Below are positions 1 to 60,774 of a stretch of 60,774 bases of DNA, piece after piece (position 1 is the first letter of the stretch; each line of letters begins with the position of its first letter). This DNA comes from Octopus bimaculoides (Eukaryota), in the NCBI RefSeq assembly GCF_001194135.2, contig NC_068993.1, positions 26,484,781 through 26,545,554 on the forward strand, read 5' to 3'. Under the pieces are notes generated by a model, which saw nothing but the letters and a program-made list of their open reading frames with translations, had not been told where the DNA came from and made no database searches. Both the position numbers and the translations under genes were made by a program.

Positions 1-37
<37 letters not shown>

Positions 38-175
38 TATATATACATGTTCATATAATACATATGTACACATATATACATATATATACACACATACATA
101 CACATACATACGTACATACATACATACATACATACATATACATACATATATGTGTACGCACATACACACGATAGA
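1..175. repeat. (TA)n/(TACA)n compound microsatellite
   Basis: Direct: TA, CA and TACA tandem units. Confidence 0.95.
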
Positions 176-955
176 CGTGTGGTAATAAAGATTAAAGCAA
201 TGTTATATATATAGGAAAATCATGCTTGTATGAACTAGTAAGATATTAAGTGTATGACAATATATAAAGGTGATGAATGGTCTATTGATCTAAAGAGAGA
301 GATTGTGTTGTAAAGTGAAATGGAAATCAGAGGGGGGAAATAAGGGATTAATGGAGTAAAAATTACTTGTTTAAACTAAATTAATATTATTACCAAAGTT
401 TACTTCGATATTCACGCTCTATATTTGTTGATGCAAGGGTTTACCAACAAATGAAATAAAGTGAAGGGATCTATTTTGTGTGGAGCAGTATTTTATACAT
501 AATAAAGCAGGGAGAAGAAAATATTTATATGTTTTGAATTCATCTTACGATAAACGTAAACAAACAAACTAAGATTGCTTTCAGAATTTTAGATATGTCT
601 AAGAAAGTTAAAGAAGACATATAAATTTCTCAGACGCAGAATAATGCCAATAACATAGCCTAAACAGGATAAATTCGCCTATCTTTGCTTAAGAAAGTAA
701 AGGCAACAAGTAAAGGACATGGAGTTAAGAAGGAGCAATGAAATCAAAGGTATAAAGTTATTGGAGCACAACGTATTGGACATAGTTGGAAGTAATGTTT
801 ATGTTAAGTTAAATTGAAAGTAATGTTTAAGTTCATGTTTTATAGACGTGCTGGGTGTCCTAATTTGGGTTCATAAGATAGAAAGTGCTCAGATAACATA
901 TAAAGGTATAATTAACTTGTATCGCTTGAAGTTACGGTTAAGTCGGCTCTTATGC

Positions 956-1045
956 ATTTCCCTGAAGAGAAGATTACATCTTTATCAACATCACTTATTC
1001 CTTTGGAAGGAAACATTTGTAATCTTCGAAACATATGTCGGAAAT
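956..1045 (+). ncRNA. Type-I minimal hammerhead ribozyme, probably from a Penelope-like element terminal repeat
   Basis: Stem I ATTTCC(956-961)/GGAAAT(1040-1045); CTGAAGA 962-968; 10-bp stem II GAAGATTACA(969-978)/TGTAATCTTC(1018-1027); GAAA 1028-1031; palindromic stem III ACATATGT (1031-1038); GTC triplet 1037-1039. Confidence 0.88.
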
Positions 1046-1087
1046 AAAAGAATTCATTTAACATATGCGTATTACTACATTTATTAA

Positions 1088-1135
1088 AATTTATATGTAT
1101 ATATATATATACATAAAGATTTATATATGTATATA

Positions 1136-1197
<62 letters not shown>

Positions 1198-1200
1198 AAG
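1088..1200. repeat. (TA)n microsatellite
   Basis: Direct; source of the spurious YIYI ORFs. Confidence 0.95.
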
Positions 1201-1235
1201 ATATATAATACAGAACCCTCAAGACACTATGCACC

Positions 1236-1903
1236 TGTGAGCTGGATGAAATATACAAGTGGGCTGAAAAGAATAGCATGCAATTTAATGCTGAAAAGTT
1301 TCAAGCCTTGTGTTATCAGCATGCAAAACTAAATGCAATACTCATTAAATACAATGGACCTGGAGGGACTGCAATCCCAGAGGCACAGTCAGTGTGAGAC
1401 CTGGGCATTTACATGAGTAATAATGCATCCTTTCATGTTCATGTCGCTAAATCGGCAATGATATGCAGGCGACTGACCGGATGGATTCTTAGGACTTTTA
1501 GAATAAGAGATCAGGAAACCATGATGGTCTTCTGGAGGACACTTGTTCTAAGCCACTTTGACTATTGCTCTCAGCTATGGTCACCAACCAGTGTCAAATT
1601 AATCTCAGAACTTGAGGTAATCCGACGAAGCTACACGAAGAAGATAGCCTCTATGCAGCATATAAGCTATTGGGAAAGACTCAAGTGATTAAGACTCTAT
1701 TCCTTAGAGCGTAGACGAGAAGGATATGCCATAATATACATCAGGAAGATCCTCGAAGGAATTGTCCAAAACTTTGGCATCGAAAGTTACATAAATAAAA
1801 GAAATGGACGCCATTGCAAAGTGCCAAGGACTCCAAACTTGCAATCAAGGTGAAGGACAAGATACTGCAATAGCCTGGGCTTCAGAGGTCCACAGCTCTT
1901 CAA
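1236..1903 (+). mobile_element. CR1/L2-like LINE, C-terminal RT/thumb fragment, with stops
   Basis: Translation contains KWAEKNSMQFNAEKF, DLGI, GWILRTF, LSHFDYCSQLWSP, YWERLK*LRLYSLERRR; runs into an N-gap. Confidence 0.85.
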
Positions 1904-2003
1904 NNNNNNNNNNNNNNNNNNNNNNNNNNNNNNNNNNNNNNNNNNNNNNNNNNNNNNNNNNNNNNNNNNNNNNNNNNNNNNNNNNNNNNNNNNNNNNNNN
2001 NNN

Positions 2004-2037
<34 letters not shown>

Positions 2038-2076
2038 TGCATAGATATATGTATATATACTGAAATACATATATAT

Positions 2077-2115
<39 letters not shown>

Positions 2116-2158
2116 CGTATACACACACACACACGTATATATGTATATACATACAAGT

Positions 2159-2822
2159 CTTTACTTCTATATGTAGGGCAGGTACTACTGCTTTCATTAC
2201 ATATGTTTCAAGCTGAACCCATCGGTGTTGGTGTAGCTGGAGATGTGGCCGGCCTCTTCATGACCTGGTGGGACAAAAGATTTAAGCAATCTGTAGCAGA
2301 ACAGTCCACAACTCTTTTACTTTACAGCAGGATTGTAGACAACATTAATATCCTAGTTAAGACCAACCCTAGTAACGGCAATGTACAAACTGAGAGGAAC
2401 AAACTGGGGAGCATCCAGAAAGTAGCTCACTCCATCCCCCAAAGTATCAAGGTAACTATAGATTACCCCACTAGGCACTCCAACAATAGACTCTCTGTCC
2501 TTGGTACTGAACTTTGGTTAGAGACTGTGAACAACAGAGTGCAGCTCCTCCACTCCTATTACATGACAGCCATAGCTTCGAAATATGTTGTTCATAAGAA
2601 CTCAGCTTTGTCACACAACTTGAAAATTAACATACTGATAGCAGACTTAGGATAGTGAATGTGTCCCCACTATACAAACCCTATGAAACAAAAAGAACAT
2701 GTACAGAACTTCATGCACTACATGCAATTCTCTGGCTATGATCAGAAAGATAGGGTTCGAGTACACAGGGGTGTTAGAAAGAAGTTAAATAACATTATAT
2801 GTGATGAAACCAGTGGTACCTG

Positions 2823-2825
<3 letters not shown>
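2159..2825 (+). mobile_element. Penelope-like element RT fragment, degenerate
   Basis: PIGVGVAGDVAGLFMTWWDKRF, YSRIVDNINI (decayed RYVDD), DYPTRHSNNRLSVL, then frameshifted FMHYMQFSGYDQK; flanked by TA microsatellites. Confidence 0.72.
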
Positions 2826-2853
<28 letters not shown>

Positions 2854-3714
2854 CGTGGTTTGATTAATAAATGTCCAGACTGTTGCCATGGTATTAAAGC
2901 TAAAGCATGCAGGGTGAAGCCACTCAGCAGAAATTGAGCTTGAACTCTGCTGTGCAAGTGTACTAAGCTTTAACATTCTAGCCAACTTTCGCTGTTTAGA
3001 GCAGTGCTTGGAAGGAATGTGTCAAATGTGGTTGTTGCATTGACCATAACAAAGAAGGTTCAGCAGATAAACTCCATCAAATTTTGCCAAAAGCTTGGTA
3101 ATACCTGCTCAGAGGCCTAAGCAAAGTTTTCACAGTTCTCGATACAATCAAGATCTTGTGCAACTAAAACCAGAGTGTCATTTTGGTCGGGCAAAAGCAG
3201 TTTTGGCACAACTTAGTAGATCCGCGTCTCATACCCAAATCTTCAGTGATAATGGACTGAATTGAGCGACAACTAACTTTCACACCCTCTGATAACTCAC
3301 ACATAGTAATTCAACGATTTCCCCTCACAGTTGCATGAACATCTGCGATGTTTTTCTCAGTTCTGCTAGTTGTGGGTCTACTAGAAGGTTCGCCAATATC
3401 GACACTCTTCCGGCAATCTTGGAAACGTCTGAACCACTCATACATTTGTATACACTTTCCATACACTTTCTGCAACATCATGTAGGCTTCAGAGCAGCTA
3501 TTGCCATGACAACTTTCTCCTTTCATGGTCAATGCAATGATCACACACTACATACCTTCCTTCCAAGCACTGCTGTAAATAGCCAAAGTGAGCTAGAGTG
3601 TCAAAACTTAGTGCGTATGCACAGCAGAGTTCAACGTTAAGCTTTCCCAAGCAGCTTCATTCTGCATTCCTTAGCTTTGATACTATGGCAACATCATTTC
3701 TTGATCAGACCTCA
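2854..3714. mobile_element. Mariner-derived element made of two left ends in inverted orientation
   Basis: + arm 2854-~3119 encodes TITKKVQQINSIKFCQKLGNTCSEA. - arm 3714-~3120 encodes GNSCSEAYMMLQKVYG..YEWFRRFQD..SSRPTTSRTEKNI..EDLGMRR. The arms are mutually reverse-complementary (e.g. GCAGTGCTTGGAAGGAA in both). TA flanks. Confidence 0.82.
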
Positions 3715-3724
3715 TATATACATA

Positions 3725-3877
3725 CAGGAGTGGCTGTGTGGCAAGAAGCTTACTTCCCAAACAGATGATCCTGGGTCCAGTCCCACTGCATGGCACCTTG
3801 GGCAAGTGTCTTCTACTATAGCCTCGGGCCGACCAGAGCCTTGTGAGTGGATTTGGTAGACAAAAACTGAAAGAAGC

Positions 3878-3922
<45 letters not shown>

Positions 3923-4003
3923 GCATATATATGCATATATATAAGTAATTGTGTCTGGCCCTTCAGCATAGCTTGACAACCGATGTTGGTGTGTTTACAT
4001 CCC
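3725..4003 (+). mobile_element. tRNA-derived SINE family A (head GGAGTGGCTGTGTGG..GGGTCCAGTCCCACTG), 3'-truncated
   Basis: A/B-box-like head; same body recurs more than 8 times in the window; internal CA/TA tract. Confidence 0.85.
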
Positions 4004-4224
4004 AATCTATATACTCACACGTAAACACACACACACATATATACNNNNNNNNNNTATATATATATATATATATATTGGGGAATAAATGATGGATTTTTCC
4101 CTTATGAGGTTTTTTTTCACGCTAGCTACTTGATAAATTCTTATAAAAGAATTCATCCCATTTTTGAATTAATTATATATATATATGAAACATATAGACA
4201 CATATATACATCTTTATCTGATAC

Positions 4225-4378
4225 CATTTGCTTGTATCAGTCTTTGGATTGCGACCATGTTGGGGCCAACCTTGAACGGCTTAGTCAAACATATCGAACC
4301 AAGTACTTAAGTCTGGTACTTATTCTATCGGTCTCACTTTGCCGAACCACTAATTACGGGGACTAGACAAACCAAGCA
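4225..4378 (-). mobile_element. SINE family A, 3' half
   Basis: Reverse complement matches GGTTCGGCAAA..GAGACCGATAGAATAAGTACC of other copies. Confidence 0.75.
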
Positions 4379-6517
4379 GATTTACATATAGATACACTTA
4401 GACATAGACACACACGTCAACAACATATGTATACACAAGTACATAAATACGCGCGCATATGTATTTTGTGTGTGCGCGTAATTGCATCCGCACGTGTTAC
4501 TTTGAAATTGTATTGTACATCGATTGACGTGTGAAGGAAATACACAAACGCCTTAAGTCAGACAGACTATTGTTACACTAAACTACCAAATAATTTGTGG
4601 AGGTAATGACATTCATTCTTTCTCCTAAGTGAATTTTAGGTAATCGAAATTGTGGGGGCAGTAGTAACCATGACCCTTAGGAGCTGTAGCAGACAGGTGA
4701 GCGATAACTGTAGTTCATGCCCGGGTTGAATTTTGTAAGTGAAGGAAAAACTTGAGTGTTGTGTAAAGAAGGCAAATGCACAAATCCTTTATGAAATGAC
4801 GGTTACTGTTTTTTTTAACCGCACTCAAGTATAAATGGTTAGTCAACGTTGGTGAATCTAACAGAGATCCGCCACAAAAAAATCACAATAGATATTAAAA
4901 GACATGAGCCTCTAATGTGGTGTTGGATTTATTTGGAAACAACAGCCAAAATACTGAAATCAAAACCCGGGTTTAAAGAGAATGAACATTGGACAGAGAG
5001 ATTAGTTTTAGATACATTCTAATAAAAACGTTTTAAGAAAGTCCTACATGACTAGAATTCCTTTGATCATAGGTGTGTTGGATCTGGACCGAAGTGGGGT
5101 TAAATAATAGAAACCCATAATTCATTAGGGAAGAGGTAGTCTCCTGAACCAATCCTGGTACATAAGTAATAAAAGGCAGAAATCCAACCATAGTGGCATT
5201 TAAAGATGTGAATAATATTTACTCAAGCCAGCTCGCTCGGTACTACTACCATAAAGAAAAGTTTCAGGCCAGCGAAGGTTTCTTTGAATGAGACATTGGG
5301 ATTCTTCACTCATTTCAATACGGCCAGGAAACGGAGAGAAACGAAGATAACGTATACGACACACACATTACTTCAGAGATTTCTTTCGTTTATTTTCTGT
5401 ACTGGTTTTTAATCGATTATATTAACAGAATGGCCTTATCAGGAATTACATATTTTGTAAATCTAAGATACGACAGGCGTCAGAGAGTAGCGGTACATTT
5501 TTTCAAGTCCACAGGAAGAATCAGCGTGGGGACATTTAAATTTGTCGTCTTTTCCTAAAAGCCACTTAACGCCTTTGTTAATAATACATATTTCCCCATT
5601 AAACATAGCTATAGCTATGGGAAATTCCATTCAGTACAATGACCTACAAAATTGTTTTCTAGGAAAGTATGTATTTGTTGAAAAGACGGCAAATGGAGTT
5701 TAAAGAGGGGGGGGGGGGCAATATGAAAGAACACAGGTTTGGTTGGGAAAGTTTCTATCAGAAAAATTTAACAATCGTGGATTTTTTTTGAGTTATTAAA
5801 TTTTAAAATATTTTCTTACAGACACCAAAGAAGGTAATAACTATCCAATAAAGAGATCAATAAAATCAATCGGCATGGCTGCTATCCAAAAGTAGTAAAA
5901 TATTAAAAGACCAAAATACATTAAAACGATTTTATTTACTCTAATAGGTTCAGCTAAAGCTTGTGATCTCGTTTTGCCAGTCGATGACGGAAGTTGTGAT
6001 TTCCATGTATGGAAAACGGGGAATTTTCTAATGGAAATAAGATACGCTAAACTGGAATTGAAACCTAGTTGTGATCCCATTGCACTGATCGAGAAGGGTC
6101 AGTTTATTTTAATTAATAATGGAATGTGTTCCTCCTTCACTGCCCTAATAACTCACACACCCATGTGGACGATAGCGTTTACTGCTAGTGGGTGAAGTAA
6201 ACAGCCTATCCCTTATTTAATACACTAAAATATTCGGTCGATGTTCACATGCTATGGTTATATTCCAACAGTATAAAACTTGCTGATGTTTAAAAGGTGA
6301 AAAATATAGAAGAGTAAAAACAAATTTCCACTACGTGTGAGAGAAAGACTGAAAAAGCAGTGGCAGCTGGTAGGATAGGAAAACACAAAACATTAAAATA
6401 AAACCGTAATCTTTTATAAAATATCAATGGAAAGTCAGGTTTATTATATACACTCGTTGACATTAATGTTGAAACAAAAAATATTTCACAGCGTATGAGT
6501 ATGTGTGTGTGTGTATG

Positions 6518-6553
<36 letters not shown>

Positions 6554-6845
6554 AGTGATAGTGAAATGCGTTAAGTGTAAAACTTCCAAGTATGGTGTGT
6601 GTAGATTACACATCCACACGTGCGTACATAATATATACATATATATACACATATTTGTGTATAACGAAATATTAGCGCCAAGCATTGTTTAGTCATACAT
6701 ACATACACGCATACCGTAAACTCAGGGACACATATATATATATACACAAGGTATGTGTGTGTACACGTTTGAGTTTACGAAGAGGAAAAGTATAATACAG
6801 AAGCAGAGTATTAAGTTTCGCTGTTACTTGATCAGTGATACTCAC

Positions 6846-6876
6846 AAAAACCAAGTATTAACAGCAATACTAGCAT
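6846..6876 (-). other. Candidate coding exon segment (MLVLLLILGF) followed by consensus donor GTGAGTAT
   Basis: ATG at 6876, 10 codons + 1 nt, donor at 6845; no confirmed downstream exon. Confidence 0.2.
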
Positions 6877-7708
6877 GTGTATGCATGGTAAAAAGATGAT
6901 CAGGTGTAAAGCTACACACAGACACACACACGTGTGCATACTAGACACACGCGCACAGAGAACAAGCCAACACTAACTTCGCTAATCAACAAACAATTTT
7001 ATATATATATAAAGGTTGATCAAGGTACAATTTTACGTGTATTTTCTATAGAGAAGGGAATGTATACTATTTTGGCAAAACTTTGTTGTCCGTCTTCCAT
7101 GTGAAGACGGAAGGGTGGGATGTTCGATAAAAAATAATTAACTATGGGGGGACAAAATAGAGAAAGGATAAAGTTCGTGTGTGTGTTGAAAAAAATGATT
7201 ATACGCATATATTACTATATACACCATTCTTATACGAAAGAATTAATCAAGAAGACAGATACACACACCTTTGTGCGTGTACATTATATATAAACAAGGA
7301 AATTTATATATTACCGGAGATGAAGACAATGGAGACAGATTTATAATATATGAAATTTGTCAACAAGTGACAAAAGCAGCAACTGGTTCGACTAAGTACA
7401 TCTTTCCTCGTAAAAGTTACTCCACCGTATGTGCGTGTGTGTATATGTGTGACTGGAGTGAAATCTCTTTCCTGCACACTAACGTTCCAAGTTGCCTTAA
7501 CAGTCTACTGTCTCTTTCCGCCACCTACTTGTATACACCTACCTACCATCGCCGACTCTTAACACCCTACCTCTCTCTCTCCGTATCTGTGTGAGTGTGC
7601 ATAATAATAAATATATATATATATATAAAACACACACACGGCTAGCTTAATTCTCCTCCTCCTCTCTCTCTCCCCCTTTATTCCTCTACAGTGTTTCAAT
7701 TCCGCTTT

Positions 7709-7726
7709 GAGGGGGGGGGGGGGGGG
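7709..7726 (+). repeat. Poly-G run
   Basis: Direct. Confidence 0.9.
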
Positions 7727-7859
7727 TTCCTTTCCAAAAGCTTATTACAACACCCGTCCGGTTAGGACAAGTAACATTTCCAAACATGACTCACTTGAAA
7801 CTTGTGTATGTGTGTGTGTGTGTGTGTGTGTGGTAGTTCTTCCGTCGGCTAATCGGTCG

Positions 7860-8030
7860 TTTAGTCAATTGGACTCTCACAACAGTTTATGCGTAGAGTA
7901 TTCCAGACACTTGAGTGGATCGGATTACGGACTCCCAGTTTCCGCCAACCGAAACATTCAGCTTAGTCGCAGTGAGATCGAACCCGTGACTTTACGATTG
8001 CGAAGCGAACTTCTTAACCAGTCGGTAATA
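7860..8030 (-). mobile_element. tRNA-derived SINE fragment
   Basis: Reverse complement gives a tRNA-like head (GGTTAAGAAGTTCGCTTCGCAATCGTAAAGTCACGGGTTCGATCTCACTGCG) with B-box GGTTCGA. Confidence 0.7.
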
Positions 8031-9342
8031 TCCCGGATGGTCCTCCGTCGGTTTAGACGATGGAGACTGAGATGTTCGACCAACTGAATTACCTAGTTGT
8101 CAAATTAACCTTCTCCGGGTTAATTTCGGAAATTCGATTCTACGACCTTCCATACAATCCAAGTTCGCTAACAATGTCATGGGATCAATCTTTGGTTCAG
8201 GAAAACGTTTCATCAAGTGGGCTTGAACCTGGAACCACGTGCTTGCTAAACGAACTTCTTCAGCTCTAGGCACATTTAAAAAGACATGTACAATCACTGA
8301 ATACACACACACATTTAACAATATATACGCGCATTTACACAGGTATAAAATACAGATATTTATATACCACAGATAAAGACACATTTAATACTTTTGAATA
8401 TTTAATAGTTAGAGGTTCGGATACAGATACGTTTTAAAATAATGAATGAAGAGAAAGGGGAGAGAGAGAGACTAAGATATAGAAACGTCTATATAGATGT
8501 ATGTAGTAGCTTTATAGATACGCATACAAAAGGAAACCTATCGAGTGTATGGAAGTTGTAGGAAAGGAAAGAAAAAAACAGAACGTTCAAGCCTTTTAAA
8601 ACAGCTGAGATCATCACCAAATCATTCATATACATAAATATATATATACACGTACGTCTCTCACCCTCCACTCATACTAATCAGTATTTGTAATCACTGG
8701 TGGATGTGTGTGTCTAAATATATACATATATATTATATATATCCATATATATAGACACACACACCCGCCAGTGATTATAAATACAGATTAGTATAAGAGT
8801 GGAGGATGAGAAACGCACGTGCAAAGATGGGTAGACATGCGCAGACAGGTAGAGATTGTGCAGACGCAAAGCTTATCCAGCTACACGTGGTCGCTCGACC
8901 TGCTAGAAATATCAGTCATATCTCCGACTACCGTTTCAAATTAAGAAAGGACACATTAGATAATTTAGTCCTACATACTCTTAAAAAGACGGGATGGTCA
9001 CATCTAGAGTGCTTTAGATATGTCTGCACATTCAAGAGTGATCTGGCGCTAAAAGACAGGCGGGCAGACACTCCGGTAGAAAGAGAGTGGTAATATGCAG
9101 TAACGGGTATACACATGAGCTGATAGAGAAGTACAACTATATGCAGTTGTATGATCTACATCCGAGAGGAGAGAGAGAGGTATATATGTTAACTGCAATA
9201 TCTAAGACACAGACAAGGGTACAGCTACATGCAGTAGCAGCTCCACAGACGTGGGGAGAGAGGTATATAGCTGCTACATGCAATAACTGGCACACAGACA
9301 CATAATGTAAAATAGTGTTTCGAATAAATGAGAAATGGTGTC

Positions 9343-9481
9343 GTCGCTTGAATAAAGTTTACAAAATATAAGTGTAAGGAAGGGATCTTAATTTTTTACT
9401 GTCTGAGGAAAGGACAAGTCCAAAACTAATTACCTTACACAACACAAACTATTCCATTTGTAAACGAGTTATTTAAGCGAC
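9343..9481 (+). repeat. Imperfect fold-back enclosing a degenerate hammerhead-like core
   Basis: Arms GTCGCTT..GTTTACAAA..GTGTAAGG (9343-9379) and CCTTACAC..TTTGTAAAC..AAGCGAC (9433-9481); core CTGAGGA-AA-GGAC-AA-GTCC-AAAAC (9403-9426). Confidence 0.6.
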
Positions 9482-9536
9482 ATGTAATTAGAAACGGAGA
9501 AGTTATGGAAAACCGGTTATGCTAGTTGAACGAACA

Positions 9537-9725
9537 GCGCGATTTGGACAAATAAGTAGACTACATGAATGGACCACTACATTTGGAGAAGCGGGAAGAT
9601 TGCGTAGGCAGGCCACGAAGGCGAAACGAATAGGTTACATGAACAGATTACGTGGGGTTTAGAATAACGGGTTGGTTACAAAACGCACGAAGTTCGGAGA
9701 TACAGAAAGGTTACTTGTGTGGACC
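9537..9725 (+). repeat. Degenerate ~39-bp tandem repeat (5 units) with 13-aa periodicity
   Basis: Units of 39, 39, 35, 37 and 39 nt translating to ARFGQISRLHEWT, TTFGEAGRLRRQA, (shifted) GETNRLHEQI, ..., TKFGDTERLLVWT. Confidence 0.6.
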
Positions 9726-11865
9726 ACAAGATGGGTTTGCAGAGAAAAACAGAAAAGATTTGGTTTAGGAAGCAATATATAGTCTCCCGAATAAGATTCT
9801 GTCTAGAAAGTTTATATCATGACACTGATAGACGACAAAAATGACCTATATAGGTAAAGAAGTGCAGTCGGTATTGATGACATTAGATATTGGGAATTAA
9901 GACACAAATGACCACACAATAGCTAAAGGATGTGTCTGAGATTAGAAATTTGTACAAATATGTGGACACGACAGTACTGGTTCGAATGAACAGTAATGTG
10001 TGGTATGAAAGTTTATAGGTCATGTGTTGGTGGGAATGATCGATTTGTCGCGTGATCGTGTGATTTTCTGGTGTTGAAAAGAGATGGGTAATAAAAAAAA
10101 AATTATTGGTCAAGTTCAGAGGATCTGATGTGTAGAGCAGACATTATAGTCCGAAAAAGCTGACCGAAATAGGGAGATACACGCAACAGCGATAGACCTA
10201 CAATAATCTGTTACAATAATAATGGGTACGGGTCATAATTAAGTAAGGAGTTGGTTACTGCAGAAAAATGGGAGGGAGCCCTGCAGTCTACCTGTGTATG
10301 TGTATGTAACAAGGTAAGAGAACATGTGAATATATCCATGTAAGGGCGTTTTGCTTGCGAGAAGGAAAACTATAGTCGAACTAACGATAGCAACAATAAG
10401 ACCAGTACAGTAGCTAATTGTAAGGGAGGCGGAAAGAATTAGGGTAGGATGACATATGTAGAACAAAGCTGTTACTTTGAACTGTATGTGCGTTTCTCTC
10501 TTTCATATTCACATACGTAGATATAGGCGAAATGATATAAGCAGCGTATGTCGGTGTCAAGATAGAGAGGGGAAGGAGGGAGACTGAAAATAACGTATCG
10601 GGCAATGTCCTTCATCGACGAAAGAAGTACAGACAAATGCTGGATAGTCAGACAGGCAGAGCGAGTGATATGAGTATAAAGACAAGAAAAGATAAATAGA
10701 AAAGAAAAAAAAAAGGAGGGTGAGGGTAAGAGAAAGAGTTTTGAAAGCGAGAGAAAGTTGAATATTTGGAAGGAGTGAAAAATAGAGAAAAAGAAAAAGA
10801 AAATGTGGGAGGTACACGAGTAAGATAGAACAGATGTTAAATGGAAAATCTGGGACATCCTATTTTATTACGTGTGCAAGCAATCCAGTCACAAGTTAGG
10901 GTATGGGGACTCGTAGAAGGTTTGCACTCTACTCAATAATCTGGGTTTTCTGCTGGGATATTTTGTTTTACTGAAATATGATTCTCTCACGCATACACAC
11001 ACACAAGGAGACTGCAACTATTTTACTGCATTGACAGGAACTATGTAGCACCGGGCTAAATGCAGTTGAAATTAGATACCAATTAAATACCAGTAATACA
11101 CTGGGCTATACAATCTTTTTCTAAGGCACACTTAGCTTTTATTTTTAGGTGATGTGTTGGCAGGGATTATTAATAGGGATGTATGTGGGTGGGACTTGTA
11201 TTATTGTTTGCTCGGAGAAAGCTGGGTTTCTTAACGAAGTAAATGCATTGAAGTTAGCTGTTTTCAATGACGGAATAACGACGTCAATATTTCAAGAACT
11301 CCATACAAAATACAGGGCATACAATATCCCTACAACACATACACCCATTACGAGAGCCAACAAATGAGTCGCTACATGGATGCTTCACTTGCTAGAAGTA
11401 ACAGCCACATCTCCCAATACATATCAACTTAAAAAGGCAGAATATATTTGATAATATAATGCTGGATTATCCATAGACAGCCGGGGTAGTCACAGTAGGA
11501 ATTGTTTTGATCATGAGTTTAATCTGTGGGTAAATATCACCAGGATCCCCCCTACCCGCGCGCCCAAGTCAAGGTGTGTAAAAGTGAAAGATGGTCAATG
11601 TGATTCGCTTTCAATTCTCGCTCGTGAAGGCTATATAATATAATCAATTCGAAATAATTTAATGAATTATTAATTTCTGGTCAAACTGAAGATTAAAATC
11701 TGGGTTTTCAATTCTCAGAACACTAAAATACCAATATAATAGTCATTCATCTCACATCCTCTACTACTCATTTTTCTGAAAATTTCTTATTTCATTGCAA
11801 AATACATTAAGAACTTAAAAATTATAAACGGAGTTAATATATTTATCAATTTGTTGCTTCAGCAT

Positions 11866-11881
11866 CGGTCACATCTCAGTT
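11866..11881 (+). promoter_or_regulatory. Candidate core promoter (CGGTCACA followed by Inr-like TCAGTT)
   Basis: Motifs resemble Drosophila Motif 1 and Inr and lie at the right edge of the CpG-retaining domain; short motifs can occur by chance. Confidence 0.2.
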
Positions 11882-12689
11882 GAGAAGAGGAAACGGGATA
11901 CCTTGAAACGCCTGTGTCTTTCTCAGGGACATTAGCAGACTAAATTAACACATTAGTGCCCAACCAAAAATCATTTTTTATACAACTTTATCTGATACTA
12001 AATATATAAATTTTAAAAAATTATTACAATATTTGAAAGACAATCCAGTCTTGATGACTAACTAAAGTTATCTCAGAAAAATACAGGTGTTTTAGAAATA
12101 TGACGGATTATCCTTCTGGTCCTAAAAAAAGGACCATGTGCGCTGATGGGTTAAGTGAAAAGACATCAACTAACCATGTATATGAGATAGAGTGCGCGCA
12201 AACGCACGCAGACACAGTACAACACAACATTTTCATAACTTTACTCAACTGTTGTTTTGCTAACTTAAGTCGCTACTTTGATATCAGAGGTATCGATTTA
12301 TCTATCTTCAAGTTATCCAGGAATGGTTCAAGAATGAGGGCGAACCAGATAAATTCGCTTAATCTCTATTATGAATCAAACTTTGGTCAACTGGAGTTGC
12401 TCAAAGCGCTGGCAATTGAAAACGATGTGTGTTAATCAGAGGAAAGTGGGTGGCCAGCTCGAGGGTACATTAGGTGTCCTTTTCCTGTATCTTCCTAACC
12501 AAAAGGCTCTGTTAATTTATCTGAGTAATCCTCATTACAATCAACTTCTTTGCATTTTGCTAAACAGAAATTTGGAATTCCCATAAAACCTTTTCTTGCA
12601 GCAATTATTCTGTTAAACCAGTAACGAAAATATTTTCATATAATGATTTGGATTTAGAAAGTTTCCTGTCTTCCTGCATCTCTTTCCAG

Positions 12690-12721
12690 GAATCGAAGTT
12701 GACAATCAATCCTTCCTTGAG
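12690..12721 (+). other. Candidate small upstream exon of the zinc-finger gene
   Basis: Strong pyrimidine tract TTTCCTGTCTTCCTGCATCTCTTTCCAG, 32-nt body, donor GAG/GTAACT. Confidence 0.3.
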
Positions 12722-13489
12722 GTAACTCAGAAGTCATGCTAGTACCACAGGTATTCTAATAAACCTCGCTTAACAAACCACAAAGACTCGTCTACAGCTA
12801 ATAAATGCAAAGTTCATGTAAGGATCAGGGGAAGTCAAATATGTTCTGATGTTCATACATCTAACGGAGCACGTAAAATGTCTCAGAGACGGATCTAAAT
12901 TGTTAACGTGGTATTTATTATTCACGCTTTAAAAAGTACTCTCATGTCTGAAGTCATATTCACATGAACTATACATTATTATTAATAATACTGAGTACGT
13001 ATTACTGCGAGAGGACCAGTAGTAGGGCTCTACTACAAATAGTAAGAGATAGAAATAATAAAGTGTGTGTGTGTATATATATATATATATTACTCTTTTA
13101 CTTGTTTCAGTCATTTGACTGCGNNNNNNNNNNNNNNNNNNNNNNNNNNNNNNNNNNNNNNNNNNNNNNNNNNNNNNNNNNNNNNNNNNNNNNNNNNNNN
13201 NNNNNNNNNNNNNNNNNNNNNNNTATATGTTTATGTATATATATGTGTATATGTATGTATATATGTGTGTATATCTGAATGTGTATATGTACGTATATAT
13301 ATATGTGTATTTGTATATGTATATGGGATATTTTTCATGGACAGCCCTAGAAATTGTCGCTCCAGAAGCTAATGCTGCAAGGAGTGCTTGACTTGAATAA
13401 TAAGAAATAAAGGTAAACCTTTGCTGCAGTGCACCTAATTAGTGCTGTATATGAGCAAAATATCGCATAAATCAAGTGGAAAACAGATT

Positions 13490-14910
13490 TTCGCATGTTA
13501 AATTCCTTTGTTGTGGGAACACAAAATACAGTGAGTTCATCAGAAGTGTGAGGTGGAAAGCATTCTTTTACGATGACTACTTTTCTTTGGATTGTAATAC
13601 TGGAGCGCTTGAAACCTAATATTTTGATGAATAAACTTAATTTATACAATTTGACATTGATAATTATTATCAGTCAATATCTCCGAATCTTTTAGATAAG
13701 GCATCGGCATTTACAAATAGGTTTAAAAACATTTCTCCTTTGGAAAGAGAGATAATTCAAACTGCCAGAAAAACATTAATCTTGTATAATGAGAAATATT
13801 GTACCTGTAGCGATATCCCGGATAATTTCAATGTTACGATGTGATCCTCTGAACCTGCCCTAGTCACTGACATAGTTGGACTATTCTTATTATCAATTAT
13901 TAAGGATAAATTTCCAAATATTAGCAGGGAATTATATAGGGATGATGCTTTATTTGCCATTTTGAACCTTTACTCATAAAAAATTTATAGGATTAGGAAA
14001 CAATTAATTAGGGTCTCTAAGGGATATAATTTAAATATCACTTTTGAAAACAGGTTTAAGATTGTGAATTTTTTAGATGTTACCATGAACTTGGAAAATG
14101 GCCTATTCTATCCTTAAAGAATAATTAGACTATCCAGTGTATCAACATATCTAACTACCCAAAATGTGTCATTAACAGCATAATTAAAGGGGTATCAATG
14201 GAGATATAATACAAAAAAAAATGACAATTTAAATTATAATAATGTGGGGAATAGTAATGTAAATGGGAAATTCTATATAAAAAAAAGCAGTGTGGAAATG
14301 GGATATTATTTGCTTTACCCCACTAGTTATTCTTGAAATTAATTGAGAATAATCTTCCTTCAACACATACGTACCACTCTATTTTTAAGAAATTGACTCT
14401 GAAACTTTCTTACTCCACAACATCGAACCTCGGATTGATTATTGCCACAAATAATTGGCTTAAAATATGAAATTTGACAAATACTAATTGTAACAAAAGA
14501 AATAATAATAAAGGAATGGTTGGTCCTGTGAAAGAAAGTTGCAATTGTCGCTCCCAAAATAATGTAGTATATAAGTGTGAAGTAAATACTTTAAATGAGG
14601 TTAACAAAGTATACATTGGAAGCAATACAAATTTCAAGATTAGATATAGGGCACATATGAATTCGTTTGTTAACAAGAATACAAAAAATTCTACTGCTTT
14701 GGCCATATGTATAAATAAATTAAAATATAGTAATAGAATATACTCCGTAAAATGGTCTATCATATAATACGCTTACAAAAGCCTGTAGACTTTGTTTGAA
14801 AGAAGCCATAAATTTATTAAGAACAGATAAAAAAAATTATTGCTGAATAAGATATCTGAGGTTTTGATTTCATGTCGGCACAAGTTACTATCAACTTTCA
14901 AACTTTTAGA
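13490..14910 (+). mobile_element. EN+ Penelope-like element (RT plus C-terminal GIY-YIG endonuclease), degenerate and internally deleted
   Basis: Ordered motifs EFIRSVRWKAFF; QFDIDNYYQSISP; NFNVTM*S..LVTDIVGLFLL; LYRDDAL; VNFLDVTMNL; CNC; NVVYKC..VYIGS..FKIRYRAH; VKWSII; LNKISEVLISCRH. Confidence 0.88.
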
Positions 14911-16543
14911 AAATAAAAAAAAGATTCAAAAAAAAAATTTTTTAATAAAAAGTTTTTTAAATGCTAACCGAGAGTTCCCTAATATAGATCTCCACTCATC
15001 CTTATTTAGGCATATAACTTAGAAGCTAGCTCCTGTGGAGGGTTCTTCATTAAGCCTTAGGCCCAACAATGACACTTTGTGCATTGAGTACATATTAAAT
15101 TTTATTAAACTTGACCAATATTTTTCAAGCAATAAACAATTTTCATCAAAACAATGATATAATTTGTTGACTTGGAACTTATTGCAAAGCTGCAAAATAA
15201 ACATTTTTTTTGTCTTCTCATTTGGGTGTCAGTACAATTTTTTTCTATCTAACCTCTTTCTTTCTCTCTGTCTGTCTGTCTGTCTGTCTCTCTTTCTGTT
15301 GATTGTTTTCAACCATTACCATTGCCACCACAACTGCCATACACACCATGCAGACTTCTGATGCCACCACCATTACCACTGTCTTTCAAATCACTTACTA
15401 TCACTGTCATCCCTGACTGCCTGCCTTGGCTACCAGCAAATCACCGTTGCCTCAGCCTCTATCACAAATACAGCACATACTATTTCTATCAGCCCGTTAC
15501 CATCACAGCCGTCAATCTACTACTACCCTCACCGTCTCTATGCCTACTATTACTCTCACCCCAACATGAGGAATGGTACAAGTGTCATTGAATAGTGAGA
15601 GAGGGGTCAAAGTGTGACACACTGACACATAGAAATTTGTTTTGGCATTTATTATTATTATATATTTTACAAGTGTGTAATTGGCTAACAGGGTACTCGG
15701 AGGAATTACACCATTAACTAGTTAATTTATATCTAACATGATGTAAACCCATTCTATGTAAAAATGTATTGCACATTTATCTTGGTGTAAATATGATAAT
15801 AAAAAAATAAGAATAGGGATGTTTCATTACGACTGTTTCTATAGAATGGTTATTTTGCTTAGTCATGTATTACATCACTTTGTTACATAACCAGACCATT
15901 TCATTGGCCATCTATGTGCAGTTGACAGATATGATTACATTAACTTATATGTATTATATGTAAATGTATGTATATATGTGTTTTTATGTGTACATGTGTG
16001 TGTGTATGTTGGTATGGTAATATTTTCCCATGGTCAGACATGTTCTTGTAGAAAATTGGAAATGAACGACATTGCTTTAATGGAATGTCAAAACAAGGAG
16101 GAACAACATATATACACTCACACGTTAAGTCATTCCTGTCTTGAAAAAGTTTACCTCTCAACTACATAGCTTTGTGGGCAGTCCCAATATGTGACATCAT
16201 GAGCAAGTGTTTATTATACTCATATGTCAATCAGATCTTTTATAGATGGACTTAATAGTTGGAAACTGCCTTGTGTGTGTTCATTCACATCTCTATTTGA
16301 AAATTGCTGAGCAGTAATGATGTGTCTTCACTTGTTAACAAATCACTTACTAGCTTTGTATTTTCAAGTGTGTGTAAAGAGGAGTACTTGAAGAATCAGT
16401 AAAGGTTAGTGAAAGAAAGGGACTCATGCTAGAATGGAAAACCAACATAAAATTTAAATGGAAGTAGTATGTACGTGTGTGTATACACATTTGTGTGTGT
16501 GCTATATATCAATACTATTGATTGTTTCTATTTTATTTTGTAG

Positions 16544-16654
16544 GCAGAGGAAATCTTAGACGACAACTGTATATTATCTCCCACACATCTTAGGAGTATT
16601 CTTCATCTTGCTGTGATTCTTTCTTTACCAATATACAACTGTGAGCAAAGACAG
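16544..16654 (+). other. Candidate internal upstream exon of the zinc-finger gene
   Basis: Acceptor TTTCTATTTTATTTTGTAG; open in frame 0 for 37 codons; possible donors GTGAGC (16641) or GTAGAA (16655). Confidence 0.3.
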
Positions 16655-17229
16655 GTAGAAATCATAATATTAAATAATTATAAATATATTACTTCAGTTA
16701 TTGCATGTTACCCCACCCTCCTCTGTGCAAAAATGTTATTGTAGCCCCCTTTTGTAGCATTTTGTTACCTTAATTTGGTCTCTTGTGACAATTTTTTTTT
16801 TGTTCCATCCTACTTGGAGTTTTTAACTGCCTCTTGTCAATCAAAATGATCGTTACTGTTGTGTGGATAATTAATATGCACATTATATTGTATTTTCAAT
16901 GTGGATAATTAATATATGTGTACATTGTATTCTCCTCATATATGTAACATTCAGTGTTGATTGTTTTCAAAAGCGAGAAAACATAGGTAGCTTTTAACTT
17001 TTTCGTTGCACAAGCATTTTTCAACCCAATATTTACATGCTATTATTTATAGCTTTATAAATAGTTCCAAATTCCAAAAAAAAAAAAAAAGAAATATTTC
17101 ATGTTCTCTTGAAAGTTTATAAATTCTTATGACAGCAGCAACGTTTTCAAACAATAACATTAGTAATTATAAATATACATATTTTAGAATAATATTTAGG
17201 GAAAATAGATAACATTGCCTTCATGAGGG

Positions 17230-17490
17230 CCATACACCACATGGAAGTTGACTTTGGTGGAATTGGAATTTAGAATGTAAAGACACATGAAATGTCTCTG
17301 TGCATTTTATCCCGCATGATAATGATTCTGCCAGCTTACTACCTTAACAGTGATTAATATTAGCATTTTTAATGCTGCTTGGGGCGATAAAATAAGTACC
17401 AGTTAAGTACTGGGGTCAATGTAATTGACTTATACCTTCCCTCGAAATTGCTGGCCTTGTGCCAAAATTTGAAACCAATATTAACATTTA
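17230..17490. mobile_element. SINE family B fragments (head on -, tail on +)
   Basis: Match to the 29998-30425 copies (GATAAAATAAGTACCAG..TACTGGGGTC; GATTCTGCCAGCT on -). Confidence 0.6.
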
Positions 17491-18344
17491 TTCCATGAAC
17501 AATTACTAATTAAGAATAGAATCAAAGAAAATATTTTTTTGTAGTCAAAAAAATGTATTAACTTTCTAATATAAAAGTTGGTTTCCGTAATAATTGACAG
17601 ATTTAAATCAATATATTTTTTGTTTGTATACTGTTGCTATGTCACTAATTATTATGTGACAACTGAAGACCATATATCTAATTTTTGGCTGGTTGTGTTA
17701 CTTTCACATTTAGTTAAATATCCACTTTAATTTAGATGTTCATGCAAAATTTTCAGGATATTAAAACTGGTTTCAAATTATTGAAACCTTTTTTTTTCCC
17801 CCTTTTTATTTTGCAGTAGGGAATTCTTAGTCCTTTGTTATCTGAATATTTTTGCAGATTGTGGCCCAGATACAGAATTATGTTTTCATTGAGCTATTGG
17901 TTATTTACAGAGGTCAAATGTCTACCTCATGGTATATAAATACATAATCTCAGTTACGTATGCACTAACACATGTAGATCTATCAGCTCTGCAGAGATTT
18001 TCTAAGATTTCTTTACATAAGTGTTTAAATTTAAATGTCACGCATTGTCCATTTCTCACATAATTCTTTGAAAATATTAGTTCATAATATTAAAGTTGGG
18101 AGTTAAGTGGGTCAACCAAAGCTTTATATGAAATCTTGTAGATAGAAACTGCAGATGGCCATTGAGTAACAGATGTGGAATCTGCAAACAAAAGTGGGAA
18201 ATGGGTAAAAGGAACTCTTGATCCTGTTGCAGATATTCTTTGGTAGTTGGATAAAATGCACACACTCCATACTGTAAAGTAGGTTGGTAATAGTTTGGGT
18301 CTTATCTCTAAACGCTGCTTTAACACTTCAGCATTTAGATTACT

Positions 18345-18500
18345 TTGTCAAATTAAATGCTTATTTATTCACTTTGTTTTGGGATTAACCAGGTATCGTT
18401 TTTTAGCTTTGAGGTTTAAGTGATGTGATTGTATATTTTTAGAATGACAATGTAGGGTAGGTGTGAGGAGCCAGGTCTGGCCAGCACAGAGGGAAATTAA
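18345..18500 (-). mobile_element. Partial copy of TTAA MITE family 1
   Basis: Similar to 32678-32893 (AGAATGACAATGTAGGGTAGGTGTGAG..CCAGGTCTGGCC). Confidence 0.55.
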
Positions 18501-20741
18501 AAAAACTGTTATATATGGAGATATTAAGTTGTTGCTGGGTTGTTATTCTCCACAGTGTAGTGAACCTCAGTCTTCTGGTTAACTTTATCCATGAAGTGTA
18601 TATCCATAAAATATGGCTGAATGATTTGTAAAATAAACCTTTATCATTTTTTTAAATTCATAAATAGATCTTTGGGATTAGAACAGTATAAATTTGTTGG
18701 AATATGTTAGTTAAAACGTAACTTAATATATTACTATACTGTATTTTTAAACAATATATTTGACTACATCACTGGTTGAATGTGACTGAAATTTTAAACA
18801 CGCACAAACTTACATATCAGTTGGTTTAAAGGTTAAATTTATAAAAAATAATTCGTACTAGTGCTTAGATTTTAAGAATTTCTCAAATTTTAATTTGGTT
18901 AAGTATCAAAACTGATAATGTTTCTAATGAACCTGTGACCAAAATTGAATATATTTCCTTATTTGTTGAACCAAACTACGTGAAAAATCTCTTTGTACTC
19001 ATTTGTAAAAATTATCATCATAATGTTTGTTGGACAATGTATAGGAAGTGTTTATTTAGAGAAATCAAATGTTATCCCTAAGAAACCAATAAAATTTCAC
19101 ATTGACATCATCATTTAAGTATGTATTGGTAATTATAGCCAGAGTTTGGAAGGGTGCAGATTTAGGACAACAAAAAAAAAAAAATCACATGGTGTCAGGC
19201 AGGTTGATAACAGATAGGCTAAAATTAGGCAAATTTCTTATTTTTCTTTAAATGTAAGCATTAATATTGTAAATGGTATTATGTAATTATTTAAGTAGAA
19301 TGCTTCATTTTTGTCAGTTTAATTCATCTTATTGACACTTTTTGTATGTTAGGTTTTCTGTCAACTTTAGCCATACCTTTGCATAATTTGTTGATGATGC
19401 ATCTGGAGCCTTAAAATGATGCTTAATATATCACCCTCCAATCCTTTGGACTTCTCTCTCTCCTCAGTGACCACCTGGAAAGCTTCCACTTGATCCACTT
19501 GGAAGAGGTTCAGTGAAAGCAATAGTTTTGCCCTCACCATCAGGAAAGCATTCAACCATCTCGGGTATGCAATTCTCAACCTCCTGCTTACAGACTCCAC
19601 CCATATTTCACATCTTAGATTAGTAGCTTCCTGATTGCATCATAGTGGTATGTATTGATGGAGCTTTCTCTGTCCCACACTTAAATTATCTCTGGTGTTT
19701 CCCAGGTTTTGGTTTTGTCTCCAAATTTCTATATATCATGACTTTCATTCCTCCCTAATATGCAACACCTATATGTAGCCTAGACACTGCTGCATGCCAA
19801 ACCTACATTGATTTCATCAGCTTCGAGAGCATTGTTCAGGGGTTGTGTACCAATCTTGTTTCTTTTTTACCAGCAAAATAATACCAATACACCACATCCT
19901 CGCTAAACACAAATAACAACATTCTACTAGAGACTTCATTCTTTAACATTGTTAGGGCTGCATTCCAATGACTGATTTTTTTCTTCAGAGAATATACCCA
20001 GCAGTTGATGGTACTCCACTCAAGTGAGTGCTGCTCCATTGTGGAGATGCTACTACTAATGAGGCAGACAACCTAGATCGCATCCAGAAAAGTACCCCTT
20101 ATCTGATTGGAATTCATTCACAAATGGACACTCTCAAACCTCTAACTAACAACTGTAAATTTATCAGTTTTAAAGTAGTTGGTGAAGATTCAAAGAAGTT
20201 TATTTTGGCTGTTTTTCATATATTTATTTCCTAAAGAAATTTGTTATCGTTAAAGCAAAATAATGGCAAAGCTGTTATCAGTAGCTAAAAAAATTAGATA
20301 AAATTAATCCCAGTAATGAAGGAACCGGGTAAAATTCTTGTAGGATTAGTATTTTTCAGGAACTTTCTTCGAGTGTAATTTTTAGATATGGCAATTGGTT
20401 TCTTTTCACTTTGATATTTAGTAATTTTGCCAGGTTTGTTTAGTCTGTGTCAAATGACGATTTGTTGTTTTCTTTAATGAAGGTGTAAAGTGTTCAATTT
20501 AGAGAAGAGTTCTGTAAATGTTTAACTGACAGAATAATGAATCTTTTAGATTTGACCATTTTTCATTTATTTACTTTTTGAAGATTTTTACATTAATCAA
20601 AATGGCTAGTGATTCCTAGTGTTGAAGGAGTTTTTTTATATCATGTGAATCTCACAAATTATTATACTATCTTCCTAATTAATTTTTTCAGAATCCAAAT
20701 AGAATGGCAATCACCTATGAATGTCATCTATTTTGGTATAG

Positions 20742-20800
20742 TATATATCATGTTATATATCATGTTATATATCATGTTATATAGTATATATCATGTTAGA
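20742..20800. repeat. 12-bp minisatellite (ATATATCATGTT) x ~4
   Basis: Direct. Confidence 0.85.
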
Positions 20801-20893
20801 ATAGTGTCACTGAGATACAGTTGTAGGACTGCTAAAGAGTTGGGATAATTGGAGAAATAAAACTAATACCTCAATGTTGTTGTAAACATAGGT

Positions 20894-21105
20894 GCAGGGG
20901 TGGCTGTGTGGCAAGTAGCTTGCTTACCAACCACGTGGTCCCGGGTTCAGTCTTACTGCATGGCACCTTGGGCAAGTGTCTTTTACTTTAACCCTTTAGC
21001 ATTTAAACCGGCCAAAAGTATTCTGTCTGGGGTCAATTTGCTCAATTAAAGGTAGTGCTCCAGCATGACTGCAGTCAAATGACGGAAACAAGTAGAAGAG
21101 TAAAA
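20894..21105 (+). mobile_element. SINE family A chimeric with the left end of a TTAA MITE and internally deleted
   Basis: SINE head, then TTAA-CCCTTTAGC.. (20988-21029), then a jump to the SINE tail GGGGTCAATTTG..CAGCATG. Confidence 0.8.
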
Positions 21106-21145
21106 GATATGGAAATAATATAGTTTAATATTGACTCATCAGACC

Positions 21146-23360
21146 CATCATCATCATCATCGTTTAACATCCGCTTTCCATGCTAGCATGGGTTGGACGA
21201 TTTGACTGAGGACTGGTGAAACCAGATGGCAACACCAGGCTCCAATCTGATTTGGCAGAGTTTGGATGCCCTTCCTAACGCCAACCACTCAGAGTGTTGT
21301 GGGTGCTTTTACGTGCCACCAGCACGAAGGCCAGTCAGGGGGTACTGGCAACGGCCACGCTCGAAATGGTGTATTTTACGTGTCACCTGCACAGGAGCCA
21401 GTCCAGCGGGACTGGCAACGAACTCGCTCGAATGTCTTTATCACGTGCCAGGAATGCGACGTTGGTAACGGTCATGCTCAAATGGCACTATTTACGTGCC
21501 ACCGGCACGAAGCCAGGCAGCTGGTGCTCTGGCAACGATCACGCTCGGACAGTGCTCTTAGTGAGTTACTGGTACTGGTGCCATCACTATTTCGCTTTCG
21601 CTTGCCCCAACAGGGATTTTGGTCTCACTTGGCTTGCCGGGTCTTCTCATGCACAGCATATTTCCAAAGGTCTCGGTCAGAAGTCATTGCCTCGGTGAGG
21701 CCTGAAGTTCGGAGGTCGTGCTTCACCACCTCATCCCAGGTCTTCCTGGGCCTGCCTCTTCCACGGGTTCCCTCAACTGCTAGGGTGTGGCACTTTTTCA
21801 CACAGCTATCATCATCCATTCTCGCCACATGTCCATACCAGTGCAATCGTCTCTCTTGCACACCACAACTGATGCTTCTTAGGTTCAACTTTTCTCTCAA
21901 GATACTTACACTCTGTCGGGTATGCACACTGACATTACTCATCCATCGGAGCATACTGGCTTCATTCCTTGCGAGCTAACGCATATCCTCAGCAGTCAAG
22001 GCCCATGTTTCACTGCCATGTAGCATGGCTGTTCGTACACATGCGTCATACAGTCTGCCTTTTACTCTGAGCGAGAGGCCCTTTATTGCCAACAGAGGTA
22101 AGAGCTCTCTGAACTTTGCGCAGGCTATTCTTATTCTAGCAGCTACACTTTCAGCGCACCCACCCCCACTACTAACTTGGTCACCCAGATAGCGGAAGCT
22201 ATCAACTGCCTCTAGTTTTTCTCCTTAGAATGAGACAGAAGTTGTTTTCTGCATATTTTCAGTGTTTATTGCACCTGAACATCTGCCACATACAAAAACT
22301 AACTTCCTAGTTAACCTGCCTTTGATATTGCTGCACCTCTTATGTGTCCATAGCTTGCACTGGGTACATCTTATAGAGTTTCTACCTACACCTTTTCTAC
22401 AGATCGAGCAGGGCATCTACCTGAAGGGGTCTGTGTTTTGTCTACCTCCCTACTTATTAGAACGTTGGTTTTAGCTAAGTTGAACCTAAGGCCCTTCGAT
22501 TTTAGTCTCTGCTTCCACACCTGAAACTTCTCCTCTAGTTTTGATAGTGATTCGGCAATTAGTGCAAGGTCATCAGCATAGAGGAGCTCCCAGGGCTGTC
22601 TTGAATTCCTCTGTTATCGCCTGGAGGACAATGATAAATAGGAGGGGGCTGAGGACAGAACCTTGGTGGACCCCTACCTCTACCCGGAATTCTTCACTGT
22701 ACTCATTGCCAACCCTCACCTTACTGACAGCGTCTCTGTACATGGCTTGCACAGCTCTCACTAACCATTCTTCTATCCCTAGTTTCCTCATTGACCACCA
22801 GATAAGGGATTGGGGGACCCTGTCAAAGGCTTTCTCCATGTCAACGAAAGCCAGGTACAGAGGTTTATCCTTGGCTAGGTATTTCTCCTGCAGCTGTCTT
22901 ACCAGAAATATAGCATCAGTGGTGCTTTTCCCTGGCACAAACCCAAACTGCATCTCATCTAAGCTGACTCTCTCCCTAATTNNNNNNNNNNNNNNNNNNN
23001 NNNNNNNNNNNNNNCTATGACTCTCTCTGTGACTTTCATTACCTGATCTAATAGCTTGATACCTCTGTAATTATTTGTATCTAAAGCGTCACCTTTACCT
23101 TTGTAGCAGTTGACTAAGGTGCTGCTACACCAGTCATTGGGTATGACTCCTTCGTGTATCACCTGGTTAGCAATACGGGTGATTAGGCTATAGCCGACAC
23201 TGCCAGATATTTTGAGCATCTCTGCAGTGATTCCTGATGGGCCGGGGGCCTTCCCTGTCTTCATACTCATAATTGCTTTATCTACCATGGAACTGTCATC
23301 TCAGATAGCTGGTCCCTCTGTTGGGTCGACATTTGGCAGACTCTCTTTCTCCCATTCAAT
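21146..23360 (-). mobile_element. RTE-clade LINE, 5'-truncated, RT with inserted PHD-type finger, (GAT)n tail
   Basis: KTGKAPGPSG, NNYRGIKLL, QFGFVPGKSTTDAIF, FVDMEKAFDRVP, GVHQGSVLSPLLF, LLYADDL (22569-22580), VDSFRYLG (22184-22206), RRLHWYGHVARM, RGRGRPRKTW; frameshifts and stops; (CAT)n on + at 21146. Confidence 0.93.
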
Positions 23361-23598
23361 GATTATCCTTAATAGTTTCTTAGTCTGCTAATAAATTTTA
23401 ACTGTATTTTTAAGTTTTTGTAAGTTTTCTTTCTTTTGCTGACCTGTAAATCCAAATCTAATGCAGTTGTACAAGAAAATTATGTTTTAAAACATTACTT
23501 TAAATTTTGAGTGTACTTGGTGTTATCCAGGAAACATATCCTACAAACATTACATTTCTATCACAAATTTTGGCCAGTGTTCATATAGATGTTCATTA

Positions 23599-24165
23599 TG
23601 GTAAGTAGCTTGCGTACCAACCACATGGTTCCGGGTTCAGTCCTATTGCATGGTACCTTGGCCAAGTGTCTTTTACTTTAACCCTTTAGCATTTAAACCG
23701 GCCAAAAGTATTCTGTCTGTTTTATGTTCAAACTGACCAGATCTGGCCTCTCACACCAACCCTACAATATCGTTTTAAAAATTACAGCTACCTCATCAAA
23801 ATCTCATAGCCACAAGATAATGCATGATTAGTTCAAAACAATGTGGATAAAAAAGCATTAATTTTGGCAGAATAATGCGAACACTAAAGGCTTAACCTCA
23901 GGCCAACCAAAGCCTTGTGAGTGGATTTGGTGGATGGAAACTACATGTGTGTGTGTTTGCATATCTGAGTGTGGTGTGTGTCCCCACCGCCATTGCTTGA
24001 CAGCCGATGTTGGTGTGTTTACATCCCTGCAACTTAGCAGTTTGGCAAAAGAGACCGATAGAATAAGTACTAGGCTTACAAAGAATGAGTCCTGGGGTCG
24101 ATTTGTTCAGCTAAAGGCAGTGCTCCAGCATGGCTGCAGGTAAATGACTGAAACAAATAAAAGAA
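23599..24165 (+). mobile_element. SINE family A interrupted by a TTAA MITE
   Basis: SINE sequence resumes (CCTCAGGCCAACCAAAGCC) immediately after the MITE right end. Confidence 0.85.
23682..23891 (+). mobile_element. piggyBac-like MITE family 1 (~210 bp)
   Basis: TTAA duplicated at 23678-23681 and 23892-23895; termini CCCTTTAG / CTAAAGGC; non-coding. Confidence 0.8.
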
Positions 24166-24755
24166 TAATATAAATTCTCATTGTATTCCAATAGTTATAT
24201 CACTCTTAAAATCTTTTGCGTCGTTTGTATTTATTACAGAACTTTAGTTTCTTTAAGACTGTACATTCTGCTATGCTTGTGCATATACCTGCCACCTCTT
24301 TCTACATAGAATTTTTTGTAAGACCATAAGACTATTTTGTAGCATTATCCAGATGAAGTTGTAGTTCCTTTTAAATAAATCTTAAAAACTGTTTCTGTCT
24401 AATGAATAAAGCTACACAAAGTCTCTACTTTGTAGCTTTTGCAATTCTGGAGAAAGATAATTACAAAATGATGGTAACAAAAGAGTTCTTTTGTGTGTAG
24501 GTGTTCTGTTCTTCTTTATCAAATAGGTTGGATGGTTTTGGACATTTGTATATTGTGTGAGGAAAGTAGGTGCATTTTTTCCTGCATTTTGAAGCTGAGG
24601 TTAACAGTGATGTTTTGTCAGTATTCACCAACATTATGACTATATGTAGTTTGACGTCAACTGTTAAATATATAAATATAGCAGTATAATAGTGCTTGAT
24701 CTGTTGAAATTTCCAATTTCTTCATAGTATAAGCATCCAGCAAATACTAGTTTAA

Positions 24756-24957
24756 CCTTTTCATTACCGTATTTCTGCTAAAACACTCTCCCTTTGTTTC
24801 ACTTGATTTTTAAAATAATTAAGAATTTAGTAAAATAATTTTGTCATTATTAAACTGCTGCTTGGAATTTAAATTAGCATGGAATTTTGATGGAAGTCAT
24901 TAATTTAGATTACTTTAGAACAGGGTGTTTGAGTCCTAGAACTAGGGGCATCTCAGG
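24756..24957 (+). mobile_element. piggyBac-like MITE family 2
   Basis: TTAA-CCTTTTCATTAC...CTCAGG-TTAA; related pieces at ~33990-34130, ~35125-35340 (ends AAAAGGG-TTAA) and 44955-~45190 (TTAA-CCCTTTCATTAC). Confidence 0.6.
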
Positions 24958-26097
24958 TTAATATTAATTTTGACTTTACTTGGGTCAACTTGTTAAAGTT
25001 CCCTGGAAACAAAGCCACTTAATAAGGTTATTTGACTGCTAGTTGGGAGTTCTATTTGCAAATTTTTTTTAGGTTTTATTCAGCAATGTAACTTGTCATG
25101 AAAGCAGTTCTCACTCCAAATATATGAACAGCAACCTGAAAGTAATTTCCATGGACATTCAAATATATTCCGAACAGGATACCCTGACCAAGCCCCTTTA
25201 CCATGATATTATTATAAGTTTATTGAAACCAAAGGGTAGCATGGCACTTATAATATGCTAGAATAATGAGTAACCTCTAAACATACCTTCATGATGAAGC
25301 ATCAGTTTGTGAGTAGTGAGAGCAATGTACAGCACCTTTTGTTCACTTCAACAGCTTCTAACTTATCAACAAATTCCAATAGCTTGTACTTTTACAAAAC
25401 TGCCCGTCTCTTCAACCTAATGCAGCAATAGGTAACATTATGCAGTGTAGATTATTGGGGGTTGGAAACAGCAATGAAAGAATGTGATATGAGTATGTTA
25501 GATGGAAGTGCTAAATATTAATGTCTTACAATGTAGTATTTTCTAATGTGTTTACATGAAGTCACCTTAAGATAGGTCAACAGATAACTACAATACAAGT
25601 GCAGAAATGGCAGCATGTAACACATACTGATTGTAAAGTTAGTTTATGTGTGTGTGGGTGCATATTTTATACTGATTTTCTTTTACGTGTGGTAAATAAG
25701 ACTAGTATGTTTAGAATTATGAAAACATAGAACTTTATGTCAACATAGTTGGATTAGATATGTGTGTGTATCTGTGTATACACATGTAAGATGAACAAAA
25801 CCTGTAAAGTTCCTCACCAAGGTGCAGGCCTGTGTAACATTTTTATAGAATACCAGCTGGTGTCCATCGTGTAAGTCTTCCCTTTATACTACTACTGGTG
25901 TCACCCAACGAAAGGCAAGGGCAGATATAACTTGACATAATATCACAGACTTTGCCATCAGTGTGTAATGCACAGTAATGAACACTGTCAAATTTCATTT
26001 ATGAACTTCAAATGATTGACAAGCAAAATTGACCATAACAATAAACGATAAGAGTACAGTGTATTGCAACAAGTATTACAAAACATTTCCTACGATG

Positions 26098-26126
26098 CGT
26101 TTGTGTGTGTGTGTATGCGTATATAT

Positions 26127-26225
<99 letters not shown>

Positions 26226-26290
26226 CACACACACACACACACACATATGTATATATATATATATACACACACACACACATACATACATAC
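26098..26290. repeat. Long (TA)n with flanking (CA)n microsatellite
   Basis: Direct. Confidence 0.95.
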
Positions 26291-26291
26291 G

Positions 26292-26439
26292 CACAGGCAT
26301 GGCTCTGTGATAAGAACCACATGGTTCCAGGTTCAGTCCCACTATGTGGCACCATAGGCAAGTGTCTTCTACTATAGCCTCGGGCCAACTAAAGCCTTGT
26401 GGGTGGGTTTGGTAGACGGAAACTGAGAGAAGCCCATCG

Positions 26440-26473
<34 letters not shown>

Positions 26474-26700
26474 CTTGTGTGTCTGTGTTTGTCTCTCCAC
26501 CCCCACCCCACAATCCCTTGACAACTGATGTTGGTGTGTTTACATCCCTGTAATCTAGCGGTTCGGCAAAAGAGACCAATAGAATAAGTACTTAGCTTAC
26601 AAGAATAAGTCGTGGGGAGGGGGGCGATTTGTTCAACTAAATGCGATGCTCCAGCATGGCCGCAGTCAAATGACTGAAGCAACAAAAAAAAAAACAGAAA
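26292..26700 (+). mobile_element. SINE family A, near full length
   Basis: Head, central TA/TG tract and tail GCTCCAGCATGGCCGCAGTCAAATGACTGAA. Confidence 0.88.
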
Positions 26701-27576
26701 AGAAAAGACAGATATATATATATATATATGAATCTCATTCGTTTTAGTCTTTTTTCTGTGTTAGCTCAGCACAAATACAAGCTATTGCTATATTGTTTTA
26801 CAGTTGTATGCCATTCCTGTCACGAACATTTATCTGTGTCTAAAGTGAGGAATTTTTTTATTCTACCTAGAGGACAATTTGCTGATAGTGACAACAGATG
26901 TTATTATTTTTAGGTCAACACTTTCATGCAATGATGCAGAATGCAAACGTCATACACACAATAGGTGTGTGCTCCCATACATTTGTCACATGATATCGAA
27001 GATGATGGGGAAATAGCATAGTCAGAGAATAAGGGCACAATCAAGGGAAGAATGGAAGTGTAATGATGTGCACACAGAGCTTGTGTCTCTTTCACTCCCC
27101 CCAATGTATACAGTCATCGAATGATTGTAAAGTCAGTGTTTACCAAAATAGATTTCTTTTTTCAAAATTTCATGTAACCTACAGACAAAATTTAATTTTT
27201 TTATACAAATCCCTATTTCTAAATCCATAGACATTCTGGTTCGTACACTGCTGATAACACAATGTAATCACAAGCATCATGAAACAATTTGTTCATTGTT
27301 TGTGTGTATTCTTGTTCAAAGACTTCCTTCAGTTTGGTGGCTGTTGCTGGTTTTATGCTGTAAGCTTAATTTTTAAGCATTCCTGTTAAATTATATATAT
27401 GTGTGTGTGTGTGTGTATGTATATATATATATGTGTGTGTGTGTATATGGAGAATTTACGAAAAAACAACAGACGAGGACAGGTGGTGTAAACAAAAGGA
27501 TGTATTAGTTTAATGCTTGGGAATAGAGAAAGGAGAAAAAAATTTAAATGTTGTGGTCAGTGATCTATCATGGTGA

Positions 27577-27629
<53 letters not shown>

Positions 27630-27671
27630 GTACGTATGTGTATATATATATATATATATATNNNNNNNNNN

Positions 27672-27708
<37 letters not shown>

Positions 27709-27713
27709 GTACG

Positions 27714-27753
<40 letters not shown>

Positions 27754-27939
27754 AAACGTTTGGTGGTGTGATGTTTGAACACAGAATGTATTCTACTGAA
27801 TGTCTTTGTTCAGTCTACCTGAGTGGAAAAAATCTCATCAAGGTAAGCTCTGACATAACTATGGTGTGTTCTATCTTACTGGAAATAAGATTCCCTATCT
27901 TCAAAATTTACTTGAATCCTTGGTACGACACCGCGTCAG

Positions 27940-28635
27940 TGTAAGGTGAAGTCAATGGGACCCTTCACAATATCATTGATCCTTTTGATTATAAGGCATA
28001 CCATTGTGTAAGTCTTGACAAATTAACATAATTTTCTTCCTTAATATGCAGATGCTCAGGTATTTAGTAGGTGCAATTGTGATAGTTAATTGAGCCATTT
28101 AATTTAAATATATCCTCATTACTCCAATTGTCTTTGTCAGAAAGTGTGCACCTTCTACACATCTTTACCTATTACCCCTTGGTTCTGTATCATCTTAACC
28201 GAGTGCATGGATTGTTCTTAGTATGTAACTCTTACAATGACAGCACTTCAAAATGTGATGGATGCTTTATTATGAAATTCCTATCTCACAATTCACTTGC
28301 TGCACAAATTCTTTTTTTAACAATGGTAACACATGTCTTTCTTTGGGGCTCATCAATATCCTTAATGTTTTGAAACATTTCTTTTGGACATTCTGAACAG
28401 TTCCATCCCCTTGAAATCTCTCTTTAATTTGAATGATAGTAAGATTCTTTGAAACCACCCTACCAACTGCCTTTACCCTTTGACTGCGTTTTCCAGCTTC
28501 CAGTAGCACTTTGGGACAAATTTCCTTTGTTCAAAGTTTGGTCTGGCTCCTTTCATTATTTCTAATGGGTTAAATCTAAAAAGAAATGAAAATTTAGTGA
28601 GTCATCAGCCATTAAAGTTTGAATACATTTTGGTG
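27940..28635 (-). mobile_element. Decayed Tc1-like transposon, N-terminal part
   Basis: - strand LLEAGKRSQR..IKERFQGDGTVQNVQK..MSPKERHV resembles the Tc1 paired-like HTH; further AHKKPMHS resembles ARKKP; many stops. Confidence 0.45.
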
Positions 28636-28959
28636 TATGTGTGTGTGTGTATACATATGAGTGTTGGATTTCTGCAAGAGCATTTGCTTTGATTGACCTG
28701 TGCAAGTATAGGAAAGTTGACATAAAAACATGTGTATGTATACTATCAGTTATGCATGTTTGTATGTATACATGTATATGTTTGTGTATGTGTACTATGG
28801 TCTTCCTGTTGTTTCTTTTTACTAAATTCTTTCACATGGCTTTGGTCTGTCTGGCGTTCTAGTACAAAACACCACTCAAAGTGCAGCACAATGTTACTAA
28901 ACCCCAAACTATAAGATAGTCAAAATTCATAACAATTCAGGCATTATTTATATTATTTA

Positions 28960-29092
28960 CATTTGACGGATATTTGTCCTCATCTTGTTTGTTGTTAACA
29001 CATTTCCCCAAGACATCTGATGAAGGTTGGTGGGGTATATCAGCCGAAACGTGTTAACAACATGCAAGATGAGGACAAATATCCGTCAAATG
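28960..29092 (+). repeat. 42-bp near-perfect fold-back with a hammerhead-like core in the loop (PLE terminal-repeat derived)
   Basis: 28960-29001 is the reverse complement of 29051-29092 with 2 mismatches; loop has CTGATGA (29017-29023), stem GGTTG/CAGCC and GAAAC (29046-29050). Confidence 0.85.
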
Positions 29093-29997
29093 AAAATAAT
29101 GTACATGATTCCTCATCTCTTAAATATAGAACTGTATCATTCAGGCATTGTGTATATAAAGTGGTATGACTGTATTTATTTATTTATTTATTTATTTTGT
29201 GTGTGTGTCTACTAGCGCTAACCTACTATCTAAACTTAGCCTCTTGATACCAATGCGGAAATGGCTCTGCTCAAAGAATAATAAAATATCTTCTGGTTCT
29301 TGGTTTATATGTTTATATCTCTATGTCAGTGATGTATTTTCTGCATATACTTTGTGCATACATGTAGCTGTTTAGGAAATTTGTATTGGTTTCTGTCTTA
29401 CCCTTTTCCCAGAATCTCCCATGCCTAGATACATCTCCTTTTGAGGAAGGGCCTGCTGTCTTAGTTTGGTAGTGGTTTATATAGCGAGAGNNNNNNNNNN
29501 GGGGGGGGGGCTAATGGAGTAGTGCAGCTGTGCACAAAAATAAAACTATTTTAATTATGTAAAAATGTATATGTATTTGCTTTTATATATGTGTATGTAT
29601 AATGTATGTATGTCTGTATTTATATAAATCAGACGTATATGTATATATTTTTGTATATCTATTCATCACACATTAAAGCATGCACTTTTTCTTTGTGTGT
29701 GTATGTGTTGATGATGAGACATTCTTTAAGTGCCAAAATTTGATGCCTTATCTTCCCTTATAATTTGTGGTTTCTGCATATTTGATAAATGCATTCTTGA
29801 AATCTTGAATATTTGAAATATCAATTCCAACCATGTTTTTAATTTGTAGAATATTCTTGCATATATATATCGCAGTTGTAACCTGTTTTCAGTAATTAAT
29901 ATAAGTTTGAGTTTATTTTCCTATTTCTTGTACAATTTGAACTCTTGTCTTTTATTTTACTGAAACACTCAAATGATCAACATTATTATCACTTATT

Positions 29998-30425
29998 GCA
30001 AGATGGCAGAATTGTTAACAAGCTAGATGAAATGCTTAGCAGTATTTCACCTATCGCTGCGTTCTGAGTTCAAATTCTGCTTAGGTCAACTTTGCCTTTC
30101 ATCTTTTTGGGGTCGATAAAATAAGTACCTGTTTAACACTGGGGTTGGTGTAATTGATTATCCCCCTCCCCCAAATTTCAGGCCTTGTGCCTATAGCAGA
30201 AAGGATTATTATTAAGGTGGCGAGCTGGCAGAATCATTAGCATGCTGGGTGAAATACTTTGCAGTATTTTGTCTACCACAACATTCTGAGTTCAAGTTCT
30301 GCCGAGGTCAACTTTGCCTTTCATCGATAAACTAAGTTCCAGTGAAACATTGGAGTCAATGTGACTAGTCCCCTCCCACCAAATTTGAGGGCTTGTACCT
30401 CCAGTAGAAAGAATCATTATTGTTA
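29998..30425 (+). mobile_element. SINE family B head-to-tail dimer
   Basis: Two ~210-bp units (GGCAGAAT..TTCTGAGTTCAA..GTCAACTTTGCCTTTCATC..AGAAAG(G/A)AT(T/C)ATTATT). Confidence 0.85.
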
Positions 30426-31489
30426 TTGTAAATCATTGTGAGAGAAACAGTAAATTGTTGCTGTGATTAAACACTCTACCATTTATCCCAATGATGGAGG
30501 TAGGATGATAAAAGTAGTAGTAAGATTAATTTATTTAACTATATCTACCAGTTGAGATGACTCTACTGTTGTTGCTACTACTGTGGGTATTAAAACATTG
30601 GGCAATACACATATCCTCCATGAACTAAGATTTAATTTTCACTACTACAATTATTACCATTACTATTAGTATTAAGGTTATGGTTAAGTATGTATTTTGT
30701 TTATTTTGGCTTTTTATTTTCTAAGATCATCCCTTTCAGGTTTACTGGCTTTTATTCCTCGACAATCAATAAAATATAGTACCAGTTAAGTACTGACGTG
30801 AATTTCATTGACTAAATTCTGAGCACCAAGTTTTTGGCCATATTCCTCTATTATAATCATTGATATTATTGAAAACATAGTACCACCACACCATTACAAT
30901 TAGATGCAAATTTCTGCCTAGCTCAGTTAAAAACTGGTTCAGTTTTGAGCTGAGGCACTTTTATTTGTGGAAAGTACAAACCTTATACTCTGCAGTCACT
31001 AGTCTTTATTAGAGAGACTGAGTGGAAAAAGAACTGTGTTGGACTGTTTGGTAGTATAAGACTCTTTTGTTGCTGTATGTCCAGCCTTGCCTAAACTATC
31101 AGCTAAAAAGTCAGAGAAATATCAATCCACCTATATTTGAATTATTGGATTTATATAATTCTAAAAGCTATCTTCTATCACTTACATCTGCTTTTGCTCA
31201 TTGATTACACTTCACATTTTTCTCTCCCTCAGGTCAATTCAATATGGTTCACTGTAGAACTCAAAGAATGGGGTAGGGAGGTGGGGGGAAGTCACTTCCT
31301 TCCATGTGTGTTAATTATCAAAATGTATCACTGAAGTCTGTTTTTCACTGCTCTCTGTCAGACATTGTCAAATCTTTTCTATTGAAACAGGTGTTTATTT
31401 TGTTTTTCTTCCTGCTCTTTAGAGATATTGTACAGAGTGGCAAGTTGTACTTAGTATATTTAAGTGTTAATTTAGTCATCATTTAGGTG

Positions 31490-31850
31490 CAAGTGTAGCT
31501 TGTTTTCCAACCATGTGGTTCTAGATTTAGTCCCACTGTGGCACCATGGGTAAGTGTTTTCTGCTATAGTGTTGGGCCAACCAAAATCTTGTGAGTGGAT
31601 TTGGTAGACAGAAACTGAAAGAAACCTGTCGTATGCATGTGTCTGTTTGTCTTCACCACCACTGCTTGACAACTAGTGCTGGTGTGTTTACGTCCCCATA
31701 ACTTAACAGTTCAGCCAAAGTGACCTATAGAATAAGTATCAGGCCTTTAAAAAAAAGGAAGTACTGGTGTCAATACATTTGACTAAAAATTCTTTAAGGT
31801 GGTGCCTCAGCATGGCCACAGTCTAATGACTGAAATGAATAAAAAATAAA
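31490..31850 (+). mobile_element. SINE family A
   Basis: Same body and tail as 26292-26700. Confidence 0.85.
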
Positions 31851-32677
31851 GATTTCTCAGCTGCCACATCATCATGCCCTACTCTAATGAGAGTAAGAAA
31901 CACTCATAGAAACATCTCCCTAATACCTCTCTTCATACTCCTATCTTTAAAAAAATGTACATCAGTTAATATAGTCCTGGGCATGGTCTGATACTTTAGA
32001 TTAGAACATCTTTGATTCAGTCAGAGCTGACTTGTGGCTAAACAATAACCACCATCATTATACTGAAGTGATTGCATCAGTATGGTGTTGTAACATTTTT
32101 CTACAACTGTTTTAAAAGAAACTTTTTTTTTATAAAATGACATTTATATTCTCTCGATACTTCACATTTGTCACAAGCCACAATATAATCACATCTATAC
32201 TATATACTTACTATAAATTGATCGCTTCCAATCGGGTCAATTATTAATTGACTTCTAAATTAAAATGTCCCAGAAAATTGTTAAACAGACCTCAAATCTT
32301 CTGTTGAACAAGAAAATCTGTTTCTAATGCTGTTCTCATTAGCTATGTTTGCAGCTGGGTACACTGATTTTATTTGCTTGCTGTACTAAGTTCACATCTT
32401 TCCATTGTAGATTCTGACCTAACCTCTCAGTACCAGTTACATGAAACTGTTCCTAAATACTTTGGTTATTTTTGATGCAGCTTTAATCTAAATACAACAG
32501 CCATTTCCTATAATATAATGTATAAATGATTAGCATTAATTTAATCTATATTTCTCTGTCACCATACTCTGTCATTAACCCTTTTGTTATCTAATTTCTT
32601 GTTAAACTATATTGCCCTCGTTTCAATTAGTTTTTAAAATGATAGAGAATTTAATGAAATAACTTTGTTATTACTAA

Positions 32678-32893
32678 CTCTTTAGCACTCAGATTATTGT
32701 CAGATGTAATCCTTATTCACATTGTTTTGAATTAATCATGCATTACGTCATAGCTTTGAGATTTCATTGATGTGATAGTTTACTTTTCTAGAATAACATT
32801 GTAGGTAGGTGTGAAAGGCCAGATCTAGTTGGTATGAACATAAAAACAGGTAAAATATTTTGGCTTGATATGGCTGGTTTAGATGCTAAAGGG
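32678..32893 (-). mobile_element. piggyBac-like MITE family 1, opposite orientation to the 23682 copy
   Basis: Termini CTCTTTAGCA / TGCTAAAGGG; internal sequence is the reverse complement of 23682-23891. Confidence 0.72.
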
Positions 32894-35800
32894 TATAAAA
32901 CAAAATTAGAAGGTTTTAACTTAGATCACTTAAAAAAAAAAAGATTATATCATAGAATGATGGGCAGCCTCAGGCAGGTTGGTATCAAAAGGAATAATCA
33001 GCCAATGACAGCCTCTCTGCTAGAAATAATAGCTAATAGGTGGATTAGCTATTAGACTATTTGTCCACCAGCAGCAATTCTAGTTTGCTACAGGTGTTTC
33101 AGTGTGGTTTTACATTGATTCAGTACCTTTAGTTGTTGGTAATGGGTACTGGATAATCTAAAATGGTCTATCTGTAAATACACAGGGGAAAAGCTTATAG
33201 AACACCATGACACTAGAGCTAAGTACTTGTCTGTGCTTCATGTTTTAAGAGATATTTATATTTTACATTAAAGAATGATGTATTTAGGAAAAGTTTTTAA
33301 AGTAAATGTATATAGATAGCTTAGTGGTGGTGGGTATTTTTACTGCTAGCATTTGTAGTTTATCTGTTGATTTAGATTCTGCACTACTTATTATTAGCTG
33401 ACGAGCAGCTGTAATAAATCTCTGGTATATTGTGGTGGCTAGGGTGAGATGAATGATGGAAACAATAGTAGGACATTGTTCCTTTATATTCTACTCTTTC
33501 CAGCAAAATAGGGGAGTCAGTGACGATAATGATAAATAAAAAAAAAAGATCTTTTGTTGCTGCTACAACTGCTACTTCAAAAGCTTTTTTTATTTTAAAG
33601 AACTGTAGTCTCACCATTATTTGGTTTTGGGGAATGGGATGAGGAATAATTTCTAAACAATTGTCTTAACTAGGACTCTTCCCTACTCTCTGCACTCCCC
33701 ATGCTCTTTACTTGAAGTTGTCACTAATTGAAAGCTGAGCTCCAGTATTGCTTCCATTTGACAGTCAAGCACTTTAAGATGACTTCCTTTCACTAAATTC
33801 TGGTTTGAGAAATTAGGACATCTCACCAGTTTTACAGACCTATGTCCAAAATCCACTTAAACATACAGTGACTCATAGGATGCTGTATTCACTGAGGAAA
33901 TGTTTCATAGATAGTCATCTATAGATTATGGTTAAGTAAAATTCTCTGCTACTGGTCAATTTTAAGTATCAGGAAATACACTGCCCTTGTATTCAGTTTT
34001 TATTCAAAATATGAAAGAATTTAATAAAATAACTTTACTAATGTTTCGAACATAAACTAACAAGAAAGTTTGGCATTTTAAATTAGATACCTTTAACAGA
34101 GAAAATTTGTATCATAAAACTGGTAGTAGTTTCAGGTGGTTTGGTGTCATAAGGGTTATGAAATCATGAAACTTAGAAGAAACATGCTTGTATTAATAAT
34201 TACTTTTTACTGTTTTGAAATACAACATAGTTCTTGGGATCTGTCCTTCGGCTGTTTTTCCTCCAGTAATTTATTTTTGCAATTTAAGCAACAAGATGCT
34301 CTATTTTTGACTGATACATTGTAACTTGCTGCCAAAATGAGTAAACCTTGCTTACATCTTTCTACACTAGCCTTGATGTGGGCGAACTAAGTCTTATAAA
34401 AGTCATATCTCTGAGCTGGTTCTGGACTAGGTAGTAAAGAGAAAAGTAGAAGACAAAGATTTTCTGTTAATGATGTAGATATAAAACAGAGCCTGGTAAA
34501 AGTGTTGACAATAAACTGCAACTGAAAATAGGGACTAGAAATCATGTAATTTATTTGTGGAAAAGTACGTTCTTATTTAAATATGTATATGCATGTATAT
34601 ATATATATATATATATAATGCATTTGTTTGGAATATTAAATTCATCTATTATTTTTAGAGAGATTGTTTTTATAGCTGGACTCCCTACTGTTGTCAGTGT
34701 GAGCCGGACATATTGAGGCAAACTGCATTGTGGAATTTTGATGTTTCTATCAGAATAATAATTTAAATTTCACATTTAAAAAGTTTTTGGGAACTAAAGT
34801 ATGAAATTGTAGAAATATTAAATGGATAGCAGAGGATATTAATGGTTACTTTACAAACAATAGGGTGGAGGTGTCACCATACTTTTTCACTCCTGGCACA
34901 CTTTTATGAAGAAAATATTTTGGTACTCTTTGTGTATAAAGTTTAAAATGTTTAGAAACAGAGAAGGTATTTATATGAGGAAGAAGGTGTTTATATATAT
35001 TTTAACCTATATGATATAAATGTAAACCACTGAAAAAAATGAAAATATAATTTTTTTTGTTGTTGTACACTTAATCCTAACAACACACTACTTGGGAGTC
35101 ATTGTACAAATTTGAATTTAAAGTTAGCCTTTACATGGTCTCACTCTTTTGTCACCTTCTTTCTGTTTAATTCTGAAAATAATGAAGTATTTTATTAAAA
35201 TAACTTCATCATTATTAAATTGCTGTTTGAAATATAAATTAACATGAAATTTGGATGGGAGATTTTAATTTAGATACCTTTAGAAGACAATTTATATCAT
35301 GGAACCAAGGGTGGTTTTTGGTAGGTTGGTGTCAAAAGGGTTAATGATTACCATGAATTGGATGTATTCTTGCTACCTCTCACAGAGGGCCTAGGACCAT
35401 TTCTTATTGGCAATGTAAACAGTTAAAGCTCTTTCAACAAGTCTATTTTGTGACTTTAAATGATCATATGAAACATCCTCTAATAAAATTAAGAGTTAAT
35501 AGTACTGTTAAAAGCTTGACTCAAAGAAGTTCTAATTACACTTGCTTGCTTCACATGTGTTTGATACACTGGCTCTCATTGTTGCTAGATATTTATTTTG
35601 TCTCATTTTGCACCAAAGATTTGCTCCTCTATGGCTGGTTTACTGTGGTTACACTTGGATTGTGCAGCAATCTTTTCAATAGACCTGCATTAAAAGCTAT
35701 TCTGTGTAGTTATGGATGTTGTCTTTTTGCTGGAATTGTTGATCTCATTTATAAAATGGATAACACAGTAAAGCTACTTTAGTTTTGGTGAGATGTGTTT

Positions 35801-36169
35801 GAGATACTAGCTGAGTTAAAGGATATATTTCAGGAAATGTTCTAACAATATAAAAAAGTTGATTTGACAACAACTGGAAACAGCACAGTTGTTGCAACAA
35901 ATAAAATTCTGACCTCGTTACAGGTTATATAGAACAATACTGCCACTTCTCTAGAACCACTTATACTGTGGAATAATAGGGAACTATCATTCCCTATGTG
36001 TGTATATGTATCAGGTTGTAACAAAAGTTCTGTTTGCTTTTTCAGCAGAATATTTTAAACAAAATTTAATTAAGCTTAATCTCTAATTGATACTTACCAG
36101 TCTCTAGATGTCCAATGTATCACCATATTCTTTCAGATTCTGTGAAAATCATTTCAAGATTAGCTTTTT

Positions 36170-37111
36170 AATTCAATGCCATGTTTGCTCCAAGTATAGC
36201 AAGTATGCTCTATGAATTTCACAATGCAACTTCTATATAAAACACATGATGATGGCATAGTGTGTGAAAGAACAATAAGAGATGCTTTTCTTGTTTCTTA
36301 GAGGGTGACTTCAATTTAAAGAATGAGCCAATAGGTCATCTAAGTGGACTTGACTTTGACATACTGGAAACAGTTGTTAATGCTAATCTACGCATTGTAA
36401 ATATGGAACTCAGCTGGTAATTCAACTTTTGCTCAATGACACCATTGTAAAATTTGAAGGCTTAGGAAAATATCAAATGATGGAAAGTAGATTCCACACG
36501 ACCTGTCAGCAGAAAAGTGCAAGCAATTTGTTGATTATTGTGCACCATTGCATTACCTCCATCTTCAAATGCTTGAATGTGATAAGTGGATCCTCTCCCA
36601 CAATGTTAAGCAGAAACATCAGTGGCTTCATTGTAGTGGAAGGCCTGCATCCAAAGAAAATTCTTTTGGGTGTATGGTGAGACGTGCTGGGAATCAGTCA
36701 CAACCAAAGTTTACAGTCAACAGTTAAGGTGTTTAAAAAAAATAAGCGTCTTTGAGAAAAAGAAGTTTGTATCTTTATTTTCATCATAATAACCTGACTC
36801 CACATTGCATGAATGACCAAAAATCTTCTGAGGAACTCAACTGGTAACTAATGCTTCATCTATCATATTCTCCGGACTTCACTGCTTCTGATTATCATCT
36901 GTTTAGAGAAGAGTGGTTGAAAATGTATTCTTCTCATATTCCATATTAAAACCAAAAGAAATTATGTGGCATTAAAAACATTGTTAGTAGATAGGATATG
37001 TTCATAGAAAATAATGGTGACTGCACTGAGAACTGAATTGATCTTCATTAGCTACTTTTTTGTTTTATTTGTCTTTGAAGTAATCGGACACAACTTTCAT
37101 TACAACCTTAT
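36170..37111 (+). mobile_element. Decayed mariner (DD34D-type) transposon
   Basis: MLYEFH..GDFNLKNEP; *IPHDLS (WVPHEL-like); GLHPKKILLGVW*D; YSQQL; FHHNN; YSPDFTASDYHLFR; terminal CGGACACAACTTTCATTACAACC-TTA resembling a mariner TIR. Confidence 0.82.
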
Positions 37112-37549
37112 GAATGTATCAAGTATATATGTGTATGTATAGATGCGTATGTATATAAATATGTGTGTGTGTGTGTGTGTGTGTATGTCTGTACGTATCT
37201 ACACGCACACATATACAAATAAATAATATATATAAATGTACAAAATAAATAACTTCAGTGGCCATTCAAAGCATGAACCGTGCAGGCAAGTTTAAAAAAT
37301 ATACTGGAAATGTACTGGAAACCATCAACTTTGCTAGAAGTGGGAGTCAAATGAACTCTGAAGCCACCAAAAGCTCATAGAAACAAGCATGGTGATATGG
37401 TTCTATAAACATATGTTCCTTAATTGAATGTTGTGTTCATTTTACATGCTAGCCAGAGTATAAGAAAAAAAATAAGGTGATAAAATTAATGAAAATGTGT
37501 TTCAAACGAATTTATTTGAATTTTTATATATTTTTTATCGCCTGTATCT

Positions 37550-37802
37550 TTTATATCTTTTACTTGTTTCAGTCATTTGACTGCAGCCATGCTGGGATAC
37601 TGCCTTGAAGAATTTAAGAATTTCAGTTTAGCAAATCGACCGCCAGTCCTTTTGTTTTTGTTTATGCCTGGTACTTATTCTATTGGTCTCTTTTTCTTGA
37701 GGCTTTTGTATAAGACACTTGCCCGAGGTGCTATGCAGTGGGACTGAGCATGGGACCATGTGATTGGGAGGCAAACTTGTTACCACATAGCCATGCCTGC
37801 AC
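37550..37802 (-). mobile_element. SINE family A, internally deleted
   Basis: Reverse complement of tail and head joined. Confidence 0.8.
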
Positions 37803-37821
37803 CTATGTACATATAATGTGC

Positions 37822-37879
<58 letters not shown>

Positions 37880-38878
37880 TAACTGGAAAGCCAGTTATAT
37901 ACACATAAGTTATCTTCAGGTAACTTTATCCTGAGATCTGTTGGTGATATTCTACCCTCAAATACATATCTGATGAAATGGGAGGGGGTCCTGCTTGCCA
38001 GCCATGAGCTCATGTTAAGTTGTGCTGTCTCAAGGGAGAAACATATTAAGGCACAGTCAAGTGCTTACAGAGATCTTCATGCAATTTGTGCTATGAGAAC
38101 AAAAACAAAGCCACTATTGAATCAAGTGATTTTCATTGAACTCACTGAGTTATGTAAATGCAAAATGGAGCATGCCTATACGTATATAGCAGTTTAGCCA
38201 TTAGCCTGAGTGAATCTGGTTTCGAAACATAAGTTCTTGCCATAGAAATAGGAGTGAGGTTTGTAGGCAAATATGCTTGTAATATTATGAAACAGCTCTC
38301 AATTTCTGGGCAAGAGGGAACCAGAGCTCTTAAGGCAATGACAGAAGTGACTGAGAAGAGTTCCAACTGGTTGTGATCAAGAAGCAATGAAAGTGAATCT
38401 CAATAGGCATAATTTACCCTGTGTTCAATTGATATCTTAAACTCAGGTGATTATGACCTACAAAGCACCTTTGTTCTGGGGCACTTTGATTTCCCTCCCC
38501 ACTCGGTGTATAGCAAAGATAGTGTGAAGAGTTAAGTGCTGAAACACTTGCATGAGGTGGGCTCCTTCTCTGGTAACCTGTTCATTTCTACCTATAATTT
38601 CTTACTATTGTGTATGTGTATACATGTATGTATATATGCATATGTACATATGTATCTGTGTGTGTGTATAGATACATGTATGTGTGTATACACTGTATGT
38701 GATATATAACGTGAAGTATATTTGCTACTTAAATGTGGCTAACCACTAAGGGTGGATGCTACTGTAGCTTGTAGCCCCAGGAGGACAACTGCTCCAGCTG
38801 GCTATTGACACACTTTCTGTGCCCTATCACTATTTGCAAAGGGAAGCCATCCTTCCTGTCTTCAACCTGATGTGATAT

Positions 38879-38921
38879 GCACAGACCCAGGTTTCTAGGT
38901 ATTTACCCGTCATCAGCACAC
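38879..38921 (-). ncRNA. Degenerate hammerhead-like core within a repeat
   Basis: - strand GTGTG-CTGATGA-CGGGTAAATACCTA-GAAAC-CTGG-GTC-TGTGC; stems I and II rely on wobbles or mismatches. Confidence 0.45.
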
Positions 38922-39639
38922 GACAATCACCGGTCTTCGATGAAATCTTTATTATAGGCACAAGGCCTGAACACAGAGGGCATATGCACAGACATGCGGA
39001 AACAAAAAACATCTGAAAGAATGAATTACAATGAATATGAGACGGTTTTCTCGGTCCCGCTCCTAGATGAAACTGTGATTTCTTTTTTACAATTAAACGT
39101 TCTTACAGTTTTTTCTTTTTTTCTTTTTTGGCTCGTTCTTTTTNNNNNNNNNNNNNNNNNNNNNNNNNNNNNNNNNNNNNNNNNNNNNNNNNNNNNNNNN
39201 NNNNNNNNNNNNNNNNNNNNNNNNNNNNNNNNNNNNNNNNNNNNNNNNNNNNNNNNNNNNNNNNNNNNNNNNNNNNNNNNNNNNNNNNNNNNNNNNNNNN
39301 NNNNNNNNNNNNNNNNNNNNNNNNNNNNNNNNNNNNNNNNNNNNNNNNNNNNNNNNNNNNNNNNNNNNNNNNNNNNNNNNNNNNNNNNNNNNNNNNNNNN
39401 NNNNNNNNNNNNNNNNNNNNNNNNNNNNNNNNNNNNNNNNNNNNNNNNNNNNNNNNNNNNNNNNNNNNNNNNNNNNNNNNNNNNNNNNNNNNNNNNNNNN
39501 NNNNNNNNNNNNNNNNNNNNNNNNNNNNNNNNNNNNNNNNNNNNNNNNNNNNNNNGGTAGCTTTACTCTTACTACCGATTTATATTTTACAATCTTTTTC
39601 TCTATTTCTGTATTTTTGGTATACATGACCAAATGCCAC

Positions 39640-40690
39640 TTATATCTTTTCCTTTTCACTTCTGCTTGCTTCGGCTACCGTCCTGATCTGTTCGGATGTG
39701 CAGAAATATCATAACCAATATTATAAACGCTTCCTCTTTCTCCCTGTTGTAATGCTATTCTTTCCTGTGTGCCTTCTTTCACTACTGCTTCTGTTGGAGG
39801 TTTCACCCCTATTTCTCTTTTCTTCCGTCACAATCTCTTTTAGCCTTCTTTGACTGTCTGGAGGAGAATTCACCCGTTCCTTTCTCTTCCTCGTGTTTAC
39901 TATACTGTGAAAGGTTCCTCCACTCTATCTGTCTCTTTTATTGGTACTACCTCTTTGGTATTGTTTTCTTTACTTTTCTTCTCCTCTTTGTTTTCCATCT
40001 CAGGACATCTTGCTTTCATGTGCCCTTTTTTGCTGAATAGGAAGCATGTTGGTGGTCTTCCTTCTACTGTTATTCGAAGTCTGGTGTCTTCCGGGAATAT
40101 TATTTCCTCCGTTATACTATGCAAGTCTTCCAAAGATAACTGTATGGTCACTTCAAGGCCATATCCCCACCAATTGACCTTTTGGGTCCTCGTTATCTTG
40201 AGGATGTCTGCCCCATCCTTCATATCGTGTGTTATGGCTGCTACCAGCCATTCTTCCTCGATTTAGGGGGCACTCTTCCAACTCTCACTTTGGCATCGTG
40301 TTTGCCACAGTATGTCGGAAGTAGTATCCATTTCGTTGTCCGTAACGGGAGTGGAGTGGTTTATGGCATCTTCGTTGCCAAACCTTCCACAGAGCCATAC
40401 TTTCTTCCATGTGTATAGAATGTGGTCAATTTTTAAACTTTTTCGAGGCATTCCTCTATTTCTTCTGTTGGGGCGAACTCTATCTTGTTCGAGGACATAG
40501 ACAACGTTCTGTATACTACCGTCCTCTTCGCTATGCTGTTCATTAGTTCTTCTGGGGGAGTCAGCTTTAGACTGGCTCCCTCCTTTTTTACGAATTTTCT
40601 ACCTTCCTTCCACTTTCTTATGTTGTCTCACTGGGACGGAAGTTGATGAGCGGAGTAAAGGCCTCATCTCCTTTCTTCTACTAAGTATTT
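39640..40690 (-). mobile_element. L1/Tx1-like LINE ORF1 remnant with degenerate zinc knuckle
   Basis: EWLVAAIT..LEVTIQL..LRITVEGRPPTC-FL-F-SKKG-H-MKAR-C (CX2CX4HX4C with second Cys changed to Phe) followed by a K/E-rich tail; frameshifted. Confidence 0.62.
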
Positions 40691-41095
40691 TCCCATGAAT
40701 GAAAAAATCCTTGATGTACAGCACTAAGATCTGGGTCCCATTGAGTAAACCTTTCATTGGGTTCAACTTAAATTATCAGTGAACTTGTTAGCAAATGTTA
40801 TATACCATAAATACACACACACATTGGAACCGAAATATTAAAGCAAATGATCTTTGTAAAATGTAAACAAAACATGTGAAATGATTCTTCTGAGTGCCCT
40901 CTCATCCTGTTTTATATGGAAACCCCTGCAGGCATAGATAATGTGGTAGGATGTGCCAGACATGATAGTATCTAACTAACTTTTCTTTTCAATGATAATC
41001 CTGTTAATATTTATTTTAAGAAGAACCTTTCCCAAAGTCTTATGTTGGAATAAGAATACATATTTGATTGTTAACTTTGTTATATTTCCTTCATT

Positions 41096-41133
<38 letters not shown>

Positions 41134-41454
41134 NNNNNNNNNNNNNNNNNNNNNNNNNNNNNNNNNNNNNNNNNNNNNNNNNNNNNNNNNNNNNNNNNNN
41201 NNNNNNNNNNNNNNNNNNNNNNNNNNNNNNNNNNNNNNNNNNNNNNNNNNNNNNNNNNNNNNNNNNNNNNNNNNNNNNNNNNNNNNNNNNNNNNNNNNNN
41301 NNNNNNNNNNNNNNNNNNNNNNNNNNNNNNNNNNNNNNNNNNNNNNNNNNNNNNNNNNNNNNNNNNNNNNNNNNNNNNNNNNNNNNNNNNNNNNNNNNNN
41401 NNNNNNNNNNNNNNNNNNNNNNNNNNNNNNNNNNNNNNNNNNNNACATATACAT

Positions 41455-41622
41455 ATATACAACGGGCTTCTTTCAGTTTCTGTCTACCAAATCCACTCAC
41501 AAGGCTTTGGTTGGCCCAAGGCTATAGTAGAAGACATTTGCCCAAGGTGCCACGCAGTGGGACTGAACCCCCGGAACCATGTGGTTGGTAAGCAAGCTAC
41601 TTACCACAGAGCCACTCCTGCG

Positions 41623-41626
<4 letters not shown>
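41455..41626 (-). mobile_element. SINE family A, 5' half
   Basis: Reverse complement GGCGCAGGAGTGGCTCTGTGGTAAGTAGCTTGCTTACC..GGGTTCAGTCCCACTGCGTGGCACC. Confidence 0.85.
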
Positions 41627-41682
<56 letters not shown>

Positions 41683-44600
41683 TACATACATACATAAATA
41701 CATATATCTATGTATATGATGACAAAAATATAAACACACTCCCAAACTGTGTTTGTATCACAGCAATTTACTCTCACTTCACATCATCAATGACGTGTGG
41801 TGAACACGATGCTCTCTTTACTACTTCCTCTCTCTCATTGCTGTTACTTTCTCTCCCACTCTGTCAGTCATGGCTATTACTCTCACTACTTCTCCTTCAC
41901 TGAATTACCATTTTCTCTCTTCTCCCTTCACTTATTCTACTCTTTCTCTCACTCCCTCCTACTGTGTGATTTAAGACAAATATATAAAAACACTATACTC
42001 ATTATTATATTAGATATAGGTGTGTGTTTGCATAATATTCATTCTATTGCTCATATAAACATATTGCCTCATGGTTGTGATGTTTCTTTACATTCCAAAT
42101 CTTTTTTGTAAATGATTCTTGATCAGATGGGCATTTATGGCCTTGATAGCATGGCTTTTCATACTGTGGTATGTCACCTTTGAGATTAGTGCAAAGTTGC
42201 AATTATTAAAGACCTTACTTTCTAGTAATTTGTTTTGACAATCAAGTTTTCTGGTTATCTCTTGCACTTTGTTTTGTCAACTGTACCATAGAACTTTGAT
42301 AATCTATCATGAAGCCAAAGCTGCTGGTTAGTGAATTCTCTTTGTACTTAATAATATTGTCCAACAATATTTGTTTTATATTTGTTTATGTTTGTCCAAA
42401 GAAATGGAATTTATTTTGTTTTTTTTCCTTGTTAAGACCACTTTTACTCCTCTGTTGATAAATGATACTCACAGCACTGTAGAATAGAACATTCAATGTC
42501 TAATGGTTGGAATTATCAATCTGTTCTAGTTGTTCCTTAGTTATTTATTGGTCAGTCACAGATAACACTGCATTATTTTTCTTTTGTTTCATGCAGTGAT
42601 TGTTCTCTCATCTAATTATTTATTAATGTAGATGGTGAAGATTTTGCTTTTTGATGTAGCTGTGGGACACTGGCTTGTGAATAGTTGGGGTATTGTAGAT
42701 CACAACTTCTCTTCATCCCTTTCATGTTGTCAATCAAGATATCTGCCCTCCCTCTTTTAGAGATTATTTGGTTCATTTCAGAGCCCACTGGAATTCCCCC
42801 TAGTAGTTCCTTGACCTGTGATAGTTGGCCTGTCTCCTGTCTATCCAAGGTGTATGTATAGTATTCACTTCCTTTGAGTTTCAGTTAATTTTCACTGCTT
42901 AAAAAAGTTGCTCTTTCAAATTTGTTTGGACAATAACCAAATATTAAATTACACACACATTTCTCACTTCAGGGTTTCATAAAGGTAACCCTCAGAAAAG
43001 ATATATAAAATTATAAATGTACTTGTCTTTTATTGGTTTATTCCTTTAACACTCAACAGTTCAAATACCCAAGTATCCATGCACCATGTATTTTTTTCTT
43101 TTATGAGTTTTATGTTTGCTCATGTTTCATTTTTTTTTTTTTTATGCCCTTTCTATTCTAAAGTTCATTTGATATTCTAATTCTGGTGGCTTTTGTGTCA
43201 GTAAACTTTGTCAAGATTCTTTAGGGCTCTAAACCTTAAGGGTTTACTTGAATTCTTAGTTCTTGCAATAATCTTTCAGAAAGCCAAATGTTGAAGGAAA
43301 GATGACTGCTGCAAAGGTCTTGAGTAATAGTTGTGTGATAAGAGATATGTTAACATGCACATCATAGCTGACATTCTTCTTTTGTCCAAGATAACTGTAG
43401 GTTGTATTGTCAAACTATTCATTTTAAAATTTGATTACCAAGTATTTCCCTTTAGATCTATTATATTTAATTCCAATAACAATTCAATGAGTGGGTTAGG
43501 GTTCGGCAACTAAATCAGGCCTGTCTGTGGAATGGACAAACTAGGACGATAAGGAGAAACTAAATCAAGCCTGTCTAATGGAATGTATGTAAAGAAGTAT
43601 TTGCTATTAAATATTACATCTAAATTGATGGTGCCGGATTAACTTAATTAATGGGAATGAAGCAAGGATATGGAATTGTCTTGCCTGCTGCAGAAATTAC
43701 ACGTTACTTTTACTGTGAAGATAATGATTTTCATTAATTTATAATACTTTTTCTCTAATGATTCTGTCATAGGTATGTAGTCCTATTTCTCAAGTATATT
43801 CTGTTTGAACATTGCTGGATCCTGTCACTACCACATAACTAGTCATGCAAATCAAAGTAGTTATTAGATAGGAGAAATATAATACTTAATATTATCTGTG
43901 CTAAATTCTCAGCCAACTTGGCAGGGACCCAAACCGCTGAGCCAGAACTGCTTTATTTATTCTTCTGTCTACTGGGCTCAATGGATTGTTATATAAATCT
44001 CCTTCTAGTCCCTCTATCATACCTCATTACACTTGTGAGAATCTTTCAAAAACTGTCTTCTAAATCTAGATTAGCACCACCACCCCCTAACTACCCACCT
44101 GCCTTCATTTTTTGTTTCTGTTGTCTATTTCCCATGTAGTAAAGAATTGCCAAGAGATTTTTTTTTCACAATATTGTATATGGTTATGTTTGTGCATGGT
44201 GAAAATCTATTGGAAAGCAAGTAATGCTAGGTTGTTACAAAGCTTCATATATCTTTCAGTCTGTTCAACTCCAGTTGAATTAGTGGGCTAAAATCTGTCC
44301 ATGTTGTATGAAATATTCTAAACCAATCCTACTTCTGTTTATGACTTTCTAGATCTGGACATTCCATTACTTTATGAAGCATTGTTTGTGTGAAGTTTCC
44401 ACAGAACTAGGTTTCATCCAGTTAATGATCATTTTTTTTTTTATGATGATGGCTTTGCAAATTATATTTCAAAACCACTAATTAGCTTTCGGTTGTTAAT
44501 ATTTGACATGTACTCGGCTAAAATACTTTTCTATTTTGATTATTTTGTGGGAAACGGATATAGTTAAACCAACTTGATTATTGCTAGTACTCATTTTATT

Positions 44601-47600
44601 TCGCATAAAATGAGGCCAGACTGTGAGATCAGTAAAATACCTATCCCCAGTAGAAGTAGAATATGTATTTACCATCACCCATTATTTAAATGAAAATTAT
44701 GCCAAATAAGATTGAACCAATCTAATGAAGCCTAGTGTGAGAGTTAAAAGACAACATAATGTAAATGTAACTCTGTATTCTCAATGTAGTAATAAATGTT
44801 GCAGGGACAACAATTTTTCCTTTCTGCATAATTTCATTACTGTTTAGAAAATGCTGTTTGACTAGTACCAAGGAAGGGCACAGAACAGAAATTAGGTAAA
44901 AATTAGGGTCTGTATATAGATGTCAGAAGCTGGTGGTGGTGGTTTCTTTATTAACCCTTTCATTACTGTATTTCTAACCAAAATACACCCCTTATGTGTT
45001 CCAATTAAATTTAAATTAATCGTAAATTAAGACTGGTTTCATGAAATACTTTTTTTTATTTATCAACATATTAATGTGGTTTTTGAAACACAATTAATTT
45101 AACAGTTCTTAACCAAATCTATTTCATGGTTTTTGTCTCAAAGAAAATCTAATCACAGGTAAATTTTCTTTAAACATCAGCGTAGGAAATGAGTATACAA
45201 CAAAGATTTTAATAAAGAAGAATGCATATTATAGATTGCCTATTAGTTGATCTTAATGCACATAAGATAAGTGTACCATAAAAGTAAAACAGAACAAAAT
45301 ACTAGAATTTGTCTTAGAAGAAAACTAGGGAATTAAATAAATTCTCATGTATTCATACTCAGAAGCACATTTAATGATTTATAATCCAAACCAAACTTTG
45401 TCACATGTCTCAGAGTACAGGTAAATAAAAAATAAAAAACAAGGTCGATTCGAAAAATATAAATCAAATTTATTTATGTATATGTATGTATGTGTGTGTG
45501 TGTGAATCAGCGATTTTTTTTTTTCATCCATCTTCCTTTTCACTTGGACTTCCCTCTGTCCCCTGTTTCAAAAGAAGAGCTTTGCTTGAAATGTAAAATC
45601 ACCTTTCTTTCCTTCCCTGAGCAATCTGCTAATACTTTACATGTACCATGTCCTCGAGTTGTTGTTTTTGTGTGTATTCTTTGTTTTTTTTTTTTTTTTG
45701 GTGGTGGGTTACTATATGCATATATGTATGTATGTGTATATATATATGTATATGTATATATACACACAATATTCCTACAAATGCTTGGATTTCTAGCTTG
45801 GGAAGTGTGGGAAGCCGCAAAATACCTATTTTTCCTATTTGTTTACATTCTGCATAATGATTCATATCTGCAGAAATCACTTCAAAGGTAAAAGTAAGAA
45901 AAAAATATAATCTAATAGTATTGCTTCTTTGGAACAACTATGGCTAGGTCTGATATCTTCCTCAAAAATAGTTTTTAAATTCTTACTATATTCACGTACA
46001 AATCTTTTTTCAATTGCTGCCAGATCTGTTGTTGATCTTTTCTCTTTTGGAAAAAGAAATATCCAATTCACATGGGGTTTTTATGTTTGCCATATATTTC
46101 CTTAGATATTTCTATCTTCTTTAGAAAACACTTAGAATCCAAACTTACTGCTTGATGACATGAAATTGGCATCCATTTTTCATTCATAGTGAAACATTTC
46201 AGAAACTCCAAAAATTTGCAAACTCATATCGTGTGGCAAACAGTGTAATTTAGTTGTTTACATAGTGAAACCATGAGTTTCCATGAATACTTTAACAAGA
46301 TTTGCACTGAAATTCTCCATAAAATATGTATAGGTTATTTTGCCTGGTTTGGTAATATTAACCAAAATTATTTTGAGCAGTTATGACTGGGTTGATGATA
46401 TTAAAAAAAATTTGGGGGGGGAGGTCAGCTGTGGCTGGGTTAGTAATAAATGGGATAAACACCAAGGTTTGACAAAAGCATCAAGGACAGTTCAGAACAA
46501 CTTGAAAAAATAACAGAAACAAGAAAATAAAAGTTCAAACAAAATAATTTCCTTGAATGGAGACCTAAGGGCTACTCACAGAAATCTCACAAAACCACCA
46601 TCATTCAAACCATTAAGGTATTAATTGTCTTCCCCTCCACAGACAGGTACCCAGAGCATCCAGCTTTTATCAAAGTAGTGGGAGACACTACTTTGCCCTC
46701 CACTGTCTCTTTCCTTTTCAAATGAAACTTGATGGGGGCTTGGCCAAAGAGGAATGTTTGTTTTTAGCCCTTTCACTTTCATCTGCCACACAGCCTCTTT
46801 TGTCAAAATCACAGACAGACTGCCTGTCGTTCCTAGCTAAAGGAAAACTGGGTACAATCATATGATCTTCACAATGGATTCAGCTGATGGCTGGATCAGC
46901 TTCACAGTTGTCTGCAGGTATTATAACTAAGTCACCAATACTGGGGTTCTGGACAAGTATTTGCAGAAAGATTTTGTTGCTCTGCATGCATCATGGACAG
47001 CCCTGGCTGACAGCACTTCCATGCCAAAAATTGTAATCTCGAACCAGCAATACCTCCTCCCCATCCCCATAGCACATCTGTGCATCATGTCATGGCACGA
47101 CTCAACTGCCACTCATAAGGTGTTGATGGCAAATGGAGCACCTGACCAATAGAACATACCCCTTCAGAAAAAGTGGAAAAGCAGACACTTCTAGCTAGTT
47201 ACACATGAACTGAGGTAAAGCACAACAACTAGGTAGAAATGGATTATAGAGAGAAATGTAGACATTTACCATCTCTGCTCAGCCTTTCAGAGATGGCTTT
47301 CTATTGGTTCATTTATGGGTGAGACAAGCTATCCTGCTCATTGCTTTGCCCAAGTGAGTGGTGTGAATCATCTTGATGCTTCTGGTTGTATGGCAGTTAT
47401 GTGTACATATACCAACATGGGTCTTCCACATTCTTGTCCATACAGGATGCCCCTTAATGTCTCTAGTTTCTGCAATAATGGCTCAAGAGTCAATACATTC
47501 AGAGAGATAAGAGGACACATCCTTGATGGACTGAGTACATGATGCTAAATGGTTCCAATAGGTGGCCATTCACCCTTACCACTAAATAGCTGTCACTGTA

Positions 47601-48989
47601 CATTACTGTGAGGATAGTTGCCATGTATTTTTAGCCAGTATTTCATTTTAATGAATTTTAGTCTTATTTTTCTTTAGGGAAAACAGCTGCCAGGGGGCAT
47701 TATGGAGCTTGTTTCACGTACAGTTACATACTTCATTTCAGCTGACAGGTCTATGCAGTTCATCAACTTGCTAGAAGCAGCAGCCAAATTTCCCTAATTA
47801 CAGCCTACTGTCTTTTAGAAGAGACACATTGGATAATGTAATCTAGGGTACATTACCTGAAAGGTGGCTTGGTCATTGGAATAGCTTTGATCAAAACAGC
47901 AACATAAATCATTGTTGCTATATAAAAATTTTAACCATCTTTCTAAATTATTAAAATTTTTATTGAATAAAATGTATTTATCTCTTACAAGAGAACTTTT
48001 GGTATGTGTCTGTGCATGTAAATCTGTGTGGTGAGTGACGTATATTTGGTTTAGCACTGGATCTGGGGAAGATATGGTTTGATTTCACGGCTATATATTA
48101 CTGATAATTATTTATCAAACACATATAAAACTAACCTATGTAAGTTTTGGACACTAAGGGCGTCTCTCAACTTCAGTACACTCTCAAGATTGTTAAAACT
48201 CTATCCATATGACTTGGCTTTTTCTTAGCCATCAACTGTTTTATCTTTTGGCGGCTATTGACATGGGGCTCAAGTGTACTATGTCTCTAGAGCATTCATT
48301 TCATAACATTGGCATCTCATTTCAATGAGGAGCCTCTGTATAACTGCTGGAACTCACCTTTTGAAACTGGTGGTCTATTACCTTCAAATCACATTTCGGA
48401 AGAAAGGCCACCATAGATAATGTAGTCCTAGTCGTACAAAAAGATGGAATGAGTACTGCTGTAATGACTTTGGTCATAGATCTGCTTGATCAGACCTGAA
48501 ATATAAGTAAACATATTACTGCAGATGCAGAAAAAGATCAGCCTCTTATATTGACCCATTTGCATCCTAATTATCCCCTTGCTTCCCTTATTATTATAAT
48601 GAACTCTGTTCTTCCTAACTTGGTACTTATATTTTGCAACTATTCACTGAACTGATTCTTCACCCACATTATATGTGGGCCCCTTCTCCCTTGACCTCTA
48701 TATCTTTGTTCAAGAGAATGCTGCTCTGTTAGAACTTTTTCCCCCCTAAAGTTCCCATGCAAACCTTTATCACCATGTCTCATTCAGAAATTGAATTTAC
48801 TTTTTGTAAAAAACAGCATTACTACTTTAATGTTGAACTGTGATAAGTATTGTGTGTTTTATGTGTTTCTAGAGATCTCATCCATGGTAATTAATTATAA
48901 TATTATTAAAAATAACTGGGGTGGGATAGGTATTCTCTACTTTGTCTGATGCTCATTAATAATGTTTATTTTTTTCTTTTCTTTTACAG

Positions 48990-49004
48990 ATGCCAGAGAA
49001 CTAG
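48990..49004 (+). promoter_or_regulatory. 4-codon uORF (ATG CCA GAG AAC TAG) at the start of the terminal exon
   Basis: Acceptor TTTTTCTTTTCTTTTACAG ends at 48989; exon starts with ATG; TAG ends 1 nt before the main ATG. Confidence 0.5.
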
Positions 49005-49005
49005 C

Positions 49006-51399
49006 ATGGCTTCCAACGAGCGTGATCTAGTTGAACGTCTTCTCCGACAATCTATTCTCACATTATGTCGGGAAACAATTTCATATCAACACAGTTTAGA
49101 GGTTGATGGGATAGTTTGTATCACTCCAGAAAATGAAAACCAACAAATTGTCATTAAAGTTCATGAGCAAATTCAGAAGACAGGAAGTGGCTCAGAAAAT
49201 TCATTTATTAAATATGAAACACCAAAATCTTACAATAGCCATCTTGCTAAAAGTTATGATCCTCTATCCATGTCAGAGTCTTTCTGTTCAAGTTATTCAT
49301 CAAAGGACAATACACGGGAGAGTAAACTTGGTGATAATAAAGTAGACCATAAGGCAATTATTAATGGACATAACTCTATTCGTGAATCTGCTGATGTTAG
49401 CCAGAGTACTGACCACAGCTCTTCACAACAGAATACGCCAGTATTGCAAAAAGCACGCGATAAAGGAAAGATGTGTATCAGTTCCAATAATAGCTCCAGC
49501 TTTATGCAGGAAAGCCTTGATGAAAGTTTCTTAAGCTGCTCTGTAGCATCATCGAATACTTCATTAACAATGGGAAATCAAAGTAACACTTCTAGCACCC
49601 TGTGTGACTATTCTCCCAACTTAATGTTAAACATGTCTCCAAATGTCCCTGGTGCCAAGTCTTACACTGCCATTCCATGCAAACGCTGTGACATAGTTCT
49701 TCCAGATGCTCACACTTTTGAAAAACACAACCTTGCTGAGCATTCAGTTTTTACTTGTAATATTTGCTATAGGACATTCACTGCCCGTAACAACCTGAAA
49801 CGTCACATTCGACTCCATACAGGATATAAGCCCTATACATGCAATATCTGCTCCAGCAGTTTTACACGAAAAGACGACTTAAAATTCCATCTGTTAAAGC
49901 ATAATTATGATAAGCCATACCGTTGCAACCAATGTGGAAAAGGTTACATGGATCGGTCCTGTTTAGCTAATCATATGTTGAACGAACATAGCTGCAAGTT
50001 GATGCACGTTTGTCCTCAGTGTGGAGAAGGCTTCAATAATACACACATGTTCATGGAGCACAAGAAAAGTCATCCAGAACTAAAAGAATTTCAGTGTAGA
50101 TTGTGCAACTTTACTGGAATCAACTCGCTAATGTACCAAAAGCATATGCTGACCCATGGCCATAAAAAGACATACCGCTGTGATCCATGTGATCTGAGCT
50201 TTGAGGAACCGTTTAACTACACAGTCCATTTGAAGCGCCACAGAATAGATCCGTCCTTTTCTTCCTACATATGTTGTTTCTGTGACAATAAACTACCAAC
50301 TTACAAACAGTTCATCCGACATGAGCACTCACATGCGCAGAATAAAGCACATGCCTGTCAATTTTGCAACAAACAATTCCGCTACCCTTCTAATCTCCGT
50401 GAGCACATGGCGGTGCATGAGCCAAGTGCTGACACGGATGTGTCACAGCAATACTGGTGCACTGAATGTAACCAAGGTTTTGTCTCTGAAGAGCTGTTAC
50501 GTTGCCATATATTTGAAATACATGAGGTAAATACAAAGAAAGAACCTATTGACTCAAAAGCTGGATTAAGCAACTTGATCACAAATGATGTAGAATCTTC
50601 TAGCAGTGAGTCTTTTCCCAGTGGTCAGATGGAAGCTGACACTACTCATTCATCAAGTAAACCAGCAACTTTGGATAATAATGACATTGAGATGACTGAA
50701 ACACAAGAGTTTGGGGATGCTGTATCTGGCACAGATGCAGAGGAAGATTCTAATTTAGTTATTAATGAAGAAAATGATGTAAACCATGCACAATCTTCTC
50801 AAGAGCTATTTCCTCGACCACTATCCAATGGAGACATCAATATTAAGCAAGAATATCCTGATGATTATGAAGATAGCACCGGCAGCAGTGCAACTTCAGA
50901 TGTAAACCTGGCTGATTCTGTTAAAAACTCAGAAAACCAGAAAGAGTTAAGCCCTTCTTCACCAATGTCAGAGTCTAAATTGAATCGCAAGTCTTCCGGC
51001 ACTAAACCATCTTGTTTTGAACGTGTTGTGACCCCTGAAATTCCTTTCCGCAATAATGTCCCTTTCACTTGCAAAAGCTGTGGCGAAGTATACAATGACT
51101 TTGATGGCTTTGAATCCCATAGCACTGTGGTGCACCGGAGGTATGTGTGTGAGTACTGTGGAAAAATTTTCACTTCAAAACCAAACCGAGAGCGCCATGT
51201 TCGTTACCACACTGGTGAACGACCCTACAGGTGTGACCTCTGTGGACAATCATTCTTCAGAGGAGATGACCTCAAATATCATCGCACCACTCGGCATTCA
51301 GATGTCCGACCATTTAAATGTAAAATCTGTTCACTGTACTTTTCCTGGCCTAAGGATTTGAACCGTCATCTAAAGACTCACAGCATCACTGAAGTTTGA
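49006..51399 (+). CDS. Multi-C2H2 zinc-finger protein, 797 aa, 14 fingers (10+4) with an N-terminal ~57-aa unassigned domain
   Basis: Intact 816-codon ORF. A strong splice acceptor at 48988-48989 excludes the ORF-track Met; ATG 49006 is in a strong Kozak context (AGCATGG). Fingers at 49678-50523 and 51070-51381 with TGYKPY/TGERPY linkers; Ser-rich N-terminal spacer and acidic central linker. An in-frame upstream coding exon cannot be excluded. Confidence 0.92.
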   Translation: MASNERDLVERLLRQSILTLCRETISYQHSLEVDGIVCITPENENQQIVIKVHEQIQKTGSGSENSFIKYETPKSYNSHLAKSYDPLSMSESFCSSYSSKDNTRESKLGDNKVDHKAIINGHNSIRESADVSQSTDHSSSQQNTPVLQKARDKGKMCISSNNSSSFMQESLDESFLSCSVASSNTSLTMGNQSNTSSTLCDYSPNLMLNMSPNVPGAKSYTAIPCKRCDIVLPDAHTFEKHNLAEHSVFTCNICYRTFTARNNLKRHIRLHTGYKPYTCNICSSSFTRKDDLKFHLLKHNYDKPYRCNQCGKGYMDRSCLANHMLNEHSCKLMHVCPQCGEGFNNTHMFMEHKKSHPELKEFQCRLCNFTGINSLMYQKHMLTHGHKKTYRCDPCDLSFEEPFNYTVHLKRHRIDPSFSSYICCFCDNKLPTYKQFIRHEHSHAQNKAHACQFCNKQFRYPSNLREHMAVHEPSADTDVSQQYWCTECNQGFVSEELLRCHIFEIHEVNTKKEPIDSKAGLSNLITNDVESSSSESFPSGQMEADTTHSSSKPATLDNNDIEMTETQEFGDAVSGTDAEEDSNLVINEENDVNHAQSSQELFPRPLSNGDINIKQEYPDDYEDSTGSSATSDVNLADSVKNSENQKELSPSSPMSESKLNRKSSGTKPSCFERVVTPEIPFRNNVPFTCKSCGEVYNDFDGFESHSTVVHRRYVCEYCGKIFTSKPNRERHVRYHTGERPYRCDLCGQSFFRGDDLKYHRTTRHSDVRPFKCKICSLYFSWPKDLNRHLKTHSITEV

Positions 51400-52014
51400 A
51401 AGTTATTTTTAAATATATTTGTTTCAATTAGTTTCTCTCTCTCCTCTCTCTCTCCCTCCCTGAGTGTGTATGAGTGTCTAGCAGTGGAAACTGCTTTTAA
51501 AGTGCTTCAGCTATTACTGACCACCACAATGTTTGTCTCCATCACTATTGAAATGTTGGTTGACTAGTAGGGCAAATTTATTTTGTGTGAATCAGCAAAT
51601 ACGAGCCTTAGTTTTTGAATGATTTTTACCTACCATTCTTCTTTCCCCTGGGTGCATCATTGCAAATACTAGGAGGGGTTATTAACCTTCATCTCACTTG
51701 TATGCTGAGTCCCCTTTTATATCTTTGCATTTGGGTAGTTCATTTAAACTATATTTTCAAAATGTCAATTGTTATTTTCATTAAAATGACAGCTGATAGA
51801 AACTAAGTTCTACAAAGTTGTCCCCTTCCTCGTTATGTTCTGAGTTTAAGCCTTGCTCAGATCAATCTTGTCATCATTCTGGGATGAAGAAAATAAGTAA
51901 CTCCAACATTTCTGGCCTTGTATCAATACAGAAATCATTAAGATGAAGTGGCAGAAACAGTGTAGTGCCTTGTGGTATTTAGTTACATATCTTTGCTGTT
52001 TGTCCTTTATGGTT

Positions 52015-52020
52015 AATAAA
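52015..52020 (+). terminator. Candidate proximal polyadenylation signal AATAAA
   Basis: First AATAAA I noted downstream of the stop (about 0.6 kb). Confidence 0.35.
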
Positions 52021-52380
52021 AACCAGTTTTACTGGAAGTTGTTTAACTATAACCATTTTTCTACAAATCAACGGCCTTGTGTCAATCTAAGGAGTGACCA
52101 TTATTAAAATATCAATTTCTACACTTGGCATTTATTTTATTTTCCATAATTTATCAAGAAAAATATATTTAAAAAGATCTTATCCTTATTTTAATTTTAT
52201 TTTTTAATTAATTTATGGAATTAGACAACCACCACTTATCTCTTCCCTACCCATTTCTAAAGGCTCAATTTGAAATTCCTATTTTTGGTGCTCTGGTGGC
52301 TGCTAAGTTTCCATAAATTGCCCATTCACTGTTACCATTCCAGGCAGCTGTAAAAGATAAACACAAAAAATCAGTAGATC

Positions 52381-52388
52381 TATATATA

Positions 52389-52455
<67 letters not shown>

Positions 52456-52479
52456 NNNNNNNNNNTACATATATATATA

Positions 52480-52523
<44 letters not shown>

Positions 52524-52650
52524 TGTGTATATATATACATATGTGTGTGTGTGTATATATATATATATGTGTATATATATACATATATGTGTGTGTGTAT
52601 ATATATATATGTGTATATATATACATATATGTGTGTATATATATATATTT
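52381..52650. repeat. Compound TA/TG microsatellite with higher-order periodicity
   Basis: Repeated blocks (TA)nTGTG(TA)nCATATA(TG)n. Confidence 0.9.
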
Positions 52651-55600
52651 CATAATTATTTTGTGTGTATGTTTGTATGAACCATTTTAACTTTGACTCA
52701 CTTAAATCTTGGGTAGGTTGGGCTTCTTAGCCATAGAAACAACCTTCCAGCCCTCATTTCAGACATTTCCCTTGGGGCATGAACACCTTTTTGCTTAAGA
52801 ATTGCTTTGCGACTCAGACAACCAAAATAAATACAAAAGAAACAAACAATAAAACAACATACAGGGTGTCAAATTTTAATGTATTTCAGTTTTGACCATT
52901 TGATTTGGAGCTTTCATACACAACTGGTTCCTTTCCAAAAGTTTGTGCTGTTGCCTTTAGGTCAGGTGCCACCGTCCTTCACTTTTTTTAATGCAACTGT
53001 AAATAATTTAATCATAATCATTTGGTTCTGAAAAGACCATTGATGAGTCACTGGAGCTCAAGTGATCTTTAGACATGTGTTTCTAAAGGTTGCTAATAGT
53101 ATACTGCCTTCATTGAATCACACCATGTCAATGTGACTGGTATGTATGGTATACATAGCTTAATCTGAAATCTGAGAAGTTTATCAAATTGATTTGCAAA
53201 ATGGCTCCAAAATCTGAGTTTGTCCATTGATATATGGCCTTTGTATGTGTGTGATGATTTTTTTAGTGGGATAAATGTGTTTAGCAATTTCCTTTTAAAA
53301 TATTCTTTAGTGAGAAGTATAGTTTTGTATTATTTTTTTTTTTAAGTAGTTTCAAATAATGTTTGCCTTAAAAATGAAAGAATCAAATGAGGTGAAGTGG
53401 ACCTTAAATTTCAAAAAAGTAATAATGAAACAAGATCATGTTAAAAAAAGTTAGGTTTTGATATTTTTAAAAATTTTCCTCTATTGTTTAAAATATATTT
53501 GAAGAAATAATTTGTTTCCACCATTGTTTCCTGGATGCTCACATAACCCTATCCAACTTTACCTTGGGCTTAGTATATTAAAGCAAATATGGCAAACGAA
53601 ATAAATAGTTTCAAAATTTTCAGCCTGCCTATTTGGAACTTTGTGGATGCCAATATTTATAAATGCTCTACTACAAGTTTCCGTCCCCATGACTCTTAAA
53701 ATAGACCGTCCTCTCTTTAAACCTGTCTATAATAATATTGTTTCAACCATCTTTATTTTGCATCAGTTGTAATGTTCTCGGGGTGCCAACTTTGCAAAAA
53801 ACTTGTCGAGACTACTATTTTGTTAGTTTATTCAAAGAACTCATAAATTGAAATGCAAATCCTCATTACTGTCAAAGAGGAGCTTACAAAGATCATTTTT
53901 GCTTGGTTTTTACTTTTACTAATACATTTTTTAACACCTTTATACTCCATTTGCATCCATACTATTATTTGGCTTGGGTTGGATATTCATGCAAATAGTC
54001 ATTTGCACAAATTAGTGTTAACTGTTTTAACACAAATGCATGTCTTCCTTTTCATGGAAACCTGTTGTAATATTTACCTTTTGAATAGTTGGTTTATAGT
54101 TTTTGGTCAAAGTTCTCTGCTATTTAAGTCATATCCTCTGAAGGCACTCATGGAATAATTTTGTCTGATTTTGTGTAAGCATTTAAAACCTTTCTTCCCT
54201 CATCTCCAAAGTCCCTCTTCACAGCTCTGTTGTTTTGTATTCAAATGATTAAAGTTCTTTGAATTCTTTTGGTGCTGTTATAGAAAGTTTAGAATTCAAG
54301 TACTGGATAAAAATGGAAAAAAAGAGTCACAAAATTTTCTCTTTGAGATTCAAATATGATTGGTGCCTTTATTTACTGAAACTTAGAAAAAACAAAAAAA
54401 CACTCATTGAATGCTGTGCAAAAATATTTAAAAAATTGTTTGGAATTCTTCACTATAAGTGCCTTGTGTATAATTTGTATGTGTGTGTTTGTAATTTATA
54501 TTTTTTTCTTATGTTGTCATAGTGCCAAAGAATGGTCTTTGGGTTTGCTTATGCCATATTCCTGGCAATAATGTCTGTTAATTATCTCAACAATTTCCTT
54601 TACCAGCAATTACATGCTGTAGAGTGAAAATAGGTTTTGTTCAACAGGAATATGCAGACGTGAAGAGTTTGAGATGTCAACTATCATGTGATCTATGTGT
54701 TTGTATATATATGAGTGTGTGTACAGACACACATACACGCACACACTTGAGTAAGAGCATAACTAAAGAAATATAGCATATTCCAAGTAGTTGTATGTAA
54801 TTGATTCTGTAAATCTTTTTCATTCTCACACATATGTACACATAAATACATATATATATACTCGTATATACACATAAATATGCACAGGTATATATTTGTA
54901 TATGATTGTATCTATGTTTCTGTACACACACACACACACACACAACATCATCATCATCATCATCACAAGTTTCTTGAGAAATTCCATTTTACTATGAATT
55001 TTTTTTAATATATATTTCAGTAGAGACAAGTCCAAATATACATCCTTATGGTGCCTTCCCAACCCATTCTGCCAATTATTATATTACCATTCCAAAATAT
55101 TTTTTTATCAAAAACAATTTTTTTTTTTTTTCCTGACCCTATCAGCTTTTTCAATAATTAGAATGATATAACCTCCCCAGTTGCACAGTGCTGAAGCATT
55201 CCAGTCTTCTATCATTCCATTTGTTTCCTACCTTACTATATTCTTAATAAAAGAAATATATTCAACATTGTGTGAAAATGGCATGTATTTTTCAATTTAT
55301 TATTATTACATGCAATATTATAGCACATGTGAGTGCCATGAAGTAGGTTGTAAGCTCATGTGAGCTGAGTCTACAGCTCTTGTATTGATTCCCGGTTGGA
55401 ACTATTTCACTTATACTGTCACTAATACCCTTGGGAAAGGCATGACTGTCAAAACTTCCCATTTCCATCTCCTATATTAAGAAACTTTATTATTCTTATG
55501 CTTTGGTTTGTAGTTGCCAAATTTATATTCTAATATATCAAGAAACTTGCTGATTTCTAAACGAGGGCAGAGGTGCTGTGATACATAGATGCCTATAAAA

Positions 55601-56760
55601 GTGTTGTTGAACACATAATCCAGTTTATTTTTTTTATTTTCATTTTTTTGTTTTCCTTGTTTTAAATTCCTTGTTCCTCAGTGCTGTGAATATCTGCAGG
55701 AATATTATTAGCATGGTGTGTGTTGTGGTGTTAATCATTTCACAAATAAACTGTTGGATTTTGAGTTTTTAGAATTATAGCCAATAGTTTAATTTTTTTG
55801 CTGGCCATTTTTGTGTTGTGTAACCTATGCAGGATTTTATGGTGATAGTAAATATAAACAATTTAAAAGAAACTATTAAAGAGAAAGCTTTTCATACCAA
55901 CAAGTTCTCTTTACAATTGTTTATTTTTTGGTTGAATTTTATCTACAAAGTGGATGGCCTCCCCCACCTCAAAGATTTGGTGTGCGATTGTAGCTTTTTC
56001 TGCTTAATCTGTTAATATTACTTCTACTAATAATAATTATAACAACACCACCCTCTCAGGCAACTGTGAAAGTACAGGTTCCATTTTTTTTTTAAAGGAG
56101 AACTATTAGAACCAACCCATAGCTTTTTTTTTTTAAGTTATAGCTCAGATCACTTAATGTTATTTATTTTTTTAAAATATTTCTGACTTTATAATCATTT
56201 TTCATTTCTAAAGTAATCTCTTAACCTTAGTTGTAATCTTAATTCTGCTGTATTCTACTCAATCCCTTAAATCATTGACACATACACACACGCATACATG
56301 CAGACACATACCGTCATATACCTATCCCAGCCTTCTCATAATTTTTGAAAGGGCTTCTAACCCTTATTACTTAAAAAGCTCATCGTAGCAATTTAGTTTT
56401 ATTTTTTTTTAATATTTCCCTAGCTTGTAATGTTGGAACCTTGCCCTGCCCTAGTGGGGCTAACTTAGGATTACAACCCTATTACTAGTTATGCCACTAA
56501 AGTTATATTGTAAAGTTAGCTTGTTGTCTGGGTGTGTTATTCACTTCTTTGCCCCACCCCTTTCCAGTTACCTGTTTTTGACAATACCTGTTTCTCAATC
56601 TACAATGTTTTCCCTCTCCAATTTCACCTAGCTTGTTATGTGGACCACAAACAATATTTGTGAAAAAAAATTAAAAATTAATAACACAAAAATAAGATTT
56701 AAAAAAAAAAAGAGAAATATTGCTAAGTTGCTATTGATAATGTTTTTAATTAAATAGTTT

Positions 56761-56850
56761 AATAAAAATAAATAAAATAAACACCAATACAAAAGTGTTA
56801 ATGTTTTTGATTTCTCTGAAATATAAAAAAATTTTTTTTTTTTAATGTTT
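56761..56850 (+). terminator. Candidate distal polyadenylation region
   Basis: Clustered AATAAA (56761, 56771, 56776) followed by GT/T-rich sequence, just before the TE-dense region begins. Confidence 0.4.
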
Positions 56851-57004
56851 GTATAGTATTTGCTTAGGTTTTACGTGAGAAATAGTTGTGTTTTATGTAT
56901 GTCAGTGTTGTGTGTGTTCTTTCTTACTTGTTACAGCAATTGAGATGTTACCCTGTTGATCTCCCTCTCTTTTCTGTATTTGTGTGTGAAAAGTATTCTA
57001 CAGT

Positions 57005-57335
57005 AGAGGCATGGTTGTGTAGTGAAGAAGTCTGCTTCTCAACCACATGGTTTCAGATTCAGCCCTGCTGCTTGGCACCTTAGGCAAGTGTCTTCTATTA
57101 TACTCTCGGGCTGACCAAAGCCATGTGTGTGGATTTGGTAGATGGAAACTGAAAGAAGCCAATCGTGTCTGTATTTACATCTCTGTAACTTGACAGTTTG
57201 TCAGAAGAAACCGATAGAATAAGGACCAGGCTTTTAAGAAGTATTCAGGTCGATTCATTTGGTTAAAGATTTTTTCAAGGCGGTGCTCCAGCATGGCCAC
57301 AAGTCTAATAATGACTGAAACAGGTAAAAGAAAAA
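57005..57335 (+). mobile_element. SINE family A
   Basis: Head, body and tail match other copies. Confidence 0.85.
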
Positions 57336-57365
57336 TTCAATAATGCATGACATTAACAAATTCAG

Positions 57366-58417
57366 GTAGTCGATAGCTTCCGCTATCTGGGCGACCAAGT
57401 TAGTAGTGGGGGTGGGTGCGCTGAAAGTGTAGCTGCTAGAATAAGAATAGCCTGGGCAAAGTTTAGAGAGCTCTTACCCTTGCTGGCGACAAAGGGACTC
57501 TCACTCAGAGTAAAAGGCAGACTGTATGACGCATGCGTACGAACAACCATGCTACATGGCAGTGAAACATGGGCTGTAACTGCTGAGGACATACGTAAGC
57601 TCGCAAGGAATGAAGCCAGTATGCTCCGTTGGATGTGTAATGTCAATGTGAATACCCGTCAGAGTGTAAGTATCTTNNNNNNNNNNNNNNNNNNNNNNNN
57701 NNNNNNNNNNNNNNNNNNNNNNNNNNNNNNNNNNNNNNNNNNNNNNNNNNNNNNNNNNNNNNNNNNNNNNNNNNNNNNNNNNNNNNNNNNNNNNNNNNNN
57801 NNNNNNNNNNNNNNNNNNNNNNNNNNNNNNNNNNNNNNNNNNNNNNNNNNNNNNNNNNNNNNNNNNNNNNNNNNNNNNNNNNNNNNNNNNNNNNNNNNNN
57901 NNNNNNNNNNNNNNNNNNNNNNNNNNNNNNNNNNNNNNNNNNNNNNNNNNNNNNNNNNNNNNNNNNNNNNNNNNNNNNNNNNNNNNNNNNNNNNNNNNNN
58001 NNNNNNNNNNNNNNNNNNNNNNNNNNNNNNNNNNNNNNNNNNNNNNNNNNNNNNNNNNNNNNNNNNNNNNNNNNNNNNNNNNNNNNNNNNNNNNNNNNNN
58101 NNNNNNNNNNNNNNNNNNNNNNNNNNNNNNNNNNNNNNNNNNNNNNNNNNNNNNNNNNNNNNNNNNNNNNNNNNNNNNNNNNNNNNNNNNNNNNNNNNNN
58201 NNNNNNNNNNNNNNNNNNNNNNNNNNNNNNNNNNGACACGTAAAAGCACCCACTACACTCTCTGAGTGGTTGGCGTTAGGAAGGGCATCCAGCTGTAGAA
58301 ACTCTGCCAAATCAGACTGGAGCCTGGTGTTGCCATCCGGTTTCACCAGTCCTCAGTCAAATCGTCCAACCCATGCTAGCATGGAAAGCGGACGTTAAAC
58401 GATGATGATGATGATGA
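57366..58417 (+). mobile_element. RTE LINE, 5'-truncated, same family as 21146-23360, gap inside
   Basis: VVDSFRYLGDQVSSGGGC..LYDACVRTTMLHGSETWA..MLRWMC; 3' UTR and (GAT)n tail near-identical to the reverse complement of 21146-21300. Confidence 0.92.
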
Positions 58418-58559
58418 CTTCGTTATCAAAAGGATCTGAATTCAATCAGGGTCTGCTAATACAAGCTTGTAGAATCTTTAGAGTGCCTGAGAGATTCTCT
58501 TAGAGTATTTAGTTCGTATCTTGGGATTAACTAACCGTGGTTTCTTCAAGGACTTTGTT

Positions 58560-58745
58560 TTATCTTTTACTTGACTAGCCATGCTGGAGCATTTTCTTGA
58601 AGGGTTTTGGTCCAACAGATCAACCCCCCCCCCCCGGTACTTGTGTGTTTTTTTCCTGCTTTTTTAAGTCTGGTGCTTATTCTGTCAGCCTCTTGGTGAA
58701 GATTTGTGTTATGGGTCGTAAACAAACCTACACACCAGTTGTCAT
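58560..58745 (-). mobile_element. SINE family A, 3' part
   Basis: GCCATGCTGGAGCA..CTTATTCTGTC..AAACAAACCTACACACCAGTTGTC. Confidence 0.65.
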
Positions 58746-58787
58746 GAAGTGAAAGGGAACACACGTGTGTGTATACATACATATATA

Positions 58788-59545
58788 TGGTGCGGTGAAT
58801 AAATTGTCATCTAAATTACGCAAAAGTGAAAATAACTGTAGCATCTCATTTTAACAAATATGTTTACCAAAACTACTTAAAAATATCTTGAAATACTAAA
58901 AAGTAAATCTATTCGATAAAATCACCATTGGCTTCAACCACGGCCTCCAGATGACTAAGTTGGTGAATGCTGCCATAATCCTTGCCTTCAGTTCATCTTA
59001 GGTGTTATAAGGAGTTTTGTTGGTCTCTCGAACAGCTGTGCTCCATACCTAATATTCAATCGGGTTGCAGTCTGGGGAGTTAGGGGTGATGTGATTGCAG
59101 AAATTGTCTGGCAGCCATGACTGGGTTCTTCTACTTGTGTGGCATGGTGCAGCCCTGTTGCCAGATGTAGGGACTTCCAGCAGCCACCCTCTTAATCGAG
59201 GGCAGCACTACCTTCTCCAAGCACTTGATGTGGGCCTCTGTGTTGACTCTGAGGTTGTGTGGGAAGATGAATGGAGGCATAATGTTACCATTACTAGTGA
59301 TCACTCCAGGCACCATGATGTTTGATTTTTATCATTCTCGGTGCATGTCCTCAGATGGACACCCAAACACTCGGAAATGTTCATATTGAGGCTTCTGGCA
59401 GAGTGAATTGCATCATGGTACTGTTTTTTTTCTCACAGGCAGTGCCCAATTAACCCTACTATACTGTGTAGTCGACAAAATAAAAAACAAACAGTGCACG
59501 AAAAGGAAAAATATAAAATGGTGACAATTTACACATTGCACCCTT
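58788..59545 (-). mobile_element. maT/DD37D-like Tc1/mariner transposon, internally deleted
   Basis: MVPGVITSNGNIMPPFIFPHNLRVNTEAHIKCLEKVVLP..PYIWQQ; NSPDCNPIEY*VW; LEAVVEANGDFIE*; imperfect TIRs GGTGCGGTGAATAAATTGTCA / TGACAATTTACACATTGCACC. Confidence 0.82.
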
Positions 59546-59699
59546 TATGTGTACAGGTTTTTTTCATTCTCTCTCTATTTATTTCCTCTTATTCCTTTCT
59601 GTCAAAGAGCATAGGTTTGAAACGTAAAGGGCTTACATTTTTGCCGTGTGTCAAAGTAATACACTTGCTTGTTGTTCCTGTATATATACATATATAATA

Positions 59700-60345
59700 A
59701 TCGTCGTTTAACGTCCACTTTCCATGCTGGCATGAGTTGGATGATTTGACTAAGGGCTGGCATGCGAGAAGGTTGCACCAGGTTCCAATCCGATCTGGCA
59801 CGGTTTCTACAGTTGGATGCCCTTCCTAACGCCAACCTCTCTGAGAGTGTAGTGGATGCTTTTTACATGCCACCGGCATGAGGGCCACTCAGGCGGTACT
59901 GGAATCGACCACGCTCAAATGGTGCTTTTAATGTGCCGCTGGCTTGCGTGCCAATCAGGCGGTACTGTCATCGGCCACAACAGCGGTTTCAATTGCCTTA
60001 ACAGGTCTTTGAAAGTGCAGATTATTGCCCAATGATTGAAGGGTACTCTTACATGGGCTGGTTATGCTGCATTGGCATAGGCGACGGTCATGGTATTAGT
60101 TGGCTTGCCGGTCCTTCTCAAGTACAGTCTATTTCCAAACGTTTCCGTGACGCCCATTGTTCAGAGGATGCTTCACCACCTCATCCCAGGTCTTCTTGGG
60201 TCTACCTCTCACTCAGGTTCCCTGTAATACTGGAGTCTCACACTTTTTCACACAGCTGTCCTCGTCCCTTTGCAACACATGACCATACCAATGTCTTGCA
60301 CACCCCCCTCTGATGCTACTTAGGTCCAGGTTTTCTCTCAGAGTG
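59700..60345 (-). mobile_element. RTE LINE 3' end, divergent subfamily
   Basis: + strand CGTTTAACGTCCACTTTCCATGCTGGCATG..GGATGCCCTTCCTAACGCCAACC matches the 21146 3' UTR; C-terminal coding remnant (RWYGHV..GRPKKTWDEVV on -). Confidence 0.85.
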
Positions 60346-60774
60346 CTTCTATTTATGTATATATATTTTTATATATATATATATAGAAATATATTAATAG
60401 CTTATATATTTATATATATATGTATTTATAAGTCAGTAAATAGTGGGGTTGTGTTAACCGCACGTGGAGAAATAATAGGAAAATGTAAAAAAGCCAGAAT
60501 GCTGAACTGGGAGCATAATTTAATTAAGATTTTTCCTAACCGGTTTTCATTGCGATGAAGCAAATTATCAAGAAGGAGAATGAAAATGTGAAGTACAAAA
60601 AAGTACAAAATGAAGAAAATAATATATAAAACAATAATATATAAAAAAAATAAATATACCCATACATTATATTGTCTTTGAGCTTTTGTAGTTCAATAGT
60701 AGTTCATGTATAAATTGGTAGGAAAAATAAGGATGCATGAGAGTTGAGTTTTGTTAGGTTTAAAAAAAGGGTTA

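What the first reader, a model, noticed from the sequence alone, without database searches (positions are those of the whole stretch)
22279..22410. PHD-type (C4HC3) zinc finger inserted inside the reverse-transcriptase domain of an RTE LINE
Seen: between YADD/KGLRFNLAKT and VDSFRYLG, a stretch that is short in typical non-LTR RTs, there is CSIC-x10-CTQC-KLWT-H-KR-C-x14-CGRC. This is the C4HC3 spacing with the W-x-H-x2-C signature, and all eight ligands are intact. Established: PHD fingers are often histone-tail readers, and PHD domains are known in ORF1 of some CR1-like elements. A finger embedded in the ORF2 RT core of an RTE is an unusual placement. Inference: the RT may carry a built-in chromatin reader that steers insertion, or an RNA/protein-binding module. 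It may already be present in repeat libraries but is, to my knowledge, not functionally characterised.
Basis: partly seen in the sequence, partly recalled or inferred. Interest (0 to 1): 0.72.

Follow-up and report, generated by a model that had tools for sequence, protein, structure and literature searches.

The report
PHD finger inside RTE reverse transcriptase
A dead copy of an octopus-type jumping gene (an RTE-like LINE) carries a genuine PHD zinc finger, conserved across its whole family, inserted in a surface loop of its reverse transcriptase at the spot where the related R2 element touches its target DNA; it probably helps the enzyme dock on chromatin, but this is untested.

Summary
On the minus strand, 22279-22410 encodes CSIC-x10-CTQC-x4-H-x2-C-x14-CGRC, the only C4HC3 match in the window (0 in 200 shuffles). 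It passes Pfam's PHD threshold and models as a PHD fold.

It lies between RT motif 6 (NLAKT) and motif 7 (FRYLG). That spacing is 92-110 aa in this family and 30-35 aa in PHD-less relatives.

The window copy is dead: 5'-truncated, with two frameshifts and in-frame stops. The family is not. More than 100 distinct intact ORFs of 950-1130 aa (APE endonuclease + RT + PHD) carry the finger. All eight zinc ligands are 100% conserved in 116 of them. Named hosts are Octopus and Hydractinia.

The insertion point is the R2 "RT6a loop" position. In R2 that loop reads upstream target DNA and is needed for nicking. The finger is basic (mean +6.4) and flexibly tethered. It keeps the Pygopus-type pocket tryptophan and isoleucine but lacks the acidic lip.

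Best reading (about 0.45): a module that docks the RT on target DNA or chromatin during target-primed reverse transcription. A methyl-lysine-specific reader is not excluded.

I found no paper describing it. I rate it a new variant of a known kind, of moderate interest.

The parts
22279..22410 (-). PHD finger proper, first to eighth zinc ligand (C4HC3): CSIC-x10-CTQC-KLWT-H-KR-C-x14-CGRC
   Evidence: Translation. Pfam PF00628 28.8 bits > GA 24. Family profile matches PDB Pygopus, PHF23, PHF13 and BPTF PHD fingers. AF2 model pLDDT 80.9, Foldseek top hits all PHD fingers. Only match in the window, 0 in 200 shuffles.
22225..22451 (-). Whole insertion between RT motif 6 and motif 7: N-linker (REVDKTQTPSGR+W codon hit by a frameshift), PHD, and C-linker SGAINTENMQKTTSVSF ending in an in-frame stop
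   Evidence: The PHD-less relative P0177 aligns to 22589-22452 (aa 726-771) and resumes at 22224 (aa 785). That is 76 codons here against 14 there. In the RT model the linkers have lower pLDDT (65-70) than the finger (85-92).
22452..22496 (-). RT motif 6 (motif D region): KGLRFNLAKTNVLIS
   Evidence: N and K are invariant in alignment A1. It aligns to R2Bm 'GLRLNCRKSAVLSM', which ends at residue 668.
22180..22197 (-). RT motif 7 (primer-grip region): FRYLGD
   Evidence: F, Y, L, G and D are each >=90% conserved in A1. It aligns to R2Bm 'RWRYLG' at about 697-703.
22569..22580 (-). RT catalytic motif 5, YADD, in a different reading frame from the segments on either side
   Evidence: The stretch between about 22596 and about 22416 reads in another frame (two separate tblastn HSPs).
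21625..23378 (-). Remnant of the LINE ORF: RT fingers/palm, PHD insertion, thumb and C-terminal domain. It equals aa ~461-1028 of the intact relative P0132. The endonuclease is missing (5'-truncated copy). There are 2 frameshifts, in-frame stops at 23301-23303, 22225-22227 and 21976-21978, and an N gap at 22982-23014. The ORF stop is at 21625-21627.
   Evidence: tblastn with P0132, P0124 and P0137. Pfam RVT_1 E=5.5e-27. AF2 pLDDT 85.7 with Foldseek matches to R2 and LINE-1 ORF2p. Coordinates.
21146..21624 (-). 3' UTR ending in an (ATG)5 trinucleotide tail (21146-21160 on the + strand as CAT repeats). It contains imperfect tandem units of about 65-67 bp.
   Evidence: Sequence. TRF period 67, 1.9 copies at 21307-21432. 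The relative L002 also ends in a trinucleotide run, (TCA)n.

Best explanation
The finger is a defining, selectively maintained part of a deep lineage of RTE-type LINEs. It is an autonomous PHD zinc module of about 45 aa, on flexible linkers, grafted into the surface loop between RT motifs 6 and 7. That is the 'RT6a' position.

Most likely it is a target-site docking module used during target-primed reverse transcription. It would project from the palm/thumb face along which upstream target DNA runs. It would hold the RT on the target through its very basic surface (DNA backbone, nucleosomal DNA), possibly together with the H3 N-terminal tail in its retained PHD groove.

Shown: the finger is real, it is a PHD fold, where it is inserted, that it is conserved as strongly as the catalytic residues, and that the same loop contacts target DNA in R2.

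Inferred: that RTE target DNA follows the R2 path, that the finger reaches it, and what it binds. In the window itself the copy is dead and does nothing.
For: 1. Real PHD: Pfam score above the gathering cut-off. The family profile matches Pygopus PHD at E=3e-8, followed by many other PHD fingers. The AF2 model matches TAF3, BPTF, Pygo and BHC80 PHDs at rmsd about 2-2.5 A, TM 0.6-0.7, prob 1.00.

2. Selection: 116 intact full-length ORFs sharing 42-58% identity keep all eight ligands at 100%. The PHD core is as conserved (0.61-0.69 top-residue fraction) as the EN and most of the RT, and more than the linkers (0.29-0.5). P-C-x-V-C-x2-GVG-x-NSI-x-C-x2-C-x2-W-x-H is 85-100% conserved at its named positions in 131 members.

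3. Single insertion: motif 6 to motif 7 spacing is 92-110 aa against 30-35 aa. The PHD-less relatives form their own NJ clade.

4. Position: R2Bm motif 6 ends at residue 668 and motif 7 starts at about 697 in the profile alignment. The R2Bm RT6a loop is residues 672-677. His673 and Lys675 read the upstream target DNA, and deleting the loop inhibits nicking (PMC10499050). In vertebrate R2 the 6a loop also wedges into target DNA (PMC12180492).

5. Module character: finger pLDDT is 85-92 and flanking linkers 65-70. Mean net charge is +6.4 over 44 aa.

6. This family has no conserved C-terminal Cys/His cluster. L1 and R2 use a C-terminal zinc finger to unzip target DNA (PMC7617806).
Against: - No coordinates were available, so I could not measure where the finger sits relative to the modelled nucleic-acid path.
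- The R2 authors state that the 6a loop looks unique to R2 among non-LTR RTs, so the DNA path may differ in APE-type elements.
- In L1 the upstream/second-primer DNA is held by thumb, wrist and CTD. No role was reported for the motif 6-7 loop.
- Canonical RTEs work without any such finger, so it is an accessory, not a necessity.
- Basic charge does not prove DNA binding. By my own count from the alignment, the H3K4me3-binding PHF13 finger is also net positive.
- No binding, insertion-site or mutational data exist.
Confidence: 0.45

Rival explanations
1. Methyl-lysine-specific histone reader. The finger binds the H3 tail carrying K4me2/3, or unmodified K4, and so biases where the element inserts, as RAG2-PHD or chromodomain integrases do for other mobile systems.
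For: - The nearest solved relatives by profile are almost all H3K4me2/3 readers: Pygo1/2, PHF23, ALFIN, PHF13, BPTF, PHF2, TAF3, CFP1.
- The family shares the 'Y-P-C-G-x-C' start with Pygopus.
- The family Trp (95%) aligns with Pygo2 W353, the divider of the A1 and K4me pockets.
- The family Ile (90%) aligns with I344 of the T3 channel.
- An aromatic residue (W/Y/F, 87%) sits two residues before Cys1 (PMC2927781).
Against: - The acidic 'EVND' Pygo loop, including the K4-pocket lip D339, is replaced by a loop two residues shorter, K-G-V-G.
- The positions matching the PHF13 cage residues are G/V and S. These are F241 and M246 by my recollection and by counting on the alignment.
- No conserved acidic residue is present to take H3R2 or K4me0.
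- Net charge is +6.4, facing a basic tail.
- The Trp before the His is part of the general Pfam PHD consensus, so it discriminates weakly.
Confidence: 0.2
2. Template-side module. The basic finger binds the element's own 3' UTR RNA or the RNA:cDNA hybrid, helping 'stringent' recognition of the 3' end or processivity.
For: - The finger is strongly basic.
- It sits next to the primer-grip motif 7.
- The 3' ends appear conserved in the family. The 3'-terminal nucleotide block translates as PTHASMESG here and PTHASMENGR in P0027.
- Elements end in trinucleotide tails.
Against: - In R2 the RNA is held by NTE-1, thumb and linker, not by 6a, which faces DNA.
- PHD fingers are rarely RNA binders (general knowledge).
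- The flexible tether and outward-facing loop argue against a role inside the hybrid channel.
Confidence: 0.15
3. Protein-recruitment or structural brace. The finger binds a host factor (as Pygo PHD binds BCL9 on its rear face) or another part of the LINE protein, or it simply stabilises the palm-thumb junction.
For: - Pygopus-like fingers have a second, non-histone binding face.
- The near-invariant G-V-G-x-N-S segment suggests a specific conserved contact of unknown partner.
Against: - Low-confidence linkers and a self-contained fold do not look like a brace.
- No partner is indicated by any result here.
Confidence: 0.15
4. Neutral passenger, chance motif or assembly artefact.
For: The window copy is degenerate and the assembly is gapped.
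Against: - 0 matches in 200 shuffles.
- The same finger is at the same place in hundreds of independent sequences from different sources.
- Ligands are 100% conserved in 116 intact ORFs.
Confidence: 0.02

Closest known systems
R2 retrotransposon 'RT6a loop' (Bombyx mori R2Bm residues 672-677; also vertebrate R2)
   Same: It occupies the same topological site: an extra element between RT motif 6 and motif 7 of a non-LTR RT (alignment; PMC10499050). In R2 it contacts upstream target DNA and is needed for nicking.
   Different: R2's 6a is a short loop of a few residues in an RLE-type, site-specific element. Here it is a complete zinc-finger domain of about 45 aa plus linkers, in an APE-type element. 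A DNA contact is only inferred here.
PHD domains of CR1/L2 (Jockey-superfamily) LINEs (Kapitonov & Jurka 2003; Metcalfe & Casane 2014)
   Same: A PHD finger carried by a non-LTR retrotransposon. It is functionally uncharacterised and was proposed to help general targeting of host chromatin.
   Different: Those fingers are in ORF1 or at the N-terminus of ORF2, in a different superfamily. This one is inside the RT core of an RTE-type ORF2. That paper describes the ORF2 structure as 'highly constrained'.
Pygopus PHD finger (Pygo1/2, H3K4me2 reader with a BCL9-binding rear face)
   Same: It is the best solved-structure match to the family profile (E=3e-8). It shares the Y-P-C-G-x-C start, the pocket-divider Trp, the T3-channel Ile and the C-[ST]-G-[IM] turn. 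It is also among the Foldseek hits.
   Different: The acidic Pygo loop (EVND) is absent. The family finger averages +6.4 net charge. The Pygo2 finger is about -5 by my own count from the alignment. The context is a polymerase, not a transcription co-factor.
C-terminal zinc finger / zinc knuckle of LINE-1 ORF2p and R2
   Same: A zinc module of a LINE protein that handles target DNA during TPRT.
   Different: The fold (C2HC / CCHC) and the position (C-terminal domain) are different. This family has no conserved C-terminal Cys/His cluster. Functional substitution is speculation.
Chromatin-reader modules of other mobile systems (RAG2 PHD-H3K4me3; chromodomain integrases of chromoviruses; LEDGF-tethered lentiviral integrase). 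General knowledge, not tested here.
   Same: The concept of coupling integration or recombination to chromatin through a reader domain.
   Different: These are different enzymes and different placement. None is a finger inside a reverse-transcriptase palm.

Membership tests
PHD finger (Pfam PF00628) | C4HC3 ligand pattern with PHD spacing | tested here: met
   C-x2-C-x10-C-x2-C-x4-H-x2-C-x14-C-x2-C at 22279-22410. All eight ligand columns are 100% conserved in 116 full-length relatives.
PHD finger (Pfam PF00628) | Profile score above the curated threshold, better than rival treble-clef/cross-brace families | tested here: met
   PHD scores 28.8 bits against GA 24. C1_1 (21.2 vs 26.5), C1_2, PHD_2 and RING-like models all fall below their cut-offs. 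Several relatives also pass.
PHD finger (Pfam PF00628) | Signature aromatic residue two positions before the seventh ligand | tested here: met
   The family consensus is F-x-C-x2-C (FVCGRC in the window). It aligns with Pygo2 W377, the PHD signature Trp.
PHD finger (Pfam PF00628) | Cross-braced PHD fold | tested here: met
   AF2 model pLDDT 80.9. Foldseek's top 24 PDB hits are all PHD fingers (the first non-PHD, an EEA1 FYVE domain, is at rank 25), TM 0.55-0.70, rmsd about 2-3 A. This is prediction only.
PHD finger (Pfam PF00628) | Binds two Zn2+ ions | not testable with these tools
   Needs metal analysis or an experimental structure.
H3K4me2/3-reading PHD subclass | Aromatic cage / K4me pocket (Trp before the His plus 1-3 further aromatic or Met residues) and acidic contacts for the H3 N-terminus, R2 or K4 | tested here: inconclusive
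   Trp is 95% conserved, an aromatic at Cys1-2 is 87%, and the T3-channel Ile is 90%. These align to Pygo2 W353 and I344. The acidic Pygo loop is missing, the PHF13 cage-equivalent positions are G/V and S, and net charge is +6.4.
RTE-group non-LTR retrotransposon | One long ORF with an N-terminal APE-type endonuclease followed by the RT | tested here: met
   Intact relatives of 950-1130 aa carry Exo_endo_phos + RVT_1 (+PHD). The window copy itself lacks the EN because it is 5'-truncated.
RTE-group non-LTR retrotransposon | No RNase H and no C-terminal Cys/His (CCHC) motif | tested here: met
   Pfam finds no RNase H. There is no conserved Cys/His cluster C-terminal of the RT in 116 sequences.
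RTE-group non-LTR retrotransposon | 3' end is a short simple-sequence repeat rather than poly(A) | tested here: met
   (ATG)5 tail at 21146-21160. L002 has a (TCA)n tail.
RTE-group non-LTR retrotransposon | RT groups with reference RTE-clade elements (BovB, RTE-1, Rex3) rather than RTEX, Proto2 or others | not tested
   No reference repeat library was available. The C-terminal 'RLRW-GHV-R...GRGRP...W' block resembles BovB only from my memory. ORF1 is absent in L004, but a 364-aa ORF1 is present in L003, so the RTE versus RTEX sub-clade is open.
R2-type RT6a insertion | Extra segment between RT motifs 6 and 7 | tested here: met
   The profile alignment puts R2Bm 585-668 on motifs 4-6 and 694-715 on motif 7. 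RT6a is residues 672-677.
R2-type RT6a insertion | Contacts upstream target DNA; required for first-strand nicking | not testable with these tools
   Needs biochemistry or a structure of an RTE TPRT complex.
CR1/L2-type LINE PHD | PHD located in ORF1 or at the extreme N-terminus of ORF2 | tested here: not met
   Here the finger is internal to the RT, about 770 aa into ORF2. The 364-aa ORF1 of L003 has no PHD hit.

The most novel reading that the evidence does not exclude
The RT of this LINE lineage contains a working histone-tail reader. TPRT initiation would then be gated by the chromatin state of the target nucleosome. This would be the first chromatin reader built into a LINE reverse transcriptase. 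It would give these elements a mark-dependent insertion landscape in cephalopod, cnidarian and other marine-invertebrate genomes.
Probability: 0.22. Interest if true: 0.8.

Novelty: new variant of a known kind. Interest (0 to 1): 0.55.

Why it matters
LINE ORF2 architecture is usually treated as rigid. Known accessory domains sit in ORF1 or at the termini.

Here a complete reader-type zinc domain is kept for a long evolutionary span inside the RT. It sits at the one loop that recent R2 structures show touching target DNA. That points to the motif 6-7 loop as a general, evolvable target-selection site in non-LTR RTs.

It also gives a concrete handle for asking how APE-type LINEs engage chromatin. 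Intact natural sequences and a testable point-mutant set (ligand Cys, the Trp, the GVGxNS block) are already at hand. The same loop is of interest to groups engineering retroelement proteins for gene insertion.

For genome annotation, it explains why many invertebrate 'PHD-type zinc finger' gene models are LINE fragments (see the UniRef names).

Tried and rejected
- Chance motif: rejected.
- Non-PHD fold (C1, RING, FYVE): these scored below their thresholds or well below the PHD hits.
- Insertion private to this copy or species: rejected. It is found in hundreds of sequences, including Hydractinia and Tara Oceans scaffolds.
- Literature (plus reading 12 papers): I found no description of a PHD inside an RTE RT. 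The octopus RTE-2_OV paper reports a 'C2H2 zinc finger, rare in RTE elements', but its sequence is not in the held supplements. I could not tell whether it is the same finger.
- Host identification through ENA sample ids gave accession numbers only.
- The third protein search, with the PHD-only profile, returned only short unnamed ORF fragments and added no taxa.
I re-ran it with the exact window ORF.
- Placing the finger relative to the palm and thumb failed: the structure tool returns no coordinates.
- Rfam and tRNA scans of 20500-23500 found nothing.
- The L1 TPRT paper gave no statement about the motif 6-7 loop.
- Pfam PF27108.1 is precomputed on many members but is absent from the local Pfam copy. 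Its identity is unknown. It might already be a curated family for this finger.
Full report
**What is in the sequence**

The feature lies on the minus strand. The ORF list and a three-frame translation of 23400-21100 show a non-LTR reverse transcriptase remnant. It runs from about 23378 down to a stop at 21625-21627. A 3' UTR of about 480 bp follows and ends in (ATG)5 at 21146-21160.

The peptide CSICRKGVGRNSIRCTQCKLWTHKRCSNIKGRLTRKLVFVCGRC maps exactly to 22279-22410. A relaxed C4HC3 pattern finds only this site in all six frames of the 60.8-kb window, and none in 200 shuffles.

The peptide lies between YADD (22569-22580) / KGLRFNLAKT (22467-22496) and FRYLGD (22180-22197).

**State of this copy**

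The copy is a fossil.
- It aligns only to residues ~461-1028 of intact relatives, so the endonuclease is missing. This is a 5'-truncated LINE insertion.
- The segment 22596-22416, which includes YADD, is in a different frame from its neighbours. This implies two 1-base indels. One falls in the codon two positions before the first Cys, where relatives have W, Y or F.
- In-frame stops lie at 23301-23303, 22225-22227 and 21976-21978.
- Ns cover 22982-23014.
- A second, 5'-truncated copy at 57360-57676 (+) starts right at motif 7 and is open where the main copy has a stop. A third degenerate fragment lies at 60159-60347 (-).

The family is therefore multi-copy in this genome. GC content is 34%. 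The best named hits are Octopus bimaculoides and O. vulgaris, so the host is most likely an octopod.

**Is it a PHD finger?**

Yes, by every test available.
- Pfam PF00628 scores 28.8 bits (cut-off 24). C1, RING-like and other models fall below their cut-offs.
- The single sequence matches the PHF13 and PHF23 PHD fingers in the PDB.
- A profile of 49 family fingers matches Pygopus PHD at E=3e-8. It then matches PHF23, ALFIN-like, PHF13, BPTF, PHF2, TAF3, CFP1 and others.
- An AF2 model of the finger alone (pLDDT 80.9) gives Foldseek hits that are almost all PHD fingers (the top 24; a FYVE domain is at rank 25). TM is 0.55-0.70 and rmsd about 2-3 A.

**Is it a family feature?**

- The first homologue search gave 346 hits. 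About 80 of the 120 listed (mostly ORF fragments) carry the intact pattern at the same place, including Octopus and Hydractinia proteins.
- An exhaustive profile search and a search with a full-length member found more than 100 distinct intact ORFs of 950-1130 aa. Pfam finds Exo_endo_phos + RVT_1 + PHD in them.
- Of 122 long sequences, 103 match the strict pattern between motifs 6 and 7. Most of the rest are spacing variants (H-x4-C) or cases where my motif regex failed.
- In a MAFFT alignment of 116 full-length sequences sharing about 42-58% identity, all eight ligand columns are 100% conserved. The finger core is as conserved as the endonuclease and most of the RT. No other Cys/His cluster exists, and in particular no C-terminal knuckle.
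- Over 131 fingers the motif [WYF]-P-C-x-V-C-x-K-G-V-G-x-N-S-I-x-C-x2-C-x2-W-[VI]-H-K-[RK]-C is strongly conserved. Named positions are mostly 85-100%; the first K, the second K and the [WYF] position are 66%, 71% and 87%. Mean net charge is +6.4.
- Motif 6 to motif 7 spacing is 92-110 aa in these sequences and 30-35 aa in the nearest PHD-less relatives. That is an insertion of about 62-65 aa.
- In an NJ tree of the RT with the insert removed, the nine genuine PHD-less sequences form one clade apart from the PHD-bearing ones. This fits a single ancient acquisition. The rooting is by midpoint only. Two 'PHD-less' sequences nested inside the PHD group are a regex artefact and a short gene model.

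**What kind of element is it?**

The architecture fits the RTE group.
- Relatives have APE + RT in one long ORF.
- There is no RNase H and no C-terminal CCHC.
- The tail is a trinucleotide repeat.

I could not run a phylogeny against reference RTE, RTEX or Proto2 elements.

One Tara Oceans scaffold carries a 364-aa ORF1, with only weak coiled-coil-like Pfam hits, directly upstream of ORF2. Another genomic copy has no ORF1. The sub-clade therefore stays open.

**Where in the RT, and what that suggests**

The AF2 model of the window's RT + finger + thumb has a mean pLDDT of 85.7. It matches R2 and LINE-1 ORF2p structures. In that model the finger is confident (85-92) and the linkers on both sides are weaker (65-70). 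That is what a folded module on flexible tethers looks like.

The family profile aligns R2Bm residues 585-668 to motifs 4-6 and 694-715 to motif 7. The R2Bm cryo-EM paper defines the 'RT6a loop' as residues 672-677. It shows that His673 and Lys675 read the upstream target DNA, and that deleting the loop inhibits nicking (PMC10499050). Vertebrate R2 structures show the same loop wedging into target DNA (PMC12180492).

The finger is thus inserted at the one RT loop known to touch target DNA in a non-LTR element. L1 and R2 also use a C-terminal zinc finger to unzip target DNA (PMC7617806). This family has none.

From this I infer, but have not shown, that the finger is a target-docking module used during TPRT.

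**Histone reader or DNA clamp?**

For a reader:
- The closest solved relatives are H3K4me2/3 readers.
- The family Trp aligns with Pygo2 W353, which divides the A1 and K4me pockets.
- The Ile aligns with I344 of the T3 channel.
- An aromatic residue sits two before Cys1 in the same Y-P-C-G-x-C context (PMC2927781).

Against a reader:
- The acidic Pygo loop with the pocket-lip Asp is replaced by a shorter K-G-V-G.
- The positions equivalent to the PHF13 cage residues are G/V and S.
- No conserved acidic residue is available for the H3 N-terminus, R2 or K4.
- The domain is very basic.

Charge alone is not decisive. I therefore rate 'docks on target DNA or chromatin, ligand unresolved' at about 0.45. 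I rate 'methyl-specific reader that steers insertion' at about 0.2, RNA or hybrid binding at about 0.15, host-factor or brace at about 0.15, and neutral or artefact at about 0.02.

**Comparison with what is known, and novelty**

PHD fingers in LINEs are documented for ORF1, or the ORF2 N-terminus, of CR1/L2 elements. No functional study exists, and that work describes the ORF2 structure as highly constrained (PMC4120745).

None of my literature searches found a description of a PHD inside an RTE RT. Databases already auto-label fragments as 'Zinc finger PHD-type domain-containing protein'. A Pfam family that I could not inspect, PF27108.1, is precomputed on many members. The octopus RTE-2_OV paper mentions an unusual zinc finger without giving a sequence I could check.

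I rate it a new variant of a known kind: an RTE-type LINE with a reader-type domain at the RT6a site. Interest is 0.55.

Noticed in passing
window 21290-21560 (minus-strand 3' UTR): The 3' UTR holds imperfect tandem units of about 65-67 bp (…TTTACGTGCCACC…GGCAACG…CTCGAA…). TRF reports period 67 with 1.9 copies at 21307-21432. By eye there are about four units. The function is unknown; it could be the RNA element that the RT recognises.
   Followed up: partly
window 21146-21230 (minus strand): The last ~60 nt before the (ATG)5 tail translate in one frame as PTHASMESG. The relative P0027 ends in PTHASMENGR. The 3'-terminal nucleotide block therefore seems conserved across distant family members, as expected for a 'stringent' LINE 3' recognition signal.
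   Followed up: no
window 20880-21100 (+): Directly beyond the LINE tail lies a stretch with tRNA-promoter-like boxes (…GGCTGTGTGG… and …GGGTTCAGTC…) that looks like a tRNA-derived SINE head. ARAGORN and Rfam report nothing there.
   Followed up: partly
window 57360-57676 (+) and 60159-60347 (-): There are two more fragments of the same LINE family. The first starts exactly at RT motif 7, is open-reading and about 90% identical by eye to the main copy, and runs into an N gap. The second is a degenerate C-terminal piece.
   Followed up: partly
window 20742-20783: A perfect 12-bp minisatellite, (TATATATCATGT)x3.5.
   Followed up: no
window, ten N runs (e.g. 39144-39555, 57677-58234, 22982-23014): The window comes from a gapped draft assembly. 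One gap lies inside the RT of the element studied, so some apparent defects of this copy could be assembly errors.
   Followed up: no
proteins P0005, P0340, P0358, P0438: Eukaryotic LINE ORFs of this family are deposited as proteins of bacterial MAGs (Herbaspirillum sp., Terriglobia bacterium, Candidatus Thiodiazotropha ex Lucinoma). This is host or eukaryote contamination of public metagenome bins. It also hints that lucinid bivalves carry the family.
   Followed up: no
L003:210-1304 (+): A Tara Oceans scaffold holds a full element with a 364-aa ORF1 (only weak coiled-coil-type Pfam hits) five bases upstream of the PHD-bearing ORF2. Other members (L004) have no ORF1. ORF1 content therefore varies within the lineage.
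   Followed up: partly
many family members: Pfam accession PF27108.1 is precomputed on the finger-bearing proteins but is missing from the local Pfam copy. Scans of those proteins did not return it. Its name and scope are unknown.
   Followed up: partly
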